Shown here: in pieces, positions 1 to 63,773 of the stretch
Layout of the letters: each line of letters opens with the position of its first letter
How positions within the stretch are numbered: the first letter of the stretch is position 1
Assembly (NCBI GenBank): GCA_040902805.1
Contig: JBBDWQ010000019.1
Coordinates: forward strand, 1 to 63,773
Reading direction: 5' to 3'
DNA from: Acidimicrobiales bacterium
GTDB taxonomy: Bacteria; Actinomycetota; Acidimicrobiia; Acidimicrobiales; VFJN01
Length of the DNA stretch: 63,773 nucleotides
Translations under genes and position numbers: made by a program
The notes under the pieces: model-generated
The model's input: the letters and a program-made list of their open reading frames with translations, nothing else
Told to the model about the DNA's origin: nothing
The model's database searches: none

Positions 1-65
1 CCGCGCCCGCGATGCCACAGGGCGTTACTGAGGCTGTCAGGCGGGGTCTTTCGGATGATTCTGGG

Positions 66-94
66 TTGCGGCACGAACTCCAGTTCGATACACT
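66..94 (+). promoter_or_regulatory. Sigma-A-type promoter (TTGCGG-N17-TACACT) with a LexA/SOS box in the spacer
   Basis: TTGCGG 66-71 and TACACT 89-94 with a 17-bp spacer. ACGAACTCCAGTTCGA at 73-88 matches the actinobacterial LexA consensus TCGAAC-N4-GTTCGA with one mismatch. Confidence 0.75.
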
Positions 95-171
95 GATCGA
101 AGGCGTTCGGCCTCCTCTTGGGATCGTGGGATCCCCGTTCCGCTGTCATTTCGCGTGCGAGGAGGTGCCTG

Positions 172-1371
172 ATGTCCGAGTCGACCGAGTGCTCCGCTCG
201 GGTCCTCGCCTATCGATCCTGCACGCCAGCCGAGCGGCAGATCGCGATCGAGCAGCTGACCGCGTTGGAGTGCGCGACGCGGGCTGAGCTACTCGATGTG
301 GTGATGGCTGCGGACCTCGAGGAGGACTGGCGAGCCGATGGTGCCACTGCCATGTCGGCGTCCGTCGAGGCGACCGCGCGTGTGGCGTCGGCCACGGCAA
401 AGGCGATCGTGCGGGTCGGGGCCAAGCTCGATGCTCTGCCGCATCTTCGCGAGGCGTTCGCTTCGGGGTTGCTATCGTGGGATCAGGTGGTGCCGGCATC
501 GACGTTCGTCACGCCGGACACCGATGAGGACATGGCCCAACGGTTGCAGGGCCTCTCGGCAGCGCAGATCGAGCTGCTTGCTCGTCAGCACCGGTTGCGC
601 ACCAAGCGCGAGGCCCGCCAGGCGCACGCCCGGCGGAGCTTCCGGTCCCGGCCCGATCACGAGATGGGTGGGCGTCGGTACAGCGGCTTCCTCCCCGATG
701 CTGAAGCTGCCCACGTCGATGCCGTCCTCGACCGCATCGCCGACTCCTACGGTCCCAACCCCGAGACCGGCATGTGGGATCCGCTCGACATGCGCCGGGC
801 CGACGCCCTTGGCGAGCTCGCCACCCAACGGTTGGCAGACGATGCTGATCCCGAGATCTGCATGGTCGTGGTTCACGCCGATGCCGCGGTCGTTGACGGG
901 CTGCGCGACGGGAACGGCTCCATCGATGGGATGCAGATCCCCACCGAATCCGTGCTCCGCCACCTCTGTGACGCCCGGATCGAGTACTCGGTCGACGCTC
1001 CCGATGGCACCACCGTGGGCATCGGTCGCACCAGTCGCGTCCCACCCCGTTGGCTGCGTCGGAGGATTCGTCAACGAGACGGTTGCCTGTGCCGGTTCCC
1101 CGGCTGCAATCGGCGGAGCCAACAGATCCACCACATCCGCCACTGGACTCGAGACAGCGGACCGACCGATGCCCAGAATCTGGCCGGGTTGTGTTGGCAC
1201 CACCACCGGCTCGTCCATGAAGGCGGTTGGGAGATCACCGGCAACGCCGACGACGAGCTCACCTTCACGAGCCCCTACGGCCGCGAGCTTCGCTCCAAAC
1301 CGGAGCCACTCCGAGACGCCATCCGCGTCCGCGCCGAACAGGCCATCGCGCTCCCGCTTCGCGGGGCGTAG
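172..1371 (+). CDS. DUF222 / HNH endonuclease (13E12-repeat-like family)
   Basis: SD GAGGAGG at 159-165 before ATG 172. C-terminal CRFPGC...QIHHIRHW...GPTDAQNLAGLCWHHHRLVH HNH motif, with a DUF222-like RRADAL segment upstream. Confidence 0.85.
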   Translation: MSESTECSARVLAYRSCTPAERQIAIEQLTALECATRAELLDVVMAADLEEDWRADGATAMSASVEATARVASATAKAIVRVGAKLDALPHLREAFASGLLSWDQVVPASTFVTPDTDEDMAQRLQGLSAAQIELLARQHRLRTKREARQAHARRSFRSRPDHEMGGRRYSGFLPDAEAAHVDAVLDRIADSYGPNPETGMWDPLDMRRADALGELATQRLADDADPEICMVVVHADAAVVDGLRDGNGSIDGMQIPTESVLRHLCDARIEYSVDAPDGTTVGIGRTSRVPPRWLRRRIRQRDGCLCRFPGCNRRSQQIHHIRHWTRDSGPTDAQNLAGLCWHHHRLVHEGGWEITGNADDELTFTSPYGRELRSKPEPLRDAIRVRAEQAIALPLRGA

Positions 1372-2376
1372 CTACTCGGCGATGCCGACGGGGCGTTCGT
1401 CGATGATCTGGTCGAGGTACTCGGAGAGTCCGTAGCCCGTCCGCCCGTCGTCGAGCGTCCACTCCGTCATGCCCTCGCTGATGCGGGTGACGAGCATGTC
1501 GCCGGTGTTCGGGTCGGGGCGGCGGTTGCGCAAGGGGATGAGGTTGAGCACCTTGCCGGTGACCTTCCACTCCTTGTCGCCGGAGCGCAGCGTGGCCGTG
1601 ATGCCCTGGTGGTACGTGTCCTCGCCCTGCCAGTCGGTGGCAATCTCGAACTCGCGGCACAGGTGGAGCTCGCCGTTCTCCCACACGAAGCCGCCCCGAG
1701 TGCCGTCGCCATCGCGGCGGGCGACGCGTGAGCCCATGAAGCCGAAGTCGGCGCCGAAGTTGGCGGTGAGCCAGCGGTAGTAGAAGGGCGCCTGCCAGTA
1801 GCGCGGGCCCCATGAGTGATCGCGCAGACCGAAGCCGTCGACCTCCCACTCTTCGTCGCCGACGCGGATGCTGCCCTTGCCCGCGATGAGCTGCTCGTAG
1901 TGGCCCTTGGCGAACTCCTCACCCGGCTTCTCGTGCGGTTCGTCGGGCTCGCCGCCGAACATGGCCGAGACGCCCGAGTATTCGATGCGTACCTGGCACT
2001 CGGCGTAGGGGTTGTTCGTGAACGCCGTCTTCGGGTCGGCCATCTGCAGCGGCTCGTCGAGGATCACGACCTTGCCCGAGTACGTCACGTCGAGACGCTT
2101 GAAGGGCTCGATCACATCGAAGCGGATTCCGCCCGCGTCGAAGGCGTCGTTGTTGTCGATCTCGGGGCGCTTGTACATGAAGGCGACTCGGCCGCCTGGC
2201 AGGTACAGGCACACCGTCATCTCGGCGTAGCCCTCATTGGCGCGATTGCCGCACCGGAACCAACCGCCCACTCCTTGCTTGGGGTCATAGAGGTTGAAGT
2301 ACATGGATTCGTTGAAGTTCGACTCGGGGCCGAGCTCGTGCATGTACTCGTCGATCGGTTCTAGGCGTACTCCCAT
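1372..2376 (-). CDS. Conserved actinobacterial hypothetical protein (beta-rich, AttH/tocopherol-cyclase-like)
   Basis: NFNESMYFN, GHYEQ and GLRDHSWGPRYW motifs. TAAGGT -10 lies 7 nt before ATG 2376. Confidence 0.65.
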   Translation of the reverse strand: MGVRLEPIDEYMHELGPESNFNESMYFNLYDPKQGVGGWFRCGNRANEGYAEMTVCLYLPGGRVAFMYKRPEIDNNDAFDAGGIRFDVIEPFKRLDVTYSGKVVILDEPLQMADPKTAFTNNPYAECQVRIEYSGVSAMFGGEPDEPHEKPGEEFAKGHYEQLIAGKGSIRVGDEEWEVDGFGLRDHSWGPRYWQAPFYYRWLTANFGADFGFMGSRVARRDGDGTRGGFVWENGELHLCREFEIATDWQGEDTYHQGITATLRSGDKEWKVTGKVLNLIPLRNRRPDPNTGDMLVTRISEGMTEWTLDDGRTGYGLSEYLDQIIDERPVGIAE

Positions 2377-2386
2377 GCGCGGGACC

Positions 2387-3085
2387 TTACTTGACCGGTC
2401 GGTCAAGTGTGGAGGCCGTGCGGAGGTGCTCGGCCAGGGTGTCGAGGCTCGTCGCGGCGTTCAGGCCGCTGGTGCTCGGCATGACGTACACGGGCCGATC
2501 GCCGAGGCGCTGCGGTTGCCAGCCTGCCGTCGCCCGGCGGTCGGCCGCGGCGCGCCAACCGGCCAGACCCACCATGCAGACCGCACCCGGCTGCAGCCAA
2601 GCGCAGAGCCGGTCGAGACGGGCCAGGCCGTCGCGGTACTCGGCTCGCGTGATGGCGTCAGCCCGAGGGGTCGCGCGCTTCACGAGGTCGGTCATGCCGA
2701 TGTCATGGCCGAGGAGCGCGTGGCGGGTGTCCCGATCTCGAGACACGAGTCCAGCCGCGAGGACAGCAGGCCAGAAGCGGTTGCCTGGGGTGACGAAACC
2801 GACCCCTGCATCAGCTGCTCGCAGGCTGGGGTTCAGACCGCAGACCAGCAACCGCATGCCAGCGCGAACCGTGTCCGGGAGGGTTCGGAGGCGACAGACT
2901 CGCAGGTCCGGCTCGTCGGCCTCGCGGGCGAACCCGGCACCGACCACGATGTCGGCGATGCGTGCACGGTCGCCCTGAGTGCGGAGCTCGAGTGACGCGT
3001 CGACGGGCAAGGTCCTATGGAGGTCGGCCAGCGCGATCGGTAGATCGGTCGCTGCGACCTGTGTGAAGTCGTGGTGCTCCTCCAC
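2387..3085 (-). CDS. mug: Mismatch-specific uracil-DNA glycosylase (Mug/TDG family) with N-terminal extension
   Basis: GLNPS, GNRFW, GMTDLVKRAT and MPSTSGLNA motifs of family-2 UDG. Confidence 0.85.
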   Translation of the reverse strand: MEEHHDFTQVAATDLPIALADLHRTLPVDASLELRTQGDRARIADIVVGAGFAREADEPDLRVCRLRTLPDTVRAGMRLLVCGLNPSLRAADAGVGFVTPGNRFWPAVLAAGLVSRDRDTRHALLGHDIGMTDLVKRATPRADAITRAEYRDGLARLDRLCAWLQPGAVCMVGLAGWRAAADRRATAGWQPQRLGDRPVYVMPSTSGLNAATSLDTLAEHLRTASTLDRPVK

Positions 3086-3090
3086 GGCGG

Positions 3091-3384
3091 CTACAAGAGG
3101 CCGAGCTGCTCGTCGCGATTGGCCCGCTCGCTTACTGGCTCCCAGATGGCGCCGCCGCGCTTGCCGATGCCCCGGACCTGCAGACGATCGATCGTGATGG
3201 CGCGAGCGGCGCCGCGCTGGTCGCGCACGCCGATCGAACCGTCTCGTTCACGCCGCTCCACGGTGCCCTCCTTCCACGAACCGCCGTCGCGCTGGCGGAA
3301 CCGCACCCGGTCTCCAGGTCGGAGTCCGACCTCGACCAGAGCGGACTCTGCGAGTGCGGCGGGGGCCGGCTTCTCCGGTATCAC
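3091..3384 (-). CDS. Small hypothetical protein, SH3/Tudor-like beta-barrel, C-terminal QLGLL
   Basis: GTG start overlaps the upstream SDR stop (GTGA). LRPGDRVRF...WKEGTV...DGSIGV pattern. Confidence 0.7.
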
Positions 3385-4172
3385 GCCAGGCTGTCTCGAA
3401 CGCGGCGCTGGAGCTTGCGCATCCCGCTGAGCCAGCGGTCGGGGTCGGCTGCCTTGCGCTGCACGAACTCGTGCACCTCAGGGTGGGGGAGGATCAGGAA
3501 CTGCTCGGCGGTCAGACCAGCGATGACGGCCTCGGCCACCGCTTCGGGCTCGATGAGGCCCTGAGCGATCACCACACCACCCGAAGCGCCTGAGGCGGCC
3601 TGGCGCACCATGTTGGTGTTCACGCCCTGTGGGCACAGGCACGACACCTTGATGCCATCGTCGCCGTAGGTGATCGCGAGCCACTCTGCGAAGGCAAGTG
3701 CCGCAGCCTTGGTGACGCTGTAGGGCGCATCGCCGATCTGCGCGAGGAGGCCAGCCGCTGAGGCGGTGTTGAGGATGTAGCCCTGGCCCCGCGCGACCAT
3801 CCCGGGGATCACGGCCCGCGCCGCGAACACGTGGGCCATCACGTTGACGTCCCAGATCTGCTGCCACGCCTCCGTCGGTGCGTCGATACCTTGCATCGTC
3901 CCGATACCGGCGTTGCTCACCATCAGGTCGATTGGCCCGATGCGCGATTCGATCGTTCGCACTGCCGCGATGAGCGCCGCCTCGTTGCCGACGTCGGCGC
4001 CAAGTCCGATCGCGATGGGACCGAGCTCGCCTGCCACCTCGATCGCTGCGCTGGCATCGAGGTCGATCACCGCCACGCCGCGGGCACCCTCGGCAATGAA
4101 CCGCTCGCACAGCGCCCGCCCGATGCCACCGGCTCCGCCAGTGACAAACGCAACCTTGTCCGTCAGTTCCAT
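3381..4172 (-). CDS. Short-chain dehydrogenase/reductase
   Basis: [12 protein letters not shown] and YSVTK motifs. Start set at MELTDK. Confidence 0.9.
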
Positions 4173-4173
4173 G

Positions 4174-5160
4174 TCAGGCTTTGCCGACCGCGGCTCGGAT
4201 GGCGAGGTCGGCGGACGCCCAGCGGTCGGCTCCCCACGGCAGCGGCATGAGGACAGGCACGTCGACGCCGGCGTCGACATACGCCTGCATCGTGGCGTGC
4301 ACGGTGTCGGCATCGCCCATCACATCGATCGCGTCGACCATGCGGTCCGACACCGCTGCCAGCGCTGCCGCTCGATCGCCCGCTGCATGGGCCTCACGAA
4401 CCGCAGTCACCTCCTCGGTGAACCCCGCCCGCTCGAAGTTGCGGGCGTACGAGTCGACCACCGCGTACGAGAACAGGTCGCGTCGGGCGAGCTCGATGCC
4501 CTCCTCGCGCTCGCAGATCCCAGCGTGCACGTAGGCATAGATCGCCGCATCGCCCCCCGTGCGCACCTGCTCCACCGACCATGGCACGTGGGAGGCCGGG
4601 AGGTAGTTGAGGAGCACGCCGTCAGCCAGCTCGCCGGCCATGGCGAGCATCTTCGGGTTGAGCGCACCGACGACGATCTTCGGCGTGCGCTCGCCCTGCT
4701 TGATACCGAGGCGGAATCCCTTCACCTCGTAGTGATCACCCAAGAAGTCGACCTTCTCGCCCGACAGGCAGGCCCGCAGCAACGTGACGTACTCGCGGGT
4801 CTGACCGAGCGGCCGATCGCTATAGGGCATCCCGTGCCAGCGCGTGGCGACAACCGGCGACGAGATGCCCACGCCCAAGAAGATCTCGCGGTCAGGGTGC
4901 AGCGCCTGGAGTGTCGCCCCCGCCATCGCGACGACCATCGGCGACCGGAGCTGAAGCGCCAGCACTCCAGTTCCCAGAGCGAGCGACGGCGCGGCCGCGC
5001 CAGCCGCGGCGAGCAAGGAGAACGCCTCTGGCCCGGTGGTCTCAGCCGTCCAGTACGAGGTGTAGCCGACGTCTTCTGCCAACCGAGCCGTCTGCACGGC
5101 GACCTGGGGTCCAAGGCCCATGAGGCTGGCGAAGGTCACCCCCGCTCGTTCCATTCCCAT
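4174..5160 (-). CDS. LLM-class (probably F420-dependent) oxidoreductase
   Basis: [18 protein letters not shown] and [17 protein letters not shown] motifs. Confidence 0.85.
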
Positions 5161-5181
5161 CGCGGCGACCCTACCCGGCGC

Positions 5182-6618
5182 TCAGAAGCTGCCGGATCGC
5201 TCCAAGCGGTACGGCGCCGCGGCGCGGTCGGAGCCGATCGGTGATACCTGGGCGGTGAGTTCTCGCGCGTCGGAGCCGAGGCATTCCCGCTCGCGCAAGC
5301 GCACAGAGGCGGGCACCCCATCGGCGCTCGTCGTCTGCCCCAATACCTCCTCGCCGTCGAGCACTTCGAGCCGCAGCGTCATCCCGGCCGGCGCGGTCAA
5401 GGTGACGGTGAACTGACCGTCGCAAAGCAGCTGGTAGCCGTCGCCGACCGCCATGGCGAACGTGTCGACGTCATCACGAGGGACGATCGTGCCCCGTATC
5501 GGCTCGGCGCCCTCCGGGAACGGGGTGTTGTCTGCGAGCCCGTCTCCGGTCGCCTCGCACCCGTTGGTCGCGTCCTCGTCGTAGTCAGCGAAGTCAGGCA
5601 GGCAGTGGGTGCCGTCGGTGCCCGCGGCGGGCTGGGATGCGCCGCAGGGCTGGTATGGCAGCGCCGCACAGGCGGTGGTGGCGGGCCGGTCGGTGGTGGT
5701 CGTGAGCGCCACCGGATCGGCAGTCTCCTGCGACGCAACGAGGACCCCAGCGAGCATGGCCACCGTGCTGAGGATGGCAACACCCACCCACACAGGCCAG
5801 CGGCGCCGGAGCTGTCGTGCCACCGCACTGAGCACTGCCGTCCCGTCGGTGCCGCCAGCGAGGGCCGCCGCCGACGGGCGTCGGTCTGGTCGCGGGTCGA
5901 GCATCGAGTCGAGCGACCTGCGCAGCCCGGCGGGCAAGGACCGAGGGACCGGTTCGACCTTGCCCTGGGCTGCTCGGACCATGAGCAGGTCTGGTGCACC
6001 GCGGCCATACGGCCCGTTCCCCGTGGCCGCGAACAGCAACGTGGCGCCCAGGGCAAAGACGTCGGCTGCCTGGCCGGCTTCGTCACCTCGAGCTTGCTCG
6101 GGAGCCATGAACCCGGGCGTCCCGACCACCGTGCCCAGCGCGGTCAACCCAACGGTGTGGTCCCGGGAGCTGGCGACCCCGAAGTCGGCCAGGTGCGGGG
6201 CCTCGTCGCCGTCGTACAGGACGTTGGCGGGCTTCACATCGCGGTGGACGATTTCAGCCCGATGCGCGGCCGCCAGCGCGCCGCTGAGCGCAGCGGCCAG
6301 GGCCTCGACCTGATCGGGTGGGAGAGGTCCGCCGCGAGCGACGCGATCGGCGAGCGTGCCGCCGGTGAGGTAAGGCATGACGAGGGTGACTTCGTCGTCT
6401 TCCTCGAGGACCGCTAGCAGGGGCACGATGTTGGGATGCTCGAGGTTGCTGAGAACCTCGACCTCCCTCTCGATCCGCTGCCGGGCCCGAGCGATGTCAT
6501 CTGCTGACCCATGGAGGGTGAGCCGCTTGAGGGCGACCTCGGTCCCGTCAGGGGCCAACGCGAGGTCGACGACGCCCATCCCGCCGCGTCCGAGCCGCGA
6601 GACCCGCTGGTACCCCAT
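5182..6618 (-). CDS. Membrane Ser/Thr protein kinase with Cys-rich extracellular domain
   Basis: GRGGMG, ALK, HRDVKPAN, DFG and GTPGFMAPE motifs, one TM segment (WPVWVGVAILSTVAMLAGVLVA), Cys-rich C-terminus. Confidence 0.9.
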   Translation of the reverse strand: MGYQRVSRLGRGGMGVVDLALAPDGTEVALKRLTLHGSADDIARARQRIEREVEVLSNLEHPNIVPLLAVLEEDDEVTLVMPYLTGGTLADRVARGGPLPPDQVEALAAALSGALAAAHRAEIVHRDVKPANVLYDGDEAPHLADFGVASSRDHTVGLTALGTVVGTPGFMAPEQARGDEAGQAADVFALGATLLFAATGNGPYGRGAPDLLMVRAAQGKVEPVPRSLPAGLRRSLDSMLDPRPDRRPSAAALAGGTDGTAVLSAVARQLRRRWPVWVGVAILSTVAMLAGVLVASQETADPVALTTTTDRPATTACAALPYQPCGASQPAAGTDGTHCLPDFADYDEDATNGCEATGDGLADNTPFPEGAEPIRGTIVPRDDVDTFAMAVGDGYQLLCDGQFTVTLTAPAGMTLRLEVLDGEEVLGQTTSADGVPASVRLRERECLGSDARELTAQVSPIGSDRAAAPYRLERSGSF

Positions 6619-6673
6619 GGCTTCAGGCTAGAGGCGGCGACCGCAGGTCCCGAATCCGGCCATGTCGTCTCCT

Positions 6674-6695
6674 TGTCACACCGGAGGGGTATCGT
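6674..6695 (+). promoter_or_regulatory. PafBC/RecA-NDp-type promoter TGTCAC-N10-TATCGT
   Basis: TGTCAC 6674-6679, 10-nt spacer, TATCGT 6690-6695, ATG 7 nt downstream. Confidence 0.65.
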
Positions 6696-6702
6696 GCAGG
6701 CA

Positions 6703-6930
6703 ATGACTGAGACTGAGGACGTCATCACGCAGGCGGGCCACGCGGACAGCAAGGTGATCGATGAGGCCGTGATCGACGAGGCACTTCGCCTCATCGACGG
6801 TGGGCTCGCCGACCTGCTGCACCGGGAACTTGTGTCGACGGACGAGATCTCCGATCTGCTCCTCGATGTGCGCATGCTGCTCACGGCCGCCGAGATGGCC
6901 GCTGCAGTGCCCCCGCTCGTCGAGGCCTAG
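6703..6930 (+). CDS. Small acidic helical hypothetical protein (75 aa)
   Basis: Fills the gap between the kinase and WS/DGAT genes, with a leaderless promoter 7 nt upstream. Amphipathic pattern IDEALRLIDGGLADLLHRELVSTDEISDLLLDVRMLL. Confidence 0.75.
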   Translation: MTETEDVITQAGHADSKVIDEAVIDEALRLIDGGLADLLHRELVSTDEISDLLLDVRMLLTAAEMAAAVPPLVEA

Positions 6931-8324
6931 GCCAGAGCCAGAAGAGCGGCGAACTCCGCCTCCACGGCGGCGCGGAGACCTGCCGGGTCGATGACCGCGC
7001 CCAGGTCCGCATTGAGCCCCATGTCGAGTGACCCGTTGTAGGACATCAGGGTCAGGTTCCAGGCCGTACCGCCGGTGGGTCCGATCGGGTAGTTGGCTTC
7101 AATGAGCGCGCCGGAGATGAACAGCGGAAACGGTGCACCTCGCACGTTGGAGATGGCGAAGTCCACGGTCTCGACCTGCTGGCGTGCCATCCGCACGGAT
7201 AGAGATGTTGGCAACAGGTTGGCGAAGCCGGCCACTGCGCCGACTGCGCCGAGCGCCTTTTCGGCCTTCACGGGCGCGAGCCGGCTCTGAATGGCGGCAA
7301 ATCGCTCGCCCGGGTCCACGATGCCCGCAGGGATGAGGACCCGGGTGGGGGTGAACGAGTTGCCGCCGGCTGACCCGTCGTGACGGGTGCTGACTGGCAT
7401 CGAGATGCGGAGCTCGTCGATCGATAGGCCGGCGGCACGGTGCACGGTGGCTGCTCCACCGGCTGCCGCAGTGACGAACAGGTCGTTGAGGCTGCCGCCG
7501 AGCGCCTTGGCCGCGGCTCGAGCATCCTCGAACGGAACTCGGAAGACCTCGAGGTGCCGTCGAAGTGATCGGTCGGTCCACATGGGTGAGCGGGCCGGGT
7601 CGGTCACCATGAGCTGACGGACCGCTGATTGGGCGAGCTCCACGCCCTCGCTGCCCAGGCCGATCATCCGGGAGGGGTGCTGGAGGATCTCGACGGCGCC
7701 CTCCACTCCGCGCCGGGCGACACCCAGGCCGCGCCGGAGGTTGTGGGTGAGCGTTTCCACGGTGGTTTCGAGAAGGTTGGCGTCGACGCTGGCGGGCGGA
7801 GGCCGTGGAGCGGCGATCGGTTGGGTGGCGTCGCGCGACAAGTCGATGAACTGCTCGGACATGCGGATGCCGCCCTCGCCGTCGGTGATGGCGTGGTGGA
7901 GCTTCTGGATCATCGCTGCCCGACCCCCCACGAGCCCTTCGACGATGACGAATTCCCACAGCGGCCTCGTGCGATCGAACGGGCGGTTGATGATCGACGC
8001 CGCCACGTCGAGGAGCTGACGCATCGAACCCGGGCCGGGGAGCGCGATCGTCTGCAGGTGGTAGTCGAGGTCGAACTCGGGGTCGTCGCGCCACTCCGGT
8101 GGGGCGAGGCGTCCGAGTGCCGGGACCACTCGCTGGTGCAGTCGGGGGATCATGACGATGGCGTGATCGAGACGGGATCGAAGGCGCGCCATGTCCGGGA
8201 ACGTGTCCAGCACGGTGATGTTCGCGATCGACGCGCTGAGATGCGGATCCTTCTCGAGGTTCCACATGAGCGCCTCGACGTCGGTCATTCGACGATCAGC
8301 ACGAATCTCGCGGGCGCCGCTCAT
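6927..8324 (-). CDS. Wax ester synthase / diacylglycerol acyltransferase (WS/DGAT)
   Basis: HHAITDG catalytic motif, FDRTRPLWE and SNVRG. Confidence 0.9.
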   Translation of the reverse strand: MSGAREIRADRRMTDVEALMWNLEKDPHLSASIANITVLDTFPDMARLRSRLDHAIVMIPRLHQRVVPALGRLAPPEWRDDPEFDLDYHLQTIALPGPGSMRQLLDVAASIINRPFDRTRPLWEFVIVEGLVGGRAAMIQKLHHAITDGEGGIRMSEQFIDLSRDATQPIAAPRPPPASVDANLLETTVETLTHNLRRGLGVARRGVEGAVEILQHPSRMIGLGSEGVELAQSAVRQLMVTDPARSPMWTDRSLRRHLEVFRVPFEDARAAAKALGGSLNDLFVTAAAGGAATVHRAAGLSIDELRISMPVSTRHDGSAGGNSFTPTRVLIPAGIVDPGERFAAIQSRLAPVKAEKALGAVGAVAGFANLLPTSLSVRMARQQVETVDFAISNVRGAPFPLFISGALIEANYPIGPTGGTAWNLTLMSYNGSLDMGLNADLGAVIDPAGLRAAVEAEFAALLALA

Positions 8325-8358
8325 GGTCGAACGCTAGTGCCGACTTAGCGTCGTGTCC

Positions 8359-9012
8359 TCAGCGGGGCACTGACGTGTGCTTGAACTCGTTCAGCTCGGT
8401 CCACGACAGAAGCTCGACGACGCGCTCGATCGAACCGATGGCATGGGCAGTATCACCCTGTGGGCGATCCATCAGCCGCACGAAGGCGGCTCGATCACCG
8501 ACCATGAAGGTGGGAACGCCCCAGACGCGGTGATCCTTGACCGCTTGTTCGTGCTCCTGCTGCACGGTGATGATCGCGTCGTTGGCATCGATCGCAGCGA
8601 AGACGGCGTTGGCATCGACGCCCTGCACGTCGAGCACTCCCCGGACAGCAGCCTCGTCCCGGAGGTGGCCCGCGTGATCGTGGCGCAGAGCGAACAGGGC
8701 CTCGTGGACATCGAGGAACTGATCGGGGTACCGGTCGCGGACGACAGTGCCTGCCTGCAGAGCGAGGAGCCCTGTGTCATCACGCCAGTGATCCCAGATG
8801 TCGGGTTCGCCTTCGGGGACGTGGACCTGACCAAGCGAGAACGGCACAAAGGTGACATGCCAGTCAGCGCCGCCGCGCAGCCCGGCCACGAGGTGCTCAT
8901 GGGTGTTGCGTGCAAACGGGCAGCGGTAGTCCCAGGTCACGGCGAACGACAGCGGCGAGTCAGTCACATCTTGGCCCAACGGTGCCACGGCGTGAGGTAT
9001 TCCTTCCGTCAT
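8359..9012 (-). CDS. DsbA/thioredoxin-fold protein (CPFA motif)
   Basis: WDYRCPFA and VWGVPTF cis-Pro loop. ATG overlaps the PAP2 stop (ATGA). Confidence 0.8.
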   Translation of the reverse strand: MTEGIPHAVAPLGQDVTDSPLSFAVTWDYRCPFARNTHEHLVAGLRGGADWHVTFVPFSLGQVHVPEGEPDIWDHWRDDTGLLALQAGTVVRDRYPDQFLDVHEALFALRHDHAGHLRDEAAVRGVLDVQGVDANAVFAAIDANDAIITVQQEHEQAVKDHRVWGVPTFMVGDRAAFVRLMDRPQGDTAHAIGSIERVVELLSWTELNEFKHTSVPR

Positions 9013-9557
9013 GGCTTGGGCCAGAGCCGACGGGCCGACGCTCCGAGGGCTACGCCGACCAGCGCTCCTGCGGCCACGTCGGATGCATGATGGATCTTCA
9101 CGTACACCCGGCTCGACGCGACGACGACAGCCACGCCGTAGTAGAGCGGCCAGAGCGGATCGCCCTGGGCCAACACTCCTGCTGCCGTGAAAGCGGCACT
9201 GGCGTGGCCCGACGGGAAGCTGCTCGACAGCGGCGTACGGAGGTGGTGCGGGCGCGGGGGCGCATCGTCGTCCCCCCAGATCGGTCGGTTGCGTCGGAAG
9301 AGGCTCTTGATGACGCCGTTCACTAGCAGCGACTCGGCGCCCAGGATGGCCGAGAGTCGGACGGCCGTCATCGGATCCCGGCCGGGGAGCAGCGCTTGGC
9401 TGGCGCCGATCAGGTGCCAGATGAGCGACCAGTCGCCCAGCTCCGATGCGCTGTACATCATCCGATCGAGCGCCCTGTTGCCCCGCAATCGATCGAAGCG
9501 TCGGTCTACCGCATCGTCGAAGGCTTTGACGGCCTCCTTGGCGCGGGCGAGGGGCAT
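9009..9557 (-). CDS. PAP2-family phosphatase
   Basis: KSLFRRNRP, SFPSGHA and SRVYVKIHHASDV motifs. Start may be GTG 9563. Confidence 0.9.
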   Translation of the reverse strand: MPLARAKEAVKAFDDAVDRRFDRLRGNRALDRMMYSASELGDWSLIWHLIGASQALLPGRDPMTAVRLSAILGAESLLVNGVIKSLFRRNRPIWGDDDAPPRPHHLRTPLSSSFPSGHASAAFTAAGVLAQGDPLWPLYYGVAVVVASSRVYVKIHHASDVAAGALVGVALGASARRLWPKP

Positions 9558-9596
9558 GGGCACAGCGCGGAGGGTAGTGGGCGAAGTGCCCAGGGC

Positions 9597-10409
9597 TCAG
9601 ACCAGGGCGAGCTGGGTGCGGTGCGCGTCGGCCAGGGCGATCTCTCCGCCGAAGGACGGGCAGTAGGCCTTGAACGCGCACCAGTCGCACAACCGGGACG
9701 GGTTGGGTCGGAAGTCCTCGCGCTCGCATGCCCGTTCGACCGCGGTCCACACGGCGGCAAGCTTGCGCTCGACCCCTCGCGTGGAGCGATCCGTGGGGAT
9801 GGAGATGATGGCGACGGGATCGGCGAGGTAGAGGAGCTGGACCTTGGCGGGTCGACGCCCGAACAGGCGCTCACAGAGCAGTGAGTAGAACGCCACGCCG
9901 GCGAGACGTTGTTGCTCCTGCTTCTCCCCGGGTGCGCGGCCCGACTTGTAATCAGTGACCACCAGCTCGCCATCGGCGTCGAGCTCGAGGCGATCGATGA
10001 TCCCTCGGAGGCGGATTCCGCCGAGGTCGACTTCGAGCTTCAGCTCGATGCCGATCGGGGTGATGGTGGTTGGGTCCTCGAGGCGGAAGTACTTGTCGAC
10101 GAGCCCAGCGGCGTCGCTGAGGAAGGTTGCCTCGGCTGCTTCGTCGAGCTCGAGGCCGGTGAGGTCCGGATCGTCGCGCATGGCCGCGCTGGCTGCAGCG
10201 AGGCAGTCGTGCGCGGCAGCCACCGTGCGCTCCGCTGGCTCCAGCATGAAGAGCCGCTCGAGCGCTGCGTGCACCAGGGTGCCTCGGGTGGCGGCGACGG
10301 ACGGTGGTTCGGGCAAACGGTCGATCGCAGAGAACCTGAACGCCAGGGCGCACTCGGTGAAGGACGACACCTTGGACGGGGACAGGCTCACGGGCAAGGG
10401 CAACGGCAT
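9597..10409 (-). CDS. RecB-family PD-(D/E)XK nuclease with Cys cluster (Rv2119-like)
   Basis: LSPS...C, RGTLVH, LRGIIDRL, DYKSG and the C-terminal LCDWCAFKAYCP cluster. Confidence 0.9.
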   Translation of the reverse strand: MPLPLPVSLSPSKVSSFTECALAFRFSAIDRLPEPPSVAATRGTLVHAALERLFMLEPAERTVAAAHDCLAAASAAMRDDPDLTGLELDEAAEATFLSDAAGLVDKYFRLEDPTTITPIGIELKLEVDLGGIRLRGIIDRLELDADGELVVTDYKSGRAPGEKQEQQRLAGVAFYSLLCERLFGRRPAKVQLLYLADPVAIISIPTDRSTRGVERKLAAVWTAVERACEREDFRPNPSRLCDWCAFKAYCPSFGGEIALADAHRTQLALV

Positions 10410-10415
10410 GGGTTC

Positions 10416-10437
10416 AGGGTATGCCCAGCCTGTGACA
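10416..10437 (-). promoter_or_regulatory. PafBC/RecA-NDp-type promoter TGTCAC-N10-TACCCT
   Basis: Minus strand reads GCTGTCACAGGCTGGGCATACCCT, then 6 nt, then ATG 10409. Confidence 0.7.
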
Positions 10438-10441
10438 GCGA

Positions 10442-11293
10442 TCAGGGACGGGCAGGGAGGGAGGCCGCAAACTCCCGGATCGCTGCCGCACAGAGGGTCG
10501 GAGCCTCGAGGGGACCGAAGTGCCCGAGCGTTTCGATGCGATCAAGGCGGCCGCGGGGGAGCGCCTCGGCGGCGGCCGGGGCGAACAGCGCGGGGCCAGG
10601 CTCGGTGCGCCCGCAGCACACCACGACGGGGCAGGCCACCTCGTCGAGTCGGGCAAAGGCATGGTGGGCCCCGGCCGAGCGGTAGATGCGCGCCTCGTCC
10701 TCGGGCCGGCAGGCGATGTGCACCTCGTTGTCGTCGCGCAGGACGAATCCATGGCGGACATACGCGTGCAATGCGTCGGCCCGAAGCACGTTGAACGGTG
10801 GCTTCGAGGCGAAGTTGGCGAGAGCGGCAGCGTGTGAAGCAAATGACGCTCGCCGCCGTTCGGCGCCATCGGCCATCGGGTTCGTTCCGTCGGTCGAGGG
10901 CATCGGGTTCGGGGGCGGCGTGATCGGCTCGTACAGCCACAACCCGGCGAAGGTCCCCGGACGTACCTGCTCGGCGATGAGCAGCGCGGCACCGCCCATC
11001 GAGTGACCCACGCCGAGGATCTCCCCCGGGGGCAGGGCCAGGGCATCGATGGCAGCCAAGACATCCGCGCCGAACTCATCCCACCCGAGGGGAAAGCCAG
11101 CGGGGATCTCGGAGGTGCCATGAGCTCGGAAGTCCACGGCCCAGCGGGCGAACCCACTCCCGAGCGCGGCGGCCAGGGGCTCCCACACGGCTCCATGGAA
11201 CCCGTTGGCGTGGCAGAGCAGCGTGGGGCGCTCGCCTTGGCCGAGCTCGTGAAGACCGAGGGAGAGGCCATCAGCCGTGGGAGCGTGACGCAT
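10442..11293 (-). CDS. Alpha/beta hydrolase
   Basis: HANGF, GHSMGG nucleophile elbow and GHFGPLE. Confidence 0.85.
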   Translation of the reverse strand: MRHAPTADGLSLGLHELGQGERPTLLCHANGFHGAVWEPLAAALGSGFARWAVDFRAHGTSEIPAGFPLGWDEFGADVLAAIDALALPPGEILGVGHSMGGAALLIAEQVRPGTFAGLWLYEPITPPPNPMPSTDGTNPMADGAERRRASFASHAAALANFASKPPFNVLRADALHAYVRHGFVLRDDNEVHIACRPEDEARIYRSAGAHHAFARLDEVACPVVVCCGRTEPGPALFAPAAAEALPRGRLDRIETLGHFGPLEAPTLCAAAIREFAASLPARP

Positions 11294-11342
11294 CTGCGCA
11301 TCCTCGTTCGGTGGTGGGGTGTGAGGCGAATAGCGTCAGAGC

Positions 11343-11765
11343 GTGGCGTCGACTTCGGATCCGGATCTGCCGGTGGTTGATTCCCCGGATGAGGCGGCGG
11401 TCCGGGCAACGAATCAGGCGTTCTACGAGGCGTTCGAGTCGCGCGACCTGGATGCCATGTCGGACTGCTGGGAGCACAGCGACCGGGTGGTCTGCACCCA
11501 TCCGGGCTGGCGCACCCTCCGCGGGTGGGGCGCAGTGTCCGGTTCATGGTTTGCGCTCTTCGGCGGCCCAAGCCCGCTCCAGTTCATCCTCACCGACGAG
11601 GTGGTTGCGGTGGTCGCCGACACTGCGTGGGTCACCGTCGACGAGAACCTGATCAGCGCGGAGATGGGCGGGGGCACGGTGGCCGCGCTCAACGTGTTCG
11701 TGCGCGCTGGCGAGCGCTGGCGCCTCGTGGCCCACCACGGCTCCCCGGTGGCTCCGCAGCCCTGA
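11343..11765 (+). CDS. SnoaL/NTF2-like protein
   Basis: NQAFYEAFESRDLDAM, CTHPGW and WRLVAHHGSP. TAGCGT lies 6 nt upstream of the GTG. Confidence 0.85.
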   Translation: MASTSDPDLPVVDSPDEAAVRATNQAFYEAFESRDLDAMSDCWEHSDRVVCTHPGWRTLRGWGAVSGSWFALFGGPSPLQFILTDEVVAVVADTAWVTVDENLISAEMGGGTVAALNVFVRAGERWRLVAHHGSPVAPQP

Positions 11766-11792
11766 GTCGGCCAAACGTAGTATGCACGCGCC

Positions 11793-12395
11793 GTGCAACA
11801 ACCCTCCGACGCCGCAGTGGCCACCGATGGCAGGACCCTGCGCTCGCTCCGCACCCGCGAGGCGATCGTGGACGCCACGATCGCGCTGCTCGAGCTGGGT
11901 GACCTCCGACCCACGGCGCCCCGAGTCGCCGAGCAGGCCGGCGTATCGGTGCGCTCGGTCTTCCAGCACTTCGATGACCTCGAGACCCTTCATGCTGCTG
12001 TGGCCGAGCGTCTCGTGGAACGGGTCGCGGTGCTGGTGTACCCAGTCGAGCCGACGCTGCCCGTGGACGACCGGCTGGATCAGTTCGTACGTCAGCGGGC
12101 CCTGCTTCTAGAAGCAGTCACGCCCATCCGTCGAGCGGCAGAGGTGCATGGTCCGTTCTCCGAGGAGATCACGGCGCGATTGCGGGACGGACAGGGATTC
12201 CTCCGGGCGGAGCTGGCGCACACGTTCGCGCCCGAGCTCGATGGCGACATCGCCGACCGTGACGACCTCCTCGACTGCCTCGACGCTGTGCTCAGCTGGA
12301 ACACCTGGGAAGGGCTGCGCGTCGGTCGAGGCCGGAATCAGGCCACGGCCGAACGGGTGATGCGCCGGCTGGCCGCGGCGGTGCTCGGAGTGTGA
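11793..12395 (+). CDS. TetR/AcrR family transcriptional regulator
   Basis: DGR..RS.RTREAIVDA and the HTH VAEQAGVSVRSVFQHF. Confidence 0.9.
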   Translation: MQQPSDAAVATDGRTLRSLRTREAIVDATIALLELGDLRPTAPRVAEQAGVSVRSVFQHFDDLETLHAAVAERLVERVAVLVYPVEPTLPVDDRLDQFVRQRALLLEAVTPIRRAAEVHGPFSEEITARLRDGQGFLRAELAHTFAPELDGDIADRDDLLDCLDAVLSWNTWEGLRVGRGRNQATAERVMRRLAAAVLGV

Positions 12396-12396
12396 T

Positions 12397-13518
12397 CTAC
12401 GCCTTCGGTTCCTTTGGCAGACCGAGGAGGCGCTCACCGATGATGTTCTTCTGCACCTCGGTGGTGCCACCAGCGATGCGCCCACCCGGCGCGCCCAGCA
12501 GGCGAGCCGCCACCGCGCCGTCCAGCATCGCCTCGGGACCGCTCAGGTCGGCCTCCAACATCGCAGCGTCGAAGAGCAGCTCGGTGACTCCAAGCTTGGC
12601 GAGACTCGCCGCCACGGATGCCACCGGACCTTGGCGCCGACCCATGGCCTGGATCGCCCGGCCCCGGCTGAGGAGCTCGGCGACCCGATCCTGAGCGATG
12701 GGATCGCCCGGCACCGCGGTCCGTTGGCTGGCGATGGCGTCGAGGCGTCTGCCGAGGGAGATCCCGGCGGAGCCGATGTGGCCGCGCTCGTTGGTCAGGG
12801 TCGCCATCGCGACGCCCCACCCTCCATGCATCGGTCCGAGCAGCGAGTCGGCGGGAAGTCGCACCTGGTCCAGGAACACCTCGTCGAACTCGCTACCGCC
12901 GGTCATCTGACGCAGCGGACGCACGTCGATGCCCGCGAGGTGCATGTTGACGAGGAAGAACGAGATGCCCGCGTGCGGTCGGGCACTCGGATCCGTTCGG
13001 GCCAGCAAGATGGCACGATCCGCGACGCGACCATTGGAGCACCAGACCTTCTGACCGTTGACCACCCACTCGTCACCGTCTCGCACCGCAGTCGTGGACA
13101 GCCCGGCGAGATCGCTGCCAGCGCCGGGCTCGGAGAACAGCTGGCACCAGATCTGATCCGCGTGGAGGATGCCCCGGAGGTGTGCCGTCTGCTGCTCGGG
13201 TGTGCCAAAGGCAAGGATCGAGCCGCCCGCCAGCACGTGTCCGACCATGTTGATCCACGGCGGCACCTCGGCGAGGGCACACTCGGTGGTCCAGACCGCT
13301 GTGTGCTCCGGGGTGAGCCCGCGCCCTCCGTGCTTCGTCGGCCAGTGCAGCCCGACCCACCCGTGCGCGGCCAAGTGGCGCTGCCATGCGCGACCTTCCT
13401 CCGCGAGATCGGGGGGCAGGATGGCTCCATAGTCCCGGGGTGCGACGTGGCGGTTCTCGCCGAGCCAGGACCGTGCTTGCTCGCGCAGTTCGTCCACGCT
13501 GACATCGTTGCCTTCCAC
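12397..13518 (-). CDS. Acyl-CoA dehydrogenase family protein
   Basis: WCQLFSEPGAGSDLAGL, NGQKVW and IAGGTTEVQKNIIGER. Confidence 0.92.
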   Translation of the reverse strand: MEGNDVSVDELREQARSWLGENRHVAPRDYGAILPPDLAEEGRAWQRHLAAHGWVGLHWPTKHGGRGLTPEHTAVWTTECALAEVPPWINMVGHVLAGGSILAFGTPEQQTAHLRGILHADQIWCQLFSEPGAGSDLAGLSTTAVRDGDEWVVNGQKVWCSNGRVADRAILLARTDPSARPHAGISFFLVNMHLAGIDVRPLRQMTGGSEFDEVFLDQVRLPADSLLGPMHGGWGVAMATLTNERGHIGSAGISLGRRLDAIASQRTAVPGDPIAQDRVAELLSRGRAIQAMGRRQGPVASVAASLAKLGVTELLFDAAMLEADLSGPEAMLDGAVAARLLGAPGGRIAGGTTEVQKNIIGERLLGLPKEPKA

Positions 13519-13581
13519 GACCGCGACGCTATGCGCGGCGCTGATTGATGAGATGCTGGTGGGACGTGGAGGAGGGCGATC

Positions 13582-14004
13582 ATGGAACTGCGGGTACTGG
13601 TGCTGACCGAGGACGCGCAGCTCGGCGAGCTGGTCAAGGCGCAGGTCGACAACCTCGGGTGCACCTGCAACCTCGTCACCAGCTATGACGGCGCCGCCTC
13701 ACGTGTGGAATGGGCCGACGGAGCCGTCATCGATCTTGTCGGGGAGGGGTTGGACGATCTTCGGCGCCTTCGGGTCGCAGCGCCCTCGCTGCCGGTGCTC
13801 GCCATCGCCCCCGACATCGCGATCGGCGCGGGCGCGCGGTCGGCGGGTGTGCAGCAGGTCCTGATCGAGCCCTTCTCCATTGCCGACATCGTCGATGGTG
13901 TCCGGGCGCTGGCGGCGCAGGAGTCGAGGACGATCATCGACCTCGACGAACAGGCCAGATCGGATCTGGTGCCCGACGACAAGCCCTGGTGGGCCACCCG
14001 CTGA
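13582..14004 (+). CDS. Stand-alone atypical receiver (REC) domain protein
   Basis: SD GGAGAGGG upstream. REC pattern VLVLTED...DGAVIDL...PVLAI...EPFS, with the conserved Lys apparently replaced by Glu. Confidence 0.7.
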   Translation: MELRVLVLTEDAQLGELVKAQVDNLGCTCNLVTSYDGAASRVEWADGAVIDLVGEGLDDLRRLRVAAPSLPVLAIAPDIAIGAGARSAGVQQVLIEPFSIADIVDGVRALAAQESRTIIDLDEQARSDLVPDDKPWWATR

Positions 14005-14026
14005 GCGGCGCGGGGCGCGCGGCGTT

Positions 14027-14920
14027 CTAGCCCATGGACTTCAACGCGAGCATCATCTCTTCGTTGAGGTTGGCGGGGACCTCGTAGCCATCTTCCTTGC
14101 GGATGTCGTCGAAGTGGTCGCGCACCGACTCGGCTGACAGCTTCTCGTCGTAGTACCCGGGCGTGACACCGATGAAGACGCGGGCCACGCGCCCGCCGCC
14201 AACTGAGTACACCTCGCCGGTGACAGGGCAGTCCTCGTGAGCCAGGTAGGTCACGACAGGCGTGACGAGCTCTGGGGCCAGCTTGTCAGCCGCTGCACCG
14301 AGAAGCTCTTCGGTCAGGCGCGTCTTGGCGACTGGCGCGATGGCGTTGACCTTGATGTTGTTCTTCGCGCCTTCGACCGCCAGTACGCGGGTGAGGCCCA
14401 CGAGACCCATCTTGGCGGCGCCGTAGTTGCCCTGGCCGAAGTTACCGAAGATCCCAGCACCGGAAGAGGTGTTGATGATGCGGCCGTAGCCCTGGTCGCG
14501 CATGATCTGCCATGCGGGCTGGGTGACGAAGAACGCACCGCGCAGGTGCACGTCGAGCACGGGGGTGAGCTGATCTGGAGTCATGTTCTTGAACGACGTG
14601 TCGCGCAGGATGCCGGCGTTGTTGATGATGATGTCGATACGACCGAAGCTGTCCATGGCGGTCTGCACGATCGACTGACCGCCTTCGGGGGTGGCCACGC
14701 TGTCGTAGTTGGCCACGGCCTCGCCGCCGCTGGCCTTGATCTCGTCGACGACCTTCTGGGCCGCGGTCTCGGAGTGGCCGACGCCGTCGCTGCTGCCGCC
14801 GAGGTCGTTCACGACGATCAAGGCGCCTCGCTCGGCCAGATCCAGCGCGTGTGAGCGACCGAGGCCACCCCCGGCCCCTGTGATGATCGCGACCTTGCCG
14901 TCGAACCCGAGATCAGTCAT
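14027..14920 (-). CDS. SDR, hydroxyacyl-CoA dehydrogenase-like (MFE-2 type)
   Basis: TGAGGGLG, VVNDLGG, NNAGILRD and GNFGQGNYGAAK. Confidence 0.9.
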   Translation of the reverse strand: MTDLGFDGKVAIITGAGGGLGRSHALDLAERGALIVVNDLGGSSDGVGHSETAAQKVVDEIKASGGEAVANYDSVATPEGGQSIVQTAMDSFGRIDIIINNAGILRDTSFKNMTPDQLTPVLDVHLRGAFFVTQPAWQIMRDQGYGRIINTSSGAGIFGNFGQGNYGAAKMGLVGLTRVLAVEGAKNNIKVNAIAPVAKTRLTEELLGAAADKLAPELVTPVVTYLAHEDCPVTGEVYSVGGGRVARVFIGVTPGYYDEKLSAESVRDHFDDIRKEDGYEVPANLNEEMMLALKSMG

Positions 14921-15001
14921 GCCGTGCTCCTGCGTCGTGGATTGAGAACCCAGCGAGCGTAGGCGGGGCCCTGTGGGAGGTCCGAATCCCGCGACGCTGG
15001 G

Positions 15002-15163
15002 TCAGCGACGACCGCGACTGTCGAGCCAGGAGGCCGCGGCGAGCAGCATGTAGGTGAGTGCGACGCCGATCGTGATCTCGCGGTACGCGTCTTGCGCCAC
15101 TGGCACCAGCGCGAGGCACACGAGGGCGGTGATGGCGAAGAACTGGGCTCGTTTGTCGCTCAT
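15002..15163 (-). CDS. Small two-TM membrane protein (53 aa)
   Basis: ATG overlaps the PiT stop (ATGA). Two hydrophobic segments and a basic tail (MSDKRAQFFAITALVCLALVPV...LAAASWLDSRGRR). Confidence 0.7.
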   Translation of the reverse strand: MSDKRAQFFAITALVCLALVPVAQDAYREITIGVALTYMLLAAASWLDSRGRR

Positions 15164-16155
15164 GCGAATGCCGCCACCAGCCAATAGGTCAGGGCCGAGA
15201 TAACGAACGCCCCAGGGATCGTGAGCACCCAGGCCCACACGACTCGACCGGCGACCCCCCACCGCACTGCCGACAGGCGACGGGCTGCCCCCACGCCCAC
15301 GATGGCGCCGGTGATCGTGTGGGTCGTCGACACCGGGATCCCCGCCGCTGACGTGAAGAACAGGGTGGCTGCTGCCGCGGATTCGGCGGCCATGCCTCCG
15401 GCGGGTTGGAGTCGTGTGATCTTGGAGCCCATCGTCTTCACGATGCGCCAGCCGCCCGTAAGGGTGCCGAGGCCGATGGCCGTGTGCGCGGAGAGCACGA
15501 CCCAGAGGGGCACGTCGGCGTCGCCTGGCAGATGGTTTCCCGCGATGAGCAGGGCGAGGATGATCCCCATCGTCTTCTGTGCGTCGTTGGCGCCGTGCCC
15601 GAGGCTGAACGCCGCCGCCGACACGAGCTGTCCGCGCCGGAAGCCCTTGTTGAGGCGGTCGACGCGACGCACGCGGTGGAAGAGCCATCCGAAGAGCACC
15701 GTGAGGAGCAGGCCCAAGGCCAGCCCGATCAGGGGCGAAAGGATGATGAACAGGCCGATCTTGCGCAGACCCTCGCTCACGAGCACGGCGAAGCCGGCCT
15801 TGGCCACTGCAGCGCCCGCCATGCCACCGACGAGTGCATGGGAGGAGCTGGTCGGCAGCCCGAGGTAGAAGGTGATGAGGTCCCAGACGATGGCGCCGAC
15901 AAGTCCGGCGAAGATGACTCCGATCGAGAGCACGTCTTGCACCACCACGTCCTTGGCGATCGTGGTTGCAACATGGGTGCCGAAGATGAGGAAGGCGATG
16001 AAGTTGAACGAGGCGGCCCACATCACCGCCTGGCGGGGGGTGAGCACGCGCGTCGAGACGACGGTGGCGATCGAGTTGGCGGCGTCGTGGAACCCGTTGA
16101 CGAAATCGAACCCCAGGGCGACGAGCACCACAAATACGAGGGTGAGATCCTCCAT
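15160..16155 (-). CDS. pit: Inorganic phosphate transporter (PiT family)
   Basis: GFHDAANSIAT, HGANDAQK and PVSTTH signature motifs. Confidence 0.93.
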   Translation of the reverse strand: MEDLTLVFVVLVALGFDFVNGFHDAANSIATVVSTRVLTPRQAVMWAASFNFIAFLIFGTHVATTIAKDVVVQDVLSIGVIFAGLVGAIVWDLITFYLGLPTSSSHALVGGMAGAAVAKAGFAVLVSEGLRKIGLFIILSPLIGLALGLLLTVLFGWLFHRVRRVDRLNKGFRRGQLVSAAAFSLGHGANDAQKTMGIILALLIAGNHLPGDADVPLWVVLSAHTAIGLGTLTGGWRIVKTMGSKITRLQPAGGMAAESAAAATLFFTSAAGIPVSTTHTITGAIVGVGAARRLSAVRWGVAGRVVWAWVLTIPGAFVISALTYWLVAAFA

Positions 16156-16160
16156 GCTGG

Positions 16161-16784
16161 TCAGGCGTGCTTGAGCACGATCGACTCGACGACATCAGAG
16201 ATGTCTTCGATCGTGTTCAGAGCGCCCTCGAGGGCCTCCACGATGCCCTTCAGACGTAGCACTTCCAGCGCATCGAGCTCGCCGCTGTAGAGGCGGGCGA
16301 GGATGCGGCGATACACCGCGTCCCCGTCGCTCTCGAGCTGGTCGATGGAATCAAGGTGGGGTTGCACGCCCTTCATGGACTGGAGCCTGCTGATCAGCAG
16401 CTCGGCTTCCTCGGCCATGCGCACGAGCAGGTCCGCTTGCTCCCGCATCTCCGACAAAGAGCCGGACGGTTTGGTGAGCACAAGCAGCTCGGACACGGTC
16501 TGGATGTCATCGACGACGTCGTCGAGCTCCTCGGCGAGCGCGTGGATGTCCTCCCGGTCGAACGGCGTGACGAACGTCGAGTTGAGGCGCTGCAAGATGT
16601 CATTGGTGATCTCGTCGCCGCGCCGTTCGCACTCACGGATGCCGTCATGGCCCTTTGCCCGCTCCTCGCCGCTGTCCATGGCGATCACATCGCGGAGCCG
16701 CCGGGCGCACTCCGCAGCGTTCGCCGCCGCGGCGTCGAAAAGTGGGAAGAACTTGTCGTCGGTGGGGAGCAGCCGGAATCGCAC
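16161..16784 (-). CDS. DUF47 / PhoU-like Pit accessory protein
   Basis: ERRGD...TFVTPFDREDI and ESDGD motifs, directly upstream of pit. Confidence 0.92.
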   Translation of the reverse strand: MRFRLLPTDDKFFPLFDAAAANAAECARRLRDVIAMDSGEERAKGHDGIRECERRGDEITNDILQRLNSTFVTPFDREDIHALAEELDDVVDDIQTVSELLVLTKPSGSLSEMREQADLLVRMAEEAELLISRLQSMKGVQPHLDSIDQLESDGDAVYRRILARLYSGELDALEVLRLKGIVEALEGALNTIEDISDVVESIVLKHA

Positions 16785-16823
16785 GCCGAGGACGCTACCC
16801 GAGCGACAAGGTCCGCCTGACCG

Positions 16824-17651
16824 CTAGCGGCGCTGCAGCTTCGAGAGGAGCCGGAGGAGCTCCAGGTACAGCCAGATCAGGGTGACCAGCAGGCCAAACG
16901 CGGCGTACCACTCCATGTAGCGGGGTGCCCCCGCCTCCACGCCCCGCTCGACGAAGTCGAAGTCGAGGAGCAGGTTGAACGCGGCCACGCCCACGATCAG
17001 GAGGCTGATCCCGATCCCCATGGCGCTGGAGGACTCGAGGAACGCGAGGTTGCCACCGAAGAGGCCTAGGACCAGGTTCACGATGTAGACGAGCATGATG
17101 CCGCCAGTGGCAGCGACGATGCCCATGCGGAGCTTGTCCGTGACCTTGATGATCCGGGTCGCGAACAGGAAGAGCATCACCGCGAAGACGCCGATGGTCA
17201 TCGCTACCGCTTGCACCACGATGCCGTCGTACGCGGTGTTGTAGAGCGCCGAGATGGCGCCGAGCAGCGCGCCCTCCAGCAGGGCGTAGATGGGGGCCGT
17301 GAATCGGGCCAGCTTGGGCTTGAAGATCGTGACCATCGCGACGCCGAGGCCGCCAAACAGCACCAGGAACAGCCAGCCAGGCATGGCGACCACGTCGTTC
17401 GTGCGCTCCACGCTGTTCCAACCGAACACGCCGGCAACCACCACGAGGGTGAGCAGGGCGCCCGACGCCCACGCCACCCCGTTGAGGGTCATGGTGTCCT
17501 CACCAACGACGGGCCCCCGGTAGGCGGGCGCGTCGTACGCGCTCTCGAGCGACTGGCCTGCCGCCCACCCTGGTGCCGCTTCAGCGGTCGCGGTGCCAGC
17601 GCGCGCTTGCTCGAAGACCTTGTCGTTCAGGGCGGGGTTGGACGTACGCAT
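16824..17651 (-). CDS. Bax inhibitor-1/YccA family membrane protein
   Basis: MRTSNP N-terminus, multiple TM segments, C-terminal LLLDFDFVE.G...APRYMEWYAAFGLLVTLIWLYLELLRLL. Confidence 0.9.
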   Translation of the reverse strand: MRTSNPALNDKVFEQARAGTATAEAAPGWAAGQSLESAYDAPAYRGPVVGEDTMTLNGVAWASGALLTLVVVAGVFGWNSVERTNDVVAMPGWLFLVLFGGLGVAMVTIFKPKLARFTAPIYALLEGALLGAISALYNTAYDGIVVQAVAMTIGVFAVMLFLFATRIIKVTDKLRMGIVAATGGIMLVYIVNLVLGLFGGNLAFLESSSAMGIGISLLIVGVAAFNLLLDFDFVERGVEAGAPRYMEWYAAFGLLVTLIWLYLELLRLLSKLQRR

Positions 17652-17688
17652 CGTCCCATTGTGCCCGATGCGACACCGAAACAGGTGG

Positions 17689-18336
17689 TCAGCGCACCGA
17701 TCGGGCGACGCGCACCGCGATGTGGACGGCGTGATCGGCCAGTCGCTCGTAGAACCTGGCCACGAGCACGGCGTCAGCGGCCTGGGCGGTATCGATCGCG
17801 CCGCTGAGCAGTTCCTTCGTGAGCTCGGTGTGGAGGTCGTCTACCTCGTCGTCCTCTGCCTCGAGGCGCTCGCCGGCGGTGGGGTCGCGGTCGGAGAAGG
17901 CGTCTGCTGCGGATCGCCACAGCCCAGCGGTGACCGTTCCCATCCGCTCGAGCATGCCCCGAGCGGCCGGTGTGACCTGCGAGGCAAGGCCAGTCCCGGC
18001 CCGCTTTGCGATGTGCACCGCAAGGTCCCCAGAGCGCTCCAGCTCAGGCACGATCCGGATCAGCGTGAGCGCGTAGCGCAGCTCGCCGGCGACCGGTGCC
18101 TGCAGGAGCAGCAGCCGTTCGATGTCGGTCTCGAGCTCGACCATGAGACCGTCGATCGTGGTCTCGCCCGCCCTGACCACGGCCAGCGCGTCCGCATCTG
18201 CTCCGAGCAGCGCCTCGTTGGCTGCCGCCACCGCTTCGGACACCAACGCGAAGAGCCGAACCACCTTCTGATTGATCGCATCGATCTCACGGTGGTAGCC
18301 GACCCGGAGCTGCTGGGGCGGCGGCTGCTCGTCCAT
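17689..18336 (-). CDS. phoU: Phosphate signalling protein PhoU
   Basis: LQAPVAGELR, ELERSGDLAVHIA, DDEVDDL and RFYERLADHAVHIA. Confidence 0.9.
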   Translation of the reverse strand: MDEQPPPQQLRVGYHREIDAINQKVVRLFALVSEAVAAANEALLGADADALAVVRAGETTIDGLMVELETDIERLLLLQAPVAGELRYALTLIRIVPELERSGDLAVHIAKRAGTGLASQVTPAARGMLERMGTVTAGLWRSAADAFSDRDPTAGERLEAEDDEVDDLHTELTKELLSGAIDTAQAADAVLVARFYERLADHAVHIAVRVARSVR

Positions 18337-18349
18337 CAGCGGCCGGCGT

Positions 18350-19975
18350 TCACAGCGTGACACCGAGCTGGTCGGCCGCCCAGGCCTTGAGACGCTTGTA
18401 GTCGACCTTGCCGTTGGGGGCGCGACCGATCGTGTCGATCTGCAGCACCCGCTTGGGCGCCTTGTAGGCAGCCAGCTTGCCCTTCACGTGCGCGATCACC
18501 GCGCCCTCGTCGACCGTCTCTCCCGGGTTCAGCTCCACCACGGCGGTGATGGCCTCGCCGAACTTTGCGTCCGGGATCCCCACCGCGACGGCGTCGTTCA
18601 CGGACTCAATCGTCTTCAGCGCTTCTTCGACCTCTTCGGGGTACACCTTCTCGCCGCCCGTGTTGATGCACACCGACCCGCGACCGAGCAAGGTGAGGCT
18701 GCCGTCAGCCTCAACGGTCGCGTAGTCGCCCGGCACGGAATAGCGCTTGCCCTCGAAGGTGATGAAGGTGGCGGCTGTCTTCTCAGGGTCCTTGTAGTAC
18801 CCGACTGGCTGCCAGCCCCCGACGGCCACACGACCCGTCTCGCCAGAGCCGGGCTCCACCGCGCGGCCGTCGTCGGTGATCACTTTGGTGTGCTCGCCGA
18901 GGGTGAACTTGGCAGTGGTGCTGGTGCCGGCCGCGCTGGACACGGACTGGCCCATGCCGAGCGCCTCTGATGACGAGAAGGCGTCAACGATCATCATGCC
19001 CGGGTGATGGCCCAGCAGCCCCTGCTTGGACTCCTCGCTGAACATCACTCCGGACGACGACACCATGAAGAGGCTGGAGATGTCCCACTTGCCGGGGTTG
19101 GCGTCGAGGGCGCGCAGCATCGGCTTCGCGAATGCATCACCGACGATGGCGATGGTGGCTACACGCTCCCGTTCGATCGTCGAGAGCATCTCCTCCATGT
19201 CGAGGTTGCGTGACTCGAGGGTGACGGTGCTGCCTCCACCGGCGAGCACGATGAGCTGGGTGAAGCAGCCGGTGCCGTGCATCAGCGGGCACGCGGGCAT
19301 CCCGACGAGTCCGGACGCGGTGACGGCACCGCGGATGATCGACTGCTCAGGGTCAGGATCGTTCTCGCGCACCTCAGGCACGAAGGTGCCGACGAGCGTG
19401 CGGAACAGGTCGTCCTGGCGCCACATCACGCCCTTGGGCATACCGGTGGTGCCGCCTGTGTACAGGAGCAGGAGATGATCGCCGCTCCGTCCCCACGGAC
19501 CCGCTACGGCCTTGGTCGTGCCCGCGGCGGCAGCCGTATCGTAGGGCGTTGCCCACTCCGGGCACGACCCCTCGCCGTCGTCGACCCACAGCCACGTCTT
19601 CACCCGCGGTACCCGGGTGCGGATGCCCTCGATGCGCTCGCTGAAGGTCCCGTGGAACACCACGGCCACGACGTCGCCGTTGTCCCAGAGATACGCGAGC
19701 TCATCGTCGAGATACCGATAGTTCGTGTTGATCGGTGCGAGTCCGGCCTTGAACGTGGCGAACATCGACTCGAGGTACTCAGGCCCGTTGTAGAGGTACT
19801 GGGCAACCTTGTCCTGCTCCTTCACCCCCGCGTCGAGGAGCGCCTGGGCCACGCCGTTGGCTCGCTGATCGAACTGTGCCCAGGTGACCCGGCGACTGCC
19901 CTGCACCTGCGCGTCCGCGTCAGGGATCTGCTGGGCGACGGCCTCCCAGACATCAGCGAAGTTCCAACCAGGCAT
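18350..19975 (-). CDS. Acyl-CoA synthetase (FadD19-like)
   Basis: YTGGTTGMPKG AMP-binding motif, LLGRGSVCINTGGEKVYPEEVE and NGKVDY. Confidence 0.92.
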   Translation of the reverse strand: MPGWNFADVWEAVAQQIPDADAQVQGSRRVTWAQFDQRANGVAQALLDAGVKEQDKVAQYLYNGPEYLESMFATFKAGLAPINTNYRYLDDELAYLWDNGDVVAVVFHGTFSERIEGIRTRVPRVKTWLWVDDGEGSCPEWATPYDTAAAAGTTKAVAGPWGRSGDHLLLLYTGGTTGMPKGVMWRQDDLFRTLVGTFVPEVRENDPDPEQSIIRGAVTASGLVGMPACPLMHGTGCFTQLIVLAGGGSTVTLESRNLDMEEMLSTIERERVATIAIVGDAFAKPMLRALDANPGKWDISSLFMVSSSGVMFSEESKQGLLGHHPGMMIVDAFSSSEALGMGQSVSSAAGTSTTAKFTLGEHTKVITDDGRAVEPGSGETGRVAVGGWQPVGYYKDPEKTAATFITFEGKRYSVPGDYATVEADGSLTLLGRGSVCINTGGEKVYPEEVEEALKTIESVNDAVAVGIPDAKFGEAITAVVELNPGETVDEGAVIAHVKGKLAAYKAPKRVLQIDTIGRAPNGKVDYKRLKAWAADQLGVTL

Positions 19976-20068
19976 CTGCTCCCCCTCATTCGACACGATC
20001 GACGCAGCAGCGTACTCGGGCGTCGCCGCTCTTGACCGATCGGTCAAGTCACGGGGTACGTTGCCAGC

Positions 20069-21223
20069 ATGGACTTTGAGCTCCCGCCTGACGACGACCC
20101 GCGGCGACAAGCGGTGCGCGACTGGTTGGCCGAGCATCCCTCGCCAAGCGGGCGGCAGCTCGCCGAAGCCGGGTACGTGGCGCCACACTGGCCGAAGCCC
20201 TGGGGCCTCGATGCCGATCCCATCCACCAGATCCTGATCGAGGACGAGCTGGCGGCGGCCCAGGTGAGCCGGCCATCGAACACGATCGGGATCGGCTGGG
20301 CCGGACCGACGATCCTCCACGGTGGGACCGCCGACCAGAAGGAGCGGTATCTGTTCCCGCTGCTTGCCGGCGAAGAGATCTGGTGTCAGCTCTTCAGCGA
20401 GCCGGGATCTGGATCGGACCTGGCCTCTCTGTCCACTCGAGCCATGCGCGACGGGGACGAGTGGGTCGTGACCGGCCAGAAGATCTGGACGTCGTTGGCC
20501 CAGTTCTCAAAGTTTGGCATCCTCATCGCCCGTACAGAGCCCGACGCTCCGAAGCACGAGGGGATCTCGTACTTCATCTGCCCGATGGATCTTCCCGGTG
20601 TCGAGGTGCGGCCGATCATCGAGATGACCGGCGTCCACCTCTTCAACGAGGTGTTCCTCGACGAGGTGCGGCTTCCGGCCGCGAACCTGGTGGGGGACGT
20701 CAACCGCGGTTGGGGTCTGGCCAAGGTGACGCTCGGCAACGAACGCGTCTCACTGTCCTCCGGTGGCGCGCTGTGGGGCGCAGGGCCCACCGCCGAGGAC
20801 CTGCTCGGTCTCGTGCGGGATGCCGGCGGCACCGTCGACGCCGTGTTGCGCCAGCGCCTCGCCCAGCTCCACATCGAATCTCAGCTGCTCCGTCTCATCC
20901 GTCTGCGCACGGTTACCGCTCGCATCAAGGGCGAACCGCCCGGAGCCGAGGCGTCGATCCGTAAGATCCTGGCTGACGAGCACGGTCAGCGGATCATGGG
21001 TCTCGCCAAGGACCTTGCCGGTCCTGGGGGCATGCTCAGCACCGAGGGGCCGCTGGGCAACGACCCGGCGCTGTGGCACCACGGGTTCCTGTTCGCACCG
21101 GCGCTCACCGTCGGCGGCGGCACTGGCGAGGTGCAGCGCAACATCGTGGCGGAGCGGGTCCTTGGCCTTCCGCACGACAACGACGTGACCCAGGGCCTGA
21201 CCTGGGCCGAATCACGTCGCTGA
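20069..21223 (+). CDS. Acyl-CoA dehydrogenase family protein
   Basis: WCQLFSEPGSGSDLASL, GQKIWTS and GGGTGEVQRNIVAERVLGLP. Confidence 0.92.
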   Translation: MDFELPPDDDPRRQAVRDWLAEHPSPSGRQLAEAGYVAPHWPKPWGLDADPIHQILIEDELAAAQVSRPSNTIGIGWAGPTILHGGTADQKERYLFPLLAGEEIWCQLFSEPGSGSDLASLSTRAMRDGDEWVVTGQKIWTSLAQFSKFGILIARTEPDAPKHEGISYFICPMDLPGVEVRPIIEMTGVHLFNEVFLDEVRLPAANLVGDVNRGWGLAKVTLGNERVSLSSGGALWGAGPTAEDLLGLVRDAGGTVDAVLRQRLAQLHIESQLLRLIRLRTVTARIKGEPPGAEASIRKILADEHGQRIMGLAKDLAGPGGMLSTEGPLGNDPALWHHGFLFAPALTVGGGTGEVQRNIVAERVLGLPHDNDVTQGLTWAESRR

Positions 21224-21270
21224 ACGCTGCAGTTGCGACGACTGGCCCGACGCAGGCCAAACTGTCGGCC

Positions 21271-21645
21271 ATGTCTGCCCGCATCGCCTCGATCGAGCTC
21301 AAGCGTCACGAGAAGGTGCGCGCCAACATCGATCTGCCCGGTGTGCCAGCCGGGACACCCGGGAAGGTGCTCGTGGTCTCCGGCGTCACGTGGATGCGCC
21401 ACCGGGTGCTGTTCGACAACGGCGTGGAGATGGGACTGCTCGACGGCCGGCACATCGTGCGGCGCGGTGACTTCATCCCGGTCGACGAGCGCGTTGAGGT
21501 GGAGGAGGTCGCCGTTGTCGAGACCGACGGCGACGCTGCCGGGACCGCAGCAGAAGCGAGTGTGGCCGACAACGCGTTTGGTGTGCCCGCGCATCTGCTC
21601 GAACGCTCCAAGAACGCACGCGAGCGTCTCAGCGCCGCGAGCTGA
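21271..21645 (+). CDS. Hypothetical protein with SH3-like N-terminal barrel and acidic tail
   Basis: KVRANIDLPGVPAGTPGKV...WMRHRVLFDNG. Fills the intergenic gap with GC-typical codon use. Confidence 0.7.
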   Translation: MSARIASIELKRHEKVRANIDLPGVPAGTPGKVLVVSGVTWMRHRVLFDNGVEMGLLDGRHIVRRGDFIPVDERVEVEEVAVVETDGDAAGTAAEASVADNAFGVPAHLLERSKNARERLSAAS

Positions 21646-21677
21646 CCCAGAGACCGAATATCACCCCAGGGGGACCA

Positions 21678-22706
21678 ATGCAGCTCTCGACTCAGATCAA
21701 CTATGCGGGCGGGTTCAAGCAAGCCGTCGACCAGGTCGCTGAGCTCGAGAAGGTCGGCCTCGACATCGCGTGGGTAGCCGAGGCCTACAGCTTCGACGCA
21801 GTGAGTGCGATGGGCTACCTCGCGGCGAGGACCAGCACCGTGAAGCTGGCGGCAGGGATCCTGCCGATCTACACCCGCACGCCCACGCTCATCGCCATGA
21901 CCGCGGCCGGCATCGACGCACTATCCGACGGCCGGTGCATCCTCGGGCTGGGTGCATCTGGTCCCCAGGTGATCGAAGGCTTCCACGGCGTCGTCTACGA
22001 CCGCCCGCTTGGTCGCACGCGCGAGATCATCGAGGTATGCCGGCAGACGTGGCGTCGGGAGCGGGTGGAACACGTCGGCAAGAGCTACCAGATCCCCGTT
22101 CCGGCAGGACAGGGAACCGGGCTGGGCAAGCCGCTCAAGCTCATCAACCACCCTGTGCGAAGCGAGATCCCGATCTATGTCGCGTCGCTCGGCCCGAAGA
22201 ACGTCGAGATGACCGCTGAGCTCGCCGACGGCTGGCTGCCGCTCTTCTACCTACCCGAGAAGGCGAAGCAGGTGTGGGGCGACGATCTCGCCGCTGGCGA
22301 GGCCAAGCGTTCCGCGGAGCTCGGCTCCCTGGAGATCGTGGCCGGCGGCTTGCTGGCGATCGGCGACGGCTCAGAGGCGGTCCGCGAGTTCGCTCGTCCC
22401 ATGGCGGCGCTCTACATCGGCGGCATGGGAGCCAAGGGCAAGAACTTCTACAACGACCTGGTCAAGCGCTACGGATTCGAAGCCGAAGCCGAAGCCATTC
22501 AGGACCTGTACCTCGACGGCAAGAAGGAGGAGGCCGCGAAGATGGTGCCCGATGAGCTTCTGGAGGCCACCACCTTGTGCGGTTCCGAGGGCTACGTGAA
22601 GGACCGCCTTGCCGCCTACAAGGAGAGCGGTGTCACGGTCCTCAACGTCACCCCCGTTGGCCCCGACCCTGTCAAGCTCCTCGAGCAGGTGAAGGGCTGG
22701 ATGTAG
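21678..22706 (+). CDS. LLM-class F420-dependent oxidoreductase
   Basis: WVAEAYSFDA, RTPTLIAMTAA, GLGASGPQVIEGFHG and LYIGGMG. Confidence 0.9.
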   Translation: MQLSTQINYAGGFKQAVDQVAELEKVGLDIAWVAEAYSFDAVSAMGYLAARTSTVKLAAGILPIYTRTPTLIAMTAAGIDALSDGRCILGLGASGPQVIEGFHGVVYDRPLGRTREIIEVCRQTWRRERVEHVGKSYQIPVPAGQGTGLGKPLKLINHPVRSEIPIYVASLGPKNVEMTAELADGWLPLFYLPEKAKQVWGDDLAAGEAKRSAELGSLEIVAGGLLAIGDGSEAVREFARPMAALYIGGMGAKGKNFYNDLVKRYGFEAEAEAIQDLYLDGKKEEAAKMVPDELLEATTLCGSEGYVKDRLAAYKESGVTVLNVTPVGPDPVKLLEQVKGWM

Positions 22707-22717
22707 GCCCCTGAGCG

Positions 22718-23101
22718 TCAGGAGCCGAAGCGTTCGATCCCAACCTCTTTGACGTAGGCGATCAGCTCTCCGAAGTCTCCACCCTTCTCCACGAAGCCGA
22801 CTGCTCCGGCACCGAGCACCTTCTGCTTGGTTTCTCCGGTCAGGAAGCCGGACACCACGATGATCGCGGTGGTCGGTGCCACGCCGCGAACCAGCGGGAT
22901 GGCCTCGAGGCCGTCCATGACAGGCATCGAGAGATCGAGCAGGAGCACGTCCGGTTGCAAGGCCTGTGCCAGCGACACGGCTTCGGCACCGTCGACTGCC
23001 TCGCCGATCAGCTCGAGCTCGGCATCGCCTTCGATCGCCAGGCGCAGGAGCAGGCGGATGTCGGCGGAGTCGTCGGCGATCAGGACACGACAGTGGCGCA
23101 T
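22718..23101 (-). CDS. Single-domain response regulator (REC)
   Basis: IADD, PDVLLLDLSMPVMDGL and conserved K in VEKG. TGATG coupling with the upstream sensor. Confidence 0.9.
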   Translation of the reverse strand: MRHCRVLIADDSADIRLLLRLAIEGDAELELIGEAVDGAEAVSLAQALQPDVLLLDLSMPVMDGLEAIPLVRGVAPTTAIIVVSGFLTGETKQKVLGAGAVGFVEKGGDFGELIAYVKEVGIERFGS

Positions 23102-24753
23102 CAGTCGGTGCCCACCGGCAGGTCGCGTCGAAGATCGCCGGGTTGAATCTCGCCTGCAGCGGACAACATGCGATCGACGAGCAGCCGCCCGGCGACGACG
23201 GTCTCTTCGACGGCGGTCCGAGCCGCCTCGACGTCGCCCAGATCGAACGACCAGCGAGCGACGGTGAGTCCCTGCACGATGGTGTCGTTGATCTCGATTG
23301 CCTGGCGTTGCCTCGACCGCACCTCCGACAGCTCGCGCTTCGCAGTCTCTCCCTCGATGCGCTCGGTCACATCGCGGACCGTAGCGAGCACCTTCGGCTC
23401 GTGGTCGATCATGATCGGGCTCAGGGAGATCTCGACGCGAAACTCACTACCGTCGGAGCGTCGAGCGAAGAGCTCCAACAGGCTGCCCATCTCGCGAGCC
23501 GCATTGATGTGGTGCGAGCGTCGGTGTCCTTTGTGCCGCTCGCGAAATCGTTCTGGCACGAGGGTCTCGACTGGTTGGCCGATGAGTTCACGTGGCGCGT
23601 AGCCGAACATGTCCGCAACTCGCGCGCTGGCAAGCTCGACCCGCCCCGAGCCGTCCACAACGATGAACACATCAGGTGACGAGGTGATGATCCGACGGAT
23701 CCGCTCCTCGGCTTCGTGAAGGTCCGTCAGCTGTTCGTCGACGGCCTCTGCCATGACGTTGATGTCGTGGGAGACCTCGCGAAACTCGATGGCTCCTGTT
23801 TCCGTAGCACGGGCGGAGCGGTCGCCCCCGGCTAGACGCTGGACGGTCTCTCTCAGAGCCTCGAGCGGTCGCAAGAGCCGACTGGTGGTTGCAAGGAGCA
23901 CAGCGACGCTGGCCAGCACGATGAGTGCGACAAGGATGCCGACGAGCCGCGCCTGGCGATCGGCGAGAGCAAGTGCATCTGCCTGGTCCCATTCGATGAC
24001 CACGGCTCCAGGGAGTCCGGACGTCGCTGGCGTCGCCATCGCGGCCAGGATCCGGGTGCCGTCGCGCTTGAACGATCCCGCCTCATTGGGTGGGATCGAC
24101 TCGATGGGGTAGCGCTCTTCGGCCAACACCCTGTTCTGCTCTGGGTGGTCGAGGATCACGGCGTCGGGGCCGATGAATATGGCGTTGGCCGATGCGCCGA
24201 GCAGTCGGGCCTCCAGGACCTGGACGATGGCATCGATCGGCACGCGGCCGCGCAGCGTCCCGACCGCCGTTCCTGGTGGGTCATCGATCGGGACGGTGAT
24301 GTCGATGAACGTCTGCGGCCCTGGGGTGAGCTCTGTCCGCTGCCGCTGCCGCTGGAGGTCAGCGAGGGGGCTGGGGGGCACGAGGGCAGGGTCGACCAAT
24401 CGATCGTTGGCGGCGGCGGCGATGAAGTTGCCCCGGGCATCATGGACGTCGAGCTCGGCGAGGTCGTTGAAGGACCGCAACGCGATAGCCAGCTCAGTCT
24501 CGACGCGGTCACCGAGCTGGACGATCTGCTCACGCGTGCTGAGCACGCGCAGGCTGGTGGCGAGGCCATCGATGTGACTGTCGATCTCATTGGCGAGGCG
24601 TTCCGCCAGACCGACTGTCAAATGTCTCGCCTCGGCGTTCGCGGAGTCCCTCGCAGACTGTCGAGCCACGAGTCCACCGAGCACGCCCCCCACCAGCCCG
24701 ACGAGGAGGGTCGCGGCGGCAAGCCGCACGCCAAGTCGTGATAGCGCGCTCAT
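23101..24753 (-). CDS. Membrane sensor: Cache-like, HAMP, PAS and degenerate HisKA_3-like helix, with no HATPase domain
   Basis: Two TM segments, HAMP (LRPLEALRETVQRLAGGD), PAS (MFGY...LIGQPVETLVPERFR...RRSDGSEFRVEISLSP) and EINDTIVQGL. The protein ends about 60 aa later. Confidence 0.8.
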   Translation of the reverse strand: MSALSRLGVRLAAATLLVGLVGGVLGGLVARQSARDSANAEARHLTVGLAERLANEIDSHIDGLATSLRVLSTREQIVQLGDRVETELAIALRSFNDLAELDVHDARGNFIAAAANDRLVDPALVPPSPLADLQRQRQRTELTPGPQTFIDITVPIDDPPGTAVGTLRGRVPIDAIVQVLEARLLGASANAIFIGPDAVILDHPEQNRVLAEERYPIESIPPNEAGSFKRDGTRILAAMATPATSGLPGAVVIEWDQADALALADRQARLVGILVALIVLASVAVLLATTSRLLRPLEALRETVQRLAGGDRSARATETGAIEFREVSHDINVMAEAVDEQLTDLHEAEERIRRIITSSPDVFIVVDGSGRVELASARVADMFGYAPRELIGQPVETLVPERFRERHKGHRRSHHINAAREMGSLLELFARRSDGSEFRVEISLSPIMIDHEPKVLATVRDVTERIEGETAKRELSEVRSRQRQAIEINDTIVQGLTVARWSFDLGDVEAARTAVEETVVAGRLLVDRMLSAAGEIQPGDLRRDLPVGTD

Positions 24754-25724
24754 CGCACCACGAGATCCGCTTGACGGAGGAGATCGGTCGAAAGCGCTGG
24801 GATGCCCAGCTCAGCTGCGACCTTGCTGTTGAGGACGACCCGGAAGTCTGTGGGGTTCTCAACAGGAATGTCAGCGGGGGAAATGCCGCTCAGCAACCTT
24901 GCCGCCTGCCGACCCAAGCGTCCGAGCAGCTCCTCGACGTTGGGCTCTAGGACGATCAGCGCTTGTGTGGCCAATGAGGTGTTGGCGATGATCGGTAGGC
25001 CAACCGCCGAAACCGCAGGTTCGATCATCGAGAGGTAGCGAATCGAGGTGGGGGCGTTGACGACGACCACGACCTGTGCGCCCCGCCCGTGCAGCGACGC
25101 TATCGCCCGCCGGATGTCGTCCGGACCGCTGAATGTCTCGGTGGTGCTCTCTAGGCCTGCGGACTGGGCGGCCGCCGCCATGGCCTTGTGCGCGGGGGGC
25201 CCGGCGGGGTCGGAGCCGGGCATGAGGATGCCGATCAGGGCCAACCCGGGCATCGCTTGGCGGGCCAGGCTCAACGTGCGGTCTGCTGGTATGCGGAAGG
25301 TCACTCCGGTGAGGTTGCGATCGGGTCGGGCTGGGTCGCTGACCAGGCCGACCGCCACGGGGTCGTTGACGAGAAAGAGCACCGGGGTTTGGGGCGCGGC
25401 GTTGGCGGCGATCTCAGCGGCGGTCGACGAGAGGGCAACGATCAGATCGATGCCGTCGCGGAGCCACTCGTCGACTGTGCGGCGGATGTCCTCAGGCTCG
25501 ACGTGGACCTCGTGTTCCGGGTCCAGCTGCACATACTGCAGGTTGCGGCCGAGTACGAAGCCCTTTGCTCGGAGCTCTCGGTCAAATGGCGCGTTACCGT
25601 CCAGGGTGGCCACAGATCGCAGGAACGCGACGCGCATTGGCCGCTGGTTGTTCGAGCTCGAGCTGCAGGCTGTCGCTGCGACCAGCGCCACGAGCGCGGC
25701 GGCAATGGCCATCCTCTTGGACAT
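24750..25724 (-). CDS. ABC-type substrate-binding lipoprotein (ABC_sub_bind-like)
   Basis: SD AAGGAGG, lipobox ATAC, DPVAVGLV...RP..NLTGV and G.SPADIPVENPT.F..VLN.KVA..LGI motifs. Confidence 0.85.
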   Translation of the reverse strand: MSKRMAIAAALVALVAATACSSSSNNQRPMRVAFLRSVATLDGNAPFDRELRAKGFVLGRNLQYVQLDPEHEVHVEPEDIRRTVDEWLRDGIDLIVALSSTAAEIAANAAPQTPVLFLVNDPVAVGLVSDPARPDRNLTGVTFRIPADRTLSLARQAMPGLALIGILMPGSDPAGPPAHKAMAAAAQSAGLESTTETFSGPDDIRRAIASLHGRGAQVVVVVNAPTSIRYLSMIEPAVSAVGLPIIANTSLATQALIVLEPNVEELLGRLGRQAARLLSGISPADIPVENPTDFRVVLNSKVAAELGIPALSTDLLRQADLVVR

Positions 25725-25809
25725 CGTGCCGCCTCCTTGCTGCGCTGGATGGTCCGCGCCTCGTCGCTCGGTAGCGCACAGCGTACGTGTCACCTCACCC
25801 GAGCCTGCG

Positions 25810-27036
25810 TCAGCTGCCGAAGGCTCCCGGGCTGGTGAGCATTCTTCGTCGCCAGCGACGCGGTGTGGCGAGGATCGCGCGGGGGTAGTCCTCGAAGAGC
25901 CAGCGAGCGAAGTTCCGTCGCGTCCACGGTGTTGCCCCCGCAATGCGAACCGCAGCGCGCGCTCCCTTGCGATGCTTCAGCGCTCGAATCAGGAGAAGGG
26001 ACATCTTGTGGTCCGCCACGAGCGCGTCGCGCACGGAGCTCGTGTAGCCGGCGCACACCGTCCTCGCGTCCAGTCCGCCGTCGGTGATCGCGCGCGCGGC
26101 GAGCACCCCGGTGAGCAGCGCCTGCCCGATTCCTTCGCCTGTCATGGCGTCTGTGGCGGCAGCCGCGTCTCCCACGAACAACGTGCGGACCGTGGTCAGC
26201 GTCACCTGGTCGATGCGCGCAGGGATTGGCCACGCTCGATGTGGCGATTCGGGTTGAGCGTCGGGCCCGAGCACGGCGCGAATGTGCGGGCGATCGAGTA
26301 GCTCGGGCCAGAGGTGCTTCATGTCTGGTACGCGCGTCACCTTCCCGCCGGCGCGCTGGATGCCGAACCCGACGTTCGCGCCGCCGTCCGGCAGCGGGAA
26401 GGACCAGACGTAGCCGGGGAGCAGGTCGGGTTCGAACCACACGAACAGGTCCCGAGCGGCCCGAGGACCCACGTTGCTGAAGTACTGGCGAAAGGCGTGC
26501 CACTCGCCGAGGTAACCCGGAGTGGCAATGCCCAGGAGCTTGCGCATGGGTGACCACATGCCGTCCGCCGCAATCGCGTATCGGGCCCGAATTCGTCCTA
26601 GCCCCGCAGCCGTCACGACGATCTGATCGGATCGCTCCTCTGCTCCGATGGCGGCGTGCCCCTCGTGCACGATCGCGCCCGCACCGCGGGCGAGGTCGAG
26701 CAGCGCAGCGTCCAGCTCCATGCGTCTAGCCACTGCCGCGTAGATCCCGTTGCCCCGGGGAAGCGGAAAGGTGACGGAGCGACGGGATGGTGAGCTGACG
26801 ATGACGTCATGCACCGGTTGCCAGGATGGAATCGAGTCGGGCTGCAGGCCGAGTCCCTCCAGCAGGCGAAGTGCTCCGCTGGTGAGGCCGTCCCCGCAGA
26901 ACTTGTCGCGCGGAAACGTCGCCTTGTCGACGACCGCAACCGATCGTCCAGACCGGGCGAGTGTGGTGGCCGCTGCCGAACCGGCGGGGCCGCCACCGAC
27001 GATCACGACGTCAACGTCATCCGGACTGCTGCTCAT
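25810..27036 (-). CDS. Geranylgeranyl reductase family FAD oxidoreductase (MenJ-like)
   Basis: GGGPAGS, FPRDKFCGDGL, AADG and GDAA...TGEGI. Start is ambiguous (27036, 27045 or 27054). Confidence 0.88.
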   Translation of the reverse strand: MSSSPDDVDVVIVGGGPAGSAAATTLARSGRSVAVVDKATFPRDKFCGDGLTSGALRLLEGLGLQPDSIPSWQPVHDVIVSSPSRRSVTFPLPRGNGIYAAVARRMELDAALLDLARGAGAIVHEGHAAIGAEERSDQIVVTAAGLGRIRARYAIAADGMWSPMRKLLGIATPGYLGEWHAFRQYFSNVGPRAARDLFVWFEPDLLPGYVWSFPLPDGGANVGFGIQRAGGKVTRVPDMKHLWPELLDRPHIRAVLGPDAQPESPHRAWPIPARIDQVTLTTVRTLFVGDAAAATDAMTGEGIGQALLTGVLAARAITDGGLDARTVCAGYTSSVRDALVADHKMSLLLIRALKHRKGARAAVRIAGATPWTRRNFARWLFEDYPRAILATPRRWRRRMLTSPGAFGS

Positions 27037-27069
27037 CGCGCTCATCGCCCTCATCGCCCTGTCAGCTGC

Positions 27070-28830
27070 TCAGCAGCGTTGGCCGGGCCCAGGCCGATAG
27101 CGAGCCCGAAACTTGTCGGTATCGGTAGAGCCATCGGGAAAGGTACGGGTCCGGGTTGTCGTGACTATCCGGCAGTTGCCGCTCGTTCCCTCGGTGATAG
27201 CGGTCTGTTCACCCATGGCATAGGGAGTGGAGTACAGCGTCACCGTGAGGCTGGTATTGGTGTAGGAGGGCCAGATCAGCACGCCGTAAGGCGTGTTGTT
27301 GGTGATCTTGAGATCCGGTGCGGGAAAGCCCATCGTCGCCTCCCGGCCGAACGGGTAGCGGTCGAAGTACTCCGAGTGAGCTTGGTACTCGTCGATGTCG
27401 AGACCGGCAAAGAACGCCGCGTTGAAGGCGGTGGTCGCGAACTGTGAGATGCCCCCGCCGATCTCATCGACGTGCTCCCCGTTGCTGATGGCGCCGGCGT
27501 AGACGAAGCCACGGGCAAGTGTGCGCTTGCCCACGTGATCGTTGACGGAGAAGGTCTCGCCGGGCGGGATCACGGCACCGCGCACGAGGTCGGCTATTCG
27601 GTGGATGTTGACCACCCGGGCGCCGCTGGCAGCGTGATATGTGGTGAACCCGTGGCCGGCCGTTGTTGCGGTCCCATCGCGCCAGGCGTGGCTGCCGCCA
27701 ATGGCTTCGCGGATGCCCAACTTCCGTGCGTCCGCAACGGTGAAGGCTGCCGGGCCCTCGACGAGATCGAGACGCACGCGATGGAGGTCGTTGCGCAGCG
27801 CTCCGTCGATGACAGCCGCCGAGTCGGCGCCGCAGCAGATCCGACCGGGACGGTCCGGCAAGATCACGGGCGTGCCGTCCTTGACCGAGAAGCGGGCATC
27901 TACCGGGCCGTCATCGATGTCAGCGAACTTCGCTTGGAGGCCGGCGGCGACCCTCGCAGGATCGAGCTCGGCTGTCACGGTTCCATCGAAGTGGCTCACC
28001 AACATCAGCCAATCACGCAGCTCACCCGGCTCGATCGCTCGGCTGCCCTCGACCGTTTGCACCTCGATGGGTTCCCCGATGCGGGCCTCAGCCCCCGAGA
28101 CGGCGGCTCGCGCTTCGCTGGCCCCACCGAGGGGTGGGATGGGACCCGGGGTCACCTTGACGCGGATCGCCCTGCCTGCCGGGGTGTCCGCCGCCGCACC
28201 TGGGAGTGCCGCCCCAAGCTGAGCGGGGTCGATGCCGCGCCCATCGCGTCCCGGCGTGACATGCAGCGCGCCGTCCACGACCTCGACGGAGGGTTCGACG
28301 GGTGGCATCCGCGCGTCACCCTCGAGCTCGATGATCGCCGCCGCCACCTGCTCGTCGCTGACCTGGAAGATCCACGGCGCCTCGCGGGAGTTGATGAACG
28401 ATGCGACCCAGTCGATGGGCCGCCAGAGGACGAATCCGTGCGAGGCGATGTCGAGCGCGCTCGTGACCGTCAGGTCGCGGTTCACCGTGAGGCCCAGCTC
28501 CAGCGCCGTGGTCTGGTAGGTAGCGTCGCCGGCCACGATCTCCACGCGGGTCGTGGCGAAGTCCTCCGCGGCGACGGCGAGCCTTGCCGACAGCTCGTCC
28601 TCAGAGAGGCCGCCGATCGTCATGCCGGCCAGTCGCACGTTGCGAGGGACCCCGCCCCGACTGGTGTCCACCGCCCACGCGGCCACGATCAGGACAACGA
28701 TCACGACCGGGATCAGGATGGCCGGGAGCGCCCACCCGCGGCGGCGGGAGTCCGGGGTGCCGACCGGCTCGGCAGGCTCCTCAAGGGTGGTGGGGGCGGC
28801 CGCGGGCGACTCTTGGAGCGACTCATCCAT
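27070..28830 (-). CDS. VanW family protein with peptidoglycan-binding-like repeats
   Basis: N-terminal TM, then PGETFSVN, GGGISQFATTAFNA, HSEYFDRYPFGREAT and DLKITNNTPYGVLI. Confidence 0.88.
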   Translation of the reverse strand: MDESLQESPAAAPTTLEEPAEPVGTPDSRRRGWALPAILIPVVIVVLIVAAWAVDTSRGGVPRNVRLAGMTIGGLSEDELSARLAVAAEDFATTRVEIVAGDATYQTTALELGLTVNRDLTVTSALDIASHGFVLWRPIDWVASFINSREAPWIFQVSDEQVAAAIIELEGDARMPPVEPSVEVVDGALHVTPGRDGRGIDPAQLGAALPGAAADTPAGRAIRVKVTPGPIPPLGGASEARAAVSGAEARIGEPIEVQTVEGSRAIEPGELRDWLMLVSHFDGTVTAELDPARVAAGLQAKFADIDDGPVDARFSVKDGTPVILPDRPGRICCGADSAAVIDGALRNDLHRVRLDLVEGPAAFTVADARKLGIREAIGGSHAWRDGTATTAGHGFTTYHAASGARVVNIHRIADLVRGAVIPPGETFSVNDHVGKRTLARGFVYAGAISNGEHVDEIGGGISQFATTAFNAAFFAGLDIDEYQAHSEYFDRYPFGREATMGFPAPDLKITNNTPYGVLIWPSYTNTSLTVTLYSTPYAMGEQTAITEGTSGNCRIVTTTRTRTFPDGSTDTDKFRARYRPGPGQRC

Positions 28831-28943
28831 GGGGATGCCAGCCTCGCACGCGGTGCCTCCACGGTGGAATTCGCCCCACTTCGCTGACGTGCGCTAGACG
28901 AAGGGCCACTGGGAGAGTGTCGAGCCGAGGGGAGTGCAGAAAG

Positions 28944-29849
28944 ATGACGAAGCTGTGCGAGGGGCGTGTCGCCATCGTGACAGGGGCGGGTCGAGGCATC
29001 GGCCGCGAGCACTCGCTGCTGCTGGCCCATCACGGCGCCAAGGTCGTCGTCAACGACCTCGGTGGCTCGATGGACGGTGAAGGCAACGACAAGGGTCCCG
29101 CACAGGAGGTCGTCGACGAGATCATCGCGATGGGCGGCGACGCCGTCGCCAACACGGACGACATCAGTGACTGGGACGGCGCGGCACGTCTCGTGCAGAC
29201 CGCCGTTGATCGCTTCGGCGGGCTGGACATCCTCATCAACAACGCGGGCATCCTGCGCGATCGGATGCTCACGAACATGAGCGAGGCCGAGTGGGACGCC
29301 GTCATCAAGGTGCACCTGAAGGGGACCTTTGCGCCGTCGAGGCACGCAGCCGCGCATTGGCGTGAGCGCTCGAAGGCCGGCGAGACCAACGACGGGCGGA
29401 TCATCAACACCTCGTCGCCATCTGGCATCTACGGCAACGTCGGCCAAACCAACTACGGCGCTGCCAAAGCTGGAATCGCGAGCTTCACGATCATCGCCGC
29501 CAAGGAGCTTGCGCGCTATGGCGTCACGGTCAACGCGATCGCCCCCGCTGCTCTCACCCGCATGACCGAGGGCCTCGGCATGGGCCAGGCGTCCGAGGAG
29601 GACAAGGCGACGATGTCGCCAGCGCACATCGCACCGATCGTCTGCTGGCTGGCCAGCCCAGAGTCGGCCCACGTGACGGGTCGGGTGTTCGATGTCAGTG
29701 GTCGGATGCTCAGCGTGAGCGAGGGCTGGCACCGCGGCCCGACCCTCGAGAACCCGACGGACGACCCGGCTGAGCTCGGGTCCCAGGTGTCGGAGCTCGT
29801 GGCGAAAGCCCGACCGAACGCCAACATGTTCGGCTACGACGAGAAGTAG
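28944..29849 (+). CDS. SDR oxidoreductase (MFE-2 dehydrogenase-like)
   Basis: TGAGRGIG, NNAGILRD and GQTNYGAAK. Confidence 0.9.
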   Translation: MTKLCEGRVAIVTGAGRGIGREHSLLLAHHGAKVVVNDLGGSMDGEGNDKGPAQEVVDEIIAMGGDAVANTDDISDWDGAARLVQTAVDRFGGLDILINNAGILRDRMLTNMSEAEWDAVIKVHLKGTFAPSRHAAAHWRERSKAGETNDGRIINTSSPSGIYGNVGQTNYGAAKAGIASFTIIAAKELARYGVTVNAIAPAALTRMTEGLGMGQASEEDKATMSPAHIAPIVCWLASPESAHVTGRVFDVSGRMLSVSEGWHRGPTLENPTDDPAELGSQVSELVAKARPNANMFGYDEK

Positions 29850-29863
29850 GGGAGCACGCAACC

Positions 29864-30715
29864 ATGCCCATCAACCCAGATGCAGTCGGGACCAAGTCGG
29901 AGCCCACACGCCGTAAGTGGACCAGCAAGGATGCCCTGATCTACGCCTTGGGAGTTGGCGCGGGCGCGGCCGACCCCCTTGACGAGCTCGAGTTCACCAC
30001 CGAGAACACCAGTGACAGGCCCCAGCGAGCGCTGCCCACCATCGCGGTGGTGCTAGGTCCGCTCGGTGGCGCGTTCGGGTCGATCGGCTCGTTCAATCCA
30101 GCGATGCTCGTGCATGGTGAGCAGGGGATCACGCTGCATCAGGAGATCCCGGTCGACGGCGAGCTCGAAGCCGTGAGCGAGATCACCGGGATCTACGACA
30201 AGGGCAAGGGAGCGGTCGTCGTGACCGAGTCAACCGCCGTTCTCGTGTCCACCGGCGAACCGCTCTTTTCGACCCGCATGTCGGCGTTCATTCGGGGCGA
30301 GGGCGGATGGGGTGGCGATCGGGGTCCGTCGGGCACTCCGAACGCGGCGCCCGAGCGCGCGCCCGATCACAGCGTCACCGTGCAGACCCGTCACGATCAG
30401 GCGCTTCTGTATCGACTCTCGGGTGACCGCAATCCGCTTCACAGCGACCCTGCGTTCGCTGCGATGGGCGGCTTCGACCGTCCGATCCTGCACGGCCTGT
30501 GCACCTACGGCTTCACCGGTCGAGCTCTGCTCCATGCGCTGTGCGGCGGGGACCCAGCCCGCTTCAAGGGGCTGGATGCTCGGTTCAGCTCACCGGTCAT
30601 GCCGGGTGAAGCACTCACCGTGAACGCGTGGGATGACGGCGGGAGTGCCATCTTCCAAACCTGCGGTCAGGACGGCCGTGTGGTCATCGACGCAGGGCGC
30701 GTCAACTTCGGCTGA
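29864..30715 (+). CDS. MaoC-type (R)-enoyl-CoA hydratase 2
   Basis: YRLSGDRNPLH hydratase-2 motif and PILHGLCTYG. Confidence 0.92.
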   Translation: MPINPDAVGTKSEPTRRKWTSKDALIYALGVGAGAADPLDELEFTTENTSDRPQRALPTIAVVLGPLGGAFGSIGSFNPAMLVHGEQGITLHQEIPVDGELEAVSEITGIYDKGKGAVVVTESTAVLVSTGEPLFSTRMSAFIRGEGGWGGDRGPSGTPNAAPERAPDHSVTVQTRHDQALLYRLSGDRNPLHSDPAFAAMGGFDRPILHGLCTYGFTGRALLHALCGGDPARFKGLDARFSSPVMPGEALTVNAWDDGGSAIFQTCGQDGRVVIDAGRVNFG

Positions 30716-31988
30716 GGCTCGGCGACGCCGGAAGGCGAGCTGACGCGCCGCTGGCGCCGACGCGATCTCGCAGGTCCACCTCGGTCCGAGCCACGGGCAC
30801 AGGCATGGAGCGGAGCAGGGAGGGCTGCTCACCCAATGGGAGCGGACGACCCAGGTGGTAGCCCTGCGCGAGCGGGGTGCCGAGCTGGGCGACGACGGCG
30901 AGCTCGGCCTCGTTCTCGATGCCCTCGGCGATGACGATCACGCCGAGCTCATCCGCGAATCCGCAGATCGCTCGGGCCAACGCCTGACGGTGCGGGTCAC
31001 GATCGATGTTCTGCACCAGGCTGATGTCGAGCTTGATGTACTCGGGGGAGATGTTCAGGATGTGGGCAAAGCTCGCGTACCCACTCCCCGCGTCGTCGAC
31101 AGCGAGACTCAACCCGCGTTCGCGCCATGGGGCGAGCGCGCGGCTGAGCGTGGCGTAGTCAACGACGGCAGAGTGCTCCGTGACCTCGAGGATCACTCGG
31201 CTCAGGTCGACAGACTCCAGGATCTCGGCGAGCCGGCCAGACAGCACGGTGGCAGGACTGACGTTGATCGTCATGCAAAGCCCCGAGTGGAGCTCGTCGA
31301 GAAAGTGGAGCGCAGAGGCGGCGGTGGCCAACTCGAGGGTCGGGCCTTCGCCCACGCGGTCTGCCTCCCCGAACCAGACATCTGGTGACTGAGCCGGCGC
31401 GGCCGTGAACCGGGTGAGCGCCTCGACGCCATGAGGTTGGCCATCTCGGAGATCGATGATCGGCTGGAGAACCACTCGGAACTGGGATTCCGCGATCAAC
31501 CTTGCGATGCGGTCACGACGCACGCTGCGACGGACCCGCATGTCCTCCTCGAGATTGAGTCGAGTGCTGAGCTCCTGCAGGGCCACTCGGTTGACCGCGG
31601 GGGATAGGTAGGCGCCCCCGCCCACCGCGCTGTGGATGGCTTCGGTGAGCACATCGGGCGAACCGCCCTTCACCACGTACCCGTCGATTCCGGCGGACAG
31701 GAGGGGAAGGATCCCCATGGAGATGGTGGCCGCCGAGAAGATGACGATGTGCGTGCCTGGGTGGATGCGCCGGATCTGCTGCGCGGCCTCCAGGCCCCCG
31801 CCGGGCATCTCGAGATCGATCAGCGCAACGTCGGGTAGGAGTTCGGCGACCAGTCCGATTGTGGCGGCAGCATCGCTGGCTGTCCCGACGAGATCGAATC
31901 CTTCGAGGTCGAGCACGATGCGCAGGTACTCGATGACCTCGGGTTCGTCGTCGGCGACGACGACGGTGATTCGCTCTCGCTCGATCAC
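30702..31988 (-). CDS. Response regulator with EAL (c-di-GMP phosphodiesterase) domain
   Basis: NarL-like REC (ADDE, DLEMPGGG, YVVKG) followed by QPI, EAL, EVTEH, DDAGSGY, AEGIE and QGY. Confidence 0.9.
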   Translation of the reverse strand: MIERERITVVVADDEPEVIEYLRIVLDLEGFDLVGTASDAAATIGLVAELLPDVALIDLEMPGGGLEAAQQIRRIHPGTHIVIFSAATISMGILPLLSAGIDGYVVKGGSPDVLTEAIHSAVGGGAYLSPAVNRVALQELSTRLNLEEDMRVRRSVRRDRIARLIAESQFRVVLQPIIDLRDGQPHGVEALTRFTAAPAQSPDVWFGEADRVGEGPTLELATAASALHFLDELHSGLCMTINVSPATVLSGRLAEILESVDLSRVILEVTEHSAVVDYATLSRALAPWRERGLSLAVDDAGSGYASFAHILNISPEYIKLDISLVQNIDRDPHRQALARAICGFADELGVIVIAEGIENEAELAVVAQLGTPLAQGYHLGRPLPLGEQPSLLRSMPVPVARTEVDLRDRVGASGASARLPASPSLSRS

Positions 31989-32165
31989 GTCGACCCCCCA
32001 ACCGACCGGGCTGCGCGATTGCCCCGAACCGGCCAACACCTGTTGTAGCACTCCCAACGGGCAAAAGCGCCAGCACAGGCGAAAGGTCACTGCGCGACAT
32101 GTCCAGGCGACTCGCAGATTGGTGGTACACGTGCGGCAATGCCCTCAGATCATGCGGCGATGAGG

Positions 32166-32825
32166 TCAGAAGAGGCTGATCTGGGCGCGCTCGACACCGC
32201 GTAGCGCGTCGTAGTCGACCTCCACGCAGGTGATGCCCCGCTCGGCGGCCAGCACCTTGGCCTGCGGCTTGATGCTCTGAGCCACGAACATTCCGCGCAC
32301 CGGCCGGAGCTGGGGGTCCCGCTCCAGAAACTCGAGGTAGCGGGCCAGCTGCTCTACCCCGTCGATGCCACCCTGTCGCTTGATCTCGACGGCCACCGCC
32401 CGCCCCTGCGCGTCGCGGCAGAGCAGGTCGACCGGGCCGATCTCCGTGCGGTGTTCCCGGCGAACGAGCACCATGCCCGCTTCGAGGCGATCGCAGGCGG
32501 CGGCGAGCAGCTCCTGCAGGTGGGCCTCGACTCCGTCCTTCTGCAGCCCTGGATCGACGCCGAGGTTGTGGTCTGAGTCGGACAAGATCTCCTCGATGGT
32601 GATGATGAGCTGCTCGCCTTGGGGGCTCGTGACCGTCCACCCGTCATCGCTGACCACGATGCGGTTCGGCGCGTTCATCCAATTGAGGGGCTTGTACGCA
32701 CCGCCATCACTGTGAATGGCCACGCACCCGTCCTGCTTCACCATGATCAGTCGCGTGGCCATGGGGAGATGAGCCGATAGCCGGCCCTGGTACTCCACTG
32801 AGCAGCGCGCGACGACGAGCCTCAC
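32166..32825 (-). CDS. nucS: Mismatch endonuclease NucS/EndoMS
   Basis: [35 protein letters not shown] and VEIKR...GVEQLARY, ending QISLF. Confidence 0.95.
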
Positions 32826-34420
32826 CGGTTGTGCTTCTGCAGCCGGTTGCGGATCAGCTCCCGCCTGGCCTGCAGGTCCCGATAGGTGACGGCACCTTCC
32901 GTGCCCTCTTCGTAGCCGAAGCTCGCCCGGACCCCGGACAGGTCGAGCTCATACGAGCTCGGGTCGAGCCCCAGGTCACTCGCCAGACGGTCGCCGTGAG
33001 CAGTGGCCAGGTGCATTGAGATGTTGCCGATCTCACCGATGATGTCGAGATCGGGCGCCAATGTGGCGATGGCCCCATCGAGGAAAACCATGTTCTTGAT
33101 GAACAGCATCAGCTCCTTCGGGAGCCGCGCACCGATCCCCATGAGCGCCTTGATCGTGCGCTGGATCTCGTTGACCAACTGGTCGGCGTCCATCGTCGTG
33201 GGGTCCACGACCGGCCTGTCGAGGCCCAGATCCTTGATCACTGCATCAAGATCTGTGTCAGGTGGCAGCGCGCCGAGATCCCGGAGCGCACCGAGCTGGC
33301 CATGGATGTCGTTGGCTGTAGCCGTGAGCATCAGTCGGAGAAACGCCAGCCGACGCGGTTCGGAGAGGCGGCCCACGATGCCGAAGTCGAGCAGCGCCGT
33401 GCGGCCATCGGCGAGAACGAACAGGTTCCCCCCGTGGAGATCACCATGGAAGATGCCGTGGATCATGGCGCCCTCCATGAACCCGATCATCCCTGTGCGC
33501 ACGACCCGTTCGGTGTCCACCCCGGCATCCCTCATCCCGGCGACATCGTCGAACTTGAAGCCGGAAAGTCGTTCCATCACCAGCACTCGGGGTGTGACCA
33601 GTGTGGGGTGCGGGCGAGGGATGACGTAGTCACGCTGGCCCAGCTCGGCGAACGACCGGGCGACATCGAGCATGTTCTGCGCCTCGATGCGGAAGTCGAG
33701 CTCCTCGGTGATCGTCTCGGCGAAGAGCTCCACCAGGGCAGGAGGATTGGCGAGGGCGCTGACCGGGATGCGGCCGACGGTGAACGGTGCGATCCATGCC
33801 ATCACCCGGAGGTCCTTGTGGACGAGCTCACCTACGGACGGGCGCTGCACCTTCACCACGACGTGCTCGCCGCTCTGAAGAGTCGCCGCGTGCACCTGAG
33901 CGATCGACGCTGCCGCGAGGGGTGCCGGGTGGAACCGCGAGAAGACCTCCTCGAGCGGTCTGCCGAGGTCCTCCTCCACGACTCGCCGCACCACGTTGAA
34001 GGGTTCCGGTGGCACCTGGTCACGGCACTTTCGGAACTCGCTCACCAGTTCGGCGGGGAAGATTCCCTCGCCCGAGGAGATGATCTGGCCGAGCTTGATG
34101 TACGTCGGCCCGAGTCGTTCGGCGGCCCGTCTCAGGCGTCGGGAGACGTCGGCCTGAGAGGTGGATCCGCCCTGCCGGCGGGCGCCAGCGGCCCACAGTG
34201 CGAGCGCAGTGCCCAGCCGGGCGACGGTGCCAACCACTCGCAGGCCCGGGGGAACCTTGCCTGGCTTGGTCAGATGGGGGAGGTCGAGCGCGATCTGCCG
34301 CCGCAGCGCCGGTACCGCCTTGCGCCATGGCATGGCCTCGGGATCGACGACCCAGGGGGGATCGTTGCTGAAGCTGCCTACATCGAGGTCGGACGGCGGC
34401 TCGAGGGGTACGGCGGACAT
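32822..34420 (-). CDS. ABC1/UbiB (AarF) family kinase
   Basis: [34 protein letters not shown] and LDFG. Confidence 0.92.
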
Positions 34421-34481
34421 GGTGCGACGAGTCTCGCGCTGGGACGAGCAGGCCAGCGAAGCGAACGGGTTGGTGACCTCG

Positions 34482-35249
34482 TCACCCGTCGGAGAGGGCG
34501 TTGAGCACCTCGTCAGCGAGGTCCGTCCTGCAGATGAGCAGATCGGGAAGCCAAGGATCGCGACGGTTGTAGATGAGGGGCGAGCCATCCAGTCGGCTGG
34601 CGTGTAGGCCCGCGGCGATCGCTACGGCCGCGGGGGCGCAGTTGTCCCACTCGTACTGTCCGCCGGCGTGGGCATAGATCTCGGCCTCGCCGAGCACGAC
34701 GGCCATGGCCTTTGCTCCGGCTGAGCCCAAGGGGACCAGCACGCCGCTGACCGCCTCTCGGATCTGGTGGGCCTGGCGTGGTGGACGGCTTCGCGACACG
34801 ACGAGCCGCGGAGGGCCATCCCAACGGGTTGGCGCAGGGGGAGCCGGGTGCGTCGAGAGCGTCATGCCGCGTGCCGGGAGGGCGACGGCCCCCGCCGCTG
34901 CGGTGCCATCAATCGCAAGGGCGACATGCACCGCCCAGTCCGACCGACCCGGCTCGCTGAACTCTCGAGTGCCGTCCAACGGATCGATGATCCACACGCG
35001 CTGGTCGTCGAGGCGAGCGAGATCGTCGCGGCCCTCCTCGGACAGCACCCCATCGTCGGGGCGCTCCTGAGCGAGGAGCGCGACGAGGAGGTCATGAGCT
35101 CGTCGATCCCCGGCGTCCCCGACGAGCTCAGGCCACTCCCCGTCGGATTCCAGCGAGGCTCGAACCTCGAGGAGCAGCTCCCCGGCGAGCGTTGCGGCCC
35201 GAGCCGCGAGCTCGTGGTCAGCGATCGACGGTGCGGTGACGGCAGACAC
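34482..35249 (-). CDS. cysQ: 3'(2'),5'-bisphosphate nucleotidase CysQ
   Basis: LSEEG, WIIDPLDGTREF, GSAGAK and GGQYEWD. Divergent from cysDNC. Confidence 0.92.
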   Translation of the reverse strand: MSAVTAPSIADHELAARAATLAGELLLEVRASLESDGEWPELVGDAGDRRAHDLLVALLAQERPDDGVLSEEGRDDLARLDDQRVWIIDPLDGTREFSEPGRSDWAVHVALAIDGTAAAGAVALPARGMTLSTHPAPPAPTRWDGPPRLVVSRSRPPRQAHQIREAVSGVLVPLGSAGAKAMAVVLGEAEIYAHAGGQYEWDNCAPAAVAIAAGLHASRLDGSPLIYNRRDPWLPDLLICRTDLADEVLNALSDG

Positions 35250-35293
35250 CGATATTGCTTACCAGTTTGGTCGACATTTACCCTGATCGCTCC

Positions 35294-36205
35294 ATGTCTG
35301 TTCCGTATCAGCTGTCGCACCTCCGAGCACTCGAAGCCGAGGCCATTCACATCATCCGTGAGGTGGCGGCCGAGTTCGAGCGACCGGCTCTGCTGTTCTC
35401 GGGCGGCAAGGACTCCATGGTCATGCTCCACCTCGCGGTGAAGGCCTTTGCGCCGGCACGGGTCCCGTTCCCGGTCATGCACGTGGACACGGGTCACAAC
35501 TTCGATGAGATCATCAGCTTCCGGGACGAGATCGTCGCCAAGCTCGGAGCGCGCCTGCTCGTCGCCAGCGTCCAAGACGACATCGACGCAGGACGCAGCG
35601 TCGAGGACGACGGCCCCAGGGCCAGCCGCAACCGACTCCAGACGGCCACCTTGCTCCGTGGCATCGAAGAGCATCGCTTCGATGCGGTGTTCGGCGGGGC
35701 CCGCCGCGACGAGGAGAAGGCTCGGGCCAAGGAGCGGGTGTTCTCGTTCCGGGATGAGTTCGGCCAATGGGACCCGAAGAACCAGCGACCAGAGCTGTGG
35801 AGCCTCTACAACGGACGTCACCGCCAGGGCGAGCACATCCGGGTGTTCCCGCTCAGCAACTGGACCGAGCTGGACATCTGGCAGTACATCGCAGAGGAGG
35901 AAGTCGAGCTGCCGCTGATCTACTTCGCGCACTCGCGCAAGGTCTTCCACCGCGACGGCATGTGGATGGCAGACTCGCCACTCATCAAGCGGCTACCCGG
36001 CGAAGAGGTCGAGGAGCGAACCGTCCGGTTCCGCACCGTGGGGGATGTGACCTGCACAGGATCGGTCGAGTCGACCGCTGACACGCTCGAGCTCGTCATC
36101 GCGGAGGTGGCTGCCACACGGCTTACCGAGCGAGGTGCTACCCGCGCCGACGACCGCATCAGTGAGGCTGGCATGGAAGACCGCAAGCGCGAGGGCTACT
36201 TCTGA
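35294..36205 (+). CDS. cysD: Sulfate adenylyltransferase subunit 2
   Basis: LFSGGKDS, GGARRDEEKARAKER and MEDRKREGYF. Confidence 0.97.
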   Translation: MSVPYQLSHLRALEAEAIHIIREVAAEFERPALLFSGGKDSMVMLHLAVKAFAPARVPFPVMHVDTGHNFDEIISFRDEIVAKLGARLLVASVQDDIDAGRSVEDDGPRASRNRLQTATLLRGIEEHRFDAVFGGARRDEEKARAKERVFSFRDEFGQWDPKNQRPELWSLYNGRHRQGEHIRVFPLSNWTELDIWQYIAEEEVELPLIYFAHSRKVFHRDGMWMADSPLIKRLPGEEVEERTVRFRTVGDVTCTGSVESTADTLELVIAEVAATRLTERGATRADDRISEAGMEDRKREGYF

Positions 36206-37473
36206 TGGAGATGCTTCGCCTGGCCACCGCTGGCTCCGTAGACGACGGCAAGTCCACGCTCATTGGTCGGTTGCTCTACGACTCGAAGGCCATCTTCGAG
36301 GATCAGCTGGAGGCCGTCGAGCGCACGTCCCGGGAGCGCGGCGACGTGCACACCAACCTCGCGCTGCTCACCGACGGGTTGCGAGCGGAGCGGGAGCAGG
36401 GCATCACGATCGATGTGGCCTATCGCTACTTCGCCACGCCAAAGCGCAAGTTCATCATTGCGGACACACCGGGTCACACGCAGTACACCCGCAACATGGT
36501 CACCGGCGCGTCGACCGCGGATCTTGCCCTGATCCTCGTCGATGCTCGCAAGGGGATCCTCGAGCAGTCGCGCCGCCACGCCTTTCTCTCGTCGCTGCTC
36601 GGCATTCCGCATCTCGTGCTCTGTGTCAACAAGATGGATCTGGTGGAGTGGTCCGAGGACCGCTTCGAGGAGATCAAGGCTGAATTTCGCAGCTTTGCCA
36701 TGAAGCTCGACGTCAGCGACCTGACCTTCATCCCGGTGTCGGCCCTGCATGGCGACAACGTCGTCGATCGTTCGGTCAACATGCCTTGGTACGAAGGCAC
36801 GTCGCTGCTGCACCATCTCGAAGAGGTCCACATCGCATCGGATCGCAACCTGATCGATGCTCGCTTTCCGGTCCAGTACGTCATCCGACCGCAGAACCAG
36901 ACCGATCACGCCACACACGACTACCGCGGCTATGCGGGCCAGGTGGCTGGCGGCGTGCTCAAACCGGGCGATGAGGTCGTGGTGCTGCCGTCGGGGTTCG
37001 CCACCACCATCGCGTCGATCGACACTGCTGACGGTCCGATCGACGAGGCGTACGCGCCCATGTCGGTCACGATCCGCCTCACCGATGACATCGATGTCTC
37101 TCGTGGCGACATGATCACCCGCGTTCGGAACCAGCCCCACATGGGTCAGGACATCGACGCGATGGTGTGCTGGATGTCCGATTCCGTATGGCTCCGGGAG
37201 GGTGCCAAGCTCTCGATCAAGCACACCACACGCTGGGCTCGAGCCTTGGTGAAGGATCTCCAGTATCAGCTCGACATCAACACACTGCACCGGTACGAGG
37301 ACGCCGTTGGTCTGTCGTTGAACGAGATCGGCCGGGTGACGCTCCGTGTCACCCACCCGCTGCTCTTCGATGCCTACCGGCGCAATCGCACGACGGGAAG
37401 CTTCATCCTCGTGGACGAGGTGAGCCAGACCACCGTGGGCGCTGGCATGATCCTCGGTCCGACGGACACCTGA
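36205..37473 (+). CDS. cysN: Sulfate adenylyltransferase subunit 1 (GTPase)
   Basis: [35 protein letters not shown] and NKMD. TGATG coupling. Confidence 0.97.
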
Positions 37474-37478
37474 GTCCG

Positions 37479-38054
37479 ATGAGCGACAACGTCACGTGGC
37501 ACCCCGGCGACGTCGCTCGTTCCGAGCGACCCACGCGGGGTGCGACGGTGTGGCTCACGGGACTGTCAGGTTCGGGGAAGTCGACGGTGGCGTCGGCGTG
37601 CGAGCGCCTGCTGATCGACGCCGGCCGATCGGCATACGTGCTCGACGGTGACAACCTCCGGCTCGGCCTCAACGGTGACCTCGGGTTCTCCGCCGAGGAT
37701 CGGGGCGAGAACGTGCGTCGGGTCGGGCACGTGGCGCGATTGATGGCTGACGCGGGTGTCATAGCGCTCGTTCCTCTGATCAGTCCGTATCGCGCTGATC
37801 GTGACCTTGTGCGTGGCCTCCATGTAGGAGCGGACATCCCCTTCCTTGAGGTCTTTGTCGACACGCCGCTCGAGCTGTGCGAGCAGCGCGACCCGAAGGG
37901 GCTCTACAAGCAGGCGCGAGCCGGCGAGATCAAGGGCTTCACTGGGATCGACGATCCGTACGAGGCGCCGGACGCCCCGGAGCTTGTCCTTCGGCCGGAG
38001 CGCGGAACGGCGGCGACCATGGCCGCCGCCGTTCTCGAGCTGTTGCCGAGCTGA
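37479..38054 (+). CDS. cysC: Adenylyl-sulfate kinase
   Basis: [26 protein letters not shown] and FTGIDDPYE. Confidence 0.96.
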
Positions 38055-38060
38055 TCGAGG

Positions 38061-39746
<1,686 letters not shown>

Positions 39747-39901
39747 GGCGCACGACGGTAGTGGGCACCGCCCCTGGTGCCCGAATGGCCCACGGCTGAT
39801 TGAGGAGGACTAGGCGAAAATGGCCACATCGGGCCATGGCCCCCCATCTGGGATCACCGCAGACTGCATAGATCGGATCAACCGTCCCAAGGGAGCCAGT
39901 C

Positions 39902-41788
39902 ATGCATTCACGCACTCTTCGAAGCGCAGTCGTGTTCGGCGCCGCTTCAGCGCTCGCGATCGCCACGATCGCACCGAGCGGCGCTGCCGAAGACCCTGCG
40001 GTGAGCGGTGTGGGCATGGCGTCGGGCGCTTCCTCGCTTCTCACCTTCGCTCTCGGCGACGGGTCGCTGGCCCTTCGGCTGCTCGGTGAGGACGCCACGA
40101 CCTCGAACGAACCGAACACCGGACCGCTCGCCGTCGAGCGCGTGTCACCGTTGACGATCGACTCGACCCTGGTCGCCGCGCTGGGAGCGCTGACCCAGCC
40201 GACCGTCGAGACCCGCACGACTGGTGGGGAGGACGTGAAGTCCACCTCGCCGGTGGATCTGAGTGCGCTCCTGGCCAGTGGGCCAGTTCCCGGGCTGGTC
40301 TCCGGCACCATTGGCGCGGTCACGGTCCGCTCCGCGGTGGACGCCGTAGGGGCGGTCAGCTCGGCGACTGGTTCGGTGACCGACCTCGCCATCCTTGGTG
40401 GTCTGCTGCGGGCCGGGACGGCCTCCGTGGGCCTCGGCAGCACGGCGCTCGTCACCGATTCCGGCGCCGAACGACTGCTGCAGCTCGACAACTTGGAGGT
40501 GCTCGATCTCACCGCGCTTCTGGGTTCGCTCGGGATCTCGTTGGGTGACCTGCCCATCGACACCGCTATCAACCTTCTCGATCAGCTGGGGCTGCCCCTG
40601 CCTGGCGGACTGTCGGCCGACGCCCTGCTTACCGTCGTCGACGGGCTCCTCGCCGACACCGCCGGTGTGCGCGGACAGGTGGAGGGCCTCCAGGACCAGA
40701 TCGGTGGACTCACCTCGCAGGTGACTTCGCTCACCTCGCAGGCCAGCGCAGCGAACACTCTCGTGGCGTCGCTCACGTCGCAGCTCAGCGCCCAGCAGGG
40801 GCTCCTCGGTGCGTGCGTGATCCTCTGCGGACCGCTGCAGACGCTCGTCACCTCCCTGACGTCGCAGCTGTCCGCGGCCACGGTCTCAGCAGGGAGCATC
40901 ACTTCGACCCTCACCACCGTGCAGGCGCAGATCGCCACGCTGGTAGGTCAGGTGCAGACTCTGCTCGACACGGTCGCCGGCGCGCTGGACGATCTGCTCG
41001 GGACGCTTGACGCGGTCACCGGCGGACTCGATGGTGCCTCACTCATCGTCGTCGACGATGTGGTGGCGGGAGTCACGGCCCGAGCGGACGAGTCGTTGAG
41101 CTCGTCGATCGCGGCGGTCTCGGGCTCCATCGGGAGTGTCCAGGTTGGCGGCACCTCGCTCGGGGGCCTCGACCTTGGCGCAACAGCCGGTCAGGTCACC
41201 GCGCTCTCCGATCAGGTGACCTCCGTGCTCGGTGGGCTACTGACCACGATCGACCCTGCCCTCGGCAACGTCGTCGACATCGACCTCCTCGACAAGACGA
41301 CGGCGCTCGACGAGGCCGATGGCATCACGTCGGCATCGGCCGCCATCACCGCCCTTCGAGCCACGATCACACCGCCGGATGTGTGCGGTGTTCTCAGCCG
41401 GCTCGCTGCCGCCCCGGACACACTGGGCGGCCTGCTCACCAGCGTGGGCGTCGGTTCCCTCCCTGTCGGTGGACCGGTTGCGGATCTGCTCGGAACAGTG
41501 GGATCGACCGTCTCGTGCAACCTGGTCACCGGCGTCTCGGCCAGCTCGCTGGTTGACGGTCTGGCCACGGCGCTCACTCAGCCACTGCAGGTCGAGGCCC
41601 TCAGCGTCAGCGGCCAGGGCACCTACACAACGTCGCAGGCATCCACCACCGGCAATGCCGTGCCGGGCATCCCGGGCACCCCGGGCACGCTGCCCAGCAC
41701 AGGTGGCAGCTTGCCGTTCGCTCTCCTGGCGCTGTTCGTCGGCGCCATCGGGATGGGCACTCGCTGGCTCCTGGTCCGCGCGAGCTGA
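39902..41788 (+). CDS. Secreted, sortase-type anchored (LPSTG) surface protein with central coiled coil
   Basis: N-terminal signal peptide, heptad-repeat LTSQ region, C-terminal LPSTG followed by a hydrophobic segment and basic tail. Confidence 0.8.
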   Translation: MHSRTLRSAVVFGAASALAIATIAPSGAAEDPAVSGVGMASGASSLLTFALGDGSLALRLLGEDATTSNEPNTGPLAVERVSPLTIDSTLVAALGALTQPTVETRTTGGEDVKSTSPVDLSALLASGPVPGLVSGTIGAVTVRSAVDAVGAVSSATGSVTDLAILGGLLRAGTASVGLGSTALVTDSGAERLLQLDNLEVLDLTALLGSLGISLGDLPIDTAINLLDQLGLPLPGGLSADALLTVVDGLLADTAGVRGQVEGLQDQIGGLTSQVTSLTSQASAANTLVASLTSQLSAQQGLLGACVILCGPLQTLVTSLTSQLSAATVSAGSITSTLTTVQAQIATLVGQVQTLLDTVAGALDDLLGTLDAVTGGLDGASLIVVDDVVAGVTARADESLSSSIAAVSGSIGSVQVGGTSLGGLDLGATAGQVTALSDQVTSVLGGLLTTIDPALGNVVDIDLLDKTTALDEADGITSASAAITALRATITPPDVCGVLSRLAAAPDTLGGLLTSVGVGSLPVGGPVADLLGTVGSTVSCNLVTGVSASSLVDGLATALTQPLQVEALSVSGQGTYTTSQASTTGNAVPGIPGTPGTLPSTGGSLPFALLALFVGAIGMGTRWLLVRAS

Positions 41789-41796
41789 GGTCGTCA

Positions 41797-41826
41797 CCTC
41801 GGAGCGACGTGGTGGTCGCTCCGAGG
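41797..41826. terminator. Perfect 12-bp hairpin between convergent genes
   Basis: CCTCGGAGCGAC-GTGGTG-GTCGCTCCGAGG between the stops at 41788 and 41829. Confidence 0.7.
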
Positions 41827-41828
41827 GA

Positions 41829-42035
41829 TCACCTCCGGCAGATGCGGTGGAGGTGGGGGAGTGCGACCACGTGGTCGACGTCGCCCACCACAATCCAAGC
41901 GGAGCGGGTGGTGCACGACAGCAGCGTGCCCTCGATGACTTCGGAAGCTGTCTCGGCGGCCACCTCGGCTCCGACCAGCATCCGCAGGTCGTGCAGCGAA
42001 ACGCTGTCGCCCTCCAGTGCCTCGGCTGCTCCCAC
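41829..42035 (-). CDS. Small hypothetical protein (68 aa), Sm/LSm-like pattern
   Basis: SD GGAGGT 5 nt before the GTG. Helix followed by a beta-strand pattern LRMLVGAEV...VIEGTLLSCT...AWIV...HVVALPHL. Confidence 0.7.
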   Translation of the reverse strand: MGAAEALEGDSVSLHDLRMLVGAEVAAETASEVIEGTLLSCTTRSAWIVVGDVDHVVALPHLHRICRR

Positions 42036-42130
42036 GGGCCACCTCCGTCTGCCGCTGGGCTTGCTCCCCGTCGGTCTACCTGCGGCTCACCTGCCGTTGG
42101 TGGATGCCGACCCCGTTACCATCGGCAGCA

Positions 42131-45100
42131 ATGGCCGACGACTCAACCTCTGATCTCCGTCCGGGCTCGCTGGGACCGAACGCCTGGCTCGTCGATGAGA
42201 TGCATGAGCAGTTCCTCGCAGATCCCGCATCCGTGAGCGAAAGCTGGCGGGACTTCTTCGCTGATTACAAGCGGGACGCCGACCAGCCGGCCGGATCAGC
42301 GCAGTCATCGCCGGGCCCGACCCCAACTCTCGCGATCGTCGCGCCGGCCCCGACCGCCGGGGCGGACGCCCCGGGCGAGCCGATACGTGGTGCGGGCGCC
42401 CGCATCGTCGCCAACATGGAAGCGAGCCTCGGGGTGCCGACCGCGACGAGCTTCCGCATCGTCCCGGCCAAGCTGCTCGAGGTCAACCGGCGGGTGATCA
42501 ACGGTTACCTCGGCCGCACGCGCGGTGGGAAGATCAGCTTCACGCACCTCATCGGCTTCGCCGTCGTGCGTGCCATCCACGACACGGTCCCCGTCATGAA
42601 CCGTTCCTTCGTCGAGGACGCCGAGGGCAAGCCTCGCGTCCTGCAGCACCACCACATCGGGCTGGGGATTGCGGTCGACATCGAAAAGAGCGACGGCACC
42701 CGCACCCTCCTCGTGCCCGTGGTGAAGGACGCCGACACGCTCGACTTCCGTGGCTTCTGGGGTGCGTATGAGGAGCTCATCCGCAAGGTGCGGTCGAACA
42801 AGCTCTCGCCCGACGACTTCGGCGGCATCACGGTGAGCCTCACCAACCCGGGCACGATCGGCACGCTGCAGTCCGTGCCGCGACTCATGCCAGGGCAGGG
42901 ACTGATCGTTGGCGTCGGAAGCCTCGACTACCCAGCTGAGTGGAAGGCCGCGGACCCGGTCACGCTTGCCGACCTCGGCGTGTCGAAGGTCATCACGATC
43001 AGCTCCACCTATGACCACCGGATCATCCAGGGTGCCGAATCGGGCATGTTCCTCAAGCGAGTCGAGGAGCTGTTGCTCGGGGTCGACGGATTCTACGACG
43101 AGGTCTTCCGTGCCCTCGAGGTGCCGTATGAGGCGGTGCAGTGGCGTCGAGACATCAACCCGATCGATCGCGATCAGGCCATGCTCGACAAGCAGATGGC
43201 AGTCGCGAACCTCATCCGCCTCCATCGGGTGCGTGGCCACCTCATCGCTGATCTCGATCCCCTGCGGTGGAAGGAGCCCACCATGCCGGTGGAGCTCGAC
43301 CCCGCCACGTACGGGCTGACGATCTGGGATCTCGATCGCGAGTTCCTCACCGGCGGGCTCGGTGGTCGCGAGCGCTTCGCCCTGGGAGACATCCTCCATG
43401 TGCTGCGCGACGCCTACTGCCGCACGATCGGCATCGAGTACATGCACATCCAGGACCCCGTCGAGCAGCGGTGGATCCAAGACCACGTCGAGGGCGTCTC
43501 ACCCGAGCTCCCCACCGACGACCAGCGCTACATCCTCGAGCGGCTCAACGCGGCCGAGGCCCTCGAGAAGTTCCTGGCCACGAAGTATGTGGGCCAGAAG
43601 CGCTTTGGGCTCGAGGGCGCCGAGTCAGCCATCCCGATTCTCGATGCCATTCTCGAGGCCGCCGCCGACGACGGGCTCGACGGGACGGTGATCGGGATGC
43701 CGCATCGCGGTCGGCTCAACGTCCTCACGAACATCGTCGGCAAGAGCTACGACCAGATATTCAAGGAGTTCGAGGGCCAGGTCGACCCTGACTCGATCCA
43801 GGGCTCGGGTGATGTGAAGTACCACCTCGGGCAGAGCGGCAAGTTCACATCCCGTACCGGCAAGGAGATCTCGATCGAGCTGGCGGCCAACCCCAGTCAC
43901 CTCGAAGCGGTGGACCCTGTGGTTGTGGGCATGGTGCGCGCAATGCAGGACGCGATCAACGACCCTGAGTCGTTCTCGGTGCTCCCGATCCTCATGCACG
44001 GCGACGCGGCGTTCGCTGGCCAGGGCGTGGTGGCCGAGACGCTCAACATGAGCGACATCAAGGGCTATCGCGTGGGCGGCACGATCCACGTCGTGGTCAA
44101 CAACCAGATCGGGTTCACCACCACCCCGGAGTCGGCCCGGACCGGCTACTACTCCACTGACGTCGCCAAGATCATCCAGGCGCCGATCTTCCACGTGAAC
44201 GGGGACGACCCCGAGGCGTGCGTTCGTGTAGCTCGACTGGCCTTTGCGTACCGGCAGCGGTTCCGCAAGGACGTCGTCATCGACATGGTCTGCTATCGGC
44301 GCCATGGCCACAACGAGGGTGACGATCCCAGCTACACGCAGCCGATGATGTACGCAAAGATCGAGGAACGACGGTCGGTGCGCAAGCTCTTCACCGAGTC
44401 GCTCGTCAAGCGGGGCCAGCTCTCGCTCGAAGAGGCCGAGCACGCGCTCGACGACTACCACGCTCGGCTCCAGAACGCGCTCGACGCGACTCGGCAGTCC
44501 GCGCCAGCGGCGCCGAGCGTCGCCAGGCGTCCAGCGCCCGTCGAAGGGGTCCTGCCCGCGATCGAGACCGGCGTCGAGCGTTCCGCGGTGGATCGCATCT
44601 ACGCGGCGCTGTCCACCTTCCCGGACGGCTTCAACGTCCATCCAAAGCTGCTCCGGCAGTTCGATGTCCGCGACAAGATGTGGGCGGAAGGTGAGGTCGA
44701 CTGGGCGCTCGCAGAGGCGATGGCCTACGGCTCGTTGCTTCTCGAGGGCACCGATCTCCGGATCGCGGGTCAGGACACTCGACGTGGCACATTCAGCCAC
44801 CGTCACGCAGTGCTCGTCGACCACACGAATGGCACCGAGCACGCGCCGCTCGCTCACCTGGGTCCCGAGCAGGGCAAGTTCTGGATCTACGACTCGTTGC
44901 TGTCGGAGTACGCGGGGCTTGGCTTTGAGTACGGGTACTCGGTCGTGGCCAAGGAGTCGCTGGTCGTGTGGGAGGCGCAGTTCGGTGACTTCTGGAACGG
45001 CGCGTCCACGATCGTCGACCAGTTCGTGGTGGCGGCCGAGGACAAGTGGAACCAGACCTCAGGCCTCGTCATGTATCTGCCGCACGGGTACGAGGGGCAA

Positions 45101-45724
45101 GGACCGGAGCACTCGTCGGCACGCGTCGAGCGGTTTCTCACCTTGGCGGCGGAGGACAACATCCAGGTCGTGAACTGCACGCAGGCGTCGCAGATCTTCC
45201 ACCTGTTGCGGCGTCAGGTGCGCCGAACTGTGCGCAAGCCGCTCGTGGTGTTCACCCCCAAGTCCGGACTTCGCGCCAAGGCCACTCGATCTGGCGTCGA
45301 GGAGCTGCTGCGGGGGTCGTTCCGTGAGACGATCGACGACCCGCATCCCGGCGATGTCACAGCGGTCCGTCGCATCGTGCTGGCGTCCGGAAAGGTGGGT
45401 CAGGAAGCGCTCGCCGCTCGTGACGACGCCGGTGCCCTGGTCGCTGTCGTCCGGGTCGAGCAGCTGTACCCGTGGCCCGCTGATCAGCTCGATGAGATCG
45501 TCGCCCGGTACCCGCAGGCCTCGGAGATCGTGTGGCTCCAGGAGGAACCGGAGAACATGGGCGCGTGGAACTTCGTCAAGGGCCGTCTCTACGAGCGCTT
45601 CGATGATTCGCACACGATCCGGCGGGTGTCTCGCTTCGAGTCGGGCGCGCCGGCCGCCGGTTCGCATGGAGTGCATGTCCAGGAGCAGGCCGAGCTGATC
45701 GCCAGCGCCCTAACGGTCGGCTGA
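42131..45724 (+). CDS. kgd: Multifunctional 2-oxoglutarate decarboxylase/dehydrogenase (E2-E1 fusion)
   Basis: GPNAWLVDEM, STYDHRIIQGAESG, GMPHRGRLN, HGDAAFAGQG, WEAQFGDF and PHGYEGQGPEHSSAR. Confidence 0.96.
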   Translation: MADDSTSDLRPGSLGPNAWLVDEMHEQFLADPASVSESWRDFFADYKRDADQPAGSAQSSPGPTPTLAIVAPAPTAGADAPGEPIRGAGARIVANMEASLGVPTATSFRIVPAKLLEVNRRVINGYLGRTRGGKISFTHLIGFAVVRAIHDTVPVMNRSFVEDAEGKPRVLQHHHIGLGIAVDIEKSDGTRTLLVPVVKDADTLDFRGFWGAYEELIRKVRSNKLSPDDFGGITVSLTNPGTIGTLQSVPRLMPGQGLIVGVGSLDYPAEWKAADPVTLADLGVSKVITISSTYDHRIIQGAESGMFLKRVEELLLGVDGFYDEVFRALEVPYEAVQWRRDINPIDRDQAMLDKQMAVANLIRLHRVRGHLIADLDPLRWKEPTMPVELDPATYGLTIWDLDREFLTGGLGGRERFALGDILHVLRDAYCRTIGIEYMHIQDPVEQRWIQDHVEGVSPELPTDDQRYILERLNAAEALEKFLATKYVGQKRFGLEGAESAIPILDAILEAAADDGLDGTVIGMPHRGRLNVLTNIVGKSYDQIFKEFEGQVDPDSIQGSGDVKYHLGQSGKFTSRTGKEISIELAANPSHLEAVDPVVVGMVRAMQDAINDPESFSVLPILMHGDAAFAGQGVVAETLNMSDIKGYRVGGTIHVVVNNQIGFTTTPESARTGYYSTDVAKIIQAPIFHVNGDDPEACVRVARLAFAYRQRFRKDVVIDMVCYRRHGHNEGDDPSYTQPMMYAKIEERRSVRKLFTESLVKRGQLSLEEAEHALDDYHARLQNALDATRQSAPAAPSVARRPAPVEGVLPAIETGVERSAVDRIYAALSTFPDGFNVHPKLLRQFDVRDKMWAEGEVDWALAEAMAYGSLLLEGTDLRIAGQDTRRGTFSHRHAVLVDHTNGTEHAPLAHLGPEQGKFWIYDSLLSEYAGLGFEYGYSVVAKESLVVWEAQFGDFWNGASTIVDQFVVAAEDKWNQTSGLVMYLPHGYEGQGPEHSSARVERFLTLAAEDNIQVVNCTQASQIFHLLRRQVRRTVRKPLVVFTPKSGLRAKATRSGVEELLRGSFRETIDDPHPGDVTAVRRIVLASGKVGQEALAARDDAGALVAVVRVEQLYPWPADQLDEIVARYPQASEIVWLQEEPENMGAWNFVKGRLYERFDDSHTIRRVSRFESGAPAAGSHGVHVQEQAELIASALTVG

Positions 45725-45725
45725 G

Positions 45726-45753
45726 CCCCCCTCGCCCTCCCTCCCCTCCCCCC
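45726..45753 (-). other. G-quadruplex-capable tract (five G-runs on the minus strand)
   Basis: Plus strand CCCCCCTCGCCCTCCCTCCCCTCCCCCC, i.e. minus strand G6-A-G4-A-G3-A-G3-CGA-G6. Confidence 0.5.
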
Positions 45754-45756
45754 TAA

Positions 45757-45807
45757 CGAACTCGGGCGGAAAATCCGTCCAGGAGACGGATTTTCCGCCC
45801 GAGAACG
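45757..45807. repeat. REP-like palindrome, copy 1 (51 bp)
   Basis: CTCGGGCGGAAAATCCGTC (45761-45779), CAGGA loop, GACGGATTTTCCGCCCGAG (45785-45803): a perfect 19-bp inverted repeat. Confidence 0.9.
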
Positions 45808-45830
45808 CTTTGACGCGTCGCGCGGTCGGC

Positions 45831-45852
45831 TGTCACAGGTCGCTGGCAGCCT
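45831..45852 (+). promoter_or_regulatory. PafBC/RecA-NDp-type promoter TGTCAC-N10-CAGCCT
   Basis: GCTGTCACAGG is identical to the RecB-nuclease promoter, the spacing is the same, and ATG 45859 lies 6 nt downstream. Confidence 0.6.
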
Positions 45853-45858
45853 GGCCTC

Positions 45859-46794
45859 ATGCGGACCACCGACCACCTGATCCACGACGCTGCTCGCCTC
45901 GGGCTCGTGAGCCGAAGTCGACTGCTCGCCTTGGGGATCTCTGACGAGGAGATCCTCGGGCGGGTGGAGCGCGGCTCGCTCCGCACCGTCCATGCCGGCG
46001 TCTATGCGACCTTTGGGACGCCGCTCGACTACCGGGCCCGGGTGCTCGCCGCGTGCCTCGCTGCCGGTGACGCAGCGGTGGCCTCACACCGGACGGCACT
46101 ATCGATGTGGGGACTGCTCGACGGCGAGCAGCCGATCGACGTGACCTCGCCCCGCCGGTCGCACCCGGTCCCGGGTGGCTTCGTGCTCCACCGGCCCAAT
46201 CAGCTGCGACCCCACGACATCACGGTGAAGCAGCATGTACCGATCACAAACCCCATCCGGTCTCTGCTCGATGCGGGCATCGAGCTGCCTCGTCACGTTG
46301 TAGGCGACTGCATCGAGCGGGCGTTAGTGGCACGACTGGTCAGCGTGAAGGGTCTGCGGGTGATTCTCGCTGAGCTGGGTGGTCGTGGTCGCACGGGCAC
46401 GGCGGCGCTACGTCGACACCTCGACGGTCGCGCGCTGGGTGACCGACGTCCGGAGAGCATGATCGAGCCGCTGATGGCTCGACTCCTCTACGCGGACCTT
46501 GGGCTGGGCCCGATCGAGTATCAGCCGACGCTCGTGCTCGATGGCACGAAGATCAGGCCCGACTTCCTCGTCAGCCGTGCGATGGCCGTGGTCGAGATCG
46601 ACGGCCTGGACGTCCATGCCAGTCGCAAGGCGCTCGACCACGACCTGGCCCGACAGAACTTCCTCGTCCGCCATGGCTATCTCGTGCTTCGCTACACGAC
46701 GACAAGCCTGCGATGTCCGGCCAAGGTCGCAGCGGAGATCGTGGCGGTGTGCAGGGGCCGCGTCGCTGACCTCGAGCGTACGAGCGCCGCATGA
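45859..46794 (+). CDS. AbiEi-like N-terminal domain plus DUF559 (Vsr-like) endonuclease protein
   Basis: GLVSRSRLLALG...RVERGSLRTVHAGVY, AVASHRTAL..WGL and ITNPIRSLLD, then C-terminal RPDF...VVEIDG..H...DLARQNFL...GYLVLRYT. Confidence 0.85.
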   Translation: MRTTDHLIHDAARLGLVSRSRLLALGISDEEILGRVERGSLRTVHAGVYATFGTPLDYRARVLAACLAAGDAAVASHRTALSMWGLLDGEQPIDVTSPRRSHPVPGGFVLHRPNQLRPHDITVKQHVPITNPIRSLLDAGIELPRHVVGDCIERALVARLVSVKGLRVILAELGGRGRTGTAALRRHLDGRALGDRRPESMIEPLMARLLYADLGLGPIEYQPTLVLDGTKIRPDFLVSRAMAVVEIDGLDVHASRKALDHDLARQNFLVRHGYLVLRYTTTSLRCPAKVAAEIVAVCRGRVADLERTSAA

Positions 46795-46808
46795 ACGCCG
46801 CGAATTCC

Positions 46809-46859
46809 CGTTCTCGGGCGGAAAATCCGTCCTGTGGACGGAGGAACCGCCCGAGAACG
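46809..46859. repeat. REP-like palindrome, copy 2 (51 bp)
   Basis: CGTTCTCGGGCGGAAAATCCGTCC-TGT-GGACGGAGGAACCGCCCGAGAACG: 24-bp arms with one 4x4 internal bubble, 42/51 identical to copy 1. Confidence 0.9.
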
Positions 46860-46877
46860 TATGAGAGGAAGATCGGC

Positions 46878-47519
46878 TCAGCCCAGGGGAAAGCCGACGA
46901 CTCCTTCGAGCTGGGTGAGTGCGTCCGTGGGGTCAATGACCTTGATGGTGGTCATGCCCATCGCGGCGGCGGGCTTGAGGTTTACGCCGAGGTCGTCGAG
47001 GAACACGGCCTCGCTCGGCTCGACCCCTGCGAGCTCACACGCGATCTCGTAGAACCGCGGGTCCGGCTTGCGCACACCGACCTTGCTTGACTCCACGATG
47101 TGGTGGAACAGCGCGAACACATCCTGCAGGTGGGCATGGCGCTCGTCGGTGGCTGGCCCAGCGTGGGGCGCCCAGTTGTTGGTCAGACAGGCCGTCACCA
47201 GTCGCTCGCGGCACCGTCGGACGGCCTCCACCATCGCTGGTCGGATCTCGCCGGAGAGCAGCGGCATCAGATCTCGAGCCGACATCACCTGACCGGCCGC
47301 CAGGCATTCGGCCTCGAAGAGGTCGCAGAATGCGTCAAAGGTGACACTGCTGCGCTCGAACTGAGCCCAGGCGTTGGTGTCGGGGTTGGTGGCGTTGATG
47401 GTTCGGATGAAGTCACGCGGGAGACCGCTGCGCTCCTCGAAGCGGTTGAACGCCTCGAACGGACTGGAGAGGATGACGCCTCCGAAGTCGAAGAACGCCG
47501 CTTTGATCGTCTCGCTCAT
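46878..47519 (-). CDS. HAD-IA family hydrolase (epoxide hydrolase N-terminal-like)
   Basis: FFDFGGV, LTNN, RKPDPRFY and FLDDLGVNLKPA. Confidence 0.9.
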   Translation of the reverse strand: MSETIKAAFFDFGGVILSSPFEAFNRFEERSGLPRDFIRTINATNPDTNAWAQFERSSVTFDAFCDLFEAECLAAGQVMSARDLMPLLSGEIRPAMVEAVRRCRERLVTACLTNNWAPHAGPATDERHAHLQDVFALFHHIVESSKVGVRKPDPRFYEIACELAGVEPSEAVFLDDLGVNLKPAAAMGMTTIKVIDPTDALTQLEGVVGFPLG

Positions 47520-48841
47520 GAGGCGAGCAGATCCTTGGCGAGGACTTCCCACATCTCAGTGGACAGGCGCAGGGACTCCACGTCAATGCGCTCGTCGTCC
47601 CCGTGAAACATTGTGCCGTAGTCCTCGAATGACAGGTTCGTGGAGAACAGCCCGAACCCGTACGACGTGGTGCCGAGCCGCCGGAAGAACCGCGCATCGG
47701 TGGCGCCGACGGTCATGTACGGGACCAGCTTGGAGCCGTTGTAGAACGATTGGGTGATGCGGGCGAGCGACTCCCACAGTGGCGTGTCGGTCGGCGACTC
47801 TGTGGACGGATCGTCGTGCGATCCGATGAGCTCAACCTTCGACGCGAGGTCTCCGAGGGCTTCGTCGAGCATGGCTCGGACCTCTGCCTCCCCGTGCCCG
47901 GGCAACGTCCGGATGTCGATCTGCAGGTCGACGCGGTCGGGGATGACGTTGATCTTCGTCCCGCCGTGAACGATCGTCGGAGCGAACGTCGTGTGTGTGC
48001 ACGCGTGGAACTGGCGGCCCATTCCGGCCGGAAGCGCGTCGCACGCCCCAAGAAACTTTTCCGGGTCGAGAAGCGGGCCGACGAGCTCCTCGCCGTACTC
48101 CATGCCCTCGAGAAAGCGACGCCACACGTCGTGGATCTCGGTGCGCGGCTGATACTCCGCGATGCGCTGAACAACGCGCGCCGCGGTCACCAGTGCGTTG
48201 TCTGTCTTGTAAGGCTGTGACCCATGTCCGGGCGTGCCGCTGACGCGAAGCTGTGCCCAGTGGCTGCCCTTCTCGGCGACGATCACGGGCAGCTTCAGCC
48301 CTGTCGGACTCGGGATGGGGATGCCGCCGGACTCGGTGATGACGTAGTCCGCCCGCACGGCATCGGCCTCGTGGGCCACGAGGTGCTCTGCGCCCATCGA
48401 GCCCAGCGCTTCCTCGTCCGCGACGGCCAGGTAGATCAGGGTCCCGCGTGGCCGAAAACCGCCTCTGGCCAGGCGTTTTGTGGCGACAGCCATCGACGCC
48501 GTGAGGTTCAGCATGTCGACGGCGCCTCGACCCCAGACCTCGCCGTCGATGAGCTCGCCGCCGAAGGGATCGTGCGACCAGCCCTCGGGGTTCACCGGCA
48601 CGACATCGGTGTGTCCCATGAGTAGCAGCGTCGGCGCGTCGGGATCGGAGCCTTCGATGCGCGCGACAACGCTTGTGCGCCCGGGCGCCGGCTCGTAGCG
48701 CTCGATCTCGACGCCGTCGCCGTTGAGGTATGACTCGAGCAGATCCGCGCTGCGAACCTCTTGTCCTGACTCCGCGGTGCCGTCGTTGACGCACGCGTTG
48801 CGGATGAGGTGCTGCAAAAGATCGGTGACCTCGTCGCTCAT
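47516..48841 (-). CDS. M20/M25/M40 family metallopeptidase
   Basis: GHTDVVP, WGRGAVDM, ADEE, GHGS and HGDDERI. Confidence 0.92.
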   Translation of the reverse strand: MSDEVTDLLQHLIRNACVNDGTAESGQEVRSADLLESYLNGDGVEIERYEPAPGRTSVVARIEGSDPDAPTLLLMGHTDVVPVNPEGWSHDPFGGELIDGEVWGRGAVDMLNLTASMAVATKRLARGGFRPRGTLIYLAVADEEALGSMGAEHLVAHEADAVRADYVITESGGIPIPSPTGLKLPVIVAEKGSHWAQLRVSGTPGHGSQPYKTDNALVTAARVVQRIAEYQPRTEIHDVWRRFLEGMEYGEELVGPLLDPEKFLGACDALPAGMGRQFHACTHTTFAPTIVHGGTKINVIPDRVDLQIDIRTLPGHGEAEVRAMLDEALGDLASKVELIGSHDDPSTESPTDTPLWESLARITQSFYNGSKLVPYMTVGATDARFFRRLGTTSYGFGLFSTNLSFEDYGTMFHGDDERIDVESLRLSTEMWEVLAKDLLAS

Positions 48842-48961
48842 CGCGTGCAACCTAGCGGGGTGCGGTGCTCGAAGATCCTGTGCGCGAATGCTGGCGTTCG
48901 GGACCGATCTGTTGCACCATCCTCATGTGATCCCGGCGCAACTGGTTGACTTGCATCTGGT

Positions 48962-50419
48962 ATGACCGTCAATCACGTCGTCGTAGACGGCTCGAACCTC
49001 GCGACCGAGGGCCGCACGTTGCCGAGCTTGCAACAGCTCGATGACGCTGTGCGCTCCTACATCGATCAGTTCGGTCCCAAGAACGTCACCGTCATTGTCG
49101 ACGCGTCGTTTCCGAATCGCATTGACGACAGCGAGAGCGCCTCGTTCGAGGAGGCGCACACGGCGGGCGAGCTCATCGTTCCGCCGGCCGGTGTGATCGG
49201 TCGCGGCGACGCGTTCCTGTTGCAGATAGCAGACCGCGCCGATGCAGTCGTGCTCTCGAACGATTCCTTCCAAGAGTTCCATGGGCAGTACGGCTGGCTC
49301 TTCGATCAGGGGCGTCTCATCGGCGGCAAGCCCGTGCCGCACGTCGGCTGGGTCTTCATGGAGCGCTCGCCGGTTCGCGGTCCTCTGAGCCGCAAGTCGG
49401 TGAGCGAGGCCAAGAAGACAGCTGCCAAGAAGGCGACGGCCGGCACCTCAGCTGCCAAGGAGAGCAAGGCTGCACCCGCCAAAGCCCCGGCCAGGGCCGC
49501 CAAGGAGTCGACGCAGCGCGGCGGCGCCTCGAAGCGGGCGGCCAAGGCGACGACGAAGCGGCCGTCCAAGCGCAGCGGCCGAGGACGTGGCCAGGCTGCC
49601 GAGGCACCCGCCGCAGCCCATCATGCCGAGCTCGCCGTGGCCGGCGAAGGTGATGGTCGCGGTCGTCGGCGTCGTGGAACGTCGGGCGGCGGTGGCGTGC
49701 AGCCCTACAACGACGCGCTCCCATTCATCGAGTTCGTCTCCGCTCACCCCGTCGGGTCGACCGTCAGCGGCGAGGTGGAGAAGTTTGCGTCGCACGGCGC
49801 CTATATCCATGCCGAGGGCGCCCGCGCCTATCTGCCCTTGAAGCATCTCGGCGATCCGCCGCCGCGCAGTGCCCGCGAGGTTCTGAGCTTTGGCGAGTCG
49901 TACACGTTCGTGGTCCATGCGTTCGACACCCCTCGGAGGGGAGTCGACCTGACCATGCCAGATGTCGTGGCCGTCACCGCGGGAGATCTCGCGGCGGCTG
50001 CTACGGCAAGCGGTCCCGTACCAGACCAACTGACAGAGGAGGAACGGGTGGCACCAGCCAAGAAGAAGAAGGCGGCCAAGAAGAAGGCGCCTGCAAAGAA
50101 GAAGGCAGCGGCCAAGAAGAAGGCCCCGGCCAAGCGCAAGGCAGCGGCCAAGAAGAAGGCCCCGGCCAAGAGGAAGGCAGCAAAGAAGAAGGCGCCTGCC
50201 AAGAAGAAGGCGCCTGCCAAGAAGAAGGCAGCCAAGAAGAAGGCTCCGGCCAAGAAGAAGGCTGCGAAGAAGAAGGCTCCGGCCAAGAAGAAGAAGGCTG
50301 CCAAGAAGAAGGCTCCGGCCAAGCGGAAGGCAGCGGCCAAGAAGAAGGCCCCGGCCAAGCGCAAGGCAGCCAAGAAGAAGGCTCCGGCCAAGAAGAAGAA
50401 GGCAGCCAAGAGGCGCTGA
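48962..50419 (+). CDS. NYN/PIN (Zc3h12a-like) ribonuclease, S1 domain and histone-H1-like Lys/Ala/Pro tail
   Basis: [21 protein letters not shown] and VLSNDSF acidic PIN motifs, an S1-like segment ([19 protein letters not shown]) and a roughly 123-aa PAKKK repeat tail. Confidence 0.85.
50048..50419 (+). repeat. Low-complexity tandem repeat encoding (K)[10 protein letters not shown] units; possible independently initiated histone-like protein
   Basis: Repeated GCCAAGAAGAAGGCNCCNGCNAAG units. In-frame GTG at 50048 preceded by AGAGGAGG (50035-50042). Confidence 0.7.
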
Positions 50420-50459
50420 CCCGCTCTCGCGGGGGTGCCCGCGGTGCGGAATGCACCAG

Positions 50460-50500
50460 GGGATCGGGTCGGCGTGCCAATGGCATGCTGGCCCGGTCCC
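50460..50500 (+). terminator. 19-bp RNA hairpin with four G-U pairs downstream of the NYN/histone-like gene
   Basis: GGGATCGGGTCGGCGTGCC-AAT-GGCATGCTGGCCCGGTCCC. All four non-Watson-Crick positions are G-U on the plus strand. Confidence 0.6.
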
Positions 50501-50539
50501 ACGGGCAAGGGACCTGCGTCTCGGCGGTAGCGTCGTCAG

Positions 50540-51340
50540 GTGCGCCTTGCTACCTGGAATGTGAACTCACTGAACGCTCGTCTAGAACGGGTGGAGGAGT
50601 GGCTCGACATCTGCCAGCCAGACGTCCTCTGCATTCAAGAGACGAAGATGGCCGATACCGCGTTTCCGGCCATGGCTTTCTCGGCTCGGGGCTACGAGAG
50701 CGCCCACCATGGTGAGGGCCGATGGAACGGTGTAGCGATCTTGAGCCGGGTGGGGCTCGACGACGTCGTGGTGGGATTCGCGCCGGATCCTTCGGTTGCC
50801 ACGGACGCCCCGGACCCTGAGGCGCGGCTGATCACCGCGACATGCGGGGGCGTGCGAGTCATGAGCGCCTACGTGCCGAACGGTCGGGCCCTCGAGGACG
50901 ATCACTACCAGTACAAGCTTCGGTGGCTCGATCGTCTCGTCGGGCACCTTGATCGCACGGCCGATCCGGCGCAACCGACAGCGGTCTGTGGCGACTTCAA
51001 CGTGGCTCCCGCCGACATCGACGTGTGGGACGCCTCCGCGGTCGTGGGTGCCACCCACGTGAGCGAGCCGGAGCGCGCCGCACTGGGTCGGCTCCGGGAC
51101 TGGGGCCTGCACGACGTCTTCCGCGACCAGTTCCCCGACACGGAGCGTCTGTTCTCGTGGTGGGACTACCGCGGGGGGAACTTCCACAAGGGGATCGGCA
51201 TGCGCATCGACCTCATACTTGGGTCTTCCTCGATCGCCGCCGCCCTCGACTGGGCGCTGATCGATCGCAACGCCCGCAAGGGCAAACAACCCTCGGATCA
51301 CGCTCCCGTCGTGGTCCAGCTGGCCGAGGTGTCGCCGTGA
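50540..51340 (+). CDS. xth: Exodeoxyribonuclease III (AP endonuclease)
   Basis: ATWNVNS, QETK, YVPNG, GDFNVAP, FSWWDYR, RIDLIL and SDHAPV. Confidence 0.95.
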
Positions 51341-52074
51341 CCGATCCTGTCGCGGGCGACGACGGGTTGGCTCGACTCGCGCCAGGGTCCCCAGGGTGGG
51401 CGAGCCACCTCAACGATCTTCGTGATCTCGAGCTGACCCCTCGTCGCGCCGAGCTGATCCGCCTTTCTGAGGCCGTGCGGGAGGCATTGCACCGCCTGGT
51501 GCAGACAAGTGCCCCAGATGACGTGATCGCGCAGGCAGCCGATCAAGCCGAGGGGATTGTGGCGCTGCTAGCGGCCCATCGATCGGCGGCGGCGTACGAG
51601 GGGTTTGCGGAGTCGGCCAACGCGGGTGAACCGTTCGCGTTCTTCGATCGGAGTCCGATGCTTGGCCGGGCCAACCCGCTCGCTCCGCCCATAGAGCTGG
51701 CGTACGAGGACGGGCGTATCCTCGGCACCGCGACCTTCGGAGCGGCCTACGAAGGGCCGCCGGGCTGCGTGCACGGTGGCTACATCGCGGCGGCGTTCGA
51801 TGAGGTGCTGGGTTCCACGCAGTCGCTGTCCGGCTCACCTGGGATGACGGGCCGCTTGACAGTGCACTACCGATCACCGACGCCGCTGCACACCGAGCTC
51901 CGGTTCGAAGGGAGGCTTGATCGCGTGGACGGCCGAAAGATCCATACGTCTGGCCGGCTCTGGGCAGGGGAGGTGCTCTGTGCCGAGGCCGAGGGGCTGT
52001 TCATATCGATCGATTTCTCGAAGTTCACCGAGCTGAAGGCCAAGCGCGAGCGGCTCACTGACGAGTCCGGCTGA
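51337..52074 (+). CDS. PaaI/hotdog thioesterase family protein
   Basis: GRANPLAPP, YEGPPGCVHGG...FDEVLG and TGRLTVHYRSPTPL. GTGA overlap with xth. Confidence 0.88.
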   Translation: MTDPVAGDDGLARLAPGSPGWASHLNDLRDLELTPRRAELIRLSEAVREALHRLVQTSAPDDVIAQAADQAEGIVALLAAHRSAAAYEGFAESANAGEPFAFFDRSPMLGRANPLAPPIELAYEDGRILGTATFGAAYEGPPGCVHGGYIAAAFDEVLGSTQSLSGSPGMTGRLTVHYRSPTPLHTELRFEGRLDRVDGRKIHTSGRLWAGEVLCAEAEGLFISIDFSKFTELKAKRERLTDESG

Positions 52075-52086
52075 CGAGTGAGGGGC

Positions 52087-52575
52087 TCAGCCCACCAAGA
52101 ATGCATCGAGCACGGCGACCTCCGCTGCCAGGTGCTCGCGTAAGCCCGAGACGATCGCATTCTCGACTGCTCCCCCGACCAACGGCGCCCGAACTTTGAT
52201 CTGAGCCTCGCAATGGCGACGAGTGCCCGTGCCGTCAGCCTCGAAGCGGTAGGAACCGCTGCAGCTGAAGCGATCGCCGTAGTGATCAGGGATCATTCGA
52301 AACGCTGTTGAGCGCGACGCCAGATCGTGCACGGCATCCTCAACCCAGGTGAGCCGAGCGGGGTCGATGACGGCTCGGGCAGCTGACGAGAGGTTTCCGT
52401 TGAAGCGATACCTGATCTTGAGCCGCACCTCGTTGCCTGAGGTCTCGTGGGCCACGACCTCGGGTCGGGACATCTTTGGGAGATCCTGGAAGGCAAGGTA
52501 GAGGTCCGGGTTTGCGTACGCACGGGCGACATCATCCGGCTGGCCACTGAGGTGTTGGTCGATGGCGAACTTCAT
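52087..52575 (-). CDS. SRPBCC/START-like protein (DUF2505-like)
   Basis: LTWVED...F...PDHYGDRFSCSG...IKVRAPLVGGAVENAIV. ATGA overlap with the helicase. Confidence 0.7.
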   Translation of the reverse strand: MKFAIDQHLSGQPDDVARAYANPDLYLAFQDLPKMSRPEVVAHETSGNEVRLKIRYRFNGNLSSAARAVIDPARLTWVEDAVHDLASRSTAFRMIPDHYGDRFSCSGSYRFEADGTGTRRHCEAQIKVRAPLVGGAVENAIVSGLREHLAAEVAVLDAFLVG

Positions 52576-54644
52576 GATCGGCTCGTCGGGGTTGGCAGCC
52601 CCTCGGCGTGCAGCGCATCGAGCATCGCCGTACCAAATCGCTGAGCGAGCAGGGTGCCCACGCCGTCGATCATGCCGAGCTCTTCGACGTCTCGCGGCTG
52701 GATCGATGCGATGCGGGCCAGCAGGTGATCGGCCAGCACCGCGGCTGGGTCCACGCGGGCGGCCCTCGCGGCTGCGTCGCGCCACGCGTGCAGCGCGTCA
52801 AGTCCAGCGTGGCCGCCGGGCTGGGCTGCCTGCAGGAGCGCCCTTCCCTGTGCCAGCTCGTCGACCCATTCGCTCCGTGGGGTGGCGCTTGTAGGCGGCC
52901 TGGGTGCGGCGGGGTCGGCCGCGGACCGACCGTCCGCGATGGGGCGGAGCAAGGGTGACGGACGCCGGTCCACGACCTTTGCTGCGAACGTCCGCTGCTC
53001 AGCCCAGGTGATCCGCAGTTCGCGCTGCGCCCGGGTCATCGCGACATAGAGCAGTCGCGCCTCCTCCGCCCGAGTCGCAGCGGTCTTGGCATGGGCGATG
53101 GGTACGTAGCCGTCCTCGACTCCCGCGAGGTGGACGGTGACCCACTCCAGGCCCTTGGCGGCGTGGAAGGTGGCAACGTCGACGGCATCGCCGCTTCTGC
53201 CGGCGTCCCCCTCGGACTGCACAGTCGCCGTCAGCCAGCGAGCGAACCCGTCGGCTCGGCCCATCGGATCAAGCCGGAGGTAGTCCCGGCCCATTCGCAG
53301 GAGGGCCGCGATCGCCTGATCTCGTTCCTTCGTCTCCTCGAGCGCCAGCGAGGCGAGGACCGGATCCAGCTCGACGTCGTCATCTGGCTCCGTCGGGGTC
53401 TCTTGTTGCATCTCGAGGTCCGCTAGCGCGGTACCGAGTGGCGTGATGGCCGCCCGGAGAGACTGAAGCGCTCGCCGGACCTCTGGACGATCGAGGAAGG
53501 CGGCACCTCCCCGCACCCGGTGCGGGATGCCTGACTCGCGGAGCGCCTCCGTGAGCAGGCCGGTCTGAGCGTGTGTGCGGACGAGCACGGCCTGGTCCGA
53601 CCATGGGCGACCGGGTTGATGGGCAAGGCGCAGGGCACGCGCGACCGCGATCGCCTCGGCTCGATCCGTTGGGTGGGCGGCCAGATGCGGCGGCGGGCCG
53701 TCCGCGCGCTGTGCCTCGATCTCTTGGGCGGGCTGCTTCGCTCCGCGCAGCACCCTGGCCGCCGCATGGAGGATCTGTGGCGTTGATCGGTAGCTGCAGA
53801 CCAGCTCGATCACCTCGGCGGGCGGCCAATACCGGTGGATGTCGAGGAGGAAGCCGGCGTCGGCTCCGTTCCAACCGTAGATCGCCTGTTGCGGGTCCCC
53901 GACGGCTGTCACGTCGTAGCTCTGCCCGCGCCAGGCTTCGAGAAGTCGAAACTGGAGCGGGTTCACGTCTTGCAGCTCGTCAACGTAGATGTGTCGAAAT
54001 CGCCAGCGTTGCGTCGCCGCGAAGGTCGGGTCGTCTTCCAGTGCGCGAGCACAGAGTGCGAGGAGGTCATCAAAGTCGACGACGCCGCTTCGCTGCTTTC
54101 GCGTCTCATAGGCGGCGTATGCCTCTGCGACGACTTCGGGCCGGATCCCCGGCCGCCGCGCGACCGTGGCGATCTCGGCGGCATAGATGTCGGGGGTGAT
54201 CATCCGAGCCTTGGCCCATTCGATCTCTGTCGCGAGGTCCTTGATCGTGGTTCGCAGGTCCCGCCCGGGCACCCTGGGCGCGACCTCGCCGAGAATGCGA
54301 GCCTTGCTTTCCAACAGCGTGGGCTCAGTGCGACGGTGATCGGCCCACCGGGTGCGCAGCACCCCCCATGCGATGGCGTGAAATGTGCCGGCGGTGCTGT
54401 CGCCGCGCAACCCAAGGCGAGCGAGTCGCTCGCTCATCTCGCTGGCGGCCTTGCGTGTGAAGGTGAGGGCCAGCACGTGGCGAGGATCTGCCTCACCCGT
54501 CGCGATGCGATAGGCGATCCGCCTGGTGAGCACTCGGGTCTTGCCGGAGCCCGCTGGAGCCAGGATCACCAGTGGCATCGAGGTGGAGGTCACGGCGCGA
54601 CGTTGGGTCGCGTCGAGCCCGTCGAGGAGGGCCTCGGGATCCAT
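52572..54644 (-). CDS. UvrD/Rep family ATP-dependent helicase with C-terminal HRDC domain (UvrD2-like)
   Basis: APAGSGKTR, TFTRKAA, VDELQD, GDPQQAIY, YRST, TFHAAKGLEW and RLLYVAMTRA, then an HRDC-like tail. Confidence 0.92.
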   Translation of the reverse strand: MDPEALLDGLDATQRRAVTSTSMPLVILAPAGSGKTRVLTRRIAYRIATGEADPRHVLALTFTRKAASEMSERLARLGLRGDSTAGTFHAIAWGVLRTRWADHRRTEPTLLESKARILGEVAPRVPGRDLRTTIKDLATEIEWAKARMITPDIYAAEIATVARRPGIRPEVVAEAYAAYETRKQRSGVVDFDDLLALCARALEDDPTFAATQRWRFRHIYVDELQDVNPLQFRLLEAWRGQSYDVTAVGDPQQAIYGWNGADAGFLLDIHRYWPPAEVIELVCSYRSTPQILHAAARVLRGAKQPAQEIEAQRADGPPPHLAAHPTDRAEAIAVARALRLAHQPGRPWSDQAVLVRTHAQTGLLTEALRESGIPHRVRGGAAFLDRPEVRRALQSLRAAITPLGTALADLEMQQETPTEPDDDVELDPVLASLALEETKERDQAIAALLRMGRDYLRLDPMGRADGFARWLTATVQSEGDAGRSGDAVDVATFHAAKGLEWVTVHLAGVEDGYVPIAHAKTAATRAEEARLLYVAMTRAQRELRITWAEQRTFAAKVVDRRPSPLLRPIADGRSAADPAAPRPPTSATPRSEWVDELAQGRALLQAAQPGGHAGLDALHAWRDAAARAARVDPAAVLADHLLARIASIQPRDVEELGMIDGVGTLLAQRFGTAMLDALHAEGLPTPTSRS

Positions 54645-54669
54645 GAGTCCGGACCCTACGCTGCTAACC

Positions 54670-55017
54670 GTGGTGGACGTCCCGCGCGACCGGTTTGAGG
54701 CCCTTGTGGAGGAGGCGCTCGATGGCATACCGCCTGACCTGGGCCGTCTGATGGACAACGTCGCGGTCTTCGTCGAGGACGGAGTGGCGCGTTCAGGGCT
54801 GCTCGGCCTCTACCGCGGCATACCACTGACCAAGCGCGATCGGGGCTATGAGGGGATGGTGCTTCCGGACCGGATCACGATCTTCCGGCTGCCGATCCTG
54901 GCTCGTTGCCACACCGAAGCCGAGGTGATCCACCAGGTCCGGGTGACCGTGATCCATGAAGTCGGCCACCACTTCGGAATCGGCGACGAGCGCCTCAGCG
55001 AACTGGGTTGGGCCTGA
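54670..55017 (+). CDS. Zincin-like metallopeptidase (DUF1025-like)
   Basis: LLGLYRGIPL, PDRITIFR and HEVGHHFG. TACGCT lies 7 nt before GTG 54670. Confidence 0.88.
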   Translation: MVDVPRDRFEALVEEALDGIPPDLGRLMDNVAVFVEDGVARSGLLGLYRGIPLTKRDRGYEGMVLPDRITIFRLPILARCHTEAEVIHQVRVTVIHEVGHHFGIGDERLSELGWA

Positions 55018-55034
55018 CGATTACGCTTCCGGGC

Positions 55035-55658
55035 ATGCCGTTCTCTCGCAGGTTGCTCAACGAGGGCGAGGACGTGGTCCTGGACCTCCACCCTCATTGG
55101 GAGTACTTCCTCAAGCAGGCGCTCGCCCTCGTTGCCGCGGTGGCGCTGGGTGTGGTGGCCCTCACCCGCGACGACTACGCCGCCGTTCAGGCCGCCGCAG
55201 GAGTCGTCGTCCTGGCCGCGCTCCTGTGGTTCGGGTTGGCCTACGCCAAGTGGGTGACCACCAACTTCGTCGTCACCACAGATCGCCTGATCTACCGCCA
55301 TGGGGTGCTGACGAAGCACGGAGTCGAGATCCCACTCGAGCGGGTGAACACGGTGTTCTTCAGCCAGTCGATCTTCGAGCGCCTGGTCGGTTCCGGCGAT
55401 CTTGTGATCGAGTCCGCGGGCGAGATGGGACGACAGGACTTCTCCAATGTGAAGAAGCCCTCCGCGATCCAGAACGAGATCCACCGGCAGATGGAGCAGA
55501 ACGAGAACCGGAAGTTCGATCGCATCGCCACCCATGCTCCGCCGACCGGCCCGAGCGTCCCCGAGCAGATCCAGCAGCTCGAAGCTCTGCGGCAGCAAGG
55601 CGTCCTAACCGACGCGGAGTTCCAGGCCAAGAAGACGGATCTTCTCGAGCGCATGTAG
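55035..55658 (+). CDS. Membrane protein with bacterial PH domain and C-terminal SHOCT domain
   Basis: Two TM segments, TTDRLIYRHGVL...EIPLERVN and LEALRQQGVLTDAEFQAKKTDLL. Confidence 0.88.
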   Translation: MPFSRRLLNEGEDVVLDLHPHWEYFLKQALALVAAVALGVVALTRDDYAAVQAAAGVVVLAALLWFGLAYAKWVTTNFVVTTDRLIYRHGVLTKHGVEIPLERVNTVFFSQSIFERLVGSGDLVIESAGEMGRQDFSNVKKPSAIQNEIHRQMEQNENRKFDRIATHAPPTGPSVPEQIQQLEALRQQGVLTDAEFQAKKTDLLERM

Positions 55659-55694
55659 TTGACCACGCGGTCAAGGGGCCAGCAGGATGGTCCC

Positions 55695-56591
55695 ATGTCG
55701 ACCGACGAGCGGCTAGCTGAAGCAAACGGGATCAAGATCTGCTTCGAGGCCCACGGAGACCCGCATGACGAGCCGTTGCTCCTAGTGATGGGTCTTGGGA
55801 GCCAGCTCATCCATTGGCCGATCGCGTTGGTCGATGCCTTCGTCGACCGCGGCTTCTATGTGATCCGCTACGACAACCGCGACACCGGTCGGTCGTCGAA
55901 GTTCGACGGCGAGCACGCCCATGGCTTCCTCGCGACGTTCCTAGCCGCATCCCAGGGCGAAGGCGTCGACGTCCCTTACCTGCTCAGTGACATGGCCCGG
56001 GATGCCATCGGGGTGCTCGATGAGCTGGCGATCACGTCGGCCCACATCGTCGGCGTATCAATGGGCGGGATGATCGCCCAGACCATCGCCATCGAACACC
56101 CCACCCGCCTGCGGACTCTCACCTCGATCATGTCGACCACGGGAGAGCAGGACATTGGCCAGCCCACCCCGGAGGCGATGGCCGCCCTGATGGCACCCAT
56201 CCCGACGTCCCGCGACGAGGCCGTCGAGTCGCTGGCCTTGACCCGCAAGGTGATCGGTAGCCCCGACCACTTCGACGAAGGTGTGGTGCGAGCGGTGGCT
56301 GGCACCGCCTACGACCGCTGCTGGAACCCGTCCGGCACAGCGCGACATCTTCTTGCGGTTGCCGCGTCCGGCAGTCGAGCCGATGGGCTGGCCAAGCTCG
56401 ATGTCCCGACGCTCGTCATACACGGGGACCGGGACCCACTCGTGGCACCGTCGGGCGGAGAACGCACGGCGGCCCTCGTCCCGGGAGCAGAGCTGCTGCT
56501 GTTGGAGGGAATGGGTCACGATCTTGTGCCTGCCTTCATCGGTCCGATCGTCGAGGCCGTGACATCCCTCGCTGCCCGCGTCGCATCCTGA
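55695..56591 (+). CDS. Alpha/beta hydrolase
   Basis: [25 protein letters not shown] and GMGHDL. Confidence 0.9.
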
Positions 56592-56637
56592 TCGCTCGGA
56601 TCGCACTGATCCACCTGTCACTCCCACGGAGGAAACC

Positions 56638-57783
56638 ATGCCCGGACCGCTTGCTGGCCTGAAGATCGTCGAGATCGCGGGGATCGGCCCTGGCCCGTTC
56701 TGCGCCATGATGCTCGCCGACATGGGCGCGGATGTGGTGCGTGTCGACCGGGCTCAGAACGTCATGGGTGGCGACCCGGCGGCGCCGCCGGCTGATGTGC
56801 TCAATCGGGGCCGACGATCCATCGGGGTCGACCTCAAGAACCCCGATGGGGTCGAGGCCGTGCTGTCCCTCATCGAGGCCGCGGACGGCCTGATCGAGGG
56901 ATTTCGGCCGGGTGTGATGGAGCGCCTCGGGCTCGGCCCCGACGCTGCCCTGGCCCGCAACCCTCAGCTCGTATACGGACGGATGACGGGCTGGGGTCAG
57001 GACGGGCCCTACGCGCCGACAGCCGGCCACGACATCAACTACATCGCCCTCGCGGGGGCACTGGAGCCCATCGGGCGTCGCGGCGAAGCCCCGGTGCCGC
57101 CGTTGAACCTCGTCGGCGACTTCGGTGGTGGCGGCATGCTTCTCGCCTACGGCCTCGTGTGCGCGTTGCTCAGCGCTCAGCGCTCCGGTGAGGGCCAGGT
57201 TGTGGATGCAGCGATGGTCGATGGCGCCGCGGTGCTCACGACGATGTTCCATGCGTTCCGAGCGATGGGCATCTGGGAGGACGAGCGGGGCACCAACCTC
57301 CTCGACACGGGTGCCCACTTCTACGACGTCTACGAGACAGCCGACGGTAGGTACGTCTCGATCGGGTCGATCGAGCCGCAGTTCTACGCTGAGCTCCTCC
57401 GCTTCACGAACCCAGATGGCGACGAGTTGCCGTACCAGCACGACAAGACCCAGTGGCCAGCGCAGAAGGAGCGCTTGGCAGCCATCTTCAAGTCCAAGAC
57501 CCGCGCCGAGTGGTGCGATCTGATGGAGGGAAGCGACGTGTGCTTCGCTCCGGTGCTCTCCCTCGCGGAGGCCCCCGAGCACCCCCACAACGTGCAGCGT
57601 GGCACGTTCGTCGAGCTGAACGGCGTAGTGCAGCCGGCACCCGCCCCGCGGTTCTCGGGCACGCCCGCTGCGGTGCAGCGACCCCCGGCGCACGCAGGGC
57701 AGCACACCGACGAGGTGTTGGCTGATTGGGGTCTGGGCGCGGATCGCATCGCCAAGCTCCGCGACGCCGGCGCCATCGCCTAG
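56638..57783 (+). CDS. CaiB/BaiF CoA-transferase family (alpha-methylacyl-CoA racemase-like)
   Basis: [35 protein letters not shown] and GDFGGG. Confidence 0.92.
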
Positions 57784-57822
57784 CGATCCGATATCGCCAC
57801 GGCTGCCGCTAGCGTCAAGTCC

Positions 57823-58620
57823 ATGGCGACACTCGTTTCGTTTCAAGCGCACCCCGACGACGAGTCGATCAACGCCGGTGGCATGTTGGCGATGGCGGCC
57901 GCCGCCGGCCATCGAACGGTGCTGGTGTTCGCAACCCGTGGCGAGCATGGCGAGGTCGATGATGGGTTTCTCGATCCCGGGGAGACCTTGGGTGAGCGAC
58001 GAACAAAGGAGTCGCATCGCTCCGCGGAGATTCTCGGCGTGCAGCGGGTCGAGTTTCTCGACTACATCGATTCCGGGATGATCGGTACCCCGGAGAATGA
58101 CCACGAGGGCTCGTTCTGGACCGCTCCCCTAGAGGAGGCGGCGGAGAAGCTGGCCGCAATCCTGCGTGACGAGGGCGCGGACATACTCACCGTCTACGAC
58201 AGCGATGGCGGCTATGGCCACCCTGATCACATCCAGGTGCACCGGGTCGGAGTGCGCGCGGCCGAGCTGGCCGGAACTCAGCGCGTGTTCGAGGGGACGA
58301 TGAACCGCGACCACATTCGTCGGGTCATCGCAGCAAGCGTCGCGGCTGGCGGTATCCCGGCCGACCAGGTGCCTGACGTGACTTCGGAGTCGACCTTTGG
58401 TCGGCCGGAGGTCCTCATCACCACCGCCGTCGACGTGACCGGGCACCTTGCGAAGAAGCGCGCGTCCATGGCAGCCCACGCCAGCCAGATCTCCGAGACC
58501 TCGTTCTTCCTCTCGATGCCCGAGGACGCCTTCGCAGCGGCCTTTGGTTGGGAGTGGTTCATCCGTCACGGGGTACCCGAGGGGCACCGCGACACGGATC
58601 TCTTTGACGGCCTGACCTGA
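57823..58620 (+). CDS. PIG-L family deacetylase (MshB/Mca-like)
   Basis: AHPDDE, TRGEHGE, DSGM.G, GGYGHPDHIQVH and AHASQ. Confidence 0.9.
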   Translation: MATLVSFQAHPDDESINAGGMLAMAAAAGHRTVLVFATRGEHGEVDDGFLDPGETLGERRTKESHRSAEILGVQRVEFLDYIDSGMIGTPENDHEGSFWTAPLEEAAEKLAAILRDEGADILTVYDSDGGYGHPDHIQVHRVGVRAAELAGTQRVFEGTMNRDHIRRVIAASVAAGGIPADQVPDVTSESTFGRPEVLITTAVDVTGHLAKKRASMAAHASQISETSFFLSMPEDAFAAAFGWEWFIRHGVPEGHRDTDLFDGLT

Positions 58621-59744
58621 TGTCCGCGCCTGACGAGGCTCCGGGCTGGACCCACACCTCGTTGGCGCAGCAGATCGTCTTCGGCGCAGGATCGTTGAAC
58701 CGACTGCCCGAGCTCCTCCGAACCACTGGCGCTCGCAAGGCTCTCTTGGTCACCACCTCCGGACGCGCAGCATCGGATGACGGGAAGCGTCTGATCGTGA
58801 AGCTTGGGCGCGCGCTGGCTTCGACGTTCGGCGAGGTCGAGTCGCACGTGCCCGCGCCGCTGGTGCAGCAAGCAGTGATGCAGGCTCGTCGAGACGGCAT
58901 CGATGTGGTGGTGTCTTTCGGCGGCGGGTCGTCGGCCGACCTCGGCAAAGCGGTGTGCTTCTTCCTCGAACAGGAGGCGGGCATGCCGGGTTCGAGTCAT
59001 CTCGATCGTCCGCTCGTGCCGCACATCAGCATCCCCACGACCTACTCGGGCGCGGAGCTCACCCCCTTCTTCGGGGTGACCGACCCTGCCACCCGGCGCA
59101 AACAAGGGGCCGGTGGCCCCACCAGCGCCCCGCTCATCGCCATCTACGACCCGGAGCTCACGCTTTCCACTCCGGCGCGGGCGAGTGCTGAGACAGGCAT
59201 GAATGCGCTCGCCCACTGCGTGGAGGCGGTGTGGTCGCCCCACCGTACGCCCGAGGCTGAGGCCATCGCGCTTGCCGGGATCACCCGCATACGTCGCGCG
59301 CTGCCGACAGTCGTGAAGGATCCAGGGGATCTTGACGCGAGGACGTCGATGTTCGAGGGCGCCTTTCTCGGGGGTCGGTGCCTGCTCAACGCTGGGATGG
59401 GAGTGCACCACGGGCTCGCGCAGCTCGTTGGCGGGCGAGCCAACATCCCGCACGGGCTCGCCAACGCCGTGCTGCTCAGCCACTCCGTCCGCTTCAACGC
59501 TCGCGCAGTCCCGCAGGCGGTGGCGGCTATCGGCGAGGCGCTCGGGGATCGTGATGATGCGCCTGGAGCGATCGACGCGTTGCGCGACGAGCTCGGTCTT
59601 CCCGGTGGCCTTCGGGCCGCGGGCGTGGCGGAAGACGAGCTCCCCGCGGTGGCTCGACTGTCGCAATCAAACCACAACGTGGCGCGCAACCCGCGGCCGG
59701 TGAGCGAGCAGGACGCCCTCGCCATCCTGCAAGCCGCTTGGTGA
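58620..59744 (+). CDS. Iron-containing alcohol dehydrogenase family (maleylacetate reductase-like)
   Basis: GGGS..DLGKA, PTTYSGAE, NALAHCVE, HHGLAQ and PHGLANA. Confidence 0.88.
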   Translation: MSAPDEAPGWTHTSLAQQIVFGAGSLNRLPELLRTTGARKALLVTTSGRAASDDGKRLIVKLGRALASTFGEVESHVPAPLVQQAVMQARRDGIDVVVSFGGGSSADLGKAVCFFLEQEAGMPGSSHLDRPLVPHISIPTTYSGAELTPFFGVTDPATRRKQGAGGPTSAPLIAIYDPELTLSTPARASAETGMNALAHCVEAVWSPHRTPEAEAIALAGITRIRRALPTVVKDPGDLDARTSMFEGAFLGGRCLLNAGMGVHHGLAQLVGGRANIPHGLANAVLLSHSVRFNARAVPQAVAAIGEALGDRDDAPGAIDALRDELGLPGGLRAAGVAEDELPAVARLSQSNHNVARNPRPVSEQDALAILQAAW

Positions 59745-59763
59745 TTCCCATACCGTTGCGCCG

Positions 59764-60408
59764 ATGGGCAACCCTTCACCAACCCGGCTCACGTACCTTT
59801 CTGCAGCCGTAGTCGTGCTGTTGCTCAGCGCGTGTGGAGGCGGCGACGCCACCTCCTCGACGAGTGCCCCTGACACCTCGGCCACGCTCGTCGACCTCAC
59901 GACGACGCTGGCGACCACCAGCACCCCGGTGGCCGCCACCGGCATCGTGCTGCGTGGCGACGGGCTGGGCGTCGTGGCCCTCGGTGCCTCGACGGACGCA
60001 GCGGTCGCTGCGGTCTCGGCCGCACTTGGCGTACCGACGGTGGACACAGGTTGGGAGCCCGCCTTCAGTGCTTACGGCACCTGCCCCGGTGAGCGGATCA
60101 GGGGCGTCGGGTGGGACCATCTCGTGCTGCTGTTCACCGATGGCGACACCTCCTATGGAAGCGGTGAGCACTTGTTCACATGGAGGGTGACAGGCGCCTT
60201 GCCGGCGGTGACCACGGCGCAAGGTCTCGGCTTCCGCTCCACGGTGGCCGATGCTGAGCGGCTCTACCCGGGCGACGTCGAGGTCACAGAGCCCGAGGAA
60301 CCCTTCAGCGGCTTCGTTCAGATCACGCTCGAGGGAGGTGTGCTCACTGGGTACCTTGATGGTGACGTGATCACAAACCTCGAGGCCGGCGTGCAGTGCG
60401 GCGAGTAG
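59764..60408 (+). CDS. Lipoprotein with Thr/Ser-rich linker
   Basis: Lipobox LSAC, T/S-rich linker and LRGDGLG domain start. Confidence 0.75.
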   Translation: MGNPSPTRLTYLSAAVVVLLLSACGGGDATSSTSAPDTSATLVDLTTTLATTSTPVAATGIVLRGDGLGVVALGASTDAAVAAVSAALGVPTVDTGWEPAFSAYGTCPGERIRGVGWDHLVLLFTDGDTSYGSGEHLFTWRVTGALPAVTTAQGLGFRSTVADAERLYPGDVEVTEPEEPFSGFVQITLEGGVLTGYLDGDVITNLEAGVQCGE

Positions 60409-60457
60409 CGGCCGCCCCGCTTGGCGGCGCCCACAGCGGTTCGGCCAGCATCACCTC

Positions 60458-60832
60458 GTGAGCCTGCGCCAGATCCATGCTGACTTCGCGTGGGTGGTCG
60501 TAGCGACGAATGCTGTCGTCGGGCTGTGGGCGCTTGCCGCGCACTACGAGGAACGACTTCGTTCGTCCGCGTTGTGGCGGTGCACCTTGGCCGCGGAGGT
60601 CACCATCTTCATCGAAGTGGTACTCGGTGTCGCGCTGGTAGCGGTGAAGGACTTCGACGTGGCACAGTTCCACGCCTTCTACGGCTTCGTTGCCATTGCC
60701 ACCGTTGGCATCGTCTACAGCTATCGCCAACAGGTTGAGGCACACCGGTACCTGCTCTATGGCCTCGCTGGCCTGTTCCTCATGGGGCTGGCGCTGCGAG
60801 CCATCACCATCTCACCCGTACTGATCCCCTGA
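60458..60832 (+). CDS. Four-TM membrane protein
   Basis: Four hydrophobic segments with a QFHAFYG motif. Confidence 0.75.
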   Translation: MSLRQIHADFAWVVVATNAVVGLWALAAHYEERLRSSALWRCTLAAEVTIFIEVVLGVALVAVKDFDVAQFHAFYGFVAIATVGIVYSYRQQVEAHRYLLYGLAGLFLMGLALRAITISPVLIP

Positions 60833-60891
60833 GCCTGGAGCCTGCCCTGCTGACCACCGTTCACCGCGCCGCCATCGTTTCTCTGCCGCTC

Positions 60892-61197
60892 ATGGTTCTC
60901 GTGCAGGCAACGCTCGCTGGCCAGCACTTGTTTGAAGGCTCGGCCATCGCGCTGCACGGGATCCTTGGCAACGTGACCTTCTCCATCACCGTCATCAGCC
61001 TGCTCCTCACCGTCGTTCGACGGTCCGACGGAGTCGCCTTCGCGATCTCGGTCGCGCTGATGGCACTTACGTTCGCTCAAGTGGGGTTGGGCTATGTCGG
61101 ACGCGAAGCACTGACGGCTGCGGCATGGCACATCCCGCTCGGCGTCTCCATCTTCGGACTCGCCTGCTTCCAGCTATCGGAGCTGCGGCGCTCCTAG
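60892..61197 (+). CDS. Small membrane protein with His residues in TM helices
   Basis: Hydrophobic segments QATLAG, LHGILG, QVGLG and WHIPLG. The true start may be an upstream CTG near 60847-60850. Confidence 0.65.
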   Translation: MVLVQATLAGQHLFEGSAIALHGILGNVTFSITVISLLLTVVRRSDGVAFAISVALMALTFAQVGLGYVGREALTAAAWHIPLGVSIFGLACFQLSELRRS

Positions 61198-61207
61198 GTG
61201 TGGTCAG

Positions 61208-61444
61208 TCAGAGGTGGACGACGGGACACGTGAGGGTCCTGGTGATGCCGTCGATCATCTGCACCCGACTCACGACCATCTTTCCCAGTTCATCCACTGT
61301 GGATGCCTCTGCTCGGGCGATCACGTCATACGGGCCCGTGACGTCCTCGGCTGATACCACACCGTCGATCCCGCCAACCTCTGTGGCCACCTGAGCCGCC
61401 TTGCCTACCTCGGTCTGGATCAGGATGTACGCGCTGACCGCCAT
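61208..61444 (-). CDS. Lrp/AsnC ligand-binding-domain protein
   Basis: AYILIQTEVGKAA...VTGPYDVI...GITRTLTCPVVHL. SD GAGGAGG upstream. Confidence 0.92.
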   Translation of the reverse strand: MAVSAYILIQTEVGKAAQVATEVGGIDGVVSAEDVTGPYDVIARAEASTVDELGKMVVSRVQMIDGITRTLTCPVVHL

Positions 61445-61529
61445 CGAGCCTCCTCGTCGTGTGGACGCCCCGCATCGTAGCCAGGTCTACGAGCAGGAGA
61501 TCCGAGGTCGCGTATGGAACAAAAGGGGC

Positions 61530-61799
61530 GTGAAACCAGACGAGGTGCTTGTGCGAGAGGTACGGAGGGATCAGGACGACATCCTGGCCTCGCTGGCACT
61601 CGTGCGCGGTGACCGCTCCCTCGAGGACCGCCTGTTCGACCAGCTCGTCGACCTCCTCGTCGAGGGGATGTTCATCGAGCTGCGTCAGAGCTTTCACCAC
61701 GGGCTCCTAGACCGCGATGCCTACGTGGTGGAGCTGAGAGCGCTCGTGGAGATGTGCCGCTCGGTGGAGCTGCTGCCGCTGCGGGGCCGCCTCGCTTGA
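61530..61799 (+). CDS. Small helical hypothetical protein (89 aa)
   Basis: GTG after AAGGGG, amphipathic helical pattern, fills the intergenic gap. Confidence 0.6.
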   Translation: MKPDEVLVREVRRDQDDILASLALVRGDRSLEDRLFDQLVDLLVEGMFIELRQSFHHGLLDRDAYVVELRALVEMCRSVELLPLRGRLA

Positions 61800-61827
61800 T
61801 CGGGAGCCGGGGCTGAAAGACTGAGGC

Positions 61828-62562
61828 ATGACGGCTCGCTCGTTGGTGCGATACGACGACAACCTGCGGGAGCTGGTTGCCGGAAACCTGGCTGCCCACA
61901 AGCGTCGCGGCCAGGAGCTCGGTGAGCATCGCCACGCTGCGGTAGCGATCGTGCTCGTCGACTCGGTCTCTGGCGAGGACCGCATCGACCCGCACCAGCC
62001 AACCGACGCCGAGATGGACGTCATCCCCGGCGGTCCCGGTGGTCTTGACGGTCGCATGGTTGACGTCTCCGGAGGAGCGGCGTTCCTGTTGTGTCGGCGG
62101 GCGGCCGGACTCAACCGGCACGCGTCTCAGTGGGCGCTGCCCGGAGGCCGAGTCGACGATGGTGAGACGGTGATCGACGCGGCCACGCGCGAGCTGGACG
62201 AGGAGCTCGGCGTGTCACTTGGCGAGGAGGCAGTTCTCGGGCTGCTGGACGACTACACGACGCGGTCGGGGTATGTGATCACGCCGGTGGTTCTCTGGGG
62301 AGGCGGACCACTGCAGCTGCGTCCTGAGCCGGGCGAGGTGCTGGCGGCCTACCGCGTCGGCCTCCACGAGTTGCTGCGAGGGGACTCCCCACGGTTCGTC
62401 TCCATTCCCGAAAGCGACCGCCCCGTGGTGCAGATCCCTCTCGGCAACGACCTCATCCACGCACCCACGGGCGCGGTGCTCTTGCAGTTTCGGTGGCTTG
62501 GTCTGGAAGGTTGCAGCGACCCTGTGGCGGAGCTCGAGCAGCCGGTCTTCGCGTGGGGTTGA
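61828..62562 (+). CDS. Nudix hydrolase (CoA pyrophosphatase-like)
   Basis: HASQWALPGGRVDDGETVIDAATRELDEELG Nudix box and TRSGYVITPVV. Confidence 0.9.
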   Translation: MTARSLVRYDDNLRELVAGNLAAHKRRGQELGEHRHAAVAIVLVDSVSGEDRIDPHQPTDAEMDVIPGGPGGLDGRMVDVSGGAAFLLCRRAAGLNRHASQWALPGGRVDDGETVIDAATRELDEELGVSLGEEAVLGLLDDYTTRSGYVITPVVLWGGGPLQLRPEPGEVLAAYRVGLHELLRGDSPRFVSIPESDRPVVQIPLGNDLIHAPTGAVLLQFRWLGLEGCSDPVAELEQPVFAWG

Positions 62563-62571
62563 CTGTCCGGA

Positions 62572-63771
62572 CTACGAGTTGAGCCGCGTGGCCAGGGCGC
62601 CGAGCTCATGAGCGAGCTCAGATGGAAGCGTGCCGCCGACGGTCTGGTAGTGCGCCTCGAGCTGGGGAAGCTCGGCTCGCCATGACGCAGCGTCGACGCT
62701 GAGCAGCTCGGCCATCGTGGCGTCGGTGATGTCGAGGCCGGACGTGTCGATGGCTCCCGCGGCCGGAACCCGCCCGATCGGGGTGTCGACCGACTCTCCG
62801 GTTCCGGCGACGCGCTCCGCGACCCACTTGAGTACTCGGCTGTTCTCGCCGTAGCCGGGCCAGAGGAACTTGCCGTCGTCGCCCTTGCGGAACCAGTTCA
62901 CCCAGAACAGCTTCGGCAGCGCAGCACCCTCTCGGCCTCCGATCTCAAGCCAATGTCGGAAGTAGTCGCCCACGTTGTAGCCCGTGAACGGCAGCATCGC
63001 GAACGGATCGAACCGCAGCTCACCGACGGTCCCGGCGGCGGCGGCTGTCTTCTCCGAGCTCATGATCGAGCCCAGGAACACGCCCTGCTGCCAGTCGAAC
63101 GCCTCGGTGACGAGGGGTACGTTCGTGCCACGGCGGCCGCCGAAGAGGATCGCCGAGATCGGGACGCCGTTGGGGTCCTCCCACTCTGGCGCGATCGATG
63201 GGCACTGCGACGCTGGTGCAGTGAACCGCGCGTTGGGGTGGGCGGCCGGGGTGTCGGAGCCGGGCGACCAGTCGTTGCCCTTCCAATCGATGAGGTGCTC
63301 GGGCGCGACGGAGAGCCCCTCCCACCACACATCGCCGTCATCGGTGAGGGCTACGTTGGTGAAGATGGAGTTGGCGTGGAGTGAGGCGATGGCATTCGGG
63401 TTCGTGTCCTCACCCGTTCCGGGAGCGACACCAAAGAAGCCGGCCTCAGGGTTGATGGCGTAGAGACGGCCGTCGTCGCCGAACTTCATCCAGGCGATGT
63501 CGTCGCCCACCGTCTCGACCTTCCAACCGGGCAGAGTCGGGACCATCATCGCCATGTTGGTCTTGCCGCACGCTGAGGGGAACGCGGCCGCGACGTAGGA
63601 CTTCTCGCCAGCGGGCGAGGTGAGGCCAAGGATGAGCATGTGCTCGGCCATCCAACCGTCGTCGCGCGCCATCGTCGAGGCGATTCGCAGCGCGAAGCAC
63701 TTCTTGCCCAGCAGCGCATTGCCGCCATAGCCCGAGCCGTAGCTCCAGATCTCACGTGTCTCTGGGAAGTG
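62572..63771 (-). CDS. pckG: Phosphoenolpyruvate carboxykinase (GTP), 5' end outside the window
   Basis: [45 protein letters not shown] and [13 protein letters not shown]. Confidence 0.96.
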
Positions 63772-63773
63772 GG

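Follow-up and report, generated by a model that had tools for sequence, protein, structure and literature searches.

Organization of the locus

The locus lies in a 63,773-nucleotide stretch of DNA (the window) from a 2.56-Mb MAG that is 82% complete, and is organized as a single gene situated between kgd and the gene for a HAD-family hydrolase, with a palindrome on each side of it. Its features are as follows.

42017..45724, + strand: kgd, 2-oxoglutarate dehydrogenase E1 with an E2-like domain; left boundary of the insertion site
45757..45807, no strand: palindrome copy 1, family A; 35 nt 3' of the kgd stop codon
45831..45852, + strand: PafBC-type promoter motif TGTCAC-N10-CAGCCT; 6 nt 5' of the ATG
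45859..46794, + strand: gene for a predicted AbiEi-like plus Vsr/EDxHD-type nuclease, 311 aa; DUF559 match
46809..46859, no strand: palindrome copy 2, family A; 14 nt 3' of the nuclease stop codon and 18 nt before the HAD stop codon
46878..47552, - strand: HAD-family hydrolase gene (Pfam Hydrolase, 8.2e-14); right boundary of the insertion site

The kgd product matches the Pfam families E1_dh (1.3e-55), Transket_pyr, 2-oxoacid_dh, and OxoGdeHyase_C, and orthologues of kgd are present in 27 of 29 congeners. The 1.15-kb kgd-HAD interval contains no ORF of at least 80 aa besides that of the nuclease, and Pfam annotation of the neighbors, kgd and the HAD hydrolase gene, reveals no adjacent gene for AbiEii (DUF1814 nucleotidyltransferase), a transposase, or a methyltransferase. 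The ORF list and annotation agree with an earlier note on this DNA, which had placed a single gene between two hairpins and had seen neither an AbiEii partner nor a transposase beside it. In four sediment-metagenome runs, all from a single study, the stretch is present on contigs that read through both palindromes, and no RNA run is listed as containing it; the loose contig ends found at 45761-45807 in those runs are other palindrome loci. The host lineage in the locus comparison is Acidimicrobiia, represented by Microthrixaceae-like MAGs.

The 311-aa protein, for which NCBIfam has no family, is predicted to join an AbiEi-like module for DNA binding (residues ~1-200) to a PD-(D/E)xK nuclease of the Vsr/EDxHD type (residues ~205-311). 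The N-terminal part matches the PADLOC AbiEi model (E 3.8e-24, residues 14-182) and, in an AF2 model with a pLDDT of 91.7, the AbiEi structure 6y8q (Foldseek E 7.4e-6 over 204 columns); the match to Pfam AbiEi_4 (E 0.01) falls below the cut-off. The C-terminal part matches Pfam DUF559 (E 2e-6, 28.1 bits versus a cut-off of 20.6), the DUF559 structure 3hrl (profile E 8e-10, TMt 0.78), and the homing endonuclease I-Bth0305I (3r3p; profile E 2.7e-5, TMt 0.68-0.70), and residues D235, E246, D248, G249, H253, D262, and R265 are each kept in at least 90% of 64 homologues. The profile, PADLOC, and Foldseek matches are those expected of the AbiEi-like N-terminus and Vsr-like DUF559 C-terminus read from the sequence in the earlier note.

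The motif at 45831-45852 fits the PafBC consensus tGTCgg(N10)tA(N3)T, described as replacing the -35 element (PMC8635444), although it is low in information. It ends 6 nt before the ATG, implying a leaderless transcript. The same motif and spacing are present in all eight upstream regions that were read (G012, G018, G007, G009, G006, G004, G041, and this genome). The PafBC-type promoter assignment of the earlier note is retained. In this genome, recA is truncated by a contig start and its promoter is missing.

The flanking palindromes and their genomic family

Both palindromes form strong hairpins, which arm searches and folding place at the positions and in the shapes first proposed for them. 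In copy 1, a 5-nt loop separates two 19-nt arms (45761-45779 and 45785-45803) that are 100% complementary. The arms of copy 2 are 24 nt long (46809-46832 and 46836-46859) and 83% complementary, and in its fold a 4x4 internal loop lies between an outer stem of 13 bp and an inner stem of 7 bp. The two copies share 85% identity across 47 nt, which together with four left-flank bases is consistent with the 42/51 identity first reported. RNA fold energies are -38.8 to -44.5 kcal/mol (z -6.9 to -8.7), with none of 200 shuffles folding as well, and the 19-mer arm occurs three times in the window against 0.05 expected, a count reached in 0 of 100 shuffles. A covariance model (R1) scores copy 1 at 66 bits (E 4.9e-16) and copy 2 at 66.3 bits (E 3.8e-16). 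In a search of 45600-47000, no Rfam family comes near its gathering threshold, the best being miRNA and sRNA models at 12.8 to 23.7 bits against cut-offs of 43 to 137. The hairpins lack a clear T-run.

The palindromes belong to a dispersed family (family A), as a genome-wide search for relatives of the arm establishes: there are 16 copies in the MAG, two flanking the nuclease gene and 14 elsewhere. Fifteen of the 16 are located 4 to 35 nt 3' of a stop codon, and 14 adjoin ordinary housekeeping genes. One of these genes, moeA, is likewise bracketed by two family A copies, so bracketing by itself is not diagnostic. The earlier note had raised the prospect of copies clustering around other AbiEi-DUF559 paralogues; they do not, and the sole other DUF559 gene, on contig C43, has a different family (family C).

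The strict family A pattern is found in 11 of 29 congeners and in none of 31 genomes outside the genus, and the covariance model finds family A in 20 of the 29, with 4 to 28 sites per genome. The 13 outer base pairs are invariant across all loci of the genus. The hairpin is kept by compensatory change, with 10 of 23 pairs altered on both sides and a covariation of 0.203 versus 0.107 in shuffles, a value reached in 0 of 500 shuffles. In many solo palindromes, the two arms differ in inner-stem type. There are also tandem palindrome arrays with a 61-nt period, and occasional doublets.

Association of nuclease genes and palindromes

The nuclease gene and its cognate palindrome are associated well beyond this locus. 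Gapped alignment of upstream against downstream flanks, with a threshold score of 25 and a repeat of ~50 nt, identifies a shared repeat at 36 of 66 homologue loci (27-80% identity) and none at that score in the other 30, versus 1 of 915 genes of 200 to 450 aa in the genome itself, that one being the nuclease gene. A cruder ungapped score gives 35 of 69 loci versus 1 of 910 controls; a strict hairpin finder, judged too strict and superseded by the gapped alignment, reports hairpins on both sides in 10 of 67. Of the 11 orthologue loci, 7 have palindromes on both sides and 10 have at least one next to the gene, whereas the earlier note had held that orthologues lacking them would speak against its proposal. 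The association is conserved at a fixed locus across species: the family A nuclease gene is single-copy and occupies one conserved locus in at least eight species. Within the genus, co-occurrence of orthologue and palindrome is inseparable from shared descent.

The association is also seen outside the genus. In G041, from another family within the order, a homologue of 53% identity with the same promoter motif lies between SDR and DHDPS genes, with a related palindrome on either side; these two palindrome copies are ~94% identical and in direct repeat. The palindrome diverges together with the protein, with a Spearman correlation of 0.26 between protein identity and palindrome similarity (595 pairs; reached in 0 of 2,000 permutations). 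The nuclease-plus-palindrome unit proposed in the earlier note thus stands as a nonrandom, conserved association, although not on the strength of bracketing alone.

Each DUF559 paralogue has its own palindrome family. The second DUF559 gene of this genome is frameshifted and has a family C palindrome on each side, at C43:11055 and C43:12249, and family C has 11 full sites genome-wide. A third family, family B, brackets its nuclease gene in G023 and has 46 sites in this genome, where a protein search at E<=1e-40 of the 82%-complete assembly found no family B nuclease. Pairs of family B palindromes 0.8 to 1.9 kb apart were considered as possible sites of a nuclease gene and rejected, the enclosed genes being those for TetR, enoyl-CoA hydratase, TypA/BipA, and SnoaL. 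Classified family B sites are located in 16 convergent, 11 tandem, and 3 divergent gaps, against 205, 642, and 202 for all gaps of the genome.

Family A is likewise found without an orthologue in G017, an assembly of six contigs with 28 model hits and ~14 family A sites, in which the best match to the family A nuclease is 34% identical, as well as in G021 (47 hits) and G013 (23 hits), where the assemblies are fragmented or 69% complete. G004, flagged as unpublished, has an orthologue and no covariance-model hit. Palindrome families without a detected cognate nuclease count against the nuclease being necessary.

Empty sites and solo insertions

Examination of 28 kgd loci shows that kgd and the HAD gene are directly convergent, with no palindrome, in 10 congeners, which provides the empty site that the earlier note had suggested looking for in relatives. 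The palindromes are also inserted alone between conserved genes. All 26 genomes in which moeA was matched, this one included, keep the order moaA-moeA-galU at that locus (one locus ends at a contig edge before galU), and palindromes are present in both gaps in three genomes, in one gap in two, and in neither in the rest; in the basal species, the gaps at this locus are -1 to 16 nt.

Relationship to known systems

These observations point to an undescribed enzyme-and-repeat partnership; no description of palindrome-framed DUF559 genes was found in the literature as covered by titles and the starts of abstracts, outside bioRxiv supplements and subscription journals. The closest parallel is with REP/REPIN-RAYT systems, which are described as a single-copy enzyme gene flanked by cognate palindromes, tens of which are dispersed intergenically, some as doublets, with gene and repeats vertically inherited at a fixed locus and each paralogue having its own repeat family (PMC3116915, PMC3337134, 10.1101/2022.05.22.493013, 10.1101/119735). 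Like the REP/RAYT units (REPtrons) of Proteobacteria, the locus described here has a single-copy gene, cognate flanking palindromes, and dispersed copies, and the C43 gene with family C conforms to the same plan. In contrast, the enzyme is predicted to be AbiEi-like with a Vsr/EDxHD-type PD-(D/E)xK domain rather than an HUH/Y1 transposase, the host is one of the Acidimicrobiia (Actinomycetota), the copy number is lower (4-75 per genome), and the palindrome is ~50 bp with conserved outer arms.

The N-terminal ~200 residues are predicted to share the fold of AbiEi antitoxins of type IV AbiE systems (Streptococcus agalactiae 6Y8Q; Rv2827c, 1ZEL), including an N-terminal wHTH. AbiEi is described as repressing its own promoter through a 49-bp imperfect palindrome whose 23-bp arms are 3 nt apart, with perfect 11-bp outer repeats 27 bp apart (PMC3985639), and the palindromes here share the geometry reported for that operator, with 13-bp outer repeats 25 bp apart. 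Unlike AbiE, there is no AbiEii toxin gene adjacent in an operon, a nuclease is apparently fused at the C-terminus, and the palindrome is present on both sides of the gene and genome-wide.

The C-terminal fold, with its acidic and histidine residues, is like those of Vsr, the DUF559 structure 3HRL, and EDxHD/Vsr homing endonucleases such as I-Bth0305I (3R3P), which is reported to combine an N-terminal helix-turn-helix-type DNA-binding region with a Vsr-like nuclease domain (PMC3239194). The gene is free-standing and intergenic, and does not lie in an intron or intein; unlike EDxHD homing endonucleases, the protein has an AbiEi-like module instead of NUMOD and its gene is framed by palindromes that are also found alone. 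Unlike Vsr very-short-patch repair, there is no adjacent gene for a Dcm-type methyltransferase. As in IS200/IS605 elements and attC cassettes, hairpin-forming sites bound the gene and their structure is kept more than their inner sequence, but no TnpA(Y1), TnpB, or integrase is present, and there is one gene, not an array. The polarity of attC sites is AAC...GTT, whereas the palindromes here read GTT...AAC, and with this opposite polarity and no gene array, an attC/integron reading was rejected.

Proposed model and alternative explanations

We lean toward the view, which rests on these comparisons, that the locus is a partnership resembling REP/RAYT in which the enzyme is a non-HUH nuclease, and that it is one of a widespread group of such units in actinobacteria. 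More tentatively, AbiEi-DUF559 proteins may form a new class of repeat-partner enzyme. The N-terminal module would bind the outer inverted repeats (13 bp, 25 bp apart) as AbiEi binds its 49-bp operator, repressing the nuclease's own gene and tethering the nuclease to every palindrome copy. The nuclease would then nick or cut at palindromes, its expression placed in the DNA damage response by the PafBC-type promoter, and host repair or replication would copy, homogenize, or move the palindromes, which would make the system functionally analogous to REP/RAYT but with a hydrolytic, non-HUH enzyme at its core. PD-(D/E)xK nucleases hydrolyze DNA, and we know of no covalent intermediates of the HUH strand-transfer type for them, so the copying mechanism, which we infer entirely, would have to come from the host.

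In an alternative that we consider unlikely, the palindrome-gene-palindrome block is itself mobile, a free-standing homing-type cassette that cuts cognate palindromes or naive intergenic sites and is copied by repair via palindrome homology, with solo palindromes being landing pads or deletion footprints comparable to solo LTRs. The empty kgd-HAD sites in 10 congeners fit such mobility, as do the differing contexts of the cassette (kgd/HAD in the genus, SDR/DHDPS in G041, and a different left neighbor in G029), the ~94%-identical direct repeats of G041, and the presence of the homing endonuclease I-Bth0305I (PMC3239194) among the closest solved relatives of the nuclease; the two inner-stem types of many solo palindromes would be expected from exchange at the center. 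However, the family A gene remains single-copy at its one locus while palindromes occupy many sites per genome, and none of the palindrome-bearing moeA gaps in the 26 genomes holds a cassette, making 16 to 28 independent cassette-insertion footprints per genome unlikely. Tandem arrays with a 61-nt period are not footprints, and no cassette-free kgd-HAD junction is present among the public contigs of the four sediment-metagenome runs.

A second alternative, also improbable, is that the palindromes are ordinary cis elements, acting as bidirectional terminators or mRNA stabilizers and as an AbiEi-like operator, that spread by slippage, gene conversion, or an unknown transposase, with the nuclease acting elsewhere, for example in repair or defense. 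It draws on the position of 15 of 16 family A copies shortly after stop codons, the gap orientations of family B, the self-repression of AbiEi through its palindrome reported in PMC3985639, and the persistence of palindrome families where the nuclease was not found. An operator explains the upstream copy, but not why the downstream copy matches it at 36 of 66 loci, nor why dozens of copies that share the same protein-specific outer repeats are dispersed; terminators need no 13 invariant outer base pairs swapped with each nuclease paralogue, and a clear T-run is missing from the hairpins.

Finally, although the palindromes are REP-like in size, hairpin shape, intergenic 3' position, doublets, and tandem arrays, it is highly improbable that they are classical REPs moved by a RAYT (HUH Y1) or IS-encoded enzyme, with the nuclease gene having come to lie between two of them as a passenger. 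A gene that arrived in this way would not have its own cognate family on both sides at 36 of 66 independent loci, and Y1_Tnp (PF01797) is absent from this genome and present in only 2 of 29 congeners (G017 and G008), with no palindrome within 1.5 kb of either locus and no family A palindrome at all in G008. A RAYT does not account for these repeats.

Implications

To our knowledge, REP/REPIN-RAYT systems are the only described short bacterial repeats that a single-copy partner enzyme keeps long-term, and every partner known so far is an HUH transposase. If the REP/RAYT-like partnership favored here is correct, the lifestyle of a repeat plus a single-copy enzyme would have evolved more than once, in Actinomycetota independently of HUH transposases, and would work through hydrolytic nicking and repair, not transposition. 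It would account for the intergenic palindrome families, specific to a species, at which MAG assemblies break, and would be a source of reader-plus-nickase modules with sequence specificity, the 50-bp target of each being known. The locus offers a deep-branching class, three families residing in one genome, clean empty sites, and palindromes inserted on their own between conserved genes. The partnership would also give a function to "DUF559 / AbiEi antitoxin domain" genes, which in Actinomycetota form a very large group with several members per genome, and the conserved PafBC-type promoter would tie the dynamics of their repeats to the DNA damage response.

Organization of the palindrome-flanked nuclease gene

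The window is contig C19:1-63773 of an Acidimicrobiales assembly (2.56 Mb in 61 contigs, 67.5% G+C, 82% completeness), and its nuclease locus is organized as follows:

42017-45724, + strand: kgd, left neighbour
45757-45807: family A palindrome, copy 1, with a perfect 19-bp stem and a 5-nt loop
45831-45852: PafBC-type promoter motif TGTCAC-N10-CAGCCT, ending 6 nt before the ATG
45859-46794, + strand: nuclease ORF, 311 aa, with a DUF559 match; sole ORF between the hairpins
46809-46859: family A palindrome, copy 2, with 24-nt arms that are 83% complementary
46878-47552, - strand: HAD hydrolase gene, right neighbour, convergent

An earlier note, made from the sequence alone, had described two hairpins around a single gene between kgd and a HAD gene, and folding, arm complementarity, ORF analysis and domain matches confirm this arrangement. 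In copy 2, a 4x4 internal loop separates an outer stem of 13 bp from an inner stem of 7 bp, and both hairpins stand well apart from shuffled sequences on either strand (z -6.9 to -8.7; 0/200 shuffles as good). The 19-mer arm occurs three times in the window versus 0.05 expected. The stretch is also present in sediment metagenomes, and relatives with titled records are Microthrixaceae or Acidimicrobiales MAGs.

The note's reading of the protein, an AbiEi-like N terminus joined to a Vsr-like DUF559 C terminus, is borne out by three approaches. PADLOC AbiEi models match residues 14-182 (E 3.8e-24), and a profile built from 64 sequences matches the DUF559 structure 3HRL (E 8e-10) and I-Bth0305I (3R3P; E 2.7e-5), and more weakly AbiGI (E 0.0057) and AbiEi (6Y8Q; E 0.007). 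The AlphaFold model (pLDDT 91.7, pTM 0.80) resembles AbiEi 6Y8Q (E 7.4e-6, 204 columns) and Rv2827c over its first two thirds, and 3R3P, 3HRL and Vsr over its last ∼100 residues. Residues D235, E246, D248, G249, H253, D262, and R265 are each retained by at least 90% of homologues, consistent with an active site of the Vsr/EDxHD type (PMC3239194). No AbiEii partner gene is present at the window locus, as the note had also said. The proposed PafBC-type promoter matches the published consensus tGTCgg(N10)tA(N3)T (PMC8635444), a motif of low information content for which recA, cut off at a contig end, offers no comparison; a TGTCAC-type motif with the same spacing recurs in all eight upstream regions read.

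A dispersed, genus-restricted palindrome family

A genome-wide search, as the note had suggested, recovers 16 full, dispersed copies of family A, but these are not found around the second DUF559 gene of the genome, which has family C palindromes instead. All 16 have a 45-nt T...A core, with the consensus cgTTCTCGGGCGG-N5-CCGTC-N5-GACGG-N5-CCGCCCGAGAAcg; variation is concentrated in the A/T-rich 5-nt segments and the inner stem, with almost none in the outer 13 bp, and several copies consist of arms of two differing inner types joined together. When 46 copies from 13 genomes are aligned, 83% of the cells pair versus only 35 to 46% in slid controls, 10 of 23 stem pairs have changes on both sides, and covariation is 0.203 compared with 0.107 in shuffles (0/500 reach it). 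Eleven of 29 congeners have the strict pattern, versus none of 31 genomes outside the genus, and a covariance model finds 1 to 55 matches each (both strands counted) in 20 of the 29; no Rfam family corresponds to it. Family A is a dispersed hairpin family restricted to the genus.

ORF analysis and Pfam place 15 of the 16 copies 4 to 35 nt past a stop codon, in gaps between tandem or convergent genes; the adjoining genes include gcvP, argS, cysS/P450, ilvD/gatB, hemC/cobA-hemD, glgP/galK, and an ABC-F/fucosidase pair; the exception lies between divergent rpsL and carbonic anhydrase genes. A run of N breaks gatB (contig C35, ∼22.6-23.7 kb), and the spacing between its stop and the C35:22147 palindrome is thus unmeasurable. 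Several copies sit between a C-rich left and a G-rich right flank (CCCCACC...GGTGGGG), as at C37:16385, C12:9014, C54:40256, and window positions 45725-45756; this means either that more than 51 nt is inserted or that palindromes integrate into loops of hairpins that were already there.

Because moeA is also bracketed by two copies (moaA, palindrome, moeA, palindrome, galU-like gene), bracketing is not special to the nuclease gene. The moaA-moeA-galU order is kept wherever moeA has a match (26 genomes, our own included; in G012 the contig end precedes galU). Both gaps are palindrome filled in our genome, G023, and G021, the moaA-moeA gap alone in G009 and G017, and neither in the remaining genomes; in basal species the moeA-galU gap is -1 to 16 nt. 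Solo palindromes therefore insert on their own. Other species have differing palindromes in these same gaps, with species-specific repeats in G003, G015, G025, G018, and G020 (loci L108, L112, L111, L120, and L115), of the GAGGCAATG...CATTGCCTC type in G003 and G015 and the GTTCTGTGAAC type in G020; gaps just 3' of genes show repeated colonization by different palindrome families.

The kgd-HAD junction in congeners

Among 28 kgd loci, the empty site that the note had envisaged is found in 10 genomes (G011, G027, G022, G020, G014, G001, G026, G024, G016, and G015), where kgd and HAD are directly convergent with no palindrome. Unrelated insertions occupy the junction in seven others, and it is an insertion hot spot (L071, L079, L085; L072, L067; L076; L082), with a ∼1.3-kb unrelated ORF in G025, G028, and G010, another insert common to G008 and G029, a third kind in G004, and a different palindrome in the gap of G002. 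In two few-contig assemblies, kgd has an in-frame TGA or is split (G017:C4:1237922-1239116; G015:C1:1104205-1105302), probably through long-read frameshift errors, a caveat for claims of absence in both genomes.

Nuclease orthologues (62 to 80% identity) are present in 10 of the 29 congeners. Seven of the 11 orthologue loci, our own included, have palindromes on both sides (own, G012, G019, G006, G018, G007, and G005). By pattern and model, G029, G023, and G009 have an upstream copy only, with degenerate downstream remnants seen by eye in G023 and G009, and G004 has only such a downstream remnant. The inner sequence of the flanking copies is that of the species' own dispersed copies, not of the orthologous copy in other species, which indicates that flanking and dispersed palindromes are homogenized within each genome. 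The differing contexts and empty sites would fit movement of the whole palindrome-gene block as a self-mobile, homing-type cassette, but a single fixed locus versus 4 to 28 solo sites argues against it.

Some genomes speak against the palindromes depending strictly on the nuclease: G017, G021, and G013 have 23 to 47 model matches and no orthologue, our genome has family B palindromes and no family B nuclease in the assembly, and G004 has the nuclease gene and no model match. MAG incompleteness is a caveat here, as a ∼1.1-kb gene framed by repeats readily drops out of an assembly: contig G001:C350 consists of one such unit (1898 nt), and the G021 kgd contig ends 117 nt past kgd.

Paralogous nucleases with their own palindromes

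Two more palindrome families, B and C, are present in our genome (G000). Family C (GAGGTTSGGGGCATGG...CCATGCCCCSAACCTC) has 11 full sites, two of which frame the only other DUF559 gene:

G000:C43:11055-12297 (L016:1421-2663): second AbiEi-DUF559 gene with its family C pair, palindromes at C43:11055 and C43:12249

This gene is frameshifted over at least two frames, with AbiEi_4 (E 0.0023) and DUF559 (E 4e-4) in different frames, which reflects either decay of the unit or an error in the assembly. Elsewhere (G008, G017, G015, and G011) the family C half-site is arrayed head to tail with a ∼61-nt period, in runs of at most 4 to 5 units (e.g., G008:C62:4500-4757 and G017:C4:2449582-2450797), and such palindromes thus also amplify in tandem.

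Family B (∼63 nt, CAACCAACGTCTGTGAA...TTCACAGACGTTGGTTG) is more abundant than family A in our genome, with 46 full sites, on contigs outside the window (e.g., C12:157045, C15:18324, and C41:36509), at a median of 6 nt past stop codons. Classified sites are in 16 convergent, 11 tandem, and 3 divergent gaps, an enrichment in convergent gaps relative to the whole genome (205, 642, and 202, respectively). The exact half-site is abundant only in our genome (83 matches), G029 (107), and G023 (137). No family B nuclease was found in our 82% complete assembly; the cognate gene is in G023, framed by family B palindromes, with orthologues (50 to 69% identity) in 18 further congeners. A diverged 'TCTG'-type palindrome is common to both flanks in 9 of 12 flank-scored orthologue loci, and no common palindrome was found in the other three (G029, G013, and G003).

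The association extends beyond the genus. G041, which represents a different family within the order, has a homologue of 53% identity (Pfam AbiEi_4, E 1e-8) between SDR and DHDPS genes. This gene is flanked on each side by a copy of a related palindrome, GTTCTCGGCGGATCC...GGATCCGCCGAGAAG, the two copies being ∼94% identical; its stop codon is inside the downstream copy, and the locus has the TGTCAC promoter motif too. Among 70 homologue loci (27 to 80% identity, 40 genomes), ungapped scoring finds a repeat common to both flanks in 35 of 69 (one locus lacks a tblastn match) versus 1 of 910 own-genome control genes of 200 to 450 aa. Gapped local alignment gives 36/66 versus 1/915 at a threshold of at least 25 and 43/66 versus 5/915 at 20 or more, the two top-scoring controls being the window gene itself and moeA; this count leaves out L024, L030, and L148 (no clean ORF or match) and L039 (short flank), though the two palindromes of L039 are identical. 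The repeats are ∼50- to 60-nt palindromes, different for each paralogue and sometimes present as doublets. The units are extremely compact (∼1.05 to 1.15 kb); many homologues end in ...AA right before the stop, which is either 1 to 20 nt ahead of the downstream palindrome or, in G041, L031, and L146, within it.

In a comparison of protein and palindrome divergence, for which the note had proposed a co-phylogeny test, protein identity and palindrome similarity are correlated (Spearman 0.26, 595 pairs, 35 loci; 0/2000 label permutations reach it), but related sequences are nonindependent and the correlation is only indicative. The position of the palindromes just past stop codons also fits terminators or operators unconnected to the nuclease, against which stand the matching of cognate palindromes on the two sides and the existence of a separate family for each paralogue. 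REPs driven by a RAYT are disfavoured, as Y1_Tnp is absent from our genome and from 27 of 29 congeners, and both congener RAYT loci are without a palindrome within 1.5 kb.

A proposed model for nuclease and palindrome

AbiEi autorepresses its own operon via a 49-bp imperfect palindrome with 23-bp arms 3 nt apart, including 11-bp perfect outer repeats 27 bp apart (PMC3985639). The family A palindrome shares this geometry (conserved outer repeats of 13 bp, 25 bp apart), from which we infer that the N-terminal module may read the outer arms. The gene-adjacent copy or copies would then provide autoregulation, and each dispersed copy would be a place for the fused nuclease to dock. If it nicks or cuts there, host repair or replication may then copy and homogenize the palindromes, which would explain why inner sequences at orthologous sites are specific to each species and why some copies have chimeric arms. 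A hydrolytic PD-(D/E)xK enzyme is not known to carry out strand transfer.

The literature searched yielded no published description of palindrome-framed AbiEi/DUF559 genes. The association of nuclease and palindromes is well supported, and the mechanism is what we infer from it; the organization is like that of REP/RAYT, but the enzyme is unrelated.

Follow-up and report, generated by a model that had tools for sequence, protein, structure and literature searches.

A candidate second translation start at the lysine-rich tail of a putative NYN–S1 endoribonuclease gene from Acidimicrobiales

The window analyzed here, a 63,773-nucleotide stretch of DNA from an Acidimicrobiales bacterium, carries a gene whose product joins a putative NYN-type nuclease and an S1 domain to a histone-like, lysine-rich tail. 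Our principal finding is that the first codon of this tail probably serves as a second translation start, from which the gene would additionally express a small histone-like protein consisting of the tail only, and we give this reading a probability of roughly 0.7. We infer initiation at this codon from comparison among relatives. Specifically, that comparison has shown that a Shine–Dalgarno (SD) sequence and the start codon behind it are under selection at the nucleotide level. The parts of the gene are listed below by their positions in the window.

48946..48951, + strand: conserved TTGACT box, 10 nt 5′ of the annotated ATG, which itself lacks an SD (132-locus count)
48962..50419, + strand: full-length ORF of 485 aa with ATG start, 51.0 kDa, pI 10.6, made up of NYN domain, basic linker, S1 domain and lysine-rich tail
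48962..49330, + strand: NYN/PIN nuclease domain of the RNase_Zc3h12a type (aa 1–123), with DGSN, D47, D83, SND and E105 (Pfam, KHNYN alignment, AlphaFold2, Foldseek)
49331..49723, + strand: basic linker (aa 124–254), predicted disordered, rich in K, R, A and G, with an RGG-like end (AlphaFold2, composition)
49724..49966, + strand: S1-type OB-fold domain (aa 255–335) (Pfam, match to bS1 in the PDB, AlphaFold2, Foldseek)
49967..50036, + strand: variable junction linker, its final codons GTA CCA GAC CAA CTG ACA, with AT-enriched synonymous sites (GC3)
50037..50042, + strand: Shine–Dalgarno core AGGAGG, written as xAG GAG Gxx (sequence, comparison)
50048..50050, + strand: in-frame GTG, the proposed internal start, 5 nt 3′ of the SD (sequence, comparison)
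50048..50419, + strand: nested in-frame ORF of 123 aa, 13.0 kDa, pI 12.0, predicted disordered (repeat, AlphaFold2, composition)

The initial annotation had placed an NYN domain with its acidic motifs, a basic linker, an S1 domain and a tail of about 123 residues in one ORF, and both its coordinates and its motifs proved right; the order NYN, linker, S1, tail is certain. Its further claim of an SD, a 5-nt spacer and an in-frame GTG at 50048, where the tail begins, can be read directly from the sequence: AGAGGAGG occupies 50035–50042 (AGGAGG core at 50037–50042), followed by the spacer AACGG (50043–50047) and GTG (50048–50050). The 1086 nt between the annotated ATG and this GTG amount to 362 codons, so that the GTG is codon 363 of the ORF, and SD and GTG coincide with the first codon of the lysine-rich tail.

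Architecture and reality of the fused protein

With respect to the N-terminal domain, residues 4–108 match the RNase_Zc3h12a family (PF11977) at 28.9 bits against a Pfam cut-off of 23, and the motifs DGSN (residues 9–12), DA (47–48), GD (82–83) and SND (99–101) are all present. In a 32-sequence alignment every one of these motifs, as well as D47 and E105, is either invariant or conserved to 90% or more, and D9/N12, D83, S99-N100-D101 and E105 align with KHNYN and ZC3H12C (phmmer E 2.3e-4 for KHNYN, 8wzc_A). An AlphaFold2 model built on the 32-sequence alignment predicts a PIN-like three-layer fold for the NYN domain (aa 1–120, pLDDT about 66–82). The Foldseek matches to this domain in the PDB (5h9v, 6sjd, 7ndi, 3v34 and 8wzc; E about 2e-5 to 8e-5 over 130–135 aligned columns) are the PIN domains of Regnase-1, ZC3H12B/C and KHNYN. 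Since DGSN, the central aspartate and SND align with these relatives and are nearly invariant, the nuclease site looks intact, and the protein as a whole looks like a putative endoribonuclease. Bacterial members of the RNase_Zc3h12a family are described, in the portion of the source cited here, as having no known function (PMC5499597).

The S1 region (residues 262–331) scores 21.7 bits with PF00575, just below the Pfam cut-off of 22, and matches bS1 chains in the PDB with a phmmer E of 3.3e-5. The model renders it as a five-stranded barrel (strands 267–276, 279–284, 287–292, 313–322 and 327–331) at pLDDT of about 88–94, which Foldseek pairs with a domain of Mycobacterium tuberculosis bS1 (4nni_A; E 2.8e-6, rmsd 1.5 over 78 columns). 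NCBIfam gave sub-threshold matches alone, to bS1 models and to NF038053 (14.6 bits against a cut-off of 80). Pfam detected no zinc-finger family in the protein; the S1 domain lies downstream of the NYN domain instead. Most of the linker (residues 124–254) has pLDDT below 50, and AlphaFold2 predicts disorder both for the linker and for everything after residue 339; the linker segment of residues 140–250 has a pI of 11.7.

The 123-residue tail is extreme in composition, with 60 Lys, 45 Ala, 11 Pro and 6 Arg, no Asp or Glu, and a pI of 12.0, and it is coded by a tandem repeat with periods of 18, 33 and 51 nt spanning 50054–50411. On its own it matches no Pfam family, and the histone H1-like family PF07382 went unmatched at E≤0.01 for the tail and at E≤1 for the whole protein; precomputed matches to PF07382 do fall on the tails of many homologs. 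Among the matches listed, the last 80 residues are at least 30% Lys plus Arg in 102 of 120 homologs. One lineage (L134) has a 324-residue form that lacks the tail.

The fusion of these parts is real and, judging from its distribution, old. The initial annotation had raised the possibility that the fused frame arose in assembly, and this artefact can be excluded: NYN and S1 share one frame in 127 of 127 loci, and the gene occurs in 76 of 80 genomes of the window's taxonomic family (28 of the 29 high-quality ones). A Logan contig of run X1 is identical to the window over 49600–50070, which adds no independent support because X1 is possibly the source sample of this DNA; a contig of the DNA run X2 reaches 49949 only. 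The search of sequencing runs for this stretch returned no RNA run that contains it. A protein search with residues 1–360 returned at least 6464 matches at E≤0.001 among 8000 scored candidates. The homologs carry source names of the kind 'NYN domain-containing' or 'S1 RNA-binding domain-containing' protein and come from metagenome-assembled genomes of Acidimicrobiia, Acidimicrobiales and Microthrixaceae. When 301 genomes were sampled from the phylum, at least 13 matched at E≤1e-10: that of the window itself, 11 more from its order and one from its class. This count is a floor because the first-look threshold was the stricter one. Within our searches the gene was thus found in the window's own class only, and the homolog names likewise point to Acidimicrobiia.

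Conservation of the proposed nested start

The window by itself offers weak evidence for a nested start, as its genome, over 670,853 codons, contains 96 in-frame instances of AGGAGG-N3-9-ATG/GTG inside coding frames, of which 52 lie beyond the first 100 codons. It is the comparative data that carry the case. We assembled 142 loci, drawn from a search of the family (L001–L030), from other genera of the family (L031–L050), from metagenome contigs (L051–L130) and from other families of the order or class (L131–L142). One of them, L011, from the unpublished genome G026, is a single row in the counts, and no claim hangs on it. The 139 loci with an S1 match entered the nested-start count. These loci are not near-identical copies, their S1 domains being 45 to 95% identical to that of the window.

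An in-frame AGGAGG followed at 5 or 8 nt by GTG or ATG, at the boundary of the lysine-rich tail, was found in 67 of the 139 loci (57 with GTG at 5 nt, 6 with ATG at 8 nt, 3 with ATG at 5 nt and 1 with GTG at 8 nt). It was absent from 64, and 8 were cut by contig ends. The initial annotation had named conservation of SD and start among orthologs as a check, and the 67 loci give it a positive outcome. The 64 without the site include the five remaining genera of the family to which the window belongs, and these keep their tails. In a tree built from the NYN and S1 parts, the positive loci fall into three groups: the window's clade, where 34 of 35 rows have the site, with GTG; a distant group whose S1 domains are only 45–65% identical to that of the window; and one isolated case. 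The loci being related, the number of independent events is small, the tree requiring as few as four changes of state. Invariance across all 67 loci is also partly circular, because the search pattern itself requires AGGAGG and a start codon; the tests that do not depend on this pattern are the comparisons within clades, namely a codon alignment of 33 sequences from the window's clade and a distant set of 21 distinct sequences.

In the window's genus and its sister, all 24 loci read (G/A)AG GAG G(A/C)A C(G/A)G GTG GCA at the junction. The encoded residues vary (E/K, E/A, R/Q), the letters of AGGAGG and GTG are fixed, and only spacer positions vary. Over the 33-sequence codon alignment the junction is the most conserved 18-nt window of the gene (0.968); it outranks the catalytic motifs in nucleotide conservation although the rest of the linker around it is variable. 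The six junction codons reach a third-position conservation of 1.0, where the gene averages 0.692, and they form the longest run among the 35 invariant third positions in the gene's 329 columns. Codons that are rare in these genes are fixed at the junction (GAA, 14% usage; GCA, 9%; ACA, 5%; CAA, 13%), and GTG accounts for 37% of Val codons.

The distant set of 21 sequences keeps GCC GAG GAG GCG CCn GTG, and only 3 of 76 third positions in its S1 domain are invariant. In relatives of this set, the Val becomes Met together with an extra spacer codon (AGGAGG-8 nt-ATG), or ATG stands at 5 nt. A swap of GTG for ATG is what would be expected of a start codon and not of a Val residue. The initial annotation had noted that the SD might be nothing beyond a pair of Glu codons; the invariant third positions, the GTG/ATG swaps and the change between 5- and 8-nt spacers amount to conservation beyond that.

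The pattern is also rare elsewhere in the same ORFs, with 3 in-frame occurrences upstream in 44,770 codons. AGGAGG hexamers 3′ of the S1 domain that have no following start number 24. The complete short products would be 55–154 aa long, apart from one outlier of 431 aa that we take as L020 with its tail out of frame; their second residue is A, T or S without exception (61 of 61). Tails are richer in Lys at loci with the site (0.27) than at loci that lack it (0.14). Two other frames with lysine-rich tails in the window's genome (one TopA-like, one phasin-like) contain no nested SD plus start. A different candidate, the ATG of an 'EALGM' stretch before the tail in the sister genus g3, was rejected as a start because relatives have I, L or T in place of its Met.

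Since the nested start is missing from about half of the orthologs, and the tail from one lineage, a two-product design would be specific to certain lineages rather than common to the family. Likewise, the short product would be dispensable for the enzyme, given the 64 of 139 orthologs that have tails and lack the site.

Context of the annotated and proposed starts and alternative explanations

The surroundings of the nested start resemble those of a translation start. At 61 loci, GC3 of the 15 codons before it is 0.57 versus 0.85 in the rest of the upstream ORF. The minimum free energy of the segment from −30 to +20 is −10.1 kcal/mol at the nested site and −10.0 at the annotated start, compared with −17.3 for background windows of the same ORFs (n=61), of which a median of 6.1% fold as weakly as the nested site (n=61).

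The annotated start is of another kind. An SD core lies 4–18 nt before the annotated ATG in only 4 of 132 loci; TTGA[CA]T precedes it in 92 of 132, in 82 of these at exactly 10 nt. With no SD at the annotated start, initiation may be stronger at the internal site. The TTGACT box and the missing SD suggest that the two starts use different routes of initiation, the internal one being the classical SD-led start. By a crude count, only about 185 of the 2180 long frames in the window's genome have a strong SD in front of them, from which it follows that SD-led initiation is not the rule there; the commonest SD spacing before its long frames is 5–6 nt. The 3′ end of the 16S rRNA, sought for a check of the anti-SD, was not found in the assembly. 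A consensus scan found no sigma-70-like promoter in 48700–50700, and the TTGACT box forms no sigma-70 pair there. TACAAC- or TACCAT-like strings before the nested site, compared by eye, are inconsistent between lineages. A programmed frameshift of the dnaX or prfB type was also considered for the locus and rejected, there being no slippery heptamer and no stop in frames +1 and +2 over the next 150 codons.

Conservation of nucleotides does not by itself name the function under selection, and AGGAGG with the letters that follow could instead act in the RNA or during elongation, as an anti-SD pause ahead of an AAG-rich tract or as an autoregulatory site of binding or cleavage, with no free tail accumulating. 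The site does precede a 123-codon tract in which half of the codons encode lysine, and some lineages that lack the nested site (e.g., L038 and L127–L130) have a startless AGGAGG at an acidic/basic boundary. A pause or binding site, however, does not call for an in-frame start codon (ATG or GTG) 5 or 8 nt further on, and 34 of 35 rows of the window's clade have one. Other lineages exchange GTG for ATG and not for other Val codons, the spacer is the sole variable part, the AT-rich and weakly folded context matches that of the annotated start, and Rfam yields no match at E≤1 in 48700–50700. We consider a role in the RNA or in elongation unlikely. Less probable still is that the tail derives from an independent histone-like gene downstream, which had a ribosome-binding site of its own and became fused when the upstream stop was lost, leaving the old site unused. 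The similar encoding in distant lineages (xAG GAG Gxx ... start, A/T/S-P/A-x-K-K) fits one ancient origin, and the tail-less NYN–S1 form of L134 indicates that the modules are separable. Unused sites decay, yet here the third positions of six codons are invariant over 33 sequences (69% mean elsewhere), and the junction varies freely in lineages that have lost the site. As for chance, GAG makes up 86% of Glu codons, so that the motif could be merely two Glu codons and a Val, and the 96 comparable sites in the genome show that such arrays do arise; but 67 loci keep the site, amino acid changes preserve the SD letters, the positive clades show no Glu-to-Asp change, and the codons fixed at the site include rare ones. 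We therefore regard coincidence as extremely improbable.

A further alternative concerns the nuclease rather than the start, and holds that the enzyme acts at the chromosome on DNA-linked substrates (single-stranded DNA, R-loops or repair intermediates) rather than in general RNA decay. Upstream of the gene lie a HAD hydrolase and a divergent M20 peptidase, the latter kept in 92 of 115 loci; downstream lie a same-strand Exo III gene (xthA-like, PF03372; 80 of the 96 loci with enough sequence) and a thioesterase. The Exo III synteny leaves room for a DNA-linked substrate. The tail, moreover, resembles the lysine-rich DNA-binding tails of actinobacterial proteins as presented in the portions of the sources cited here, namely mycobacterial HupB (PMC5676037), Ku of M. 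smegmatis with its PAKKA repeats (PMC3553676) and TopA with its lysine repeats (PMC7398561). Against this, the nearest solved relatives of the nuclease (Regnase, ZC3H12B/C and KHNYN) are RNA endonucleases, S1 is an RNA-binding fold, and synteny is weak evidence by itself. DNA-linked substrates are accordingly an improbable alternative.

Returning to the nested start as a genuine site of initiation, we envisage that 30S subunits would bind AGGAGG (50037–50042), where the mRNA is AT-enriched and predicted to fold weakly, and start translation at GTG 50048. A single mRNA would thereby yield two proteins, a 51-kDa tailed RNase and a free 13-kDa polycation akin to linker histones, Hc2 or the HupB tail. 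The short protein would be predicted to bind polyanions (DNA, RNA or polyphosphate) and may either share the sites bound by the RNase tail or compete for them. Its composition, and analogy with the HupB, Ku and TopA tails as described in the cited portions of those sources, suggest possible roles for the free tail as nucleoid protein, competitor or condensate partner. The initial annotation further proposed that the full-length enzyme may be tethered to the nucleoid, which would couple RNA decay to the nucleoid or to condensates. A bolder version would make the short isoform the main product of the locus, a true linker-histone-like protein associated with nucleoid or RNA, its dose coupled to that of the identically tailed RNase, such that both share polyanion surfaces or condensates and the ratio of the two starts sets RNase access; this we hold to be doubtful.

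Relation to known systems and biological meaning

In-frame internal starts that give C-terminal proteoforms are familiar from IF2 alpha/beta, ClpB 95/80 and long and short CheA. The present gene resembles these in having an SD-led start inside an ORF and two predicted products with a common C-terminus. It differs in that its short product, proposed on comparative grounds, would consist entirely of low-complexity polycation and contain no folded part, and in that the internal site has a perfect SD where the annotated start has none. Bacterial internal starts have been mapped genome-wide with retapamulin, according to the part of that report cited here (bioRxiv 10.1101/520783).

The nuclease itself is allied to Regnase-1/MCPIP1 (ZC3H12A), ZC3H12B/C and KHNYN by the PF11977 match, by the aligned DGSN/D/SND residues and by a predicted fold that corresponds to their crystal structures, and, as with them, an appended RNA-binding module is the probable source of specificity. 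Unlike them, the window's protein is bacterial, its partner domain is S1 rather than a CCCH zinc finger or KH, and it has two long basic segments that are predicted to be disordered. Enzymes of the RNase E type combine an S1 domain with a disordered basic region that organizes RNA-decay bodies. The window's protein likewise pairs a putative nuclease domain with an S1 fold and with extended basic segments that are predicted to be disordered, although its catalytic domain is unrelated (NYN/PIN rather than the RNase E/G core).

With respect to the tail, the K/A/P repeats, absence of acidic residues, pI of 12.0 and predicted disorder are shared with chlamydial Hc2 (PF07382), HupB, Ku and TopA. In contrast to histone H1-like proteins, the window's tail falls below the thresholds of PF07382 and NF038053, and, in contrast to other H1-like tails, it is joined to a putative RNase rather than to a DNA-binding protein. 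The new part is the combination, in which the coding sequence of a histone-like polycation would sit inside the gene for a Regnase-type RNase. Outside subscription journals, our literature search turned up no paper dealing with this protein family or describing a nested start within its genes. The 13-kDa product would also be invisible to gene callers because it is in frame within a longer ORF.

Taken together, these observations bear on the biology of the family in two ways. The near-universal presence of the gene in one bacterial family (76 of 80 genomes) suggests a housekeeping role for the RNase. If the nested start is used, a histone-like polycation would be made both free and fused to an enzyme, as a gene within a gene. 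Synonymous change of the SD or the GTG would then provide a genetic handle on the function of lysine-rich tails in Actinomycetota, and the same handle would bear on whether RNA decay in these bacteria sits on the nucleoid or in condensates.

Gene neighbourhood of the NYN-S1 locus

The synteny around the NYN-S1 gene is conserved, with the following two genes flanking it in the window:

47516-48850, minus strand: M20 peptidase gene, upstream of the NYN-S1 gene
50540-51340, plus strand: Exo III gene (PF03372), downstream of the NYN-S1 gene

Among 96 loci, 80 carry an Exo III gene downstream on the same strand, and the divergent M20 peptidase gene is found on the 5′ side in 92 of 115.

Linker, tail and a tail-less form

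With respect to domain linkage, the segment between the nuclease and S1 domains (window 49331-49723) is basic and predicted to be disordered, with an RGG/RRRR stretch towards its end, and residues 140-250 of the window's protein, within this linker, have a pI of 11.7. A form that lacks the tail altogether was observed at one orthologous locus, L134, in genome G252:

961-1935, minus strand: 324-aa frame comprising NYN, linker and S1

The linker of this protein is lysine-rich, and a stop codon follows immediately after the S1 domain. Downstream of L134, the gene order is a dehydratase-like gene followed by Exo III.

The tails of two orthologous loci (L020 and L022) and three listed homologous proteins (P0031, P0039 and P0052) run on in a different frame of the repeat, yielding QEGRS... 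or RRLRP... strings, which points to indels within the repeat; these are probably assembly or long-read errors.

In the sister genus g3, many loci (the set being L025, L028-L030, L032, L033 and L061) contain a different candidate start, an 'EALG-M' motif directly before the tail, with GAGG placed 8 nt upstream of an ATG. This ATG was rejected as a conserved start because the Met is replaced by Ile, Leu or Thr in other loci.

Further lysine-rich tails are encoded outside the window in the window's own genome (G000), on four contigs:

C41: TopA-like frame, 971 aa, lysine-rich tail
C6: 154-aa frame, phasin-like N-terminal part, lysine-rich tail
C24: frame at the contig start, lysine-rich segment first
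C49: lysine-rich frame, partly masked by N

A Shine-Dalgarno sequence with a start codon was sought at the tail boundary of two of these four frames, C41 and C6, and none was found.

Sequence boxes upstream of the annotated start

The annotated ATG of the NYN-S1 gene is not preceded by a Shine-Dalgarno sequence. Two boxes are located on its 5′ side:

48921-48924 (approximate): (A/G)TCC box, about 24 nt upstream of the TTGACT box
48946-48951: TTGACT box, exactly 10 nt before the ATG

Across 132 orthologous loci, the motif TTGA[CA]T is retained at 92; its distance to the ATG is the same at 82 of these. The two boxes could serve as a promoter, an operator or a non-Shine-Dalgarno initiation signal.
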